A stretch of DNA of 10,585 nucleotides. Origin: a virus. The translations under genes and the position numbers were made by a program. Of the stretch, positions 1 through 10,585 are shown piece by piece (within the stretch, counting starts at the first letter, position 1; each line of letters starts with the position of its first letter). The DNA lies in the UHGV virus genome UHGV-1718691; one strand, written 5' to 3'. The notes under the pieces are model-generated. The model was given only the letters and a program-made list of their open reading frames with translations, was not told the origin of the DNA and ran no database searches.

Positions 1-24
1 CTCCGGCCCTAAGACATCAATCAT
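1..24 (-). CDS. Possible 5' end of the next downstream gene (partial, first 8 codons MIDVLGPE), running off the left edge
   Basis: ATG at 22-24 (minus) is preceded by GGAGA (29-33) with about 5-nt spacing and the frame stays open to the window edge. It lies about 75 nt downstream of the tail-needle stop. Too short to identify. Confidence 0.25.
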
Positions 25-36
25 CTGTTCTCCAAT

Positions 37-83
37 GACTAGTCTAAAAACTAGTATTAAGACTATCACTTATTTAAGTGATA
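37..83. repeat. Cluster of AT-rich inverted repeats in the spacer downstream of the tail-needle gene
   Basis: Seen directly: 8-bp palindrome GACTAGTC (37-44); inverted repeat TAGTCT (40-45) / AGACTA (60-65); inverted repeat TATCACTTA (64-72) / TAAGTGATA (75-83) with a 2-nt spacer. No U-tract follows on either strand, so not a classical terminator. Confidence 0.5.
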
Positions 84-99
84 TTGGTTGTCTGGAGAT

Positions 100-699
100 T
101 CAGGGGGCCAGTCTAGTGTATGACTGGTTAGCGTTGAATGAGCCAAGAAGTGGCGTACCTGTGGCTGCAGTCCATCCGGTATTTCTTGCTCCAACAACCT
201 GAATTCCATCAACTGAATATGATGTTTTTACATCCAGCGGTGACTCAAGAGACTGCAATTCGGTTACGGTTTTCGATACGTAATCACTCTTAATGCCAGA
301 GACATCGTTTTCTACGTCATCCAGTCTTTGGTCAACAGTGACCAGATGCGCCTGAATATCGATAACCTCATCCAGCAAGTAATCAACATCGCTACGCAGT
401 ACGACTATCTTCCCTTCGGCAGTTGTTAACCTGACCTCAAGTAGATTTATCGCTTTTGTGTTTGCGGTGATTCTTGCGTCGTGATCAGCCAGTTCGACAT
501 CCTGTTCATCGTTTTTCACCTGTGCATCGTAAGCGCCCTGACCAGCCTGATTTGCCTTCCCGGCAATTGCGCCGACATCAGCCCCCTGATTAATGACATA
601 CAACAGGTAAGACTGGCTGAAGATATTGCGTGGAAGGATTGATGTATCGAGCCGCGTCGCCTGCACAATAACAGGAGTGTTGAGATTCGAATCCGCCAT
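100..699 (-). CDS. 26: Tail needle (P22 gp26-like), 199 aa
   Basis: N-terminus [28 protein letters not shown]...[27 protein letters not shown] matches my recollection of the conserved N-terminal domain of P22 gp26; heptad-like coiled-coil segment follows. Start ATG overlaps the gp10 stop (TAATG). Stop TGA at 100-102. Shorter than P22 gp26 (about 233 aa, from memory). Confidence 0.85.
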
Positions 700-2117
700 T
701 ACTCAATCCTTATCTGAGCGCCAGAAAGAGTTACAGGTGACTTCGTGATAACGCGCAATTTGAAGCCAACATTTTTCCTGATTCGCCCGACACGCTTCCA
801 CAAAACGCGTTTGTCGTAAACGAACGGTTCATTCTGCTCAATCATCTGCTCACGACCATAATTTATGCCGTCAGTGGTTGCAGAGAGGAACAGGCGGTCG
901 GCGTACTGCGCAACTCCAGTTGACGATTCAACTTCAAGGTCGAAAACTCTGGCGTTATCCGCTTTGAACAACGGAGTAAACAGCAGGTGTTCCTGTTGCT
1001 TGTCGTACTGGCTGCTGATATCGAACTGCAATTTTCCTGTCATCGATTCAAGCTTATCGCCGCACGTTATCTGATTGCCTTCGTAAATGAAGTCGATAGC
1101 GCGGTACACATCGTCATACAGGCCTGTTTTCAGCACACACCATTGCGGACCATTGGCACTTGAAGATGCGTCGTACACCAGAACATGGCGCGGAAGGTGG
1201 ATAATCAGCAACTCATGCGCATCAAATCGCAGCGATTCCATCACGCCATCAGCCAGTTCATCAGCAGTGTAGGAACGAAGGATTTTCTCAATGCTCGCGC
1301 TGGCGATTGGTGATACCTGACCGGAGCCGATGATATACACAGACGGCGCACCTGTTGCCGGATTGCTGATGAACGCATACGAATCAGCAAACGGCGTTTT
1401 GCAGTAGGTTCCGGCGATTCCTTTTTGCACCATCAGCGATGGCTGTGCGACATACAAAGCGGCACCAACAGTGGTTGCACCTGTCAGGGAGAAATATTCA
1501 ATCGTTGATGAACCAAAGCATACGATGAAGTCTCGCCATGTTCCGATGCCGATGATGCCGTCAGGCTGCGATTCTGCGCGATATTGTGCGCTGTAGCGGT
1601 CAGGATGAGATTCGTCTTCAAGGTCAGTGATAAACCATGAATCAGTACCGTCTTTTGACCACGCATAACGCCCACGTAATCGCGTAATGTCGCGGACTGA
1701 GCCTAACTCATACTGCGTGAATCCGCTGTCTGTAGGCCAGTTTGAGACGGTTTTAACCGTACCATCATAGCGATACTCGACCAGTTGACCATTAACGCCT
1801 ACAGCCTGAGATGTTCGACCATGCGCCATTGATACGCGACCACTTCCGGCGACGTCACCGACTTCACTTTCTCCTTTGTACAGCTTACCACCACATACGC
1901 GATAAACAGCATTCTGCGCCATGTTGTACTCGACGCCCCGCGATACGCCGTTCACATCAGAACGTTTGGCAATGCCCGGGAATGAGCGAAGATATCCGCT
2001 GCTGTTCAGGATTTCTTTGGGTGTAGCCAACATATTCACTGGCAGATAGTCGATATAGTCGGCGTTTCGAAAGTCTTTGCCGACACCTTTCATAAGCGGA
2101 AGTTGCTGAATCGGCAT
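699..2117 (-). CDS. 10: Tail-hub / head-completion protein (P22 gp10-like), 472 aa
   Basis: 472-aa ORF, the same length I recall for P22 gp10, in the syntenic position between gp4-like and tail-needle genes. Start ATG 2115-2117 overlaps the gp4 stop (TAATG). No recognisable catalytic motif; call rests on synteny and length. Confidence 0.85.
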
Positions 2118-2617
2118 TATTCGCTCCCGTTATCGCAAGGTTCCTTTCGGTGGAAGTAATTCCAACCGTTCCACTTCGCCAACTGGTTACCACTACCAAC
2201 AGGCATACGGTTTGGATAACCGGACTTACATTTAGCGGCTTTTGCTCTGTCCATTGCAGACAGTTTGACGAGTCGCTCTTTCCCGTATCTGGCAGTGGTT
2301 ATAAGTTTTGCAGACGCTTCCAGCGCATAATCTGGAGCAATGCGGCAGGCAAGGTTGAAAATGACGGCATTTATAGCGTTATTTGATAATCCGTGCTCAT
2401 CTCCCGGATCTGGAGCGACATCTGCATCAGCAAAAATGTAGCCAACGTTGATACCAGGTGACACATCACCGCCAAGCCATTCAGCCATCATCATTTCAAG
2501 GTCGTTGACGCCATCTTCCATGGACTGAGGTTCGACATCGGTTAACGTGGCATTTGATGCCACACCGAGCTTACGTAATGCCGCAAGAACTAAATCACCC
2601 TTCGTTGTCAGGTTCAT
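2117..2617 (-). CDS. 4: Head-to-tail adaptor (P22 gp4-like), 166 aa from the internal ATG
   Basis: From ATG at 2615-2617 the product [33 protein letters not shown]... is 166 aa, matching remembered P22 gp4 in N-terminus and length. The frame is open upstream to 2731 (204 aa) but that extension overlaps the preceding ORF and has no counterpart in gp4. Confidence 0.85.
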
Positions 2618-2831
2618 CTGCTGCCGCCTTAGGTTTTCGACCAGGCTTTTTACGCTGTTTTTCTTCTGGCTCTGGCTCTGGCTCTGCAACGTCCTTAAGA
2701 AGGTCATCGGGATGTGCAAACCAACCAGCATCCAGATATTCCTGAATCTCTTCGGCTTTCACGATTTCAAAGTCGTAGCCAACGCCTTTCCACTTCTTCA
2801 TGTCGCCATGACGAAAGATCATGTGTGTCAT
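2595..2831 (-). CDS. Small hypothetical protein (78 aa) between coat and gp4
   Basis: ATG at 2829-2831 preceded by GGAG (2838-2841) with 6-nt spacing, located just downstream of the coat terminator. Product [78 protein letters not shown] has a low-complexity charged tail. 3' end overlaps the gp4 start by 23 nt. Confidence 0.5.
2666..2686. repeat. Hexanucleotide tandem repeat (CTGGCT) x3.5
   Basis: Seen directly: ctggct ctggct ctggct ctg at 2666-2686. On the minus strand this encodes the EPEPEPE stretch of the 78-aa ORF. Confidence 0.6.
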
Positions 2832-2844
2832 GTTTGTCTCCAGA

Positions 2845-2867
2845 TAAAAAAGGGAGCCGAAGCTCCC
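2845..2867 (-). terminator. Rho-independent terminator immediately after the coat gene
   Basis: Minus strand reads GGGAGC-UUCG-GCUCCC followed by UUUUUUAU. Stem 2852-2857 / 2862-2867 (extendable by an A-U pair 2851/2868), UUCG tetraloop 2858-2861, U-tract from 2845-2850. Starts 8 nt after the coat stop (2876-2878). Confidence 0.75.
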
Positions 2868-2875
2868 TCTGGTTA

Positions 2876-4171
2876 TCACGCAGTCTGGTTAGGCAGGCCA
2901 ACGCCAATTGCCTCTGGTCGTACAGCACATGCTGAATACCACACAGCAATACGGCACTTACCAGACAGAGTGTTGATATCACCCTGCGTTGCGAAGATGC
3001 CGTTAACACCAATGCCAGGAATGCTGAAGGAAGAAGTTTTCATGCCAGCAAACAGTTCATGGGTTACCGGGATCGGCTGAGACAGTAGGCGGATTGAGTC
3101 ATCAGCCCAGAACACGTTAGCGGTGGTTGTTGCCACGTTCAGAACGTTTACCGGAGTGGTATCAGCAAGAGAAGTGTTTACGTTAGCGTAAGCCTTCTCT
3201 TCTTTTGTCAGTGACGCGTCATCCAGTGCAATCGGTTTCGGCGTGATTTCGATGTGAGTACTATCGATCACACGGGTGATTGAGAAAGTTGCATCATCAG
3301 TCAGCACGTTCTTCGCCATCTGAGACAGGAATTTCACACCAGTGAAGCTGATTTTGTCGCCGCGCTTAAATCCGGTGGTGGAGGATACGGTCACCGTTGC
3401 AACACGGTTGTCGACGTTCTCTTTGTTACCATCGGTATCAAGGGTGTATGCCTGCGGCTTAAACTTCTGCGCACCAGACACAGTTACACCAGTAGCGGTT
3501 GACTTGGTAACTGCCGGAAGTTTCGGTGAGCGAAGAATTTCATCAAAGCCAGCAATCTGACGCTGAATAGTACCGTTGCGATACGCTTCTTCAGGAACGC
3601 GCCCGAAGATGTCACCATCTACCAGGTTGCGGCCTGCTTTACGGTAATCGTCAGGGTTCAGGAAGTAACTGATGCCCATATCGCGGTTTAGCTCACGGGA
3701 GAACATCAGGCGCTCTGCATCAGACACAAAATCCCAGCCAGACAGGCCAGTAGATGGACCAATTGCGCGGGTATCGTGAACAACAAGCGAGCCCATTTCA
3801 GTTGCCTGTTTGGCAATCGCTGACTCAATGTTATTCGCCAGTTTTTTGGCGGATGCCTGGATGCGGCGACGGTAAGAACGCTCATCACGCAGGTCATCTG
3901 CACGAAGCTCGAAGAAATCGTTATCCGGATCGCCCATGTTGCACTTCACGGAGAGTTCCAGAATCCCGGTTGCGTTGCCAGTTAAATCCCAGCCAGTCTG
4001 GGTTGGCGCTTCCTGCTCAACAGGCATCCACACGGTGTTGCTTGAACGCTGCATGGATTCTGCCGGAGGGGTGTATTTTGTCACTTTGGACGCCATTGGC
4101 GTCAGGTTCTGGACGGTTTCGATGATTTCATCCAGAGCATACGTGACTAGTTGACCTTCATTTAATGCCAT
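2876..4171 (-). CDS. 5: Major capsid (coat) protein, P22 gp5-like, 431 aa
   Basis: N-terminus [20 protein letters not shown] and C-terminus ...[30 protein letters not shown] match my recollection of P22 coat protein (about 430 aa), as does ...[12 protein letters not shown]...[10 protein letters not shown].... Start ATG overlaps scaffold stop (TAATG). Stop TGA at 2876-2878. Confidence 0.95.
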
Positions 4172-5082
4172 TATCGAATTCCTTTATTCAGTTGCGCCTT
4201 AAGCTTGCGGTATGTCTCTACATCCCCTTTGTTTGCTGCCGCTTCCATCTGCTTTTCAATCGCAGATATATTTGCAGCAACAGCGTGTCCCTGAATGGGT
4301 TCATCAGGTAGCGGGGCTTCTGAAACAGGTTTGGCTCGAGGCTTGAGAGTTAAACGTTCTGACAGTAGAGTGAGTTCAATCAGCGCGGATTTCCCGTCCA
4401 TCGCCAGCAACTGGCGTGTTTTCTCAGGATTAGCACCAAGGTGATACATGAGAGCGGCGGATTTCTCCGGGAAGAGGCGCATGATGTCGGCACCGACTGC
4501 TGGCGGCACCAGTTGCATGAATACATCCTCTTTCTCCTGATAGTCAGGGATATTGAGCTTTTCCGCTGCGTCGTAGTGCTTACGGGCTGCCTCGACGTAT
4601 TGCGCTGATTGCTGGGTGAACTCCTGAGTTTTGCGACCCTGCTCGGCGACAGCCTGGCTTCGTGCGTCCATAGCCTTGATCTGCCATTCACTGTTTGCCT
4701 GCTGGAAGGCAGCCAGTGCGCGGCTCTGGTCATAGTCGTACTTAGCCAGTGCGTCTTCGGAAAGATAATCGTTAGGGTCTGGTTGTTTTGGTAACTCAGG
4801 GTTCACCCGCAGGTGCTCCGGCAACTCTCCCCGCTTAACCGCTTCCATCTGTTGCTCAAGCTCACGCTGGCGTTTGCGTTCGATGCGGCGACGGGCAAAT
4901 TCAGCATTAGTTGCCGGGTCTTGTTTTGGTTTCTCATCGTCTTTCAGGACAATCTCGAAGCCTTCTTCCTGACCTGCGTTGTCGTTGGCATTATCGACAA
5001 CTAAGCCATCAGCAGATGCCGCTGCATGATTGCCGGGCAGGGTTAATTCTTCAGAAGCCTGAATGTCGGTGGTTTGGTCCAT
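4171..5082 (-). CDS. 8: Scaffolding protein, P22 gp8-like, 303 aa
   Basis: 303 aa (same length as P22 gp8, from memory), highly charged and Glu/Lys/Ala/Gln-rich, in the syntenic position between portal and coat. ATG at 5080-5082 sits 13 nt after the portal stop. Confidence 0.9.
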
Positions 5083-5095
5083 GATTAACTCTCTC

Positions 5096-7261
5096 TTATT
5101 GAGGTGTCTCGGCTACTCCGCCGGAGGGGATTTGAACTTGACGCATAAGATTCGCGAAATCCATGCGTTGTGAATGAGTCTGGTCTGCATCTTTAAGAAG
5201 CAGCTCAGCGTTAGCACGAGCATCTTTGCTGCGCTGTTGCTGGAATTGACCTACGAGCTTGAGGTACTCACGCAGTTCTGCCTGCTTGTCGAGGTCCATA
5301 TTGTTGAAGATTTCTGCAATCTTCGCGGCGTTGAGTTGGTTTTGGGCTTCAACCTTGGCGGCTTCAACCTGAATCTGCGCCTGTTGGTTCTCTGCCTTGA
5401 GCAATTCAGCCTGACCTTGCAGAAGGATACCCTGCGCCTGAATTTGCTCTGCTGATGGCTGCTGCGGCTGCTGTTGAGCCTGCTGTACCATCTCCATCTC
5501 TTCAGGTGTTTCTGGCTTCTTCAGCCCCATCATCACCAGTTGCTTGTTCGCGTACTCTCGCATCATCTCGACGCCTTTACCGTCAAGCAGCGTGAAGTAT
5601 TGCAGCATCAGCATCTGGAACTCTGGAGTACCTTGCGGAACCTTGGTGAGCAACTCCTGAATCTCTGCGCGGTTCTGTTCCTTCATACTCTGGAAGGATG
5701 GTCCTACGTCTGTATAGCACTCATAGCGACCGCGAATGTCGTTGAGTGTGACCACATTGCCGGACTGGTAATCGACAACTTGCGCATAGAGTTGAATGTC
5801 TTTCTCGCTTCCATCTTCAAGTGTCAGCGTTACATGACGAGGAACGTCATAAATATCGTTGACCATTGAGGCATAAATCTCGCCATCACGTCGCATTGCG
5901 GTAGCCAGGTTATCCTGAAACACGTATGTCTCAAGGTCTGCCCGCATGTTAAGTTGATTGACGGTATCGAAAGCGACCTGACCATTTGCCGCCTGCGCAT
6001 CCACGCCAAGACTAGCCACTTCTTTCACTGCGTTGGTGGCAGCCTCAAGCATGTAAGCGTTGGCTTGCGGCACTTCAGGGTTTTCCATGTAGGAGATTGG
6101 ACCAATCGGCAGGTCGTTACCGTTTTCATCAGTCCTGTTCTGGAGATAGTACGGATAGTCATCATTTCCACCGTACATGTATTCGTAGCCTTCTATTTGC
6201 TCAGGGAAGAAGGTAGGTTTCTTCTTCGGTGAACGAGCAACAATATCGGCGTTGAATGACATGATCATGTTACGAAGGCGCTGACCGTCTTTCGTCAGCC
6301 TTACCACTCCTTCGTAGCACTCCTTGTCACCAGCGAATGACCATTCGCCGTACACAGGAACGATTGGGATATGCTCTCCGGCTATCTTCTCTCGGTCCTT
6401 CAGTATCTGCGTGCAGGTGATGATCGACTTATACACACGCCGACGCTTGACCTTACGCTCTGCTACCTTAATGAATCCACGATTAGCCAGGTCGTCGATG
6501 ACGTCTTTGATATCCTGCTGGTAATAGCTGACCGGCTCACCTGTCAGCGGGTCGCGGTAGATGAAGACTTTCTCCTTCTTCTCTTCTACCTCGTAATACT
6601 CAGCGACGTAGACGACATCATTCGATACCCACGGAAACAGCCATGTATCGTTCGGATTCTGGAAAGATGGCAGGGTGTCAGGATCAATACCGTAATCCTC
6701 TGCGAACTCTTTCCAGCCATTGCGTGACAAAGCGTTAATCACCGTGCAGTGCTTAGCGTCGCTCTTATCCATCTGCTTGCTGTTGGCGTCCCATATGACG
6801 TGTGAGCAGGCTTCATGGATTGGAAGGCGTCGGATTACCTGATTGTTGCTTGTTGGGTCGTTGTCTTCGTACTGCGTGACCAGACGCCATGCACCAACGC
6901 CGGACTCTATCTGCTCACGAACGCCAACGTTAACGGCAATTTTTGCCGTGTTATGGCGCATATCAGTACGATACATCCCCATCAGCACATCGGCAGCATC
7001 AGGATTAGCTCCGTCTTTTGGTCTGAAGAGAACATCGATAGGGTTACGGCGCATCTCTGCGACCAGTTTCCTGACCACCGGGCGAACAACATCGAATTGT
7101 CCGCGATATTGCAGGGTGGTGTAGTTTGATAGCCAGTCATCCCATTGCGACACTCGGCTAAAATACAGGTCATTTGTCGCCTCGGTTCTGGCTTCATCGC
7201 TCGCCATCCAGTCCGCGTCAAACTTACACAGAATGGAATTGAGTCTGTTTTCGTCGGCCAT
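5096..7261 (-). CDS. 1: Portal protein, P22 gp1-like, 721 aa
   Basis: [43 protein letters not shown]... and the Gln/Ala-rich C-terminal helical segment (...[34 protein letters not shown]...) match my recollection of P22 portal (about 725 aa). ATG 7259-7261 directly abuts the terminase TAA. Confidence 0.95.
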
Positions 7262-8761
7262 TTAAGTTCTCCGTGCGATTGGCCTGATTGGGGCTGGTAT
7301 CTTTTTCTCTTTTGGTTTTTTGATGTCGCGCATCATTTTTGCGAAGCGGCGCATCATGTATGCATAGCGAACGGCGGAGAGAACGTCATCGTTAAGCTTG
7401 ACGATTTTCCCGTTTTCATCACGGTGATAGAGGCGGAACTCCTCAAAGAATGGCTCACAGGTGTTGAATACTTTGAAGCGACCGTCGAGCATCATGTCTC
7501 GCAATTCAGTGATGCCAGGCTCAACAGCGTTACCGCCATCAGGCCATGTCGCATGCTCCTGCAACATCATAAATCCAGCGTCCGCATACTGCCCTTTGAG
7601 CTGCTCACCGCCGCCCTTCTCGTGCTGGTTTCCGTCATGAGGCCATGCGGTTGGCACTTTATGCGCCCATGGTTTAACAGCTCCCCACGCCTGAACGGCT
7701 GTCTTTTCTTTCGCCTTCCAAACGCGTGAAAGGTAGATTATGTCTGCGTCCTTATCCCACCAAAGCTGAACCTGCGCCTGTGGGTGATCCCATCCGAAAT
7801 CCATCCCGCCAATTACGTAGAAGTGATCAGGACACTCGAACGGCTGACACTTAATCGTCTCTTCCGGTATCTGGAAGATTCGACCACTACCCATCGTAGG
7901 AATACCGCGAGCACGCGCCTCTCTCTCATGCTCAGGATAGGATGCGATGATTTGCTCTTTCTGCTCGTCGGTGTAGTGCTCAGCGTCATAGATGGTCATG
8001 TTGACCACTTTCTGCGACTTGCTGGGATTCTTCAGGAACTTGGTAACAACGTCAGACATCCCCATCAGCGGGGTAAACGTCAGAATTGAGAATTGCCCGT
8101 ATTTGTTGGTACGGGTAAGCCCTTCGCCATAAATGCTGTATGGCGGCTCTTCGTCAAACCACACGCCATGGATTGTGTCACCCTGCCAGCGAGCGCGGCC
8201 TTGCGAGTATGGTTTGAAGTAGCAGATTGAAATGCCATCTTCAACGCCATCAGCCGTGTGATGCTTAACCAGAAGATGATCAACAAGGTTCGGAAAGAAA
8301 GGAGACTTCTTCCAGCTAATGATGTCCTCTTTCGGTATTGAACCGTAGCCCGGCTCATCATTCTCTTCAATACGACCGCACAGGATGCGTTGAGTCGTTT
8401 TGGTTACCGTCTCGTTTGTCTCGCCGCCAATCCAGAAGACAACAGGCTCATAGAAACGCTTACCTTTCCACTCACCGCCATATTTACCATCAGCAGGATA
8501 GCCTTTTGTGCCCGGATAACGCCCGGTAAGGTGAAACGCGACTTCAGCAGCACCAGTAAATGACTTACCAAGCTGGTTACCAGCCATAAAACAGCGCTCT
8601 GGATAGTCATGCCCGGCGTCGATGAACTCACGCTGTTTGCTGTATGGCGTAAATTCATATAGCAGGTGTGTGTTCCGGTAGTTCTCTTCTTCTTCGAGTA
8701 GCTCGAGCAATTCGATTTGCTCTTCGTCGCTCAAGTTATCAAGAATCGCGTCCAGTTCCAC
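7262..8761 (-). CDS. 2: Terminase large subunit, P22 gp2-like, 499 aa
   Basis: 499 aa; sequence (MELDAILD...[37 protein letters not shown]...) strongly resembles remembered P22 gp2, with a Walker-A-like GNQLGKS motif. The start codon at 8759-8761 is GTG, 10 nt downstream of AAGGAG, and overlaps the terS 3' end by 23 nt. Confidence 0.95.
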
Positions 8762-9227
8762 GGTTGAATAGCTCCTTGATACGAGAGCGCCGCTTATCGC
8801 GATCTCCCTTATCAGGTGTCACGTCTTCAACTTGCGACTGCTCTTTGAGGCCCAAATCACGGGCGATGATGTTAGCGTTGAGAAGGTCAGCGGCTGCGCC
8901 AGAGAATTTCTGGTCGTAGATGATGTCTTCCGCTCGTGATGTGACGTCAGAAAAACCTTCCATTGACCGGAAGGTTCCCCATGTTTGCCTGGTGATATCA
9001 AGGAAGGTACACAATCCTGAAATAGTCATGGCTCGCATCTTAGGGACATTAGCCTTAATTATTTCTCCCTGATATGAAAATACCTTACCCTCCCATAGCG
9101 GGTTATCATCAGCCCACTCGAAGTATTCACAACAAGCAGCCCACAGCGCCTCAGGCGATTCGAATTTAGGATTTCGCCCATGACTACTGCGGGCCTCCCA
9201 AAATCGGTTGCCCTTTGGTGCTGCCAT
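8739..9227 (-). CDS. 3: Terminase small subunit, P22 gp3-like, 162 aa
   Basis: [38 protein letters not shown]... and C-terminus ...[24 protein letters not shown] match my recollection of P22 gp3 (162 aa). The central segment differs from what I remember of P22, which is where pac recognition maps. Confidence 0.9.
8931..8960 (-). other. Candidate pac (packaging initiation) site inside terS
   Basis: Minus strand GGAAGGTTTTTCTGACGTCACATCACGAGC, encoding [10 protein letters not shown], sits at the position where the P22 pac site lies inside gene 3 and resembles, but is not identical to, the P22 pac sequence as I recall it. Contains the 8-bp palindrome TGACGTCA (8941-8948). By analogy only. Confidence 0.3.
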
Positions 9228-9232
9228 ATTGA

Positions 9233-9304
9233 TTATTTCCCTTCTGCTTGCTTATCCCATTCATCGCGGAATTTGGATGGGTTGTCGAAACCTTGAGTTG
9301 CCAT
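9233..9304 (-). CDS. Micro-ORF (23 codons, [23 protein letters not shown]) between the small acidic ORF and terS
   Basis: ATG at 9302-9304 lies 2 nt after the upstream TAA (9307-9309), with GGAG 7 nt upstream of the ATG inside the upstream gene's last codons. Its TAA stop (9233-9235) is 5 nt before the terS ATG. Geometry suggests translational coupling; may be non-functional. Confidence 0.3.
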
Positions 9305-9306
9305 GT

Positions 9307-9549
9307 TTATGCTCCGGTGGTGAACAGGTCTAACGCTTCCTTCGATTTACGCACCGCTTCGATTGTGCGGGTCGTGATATCTGAATTAGCGCCGCCTGAC
9401 TGGAAGTGAATTTTGAATAGCTCAAGCTTCAGCTCGTCAGTGCCAATGAACTGAAATGCTTCTTCTGCGGCTGCGTTCTGGTTCATGACCAGTTTGTAAA
9501 TCTCTAGCTGGAATTTCTGTTCTTCAGTCATGGGAATAATCTCTGCCAT
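9307..9549 (-). CDS. Small acidic hypothetical protein (80 aa)
   Basis: ATG 9547-9549 with GGAG 6 nt upstream; stop TAA 9307-9309. Product MAEIIPMTEEQKFQLEIYKLVMNQ... has net charge about -5. I recall a small ORF of similar size in this position upstream of gene 3 in P22, but not with certainty. Confidence 0.65.
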   Translation of the reverse strand: MAEIIPMTEEQKFQLEIYKLVMNQNAAAEEAFQFIGTDELKLELFKIHFQSGGANSDITTRTIEAVRKSKEALDLFTTGA

Positions 9550-9701
9550 TGTTGGCTCCGTTTATCCGTTAAAAGGGATATCAGTTAAGTTATCCCGTGT
9601 AGGGTATAAGCCATTGTCGAGACCACTCATTGAATGGCCTCTGCAATAACCGATGTCTTTCCATCAGTCCGCCACCACAAAGAATCTTTTTTGCCTTAAG
9701 G

Positions 9702-9713
9702 CAGGAGCTTCAT
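9702..9713. repeat. Perfect 12-bp palindrome TGCCTTAAGGCA in non-coding spacer
   Basis: Seen directly: TGCCTTAAGGCA equals its own reverse complement; flanked on the plus strand by a T6 run (9696-9701). Operator-like dyad; function unknown. Confidence 0.5.
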
Positions 9714-9906
9714 CTTTCAGTGGCTGCCAGTGTTATTTCCCCACTTACTGGCTTGGGTTGTTTCGTGGTACTGCCGTAACTGGTTGCCAAGAATAAATTC
9801 CGGTTTCATTATCAAGCCCACCCGTAGATGGGCTTTGTAATGGATAGCCGTTGCTCAGTTCTCGTAATGCTTTGATTTTTCCGATAACGCAGTTTTGCGT
9901 TTGCCA

Positions 9907-10428
9907 TCAGCACGCGATATCGAGAGTCAACTGCAGTTGCTCGCGCCAGTACTCAACATTTGCTTCAATAACCGGCTTATCCCATCGCCAGCGAGCCATC
10001 TCTCTTGCCCCATTGCTGGCTTTTGATTTCCGGTCATCGCGAATGCGACATGCTTGCTCATATTTCTGCTGCTCAGTCAGTTCACCGCGAAGCAGACTAT
10101 CAATGTGCAGGTCGCACCACACAGCAAAACGAGCATCACACCAACGGGCAAATGCAACTGAAAGTTTTGGATGTAGCCACGTACCACCACCCCTGTCCTT
10201 TCGTGCCTTGCTGGTTTTTACATACCTCGATTGTGAGGGATGTAAAATTTGAGATTCTTTCCCGGTCAACGCTTCGTCTAAAGCACGAACGTATTCAAGC
10301 GTTTCTGCCAAACGCATCCAGTTATCAATGCGTTTTCCAAATCTCTCAGCAACACCTGTGACGTTGATCCAACCATCAGTGTTGAAACTGACAATTTCAC
10401 CTTTGTAATTAAGTGGCACGATATTCAT
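9907..10428 (-). CDS. KilA-N domain protein (173 aa)
   Basis: N-terminal region ...GEIVSFNTDGWINVTGVAERFGKRIDNWMRLAETLEYVRAL fits the KilA-N/APSES-type DNA-binding consensus as I recall it (D-G-[YW]-[IV]-N-x-T...GK...W). ATG 10426-10428 with an AGGT Shine-Dalgarno-like sequence upstream; stop TGA 9907-9909. Confidence 0.65.
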   Translation of the reverse strand: MNIVPLNYKGEIVSFNTDGWINVTGVAERFGKRIDNWMRLAETLEYVRALDEALTGKESQILHPSQSRYVKTSKARKDRGGGTWLHPKLSVAFARWCDARFAVWCDLHIDSLLRGELTEQQKYEQACRIRDDRKSKASNGAREMARWRWDKPVIEANVEYWREQLQLTLDIAC

Positions 10429-10543
10429 AACGTTTACCTACCATTTGAAATGAACCTTTGCCGCATAGGAAACCAGCCCACCGAGGCTCGCCAGCACTAA
10501 CTGGTATCCTCAAAGGCCCATTCCAAAGGGGCAGGTTCGGTGT

Positions 10544-10568
10544 AAAAAACATGCGTTGCGGTACGCAT
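10544..10568 (-). terminator. Candidate weak intrinsic terminator upstream of the KilA-N gene
   Basis: Minus strand AUGCGU-ACCGCA-ACGCAU followed by G-UUUUUU (stem 10551-10556 / 10563-10568, U-tract 10544-10549). The stem is only 6 bp with 3 GC pairs. The window edge (10575-10585) reads GGGGCUUUUU on the minus strand, possibly the 3' half of a second, stronger terminator. Confidence 0.4.
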
Positions 10569-10585
10569 TTATTGCAAAAAGCCCC

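Follow-up and report, generated by a model that had tools for sequence, protein, structure and literature searches.

Late Genes and the Tail-Needle ORF

The window, that is the whole stretch of 10,585 nucleotides analyzed here from the virus genome UHGV-1718691, carries all its real genes on the minus strand, and together they make up the late (morphogenesis) operon of a P22-like phage. They encode a KilA-N protein (10428-9907), the small terminase (9227-8739), the large terminase (8761-7262), the portal (7261-5096), the scaffold (5082-4171), the coat (4171-2876), the gp4 adaptor (inside 2731-2117), gp10 (2117-699) and a tail needle. In a profile search the late genes (10.4 kb) were all intact ORFs with full-length family matches; the needle ORF is described separately below. 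From position 116 to about 9842 the window is 96-97 % identical at the DNA level to Escherichia coli Lederbergvirus phages such as APC_JM3.2 and IME10, and the order gp4, gp10, needle is common to the window, phage 611R6 and phage HK620.

Some further features of the operon were observed. The gp4 ORF (2117-2731, minus strand) has 204 aa as called, its family profile match begins at residue 39 and in relatives the protein is annotated with 166 aa, so that the true start is probably an internal ATG; a small hkbT-like ORF, of 78 aa in related contigs, overlaps gp4 upstream. The region at about 9843-10585, upstream of the terminase genes, is a mosaic boundary where the APC_JM3.2 and IME10 matches end (at about 9842) and where the KilA-N gene and its flanks are 97-98 % identical to Salmonella phage Emek and E. 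coli phage HK544. Here, in contrast to the junction in the needle gene described below, DNA of two phages has genuinely been joined by recombination. In the segment 116-2122, identity to 611R6 is 99.4 % for the needle plus the final 300 nt of gp10 but 96.7 % for the gp10-needle block as a whole, and upstream of gp10 no megablast match to 611R6 was obtained; this pattern points to another mosaic breakpoint, within gp10 or ahead of it. At the far edge of the window (10560-10585) the minus strand begins with GGGGCTTTTTGC, which looks like the tail of an intrinsic terminator cut by the edge; HK544 and Emek have an annotated terminator in the matching region.

The needle ORF spans positions 699 to 100 of the minus strand and encodes 199 aa, as had been noted in the original prediction. 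The 233 aa that it gave for the P22 needle are correct, and the needles of HK620 and 611R6 have this length too. Pfam gave no domain in the protein, and a match was obtained with PHROG 1219 ('tail needle protein', E = 1.9e-91), which is aligned over profile positions 1-195 of 233 only. Residues 1-195 are 100 % identical to the 233-aa needle of 611R6, and in the protein alignment only the last four residues, RLAP, deviate. The HK620 needle, whose structure is solved (PDB 5BU5, 233 aa), shows 90 % aa identity to the window needle overall and about 92 % over residues 1-195, with 38 residues missing at the end; 5BU5 and 2POH are the PDB entries that match the intact 611R6 form. The window needle thus has the N-terminal plug domain and the trimeric coiled-coil shaft homologous to gp26, as the PHROG 1219 match and the identity to 611R6 document, and lacks a complete C-terminal tip reaching residue 233. 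No other phage record contains the 199-aa form: all tblastn matches end at or before residue 198, mostly at 194-195.

A needle of the Sf6 type, with a TNF-like knob (Sf6 residues 140-282), was considered and rejected, since PHROG 1030 ('tail needle knob') was matched at positions 1-89 only, which represent the shared N-terminus, and the tblastn match to the Sf6 needle covers only residues 1-141.

The AT-Rich Region Downstream of the Needle ORF

The stop codon of the needle ORF (102-100) is separated from the following ATG (24-22) by 75 bp with 32 % GC, and between positions 37 and 83 the GC content falls to 25.5 %, compared to 47 % in the needle gene and 50 % in the whole window. This stretch contains three dyads: a perfect 9+9 palindrome, TATCACTTA-AA-TAAGTGATA, at 64-83; an imperfect 16-nt palindrome (88 %) at 40-65; and a 7-bp hairpin, ACUAGUU/GACUAGU, at 38-55. 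The latter two come from a repeat search and the minimum free energy fold. A GGAG at 33-30 precedes the ATG by six nt. The description given in the original prediction, a 75-bp AT-rich spacer with three dyads followed by a ribosome binding site and an ATG, is therefore exact for the minus strand, and so is its argument that the needle ORF does not end by a frameshift, because each of the three frames past its end stops within a few codons. In 611R6 and HK620 there is no intergenic spacer at all; gene 26 has 702 bp and its stop codon overlaps the ATG of gene 14 (TGATG).

The predicted RNA fold of window 115-20 is more stable than that of shuffled sequences (z = -3.1). A simple scan of window 1-300 for promoters and terminators gave neither a promoter-like nor a terminator-like site, and Rfam and tRNA scans of the whole window gave no match. 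A phage intergenic terminator or regulatory spacer was rejected on these grounds and on the lack of any spacer in related phages.

The Identity Break Coincides With the Left End of IS2

When window 1-1000 was compared with phage records by megablast, two disjoint sets of matches were obtained (query 885/886 corresponds to window 116/115, and query 886-1000 to window 115-1). The matches to the needle and gp10 (611R6 at 99.4 %, CUS-3, HK620, IME10 and others) end at window position 116 or 115, depending on the phage; the second set covers window 115-1 only and comes from unrelated phages, in which the matching features are annotated as IS2, InsC, InsA or 'insertion sequence 2 OrfA'. An identity to P22-like phages of 96-99 %, which extends along the whole window, thus ends abruptly at position 116, within the interval of about 100-130 in which such a break had been predicted, and close relatives do not share the 199-aa needle and the spacer with uniform identity, 611R6 having a 233-aa needle and no spacer. 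In a five-way DNA alignment the window tracks 611R6 and HK620 to ...CAGTCATACAC, ending CATACAC, then switches to TAGACTGGCCCCCTGAATCTCC... and runs as IS2 (TAGACTGGCCCCC...), in register with the IS2 copies in the int gene of SfX and in nleG of Stx2a_1447. Upstream, the flanks of these two copies are related neither to the needle nor to one another.

Positions 115 to 1 of the window correspond to IS2 nucleotides 1-115 on the minus strand (IS2 position n is window position 116-n). They are identical to annotated IS2 copies at 97-100 %, from their exact boundary, and reach 100 % over the 115 nt. Among the 5,426 complete E. coli genomes, 4,757 contain the same 115 nt, at 21,759 places altogether and at 3,775 of these on plasmids, with the annotation 'IS3-like element IS2 family transposase'; the sequence is thus multicopy and dispersed in unrelated contexts, on chromosomes and plasmids alike.

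Base for base, the window agrees with what has been published on the anatomy of IS2 at its left end (PMC3299598). The 42-bp left inverted repeat, IRL (TAGACTGGCCCCCTGAATCTCCAGACAACCAATATCACTTAA), with its outer cleavage domain and inner transposase-binding domain, occupies positions 74-115 and is identical to that of annotated copies from the first base. In IS2, residues 39-42 are TTAA, 43-48 are ATAAGT and 48-51 are TGAT, and residues 39-48 (TTAAATAAGT) are protected by OrfA or the transposase (PMC3299598). In window coordinates (minus strand throughout), TAAATAA, the repressor site of OrfA, lies at 76-70, at the centre of the 64-83 palindrome (IS2 nt 33-52), and the weak extended -10 promoter PIRL (TGATAGTCT) at 60-68, its TGAT at 68-65 (PMC3299598). 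The palindrome, the strongest of the three dyads, extends over the inner end of IRL, the OrfA site and the first bases of the promoter. The two remaining dyads, the 7-bp hairpin among them, overlap at 38-65 (IS2 51-78), in the orfA leader. The lack of a -35/-10 consensus promoter in the scan is expected, as PIRL is an extended -10 promoter. The possibility that the TATCAC...GTGATA palindrome is a lambdoid repressor operator was rejected, because the sequence belongs to IS2 and falls on the site for which protection by OrfA and transposase is published.

The ribosome binding site GGAG (33-30) and the codons from 24 to 1 are the start of IS2 orfA (insC/insA), cut by the edge of the window after eight codons, MIDVLGPE. 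The ATG at position 24 is IS2 nt 92, and the eight codons are identical to IS2 ORF1, which in the SfX IS2 record begins 91 nt inside the element, at the position equivalent to window 24. The full ORF1 of that copy contains the Pfam domain HTH_Tnp_1 (PF01527, 1.8e-19); the N-terminus alone lies in the window, and the related contig L005 extends the orfA match to codon 24. The new ribosome binding site and ATG of the original prediction are thus the start of orfA, and the 'spacer' ahead of them is the IS2 control region, consisting of the inner, transposase-bound part of IRL, the OrfA site, PIRL and the orfA leader.

Two further observations concern this control region. In the predicted fold of window 29-98 (minus strand, IS2 nt 18-87), IRL nt 18-22 (UCUCC) pair with the orfA Shine-Dalgarno sequence GGAGA (IS2 83-87). 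Both arms are expected on transcripts that read in from the needle gene, and the 5' arm would be absent from those started at PIRL; this modelled pairing fits a general strategy of insertion sequences, in which transposase translation is blocked on read-through from outside. The near-identity of IS2 copies leaves no covariation by which such a fold could be assessed. Furthermore, the IS2 copy in SfX int (L003:500-515) differs from window 70-76 in having TT instead of AA at the palindrome centre (CACTTATTTAAGTG vs CACTTAAATAAGTG), so that the central dinucleotide of the OrfA operator is exchanged for its complement with the arms unchanged.

The Needle Gene Is Truncated by the Insertion

The native part of tail-needle gene 26, of the HK620 (subtype A) P22 type, spans positions 116-699 and comprises codons 1-194 and the first two bases of codon 195. 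By codon arithmetic, IS2 nucleotide 1 supplies the T of codon 195 (ACT); reading on in frame through 16 nt of the inverted repeat, T AGA CTG GCC CCC TGA, adds RLAP and a stop codon, so that the 199-aa ORF at 100-699 is a chimera. Because residues 1-195 are identical to 611R6, RLAP and the stop come from the IS2 repeat, and the profile is matched over 1-195 of 233, the short length of the needle is due to truncation by insertion and not to a different tip. The original prediction that the distal tip is different or absent was right insofar as the tip is incomplete; it is no alternative or naturally shorter tip domain. Given the profile match at 1-195 of 233 and the 38 missing residues, the gene is a disrupted gene and not a full member of the P22-type gp26 family (HK620 subtype).

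Both comparison copies of IS2 have the ends TAGACTGG...AAATCCA between 5-bp duplications, GCCTG in SfX int and GGAGG in Stx2a_1447 nleG. From these two insertions, in which the duplications abut the IS2 ends, the 5-bp target site in the needle gene is predicted to be TACAC (116-120, minus strand). Taken together, window 1-130 almost certainly shows the left junction of an IS2 element (IS3 family) that has inserted into gene 26 of a prophage of the HK620-like P22 type (Lederbergvirus), carried by E. coli or a close relative.

Occurrence of the Junction

The exact 199-aa protein was found on five short-read contigs, from samples including ENA ERZ652471 and Logan SRR8090939. Two of the five were read (ERZ652471, which represents one contig common to two samples, and SRR8090939); each matches the window at 100 % and breaks off within IS2, one of them at IS2 nt 164. 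Breaking inside IS2 is the usual behavior of a repeat in short-read assemblies. The junction-bearing contigs, all 100 % identical, may come from one clone. The left junction (AACCAGTCATACAC|TAGACTGGCCCCCTG) had no match in the GTDB representative genomes, IMG/VR or the JGI metagenomes, and the 5,426 complete E. coli genomes lack it too, their coverage of window 1-1000 at any single place never exceeding 89 %. For the right junction, predicted as IRR + TACAC + GTCGGCACTAC, the GTDB representatives, IMG/VR (with a variable gap allowed) and the JGI metagenomes likewise gave no match. The junction looks like a private event in one lineage, and probably a recent one; the IS2 part of the window is 100 % identical to standard IS2 copies, and the 10.4 kb of intact late ORFs also suggest a recent event.

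Weighing Other Explanations

The original prediction considered that the spacer may mark a recombination junction, and this holds as far as there is a junction with a sharp break; the break is the left boundary of IS2 and not a phage-phage mosaic joint. It was also correct that the needle tip is a known mosaic region in this group, for which two tip types that are unrelated to each other, and 11 branches within the P22 type, have been documented (PMC3741392), and this mosaicism, together with the sharp break at 115/116, is what would speak for a natural needle variant with a shorter or different tip, followed by a regulatory spacer at a recombination junction between phages. The DNA past the break, however, is 100 % IS2 from the exact terminus of the element and not phage DNA, the RLAP tail of the ORF and its stop are encoded by the IS2 inverted repeat, a relative at 99.4 % DNA identity carries the full 233-aa needle and no spacer, and tblastn detected the 199-aa form in no other phage record; the chance that a natural variant is at hand is practically nil. 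An assembly artefact, that is a contig-end chimera of needle reads and reads from an IS2 copy elsewhere in the genome, would be compatible with the position of the IS2 part at the very edge of the window, with the end of every junction contig inside IS2 and with the absence of the junction from complete genomes, but IS2 is joined precisely by its first base, a signature that transposition leaves and a random chimera does not, and at least two other, independent assemblies (ERZ652471 and SRR8090939) show this junction as well, in one of them continued 164 nt into IS2. We consider such an artefact very improbable.

A less remote possibility, still an unlikely one, is that the IS2 junction is real and does not derive from a simple insertion, being instead the result of an IS2-mediated adjacent deletion or inversion or of IS2-IS2 recombination, by which the 3' end of gene 26 and the ejection-protein genes would have been removed or relocated, the window then marking where a prophage remnant ends. 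Prophages commonly decay through IS-mediated deletions, and the right junction with the expected TACAC duplication was found in no collection searched. The left junction, however, is also missing from the same collections, so that this negative carries little information, and the 10.4 kb of late genes, intact and with full-length family matches, rather suggest a recent event.

Predicted Consequences for the Prophage

IS2 integrated within codons 194-195 of gene 26, which normally has 233 codons, at the predicted target TACAC, and its orientation is that of the phage late operon. As a consequence of this orientation, needle translation runs into the IS2 left inverted repeat, and the product is the 199-aa protein without the last 38 residues of the needle, among them the distal tip's C-terminal helix. 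With a simple insertion as the preferred reading, the remainder of gene 26 would lie beyond the 1.3-kb element, with the duplicated TACAC; the right end would thus read IRR (...GGGGCAAATCCA), TACAC, GTCGGCACTACG... and then gene 14, and the right junction itself is predicted as ...GGAAATATAGGGGCAAATCCA-TACAC-(T/G)GTCGGCACTACGTACAC.

In the P22 needle, residues 141-233 constitute tip domains III and IV; a needle in which they are replaced by a foldon is viable, with tiny plaques, an about 10-fold worse particle/PFU ratio and slow K+ release and DNA delivery, and the needle trimer is less stable when its C-terminal domain is taken away (PMC3741392). The window needle resembles this engineered P22 needle, with the T4 foldon in place of domains III-IV (Leavitt et al., 2013, PMC3741392), in having lost the native tip, and differs in the smaller extent of the loss, 38 residues at the end, and in gaining no trimerisation domain in exchange. 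With the final 38 residues gone and no other trimeriser in their place, the tip should be crippled at the least, and the needle may be destabilised. With 1.3 kb of IS2 between gene 26 and the downstream genes 14, 7, 20 and 16 there would be no stop-start overlap, and the expression of these four genes would probably be impaired by the loss of the TGATG overlap and by polarity of the element. IS2 is classically polar. Since both the tip and downstream gene expression would be affected, the prophage is probably defective or crippled.

That the IS2-bearing prophage is still inducible, producing virions with a needle short of 38 residues while the late antiterminator reads through IS2, seems improbable. 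If it were true, this phage would provide a natural test of the dispensability of the needle tip and would be a packaged vehicle spreading IS2 between hosts.

Relation to Known Systems and Meaning

IS2 is a 1,331-bp member of the IS3 family, with orfA and orfB joined by a -1 frameshift, which transposes by copy-out-paste-in via a minicircle; the visible 115 nt are identical to it, with no difference within the visible part. As in SfX int::IS2 (U82084) and Stx2a_1447 nleG::IS2 (AP012536), the window shows an interrupted gene followed by TAGACTGGCCCCC... and by orfA starting 91 nt inside the element; in those two insertions the target genes are others, and both ends and the 5-bp duplication are visible. 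Compared to gp26 of HK620 and vB_EcoP-611R6 (subtype A; PDB 5BU5), residues 1-195 and the gene order are alike, whereas residues 196-233 are absent, RLAP stands in their place and gene 14 does not come next.

The locus represents the entry of a well-known mobile element into HK620-type gp26, a gene that is itself well characterised; this is routine prophage damage of a kind already known, and no biological question hangs on this particular IS2 junction. Its meaning lies in annotation: the 199-aa ORF is to be described as an IS2-disrupted needle gene (pseudogene) and not as a new class of short-tip needles, and the 'spacer' is to be masked as mobile-element DNA. In a mosaic phage region, a 'junction' at a contig edge should be compared with the ends of insertion sequences before recombination is invoked, and the prophage of the window is to be flagged as probably defective.

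Follow-up and report, generated by a model that had tools for sequence, protein, structure and literature searches.

A conserved terminator-type hairpin downstream of the coat gene in a P22-like late operon

The gap that follows the coat gene in the P22-like late operon analysed here carries a real element that looks functional and belongs to a kind already known; an ortholog of it has been annotated and discussed in print. It is highly probable that this hairpin is a selected RNA element of the terminator type. Its more precise identification as a leaky Rho-independent terminator, placed at the 3' end of the procapsid gene block in the late operon of a P22-like lambdoid prophage, is likely. 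A double role, in which a leaky stop and a 3' stabiliser together bias the mRNA toward the procapsid genes, is proposed with moderate confidence.

Anatomy of the site and of the neighbouring genes

The window, i.e., the whole stretch of 10,585 nucleotides that was analysed (UHGV virus genome UHGV-1718691), is a P22-like late-gene block in which every gene lies on the minus strand, in the order small terminase, large terminase, portal, scaffold, coat, small ORF, gene 4, gene 10, and tail needle. The coat gene, encoding a major capsid protein of the P22 gp5 type, runs in the ORF list from 4171 to 2876 (minus strand, 431 aa, TGA stop at 2878..2876). Its product is 99% identical to the head proteins of IME10 and CurroJimenez and 73% identical to P22 gp5, and it matches the head-protein families phrog_283 and phrog_22632.

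The site occupies the intergenic gap between the coat stop and the Shine-Dalgarno sequence of the small ORF, on the minus strand and thus co-oriented with transcription. Past the stop codon, an 8-nt spacer (UAACCAGA, 2875..2868) leads to the core hairpin, composed of GGGAGC (2867..2862), UUCG (2861..2858), and GCUCCC (2857..2852), that is, a 6-bp stem with five G-C pairs and a 4-nt loop. This loop is a C(UUCG)G tetraloop, UUCG being closed by the C2862-G2857 pair. A U6 tract (2851..2846) directly adjoins the stem and opens the U-rich tract UUUUUUAUCU that spans 2851..2842; 3' of U6 come AUCU, the Shine-Dalgarno GGAG of the small ORF (2841..2838), six nucleotides, and the ATG at 2831. The AGA that ends the spacer is able to form A-U and G-U pairs with the three U at the start of the tail, so that the stem can reach nine pairs (2870..2849). 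The site therefore displays what is expected of an intrinsic terminator, namely a GC-rich stem whose length falls in the range of about 5-14 bp, a loop within 3-8 nt, a U tract directly 3' of the stem, co-orientation with transcription, and a structure that appears to be selected. The original prediction had located a terminator 8 nt past the coat gene, and its sequence, coordinates, and distance are all correct; its text gave no strand, the feature being on the minus strand.

RNA folding yields -10.8 kcal/mol for the 16 nt of the core and -14.4 kcal/mol for the hairpin extended to nine pairs, with a folding z-score of about -3.5 and 0-1 out of 200 shuffled sequences folding equally well. In the minimum-free-energy fold, an outer helix partly pairs GGAG with the end of the coat gene. 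A strict scan, requiring a stem of at least 6 bp, at least five G-C pairs, and a T-rich tail, returned the post-coat site as the sole coding-strand match in the window, and sites of this strict type are expected 0.033 times per 10.6-kb strand according to 300 dinucleotide shuffles. With a loose scan, 10 sites were obtained for 10.2 expected, so the class as such is without enrichment; the post-coat site is its strongest member.

Other identities of the region were discarded. A structured-RNA gene was considered and dropped, and Rfam families at gathering thresholds gave no match anywhere in the window. A bidirectional terminator was rejected as well: the plus-strand hairpin continues as UCUGGUUAUC, without a T tail, and only the minus-strand site passed the scan. 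The plus-strand ORFs lying across the site, antisense to the coat gene and to the small ORF, were not retained as real genes.

The gene located just after the hairpin is a small gene of 78 aa (2831..2595, minus strand), a full-length match to phrog_1175 (E 3e-37). It shares 23 nt with the start of gene 4. Its product also matches the N-terminus of the 186-aa phrog_3769; both the CurroJimenez annotation and the RefSeq annotation of E. coli genomes list it as a hypothetical protein. The gene corresponds to P22 ORF69, phage L orf186, epsilon34 gene 6, and Sf101 gp06. An N-terminal M..M(I/L)(F/Y)..G...W(G/K) module is common to all of them, as is a basic C-terminal tail overlapping the start of gene 4. 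The long forms found in relatives carry the Pfam domain WDGH (PF25311, E 1e-39); the copy present in the window is a short form, like that of P22, and is devoid of WDGH. The gene is of variable length among P22-like phages and non-essential in P22 (PMC2629481). The hairpin had been predicted to separate the coat gene from tail-hub genes; this does not hold, the next gene being the phrog_1175 ORF. It is followed by the homologue of gene 4, encoding a head-tail adaptor of 166 aa (2617..2117, minus strand; phrog_637 Ad3, E 6e-67, from the translation), which is the first essential gene depending on read-through.

In the mechanical ORF list, the frame of the small gene is opened at a GTG (2879..2877, minus strand) that overlaps the coat stop, giving an ORF of 2879..2595. 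The first 16 codons read from this GTG cross the hairpin and the U tract before reaching, in frame, the ATG at 2831. This ATG is the one with the Shine-Dalgarno sequence, and the homologues begin at it; the GTG is a spurious start. The frame opened by this GTG had been deemed very unlikely to be translated, which is right for these first 16 codons only, the rest being a real conserved gene of 78 aa starting at ATG 2831. Gene starts are to be corrected in the same way for Brookers gp6 and AH02 gene 6, both annotated through the hairpin, which provides a boundary mark of the procapsid module.

Conservation and covariation of the hairpin

Over the junction, an 801-bp stretch (2500..3300) shares 97.6% identity with IME10 and 95-97% with four further phages of E. 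coli. A shorter piece comprising the site (441 bp) was found in 217 of 5,426 complete E. coli genomes; thus, the window belongs to a common E. coli prophage type. No change in the stem is seen among 80 IMG/VR contigs whose coat is 99-100% identical. Their loop reads UUCG with four exceptions (UUCU in three contigs and UUUG in one), and their T-run is five to seven residues long or takes the form TTTTCT or GTTTTT.

The element extends far beyond these close relatives. A GC hairpin with a U-rich run stands between the coat stop and the next Shine-Dalgarno sequence in 18 out of 18 prophages retrieved with a three-protein coat alignment, whose coats are 65-99% identical. One of these prophages comes from E. 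coli, one from Shigella flexneri, and 16 from other genera, including Citrobacter, Buttiauxella, Kluyvera, Tatumella, Rahnella, Pantoea, Rosenbergiella, Providencia, Proteus, and Morganella. P22 itself displays GGGGC-UGCG-GCCCC-UUUCUUU, and phage L and BTP1 display GGGGC-UUCG-GCCCC. When synteny and sequence were compared with phage L, P22, BTP1, Sf101, and the 18 diverse Enterobacterales prophages, the position was the same, and the hairpin is seen by eye in every P22-type locus with a coat 65-100% identical. It is kept in Sf6-type, Sortsne, Murrayvirus, Kosakonia, and Pseudomonas relatives, the coats of which are only 23-33% identical; the carriers in this range are Sf101, Huey, phiKp_30, Sortsne, Kc166B, ST231, and IME_EC2, together with Pseudomonas phage AH02 and a Manatee Spring metagenomic phage. 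Only two phages depart from this arrangement, RSK1 and Firinga of Ralstonia; their hairpin (GCCGCCC-UUCG-GGGCGGC-UUUU) lies 3' of one extra ORF overlapping the coat stop. Of 24 diverse loci, 18 have a terminator-like site at most 40 nt past the coat stop according to the strict scanner, which detects only 2 more in 138 kb of the same strand; this count of 18 is a lower bound since six loci with hairpins obvious by eye are missed, their U-run being partly inside the stem or interrupted.

A GC hairpin with a U-run is present at this position in all 24 lineages of the alignment used for counting pairs (coats 23-100% identical). In this loop-anchored alignment, 95% of the cells of the core pairs are paired, and sliding the 3' partner column lowers this share to 41-69%. 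At pair 10-20, 16 lineages have G-C, seven A-U, and one G-U, without mismatches; at pair 7-23, nine have G-C, six A-U, and two U-A. Three of the six core pairs are changed on both sides, and the covariation score was reached by none of 500 shuffles, although the pair changes may stem from few independent events. The lone cell classified as "other" at pair 11-19 results from MAFFT setting AH02 one column out of register. The alignment points to a structure, rather than a sequence, as the conserved feature.

Of 26 lineages, 17 have a UUCG loop, and another three carry GAAA or UGCG. T residues average 6.3 in the 8 nt after the stem versus 1.8 in the 6 nt before it, and 25 of these 26 lineages have at least five T in the 8 nt past the stem; the 6 nt located 5' of the stem average 2.5 A. 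GGAG or GAGG is found at the Shine-Dalgarno position in most lineages examined, and the hairpin ends 7-12 nt upstream of the small-ORF Shine-Dalgarno sequence in most lineages. In Sortsne, Kc166B, ST231, and IME_EC2, where the next start is 50-60 nt away, the U-run stays beside the hairpin. Because it is conserved on the 3' side only and remains adjacent to the hairpin when the next gene is distant, the U-run is part of a terminator-type hairpin and not of a ribosome-binding site. Position, compensatory pairs, and U-run together argue for an element kept by selection across the phage family. Conservation of the hairpin in other P22-like phages had been named as a check of the original prediction, which it passes: the hairpin is present there, with compensatory changes.

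Known counterparts and transcript levels in phage BTP1

In phage L, a terminator is annotated at the orthologous site (GenBank MW013503, features 6355..6392). It is discussed as an intra-operon terminator, the role of which is "not known", with two suggestions, either a partial termination lowering downstream mRNA or the halting of spurious transcription that lacks gp23/gp24 antitermination (PMC8022706). Phage L, ST64T, P22, and BTP1 share with the window the same succession of coat stop, few nucleotides, GC stem of 5-6 bp, UNCG tetraloop, U-rich run, Shine-Dalgarno sequence, gene of the ORF69/orf186 family, and gene 4, in the same setting of a single-promoter antiterminated late operon. The stem is GGGAGC/GCUCCC in the window, with one extra A-U pair, whereas it is GGGGC/GCCCC in the phage L group, and U6 stands here in place of UUUCUU. 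The phage L record annotates the terminator on both strands; here, the opposite strand has no T tail. The interpretation first given to the site is thus reasonable and not new, being essentially that of PMC8022706.

Textbook examples of a terminator or a stable hairpin placed just after the major capsid gene are T7 and M13, and the arrangement is also visible in lambda. The late operon of lambda is Q-antiterminated. Its E/FI junction carries AUGGCCC-UUCG-GGGCCAU 4 nt past the stop of gene E, with U-rich sequence and then the Shine-Dalgarno sequence of FI behind it; it differs by an unrelated capsid family, a 7-bp stem, and a weaker U-run (UUGUUUCUCU). This hairpin bears no terminator annotation in the RefSeq record, and experimental data on it were not found in the literature searched. 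In T7, RefSeq annotates Tphi between gene 10 and gene 11, directly past the capsid gene and ahead of the tail genes. T7 differs in that it relies on its own single-subunit RNA polymerase, a longer hairpin, and a dedicated phi10 promoter for gene 10, without any antitermination factor. Tphi is leaky, and genes 11 and 12 rely on read-through. As in T7, the expression of the major capsid gene of LUZ100 is bounded by a strong terminator just downstream (PMC10134795). In M13/f1, gene VIII is followed by a GC hairpin with U9 and then by the GGAG Shine-Dalgarno sequence of the minor coat gene III. This terminator helps to make gene VIII mRNA the most abundant one; it is a strong terminator in an unrelated virus, where the host polymerase generates a cascade of overlapping transcripts without antitermination. 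Extra-stable C(UUCG)G hairpins were reportedly described in phage intercistronic regions and terminators by Tuerk et al. in 1988 and d'Aubenton Carafa et al. in 1990. The present element resembles them by its UUCG loop closed by C-G and its intercistronic, terminator-like nature, with the restriction that this class is a structural motif and not a functional family, membership being uninformative on termination efficiency.

Transcript data are available for BTP1, in which the post-coat sequence is GGGGC-UUCG-GCCCC-UUUCUU. TPM values cover every BTP1 gene in 17 conditions (PMC7067206, supplementary table 1), and the late-gene signal comes from a spontaneously induced subpopulation of about 0.2% of the cells in lysogen cultures (PMC7067206). 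From the coat gene to the next gene, these TPM, which are per-gene averages, change by a median of -0.76 log2 (ratio 0.59, i.e., a drop of about 40%) and go down in 16 of the 17 conditions (Wilcoxon p = 5e-5), with a ratio of 0.54 in the eight strongest conditions. In the latter, portal mRNA is also below scaffold mRNA (ratio 0.47-0.87). Similar steps occur without any annotated terminator, from holin to R (-0.61) and from gp10 to gp26 (-0.89). Four coding-strand transcription start sites were reported inside the BTP1 capsid gene cluster (Owen et al., PMC7067206).

The BTP1 step is consistent with a partial stop and/or a protected 3' end enriching scaffold-coat mRNA and is not specific to them. 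This fall and the phage L discussion agree with the roles put forward in the original prediction, in which the hairpin would act as a partial stop or as a protective 3' hairpin. In the literature searched, no 3' ends, termination assays, or half-lives were found for the site in any P22-like phage, and full-text searches on a P22 gene 5 stem-loop, on late mRNA stability, and on Term-seq or ONT of P22-like phages returned nothing specific. Which job an intrinsic terminator fulfils inside a Q-antiterminated operon is the question raised, for which the P22-like family offers a good test bed, combining consistent conservation with a step in published RNA-seq of BTP1.

Proposed function and competing explanations

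The terminase, portal, scaffold, and coat genes constitute a procapsid block within a single late operon. In IME10, a lambda-type Q gene precedes the lysis and structural genes; therefore, late transcription is expected to be antiterminated and the downstream genes to need read-through, the Q gene being documented in the close relative IME10 only and the abundance step in the relative BTP1 only. Once RNA polymerase has moved past 2852, the C(UUCG)G hairpin would fold fast and U6 would weaken the RNA-DNA hybrid. Polymerases without Q modification, coming from spurious or internal starts, would stop at the hairpin, whereas Q-modified late polymerases would mostly read through, some fraction of them terminating. 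Genes 4, 10, and 26 and the remaining tail and ejection genes would be reached by this read-through, which would be required because they have no promoter of their own. A 3' end at the hairpin, whether left by a terminating polymerase or by trimming of an RNA cut further downstream, would resist 3' exonucleases. The net result would be a modest surplus, roughly twofold, of scaffold and coat mRNA over head-completion mRNA. What has been demonstrated is the anatomy of the sequence with its conservation and covariation; termination, read-through, and stabilisation at the site are inferred. Lambda Q-modified polymerase ignores intrinsic terminators, and true termination of late transcripts may be near zero. 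The shortness of the core stem (6 bp) was counted against the leaky-terminator reading.

Such a step cannot account for the stoichiometry of the virion. In P22, the coat-to-gp4 protein ratio is 415:12, for which a twofold mRNA step is too small, so that the coat excess cannot be ascribed to the mRNA step as the original prediction implied. Since the genes for portal and terminase, both low-copy products, precede the coat gene on a shared transcript, translation must account for most of the stoichiometry.

The hairpin could be an mRNA stabiliser only, on the model of the intercistronic hairpins of other polycistronic operons. In that case, Q-dependent read-through would be nearly complete, the hairpin would block 3'->5' exonucleases after downstream cuts, and scaffold-coat fragments would be enriched. 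This is unlikely, even if the loops are strongly biased to extra-stable tetraloops (UUCG, GAAA, UGCG), if the mRNA of scaffold and coat in BTP1 is more abundant than that of portal upstream and of the genes downstream, for which a terminator alone is insufficient, and if a point mutation in the P22 pid terminator destabilises its transcript (PMC8835761). Indeed, a pure exonuclease barrier needs no U-run, whereas nearly every lineage keeps a T-rich stretch, confined to the 3' side and contiguous with the stem. A safety stop acting exclusively on non-antiterminated polymerases, keeping tail and ejection genes silent without measurable effect on late stoichiometry, seems just as improbable. It is among the two possible roles considered in PMC8022706, and the start sites inside the BTP1 capsid cluster could supply such polymerases; however, a sigma-70 scan of the window gave 6 promoter-like sites versus 10.0 in shuffles, none of them convincing upstream of scaffold or coat, and the virulent relatives Sortsne and Murrayvirus, which have no lysogeny, retain the element.

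That the hairpin and U-run serve translation of the small ORF, by insulating it from coat ribosomes or by offering a U-rich standby site, instead of acting on transcription or decay, is very improbable. The short distance from the hairpin to the small-ORF Shine-Dalgarno sequence in most lineages, the Ralstonia hairpin located directly before the small ORF and not directly after the coat gene, and the partial pairing of GGAG in the outer helix would all suit this explanation. It is opposed by the position of the element at the coat 3' end in the four phages with a distant next start, by the same capsid-proximal layout with unrelated downstream genes in lambda, M13, and T7, and by the small-ORF homologue itself, non-essential in P22 and highly variable in relatives (PMC2629481). 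A functionless chance palindrome or neutral recombination scar has hardly any probability left. The hairpin sits exactly at a mosaic joint, the downstream ORF type changing right past the T tract, and the loose scan is not enriched overall; against this, a site expected 0.033 times per strand recurs in essentially every lineage, with compensatory changes and a conserved U-run, so that conservation and covariation already effectively refute this explanation.

Besides the leaky terminator with 3' stabilisation, which remains the preferred reading, a quite doubtful proposal gives the hairpin two further functions: it would close a semi-autonomous sub-operon of scaffold and coat at a fixed end, transcription of this sub-operon coming from internal starts independent of Q, and it would at the same time be a homology "linker" for module swapping. 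Through the near-universal GGGGC/GGGAGC-UUCG sequence, the procapsid module would be swapped against the variable ORF69/orf186/WDGH gene and the head-completion module. Three observations lean toward this proposal: the hairpin type is incongruent with coat relatedness, the type of the downstream ORF switches right past the T tract, and scaffold and coat mRNA of BTP1 stand above both flanks.

The terminator at a mosaic joint

In the 80 IMG/VR contigs with near-identical coats (L004-L083), the ORF located 3' of the post-coat terminator alternates between two unrelated-looking types. Identity is lost directly 3' of the T tract (about position 2845 of the window, minus strand) and regained within the ORF, in its C-terminal tail (about 2678, minus strand). 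In these contigs, the conserved part of the procapsid module ends with the terminator, which thus marks a mosaic joint.

The small ORF of the window (2595..2831, minus strand) belongs to a family present across the examined P22-like and related phages, in which about 45 aa at the N-terminus form a conserved module and the C-terminal tail is basic. The long form counts about 186-198 aa and includes a Pfam WDGH domain; short deletion forms, including the window and P22 copies, are of 62-78 aa. Members for comparison are found at L007:3840-4436, L003:3832-4041, and L002:3834-4394.

Several public records around this junction look like annotation errors. The annotated starts of Brookers gp6 (L086:2792) and AH02 gene 6 (L087:2791) stand upstream of the terminator hairpin, with the reading frame passing through it, and IME10 gene 4 (L108:25847) is annotated as a long ORF of 606 nt, the small ORF of this phage being left without annotation.

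Hairpins in close and distant relatives

Coat relatedness is not tracked by the hairpin type when the loci L086, L092, L093, L103, L105, L106, and L107 are compared with the window. A GGGGC/GCCCC stem is found in Citrobacter, Buttiauxella, and Kluyvera with coats 85% identical to that of the window, whereas the GGGAGC/GCUCCC stem of the window is also found in Proteus, Providencia, and Morganella with coats 65-68% identical. This mismatch suggests that the hairpin either changed repeatedly or was a site of exchange.

Four more distantly related phages with coats of 23-26% identity to that of the window, Sortsne (L085), Kc166B (L089), ST231 (L112), and IME_EC2 (L113), have in common an (A/T)TATACT motif placed 3-9 nt past the post-coat terminator and 50-60 nt upstream of the next gene, which could be a restart promoter. 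The Ralstonia phages RSK1 (L088) and Firinga (L115) have no hairpin immediately 3' of the coat gene. Their terminator, GCCGCCC-UUCG-GGGCGGC-UUUU (about 3430-3460 in RSK1 and about 3130-3160 in Firinga), is located one ORF further on, 3' of a reading frame overlapping the coat stop and immediately 5' of a small 'MLYR.G' ORF. In lambda (L117, NC_001416, 7161-7201), an AUGGCCC-UUCG-GGGCCAU hairpin, not annotated in this RefSeq record, stands 4 nt past the stop of the major capsid gene E; a U-rich stretch and then the Shine-Dalgarno site of FI come next, an arrangement that matches that of the window.

Late-operon transcripts and flanking genes

In the P22-like prophage BTP1, TPM values show a decrease of 0.89 log2 units between gp10 and gp26, seen in 17/17 conditions, and increase again at gp14 and gp16 (PMC7067206, supplementary table 1). 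No terminator is annotated at the gp10/gp26 junction in the record of phage L, a close relative of BTP1. The window ORF at the tail-needle (gp26) position (100..699, minus strand) has no Pfam match at E <= 0.01; with 199 aa, it is shorter than the annotated 233-aa needle proteins of IME10 and CurroJimenez. Upstream of the small terminase gene, the window includes genes for a KilA-N domain protein (9907..10428, minus strand) and a DUF2560 protein (9307..9549, minus strand), and two weak terminator-like sites were flagged there on the coding (minus) strand, at 10568..10551 and 10488..10475.

Follow-up and report, generated by a model that had tools for sequence, protein, structure and literature searches.

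The window analyzed here, i.e., the whole stretch of 10,585 nt, is the late region of a P22-like (Lederbergvirus-type) E. coli prophage, with its late operon on the minus strand. Positions 9590-9860 are 100% identical to the chromosome of E. coli MS7163. The object of this work is a non-coding spacer in this operon, surrounded by the following features, given in late order:

9907-10428, minus strand: KilA-N domain gene, upstream neighbor of the spacer (Pfam KilA-N, 77.5 bits)
9550-9906, minus strand: non-coding spacer of 357 bp between the KilA-N and DUF2560 (orf80) genes
9307-9549, minus strand: DUF2560 gene, homolog of P22 orf80, downstream neighbor of the spacer (147.7 bits)
Within the 79-nt gap 9228-9306: 23-codon ORF, after the DUF2560 gene in operon order
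8739-9227, minus strand: gp3-type small terminase gene, after the 23-codon ORF
Beyond the small terminase in late order, minus strand: large terminase, portal, scaffold and coat genes

This position is an accessory-gene slot of P22-like and lambdoid late operons, located between lysis-associated rha/kilA genes and the DUF2560-terminase genes. A previous sequence-only reading of the window described gaps of 0-13 nt everywhere else, which is wrong for the 79-nt gap above and for a gap of 144 nt after the coat gene (2732-2875), the latter with an intrinsic terminator inside (2849-2870).

The same reading took 9550-9906 to be devoid of genes, and this was upheld. Only ORFs of 21-49 codons occur there, none of the small ORFs matches Pfam, ARAGORN found no tRNA or tmRNA gene in the window, and no Rfam family reached its threshold on the spacer in searches at gathering and permissive settings. 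A 30-codon ORF (9717-9809) does not stay open in HK620, L and P22, where indels of 1-2 nt or an insert of 58 bp interrupt it. In a 35-codon ORF beginning with MAKKIL, the ATG is lost in the window, the length of an A-run varies and a stop occurs in P22; the T-to-A change that removes this ATG is the one that creates the “perfect” palindrome discussed below. No long ORF crosses the core of the spacer in any relative compared. A small protein-coding gene was thus rejected on both strands on the basis of indels, lost starts and stops. The spacer as a remnant of the rha 3′ end was also ruled out, since P22 homology halts exactly at the rha stop codon. Two existing annotations are probably artefacts and deserve a flag: the start codon of P22 “orf25” falls inside one of the hairpins described here (copy B), and “orf118” of phage L/ST64T is the DUF2560 gene over-extended upstream through the spacer block, with the GGAG-ATG start context of orf80 retained.

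Spacer DNA is 90-98% identical in 201-209 phage records, among them P22, L, HK620, ES18, HK97-like siphoviruses and Stx2 phages. Of 5426 complete E. coli genomes, 1209 contain the spacer and 2541 contain the combination of a hairpin and the DUF2560 leader (up to 47%). Annotators almost never mark anything in the spacer. Over one set of 21 sequences, the spacer has a nucleotide diversity of 0.018, compared to 0.075, 0.013 and 0.002 at codon positions 3, 1 and 2 of orf80, respectively. Such low diversity points to probable purifying selection on the spacer, with the qualification that mosaic segments may differ in history and coalescence times.

The spacer is a mosaic of at least five modules: relatives differ in the sub-segments they share, breakpoints recur and flanking genes vary. 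P22 has 9591-9777 (ending exactly at the rha stop codon) and 9309-9563 in common with the window; phage L has 9598-9846; HK620 and Dewey have approximately 9301-9846, ending at the stop codon of the upstream gene. In phage L, a 3′ remnant of an hkbL-like gene lies ahead of hairpin A. The segments recognized within the spacer are as follows, again in late order:

9844-9906, minus strand: 3′ flank travelling with the KilA-N gene
9886-9901, minus strand: AACGCA/UGCGUU hairpin, weak (-6.4 kcal/mol), travels with the KilA-N gene
9805-9843, minus strand: hairpin copy A, CCAUUACA-AAGCCCAUC-UACG-GGUGGGCUU-GAUAAUG
9617-9821, minus strand: 205-bp segment (linker, core and most of copy B), missing in about 20% of relatives
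9778-9804, minus strand: variable linker from hairpin A to the core, with a 58-64-bp insertion in HK620-type phages and 1-nt indels
9652-9777, minus strand: conserved core of 126 nt, ending ...GAUGGAAAGACAUC, followed by at least five unrelated continuations in relatives
9692-9703, no strand assigned: palindrome TGCCTTAAGGCA, a T-to-A variant, within the apical portion of the long core hairpin
9610-9649, minus strand: hairpin copy B, paralog of A, UUAUUGCA-GAGGCCAUUC-AAU-GAGUGGUCUC-GACAAUG
9550-9609, minus strand: DUF2560 leader, always after hairpin B, or after A in the fused form
9575-9596, minus strand: GGGAUA/UAUCCC hairpin followed by U4, weak (-8.3 kcal/mol), in the DUF2560 leader
9556-9559, minus strand: RBS GGAG, in the DUF2560 leader

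Part of this mosaic is already documented in P22. Between the positions that correspond to 9563 and 9591, P22 carries a 631-bp pid unit, i.e., the genomic site is common to both phages, and the pid ORF, its promoter Ppid and the pid terminator are all absent from the window. The pid moron is an 86-aa ORFan antisense to the late operon, with a weak promoter, a 174-nt 5′ UTR and its own terminator, and related phages have either no insert or a different insert at the pid site (PMC3573128, PMC8835761). A deletion primer printed in PMC8835761 spans the P22-window junction directly. Since the pid unit of P22 is inserted at 9563/9591 and is missing here, the window represents the empty form of a documented moron slot. 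The conserved hairpins and core that flank this slot are undescribed in the pid papers (PMC3573128, PMC8835761).

The sequence-only reading had drawn attention to four dyad symmetries. Three of them are where it placed them (9886-9901, 9814-9835 and 9575-9596) and the fourth, the 12-bp palindrome, lies at 9692-9703 instead of 9702-9713, i.e., 10 nt off. As to their importance, only AAGCCCA/TGGGCTT (9814-9835) stands, as the inner stem of hairpin copy A and thus as part of a bigger hairpin; the other three are weak (-4.7 to -8.3 kcal/mol) and their structural conservation is not evident. Only 11 of 182 related loci have the palindrome in its perfect form; most read TGCCTTATGGC or AGCCTTATGGC, and TTATGG is a common variant. 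Perfect 6-bp dyads with a loop of at most 20 nt are enriched in the spacer, 7 versus 1.6 ± 1.6 in dinucleotide shuffles (P ≈ 0.01). The z-score of the whole-spacer fold was -6.2 with the fold tool versus -4.0 in a separate scan of 28 equal windows, and the latter value is the lowest of the 28. Global fold energy alone is not decisive because several coding windows are nearly as low (-3.1 to -3.9).

Alignment with P22 and other relatives, proposed as a check of the dyads, disclosed compensatory changes in the GC-rich stem and in one hairpin that had not been listed. The overlooked copy B (9610-9649) came with a clue to paralogy, a divergent variant of 9600-9650, GTTATTACAAAAGCCATTCCCTACAGAGTGGCTTTGATAATGG, whose flanks match those of the hairpin at 9805-9843. 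Copy A has an outer stem of 5 bp and an inner stem of 9 bp, separated by a CA/GA internal loop and capped by a UNCG-type tetraloop. Its folding energy is -20.6 kcal/mol in the late sense versus -16.1 kcal/mol on the reverse strand, and its score against our covariance model, CM R1, is 56.7 bits versus 20.1 bits. The corresponding values for copy B are -18.9 versus -10.2 kcal/mol and 67.2 versus 15.9 bits. CM R1 was built from 28 natural variants and matched only A and B in the window; on the whole genome of HK620 (38 kb), it matched only two sites, the first of which starts at the nucleotide after the hkbL stop codon. The architecture common to A and B is a CAUUR/YAAUG outer stem, a 2×2 CA/GA internal loop and an inner stem of 9-10 bp with a near-invariant U·G pair. 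The loop on top varies: it is AAU in B, CCUACA in a further form, B′, and either UACG or UGCG in A.

The pairing of this module is well maintained. Over the 28 natural variants (A, B and B′), 97.9% of cells pair, against 33-51% in slid controls, and 6 of 15 pairs show two-sided changes. A degenerate pattern scan restricted to one genome per species gave 53 distinct copies from more than 15 Enterobacterales genera, in which 95.3% of cells pair (slid controls, 32-51%), 8 pairs are altered on both sides and the U·G pair is found in 51 copies. Variants of the stem are C-to-U changes that retain G·U pairing in the late sense. Late-sense scores are 57-67 bits versus 16-25 bits in reverse, and late-sense energies are -16 to -21 kcal/mol versus -10 to -16 kcal/mol, which corresponds to a stability advantage of 2-9 kcal/mol over the complements. 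The G·U-keeping variants, together with this greater stability, therefore indicate selection acting either on the late-mRNA strand or on the corresponding single strand of DNA. No copy of the module was found in lambda or in Pseudomonas-type phages. The hairpin module is a previously unannotated, widely conserved RNA hairpin: it corresponds to no Rfam family, to no annotation in the records (including the detailed one of HK620) and to no paper in the literature searched, which yielded none on Proteo-phage-1 either. Overall, the general claim that the spacer is conserved, structured and non-coding is supported.

More specific proposals for the spacer did less well. A scan for sigma-70 promoters and terminators detected neither a promoter-like site nor a terminator on the late strand of the spacer; the plus strand has a single weak promoter-like site (9784-9812) and, coinciding with the palindrome, a single terminator-like site, and no sequence conservation is seen for either. 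Hairpins A and B are trailed by GAUAAUG or GACAAUG, where an intrinsic terminator would have a U-tract directly after its G+C-rich hairpin. BTP1 is a phage that has the core, and in the RNA-seq tables of its lysogen the interval from rha (388358-388963) to pid (389225-389539) is free of annotated ncRNA. An independent small RNA is unsupported in view of the missing late-strand promoter-like site, the missing U-tract of both hairpins and the missing BTP1 ncRNA annotation. An attenuator fares no better: the sole hairpin trailed by U4 (9575-9596) is weak, at -8.3 kcal/mol and with a 10-nt loop.

The module often comes directly after a stop codon. In 30 of 54 distinct upstream contexts, an ORF of 50 codons or more has its stop between -6 and +4 nt relative to the module, most often at 0-2 nt, compared to 5% at random positions. 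The genes upstream are mutually unrelated: Rha, hkbL-like, DUF2560, LysC/Rz1-like, Acb2/Tad1 (anti-CBASS), HNH endonuclease and ORFans. Spacer modules are also found behind Rha, hkbL-like, Rz/LysC and further genes in phages without KilA-N at this position, and a third paralog is located between Q and an HNH gene, behind an ORF of 89 codons. In a few relatives, an intrinsic terminator, and not a stop codon, precedes the module, which is why we do not regard it as simply the 3′ end of the upstream gene. On its 3′ side, the module of E. coli and Salmonella phages has only three types of neighbors, in comparison with the many on its 5′ side, and it could belong to the downstream unit. The number of copies is low: the median is 1 place per E. 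coli genome and the maximum 3-5, all prophage-like, and there are 1-3 copies per prophage.

The interval between A and B behaves as a slot. Its length falls into classes from 0 to approximately 800 nt, and it contains the core alone (as in the window), the core with a 64-bp insert (HK620) or the core with one or two genes. Inserted genes encode a 53-aa ORFan, a 62-aa ORFan, an N4-Gp49/Sf6-66 family protein, DUF551 or an 89-aa ORFan; all of them start 20-35 nt past the invariant end of the core, and a terminator sometimes ends the insert. In the fused form, observed at 28-31 loci and being the arrangement of Stx2 phages, A is joined to the 3′ flank of B, GATAATG|GCTTATACC. One hybrid B copy was also found. 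A reading of the missing 205-bp segment as a MITE with target-site duplication was dropped in favor of A × B recombination, the copies being paralogs. The observation of these natural recombinants between copies is the reason to assign the module a role as a recombination boundary.

The core, located between the copies, starts at the rha stop codon in P22, and at one locus an IS element lies inside it. RNAalifold recovered only modest structure on either strand, and a GCCAGU/ACUGGC hairpin (9726-9752) was discarded because natural variants mostly break its stem. The core bears a weak likeness to the 3′ half of Proteo-phage-1 (RF03044), which is the best Rfam match of the spacer, with 16.8 bits at 9722-9757 on the minus strand against a gathering score of 42; with nhmmer, the same site was the top match of the window (E = 0.025, calculated within the window only). 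The genuine Proteo-phage-1 examples examined score 76-86 bits and are found in Pseudomonas-type phages, as a leader between the NinG/Q side and tRNA/lysis genes. The core, unlike them, is downstream of the lysis cassette and KilA-N. The family model has a P1 with an internal loop and a P2 with a 15-nt loop, GAUAAGCCGGUUAGU, followed by the tail GAAAAAACACCGGCAGCC; in the core, P1 is absent, the loop motif AAGCCAGUAAGUG stands on a 3-bp CCC/GGG stem and 16 of 18 nt of the tail agree. Collinearity extends beyond the Rfam model, to GACUG and a hairpin with a GAAAGA loop, and chained alignments of the core and Proteo-phage-1 have z = 3.1-5.8 over dinucleotide shuffles. BLAST gave no bridge from genuine Proteo-phage-1 to enteric phages. 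We consider a distant relationship credible, and not membership in the family.

We hypothesize, at what we would call an even chance, that the spacer is a conserved non-coding patchwork whose paralogous hairpins punctuate or stabilize the late mRNA and at the same time bound cassette recombination. Hairpins A and B would fold in the late (minus-strand) mRNA; in prophages of Enterobacterales, their module comes immediately behind the stop codons of numerous unrelated accessory genes. A very stable hairpin at such a place, without a U-tract and often capped by UNCG, would act as intercistronic punctuation. Such punctuation could be a barrier to 3′ exonucleases and/or a processing site, protecting the upstream cistron while late transcription goes on. 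Judging from anatomy, a role as stabilizer or processing site is the most likely mechanism. The conserved internal loop and the invariant U·G pair suggest recognition by a protein or nuclease. Alternatively, as a conserved loop and conserved flanks are needless for a generic stabilizer, they may instead reflect common descent and gene conversion. As the near-identical copies lie on either side of the slot, they also function as boundaries for homologous deletion or exchange of cassettes, and natural recombinants show this role. The core would be a conserved leader-like RNA segment between the copies, which is orphaned here because no cassette gene comes after it. Counted against this explanation were the fact that about 20% of relatives do without the 205 bp separating A from B and the absence of the module from lambda.

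It is also conceivable, although unlikely, that the spacer is decaying junk: recombination scars and remnants at a moron hotspot, functionless and conserved in appearance through recent exchange. All copies are 90-98% identical, and so are neighboring genes; the middle 205 bp are deleted in about 20% of relatives; the IS element in the core, the hkbL-like remnant in phage L and the failure to detect a late-strand promoter or terminator would all be in place in such debris. However, spacer diversity is about 4-fold below that of third codon positions next door, changes within the hairpins are compensatory, and only those G·U pairs that form in the late sense are tolerated. Retention of the module in more than 15 genera amid unrelated flanks, with its 5′ edge abutting stop codons, also goes against junk.

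A second alternative places function in the core, with or without the hairpins, as an sRNA or cis leader related to Proteo-phage-1 that regulates late transcription or translation, e.g., via an exposed ACCUCCU anti-Shine-Dalgarno-like loop. RF03044 is the best Rfam match of the spacer, and the likeness is collinear over an AAGCCrGUwAGUG loop, a GAAAwAACACyGGCAGCC tail, GACUG and the hairpin with the GAAAGA loop, at the alignment z-scores given above. Mosaic joints at both ends of the core, as at gene borders, and the fact that inserted cassette genes always come after it would also be in agreement with a leader. Nevertheless, the match is far below the gathering score and its E-value is valid within the window only, hairpin 1 of the family is absent, genuine members are in the late-operon leader and not behind lysis genes, and the helices predicted for the core are disrupted in natural variants. 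Given, in addition, that the BTP1-lysogen RNA-seq annotates no ncRNA here and that about 20% of relatives are without the core, we regard this possibility as distinctly unlikely.

Similarly improbable, in our judgment, is that a dedicated machine recognizes the 40-nt hairpin; this could be an ssDNA recombinase or nuclease, or an RNA-binding protein or RNase of phage or host origin that reads the CA/GA loop and the U·G pair. If true, this would imply a system for cassette exchange or expression control of accessory and anti-defense genes (e.g., Acb2/Tad1) in late operons of temperate Enterobacterales phages. A reading at the DNA level, in which the hairpin is a strand-specific ssDNA site, attC- or REP/RAYT-like, for a recombinase, an HUH/transposase-like enzyme or a homing endonuclease that inserts and exchanges cassettes, is very unlikely. 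In its favor, the 5′ edge of the module is the exact end point of many unrelated genes, the slot carries 0, 1 or 2 genes, inverted terminal CATTA...TAATG surround the conserved mismatch loop and HNH endonuclease genes adjoin three copies. However, no dedicated recombinase is linked to the module, which has 1-3 copies per prophage; the A × B deletion and the hybrid B are explicable by ordinary homologous recombination between 40-bp repeats; and a position on the coding strand right after stops is more natural for an RNA element.

The distance of 0-2 nt from stop codon to stem raises yet another scenario, a translational device in which the terminating ribosome melts the 5′ arm and exposes a purine-rich 3′ arm (GRGUGG) and an invariant AUG, thus coupling or gating downstream translation. 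The 3′ end carries an invariant AAUG, preceded by GRGUGG at a distance of 7-8 nt. In most contexts, however, ORFs from this AUG have just 2-30 codons, a length no shorter than expected by chance, and they are not conserved, the one in HK620-type phages reads MKP-stop, and pairing with CAUU fully accounts for AAUG. The hairpin AUG was accordingly rejected as a gene start, and we hold a translational device to be very doubtful indeed. Finally, the proposal that KilA-N or another dimeric DNA-binding protein uses the dyads, and especially the 12-bp palindrome, as operators is scarcely credible: KilA-N is a DNA-binding domain and the palindrome is perfect in the window, but this is a minority single-nucleotide variant, spacer modules adjoin Rha, hkbL-like and Rz genes where KilA-N is missing, and a strand-asymmetric tolerance of G·U is not expected of a site in duplex DNA.

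Temperate phages have mosaic genomes, and the way in which their modules change places at exact borders is a long-standing question. The punctuating and boundary-forming hairpins that we favor are a concrete and widespread element marking module borders in one accessory-gene slot, with a reach of up to 47% of complete E. coli genomes and more than 15 genera. They make two ideas testable in P22 or HK620, namely that boundary sequences drive cassette exchange and that such sequences persist through a service to the mRNA. In addition, the covariance model offers a search handle for accessory-gene slots in prophages.

Among known systems, REP/BIME elements, the RNase III hairpins of T7 and lambda sib are stable intercistronic hairpins without a U-tract, some of them with an internal loop, which protect or process the upstream message and do not end transcription. 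By analogy, the module is comparable to them as a stable extragenic hairpin without a U-tract between cistrons of a polycistronic mRNA, with putative functions in cleavage or stabilization. It differs from REP/BIME in copy number (hundreds per genome in the latter versus 1-3 per prophage, with 2 in the 38 kb of HK620), in its unrelated sequence and in having no linked RAYT gene. An analogy may also be drawn with integron attC sites, which likewise are strand-specific imperfect hairpins with inverted end motifs behind unrelated promoterless genes; in contrast to attC, the module ends in CAUUA/UAAUG, has no RYYYAAC/GTTRRRY core sites and occurs in very few copies, and no IntI-type integrase was found near the slot in annotated relatives.

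The boundary role of A and B matches the old lambdoid idea of “boundary/linker sequences” (Clark et al. 2001 on HK620; Susskind and Botstein 1978), as cited in PMC3029335. Those sequences are likewise short and common to phages with unrelated flanks at module junctions, and the module shows this behavior in at least 30 distinct upstream contexts, in the A × B deletion forms and in the hybrid copy. What differs is that it is also structured and strand-specific, with compensatory changes. Taken together, these comparisons make the module kin to known kinds, and it is best filed as an intercistronic stabilizer or processing hairpin that is also a lambdoid boundary sequence.

Two annotated genes overlap hairpin B, the downstream copy of the hairpin module in the spacer, and both annotations are doubtful:

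P22-pbi (L006) 1163-1240: putative gene orf25 of P22; hairpin B at 1220-1259
phage L (L005) 801-1157 and SE16 (L008) 943-1299: "orf118" of phage L/ST64T

For orf25, the loop and 3' arm of hairpin B supply the start codon, and the reading frame enters P22-specific DNA; orf25 is probably not a gene. The second, orf118, looks like a DUF2560 gene with an annotation about 38 codons over-long: the extra codons span hairpin B and some of the core, and orf118 contains an internal GGAG-ATG start of the orf80 type.

Genes also adjoin the module closely. In Leclercia and Enterobacter prophages (L258, L273, L236), a gene of 93-94 aa with an Acb2/Tad1-hairpin domain, of the anti-CBASS/anti-Thoeris sponge family, ends 1-2 nt upstream of a module copy, and HNH endonuclease genes directly adjoin three different copies:

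L012 5093-5611: HNH endonuclease gene
Dewey (L004) 2099-2650: HNH endonuclease gene
L247: HNH endonuclease gene

TAG is a rare stop codon. Among the upstream contexts compared, it is over-represented immediately before the module, often as GTAG: the species-level set has it in 9 of 30 contexts, and in the IMG/VR set it occurs in several independent genes.

The core was interrupted in one prophage (L010), where an IS element, its transposase starting MTKNTRFSPEVRQRA..., lies in the A-run at the equivalent of window position ~9685. A further short frame lies outside the spacer:

9233-9304, minus strand: 23-codon ORF between orf80 and the small terminase gene

The start of a 53-aa gene (orf53 of Emek) is 88% identical to it in DNA, and in other phages this gene sits within the hairpin slot, the accessory-gene site bracketed by copies A and B.

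Genuine Rfam Proteo-phage-1 RNAs were located as follows:

L285 4332-4412
Pseudomonas phage phiAH14a (L290) 3001-3213
L289, L282-L284 and L286

They occupy a leader of ~600 nt, with NinG/Q-position genes on one side and tRNA/lysis genes on the other. A terminator immediately precedes them and two more conserved hairpins follow, with ACCUCAC and GAAAGA loops, of which the Rfam model stops short. The annotation of phiAH14a places a reverse-strand CDS across this region.

Two terminator structures were found within the window:

2849-2870, minus strand: AGAGGGAGC-UUCG-GCUCCCUUU followed by UUUUAUC, a strong intrinsic terminator whose loop is UUCG
10551-10568, minus strand: terminator-like hairpin with U6, between the Rz-side gene end and the KilA-N gene

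The sequence-only reading held that all other gaps measure at most 13 nt; this is contradicted by the 144-nt gap after the coat gene (2732-2875), inside the late operon, which contains the first terminator. Its equivalent in HK620 is tGP5, and in phage Emek a rho-independent terminator is annotated at the site matching the second.
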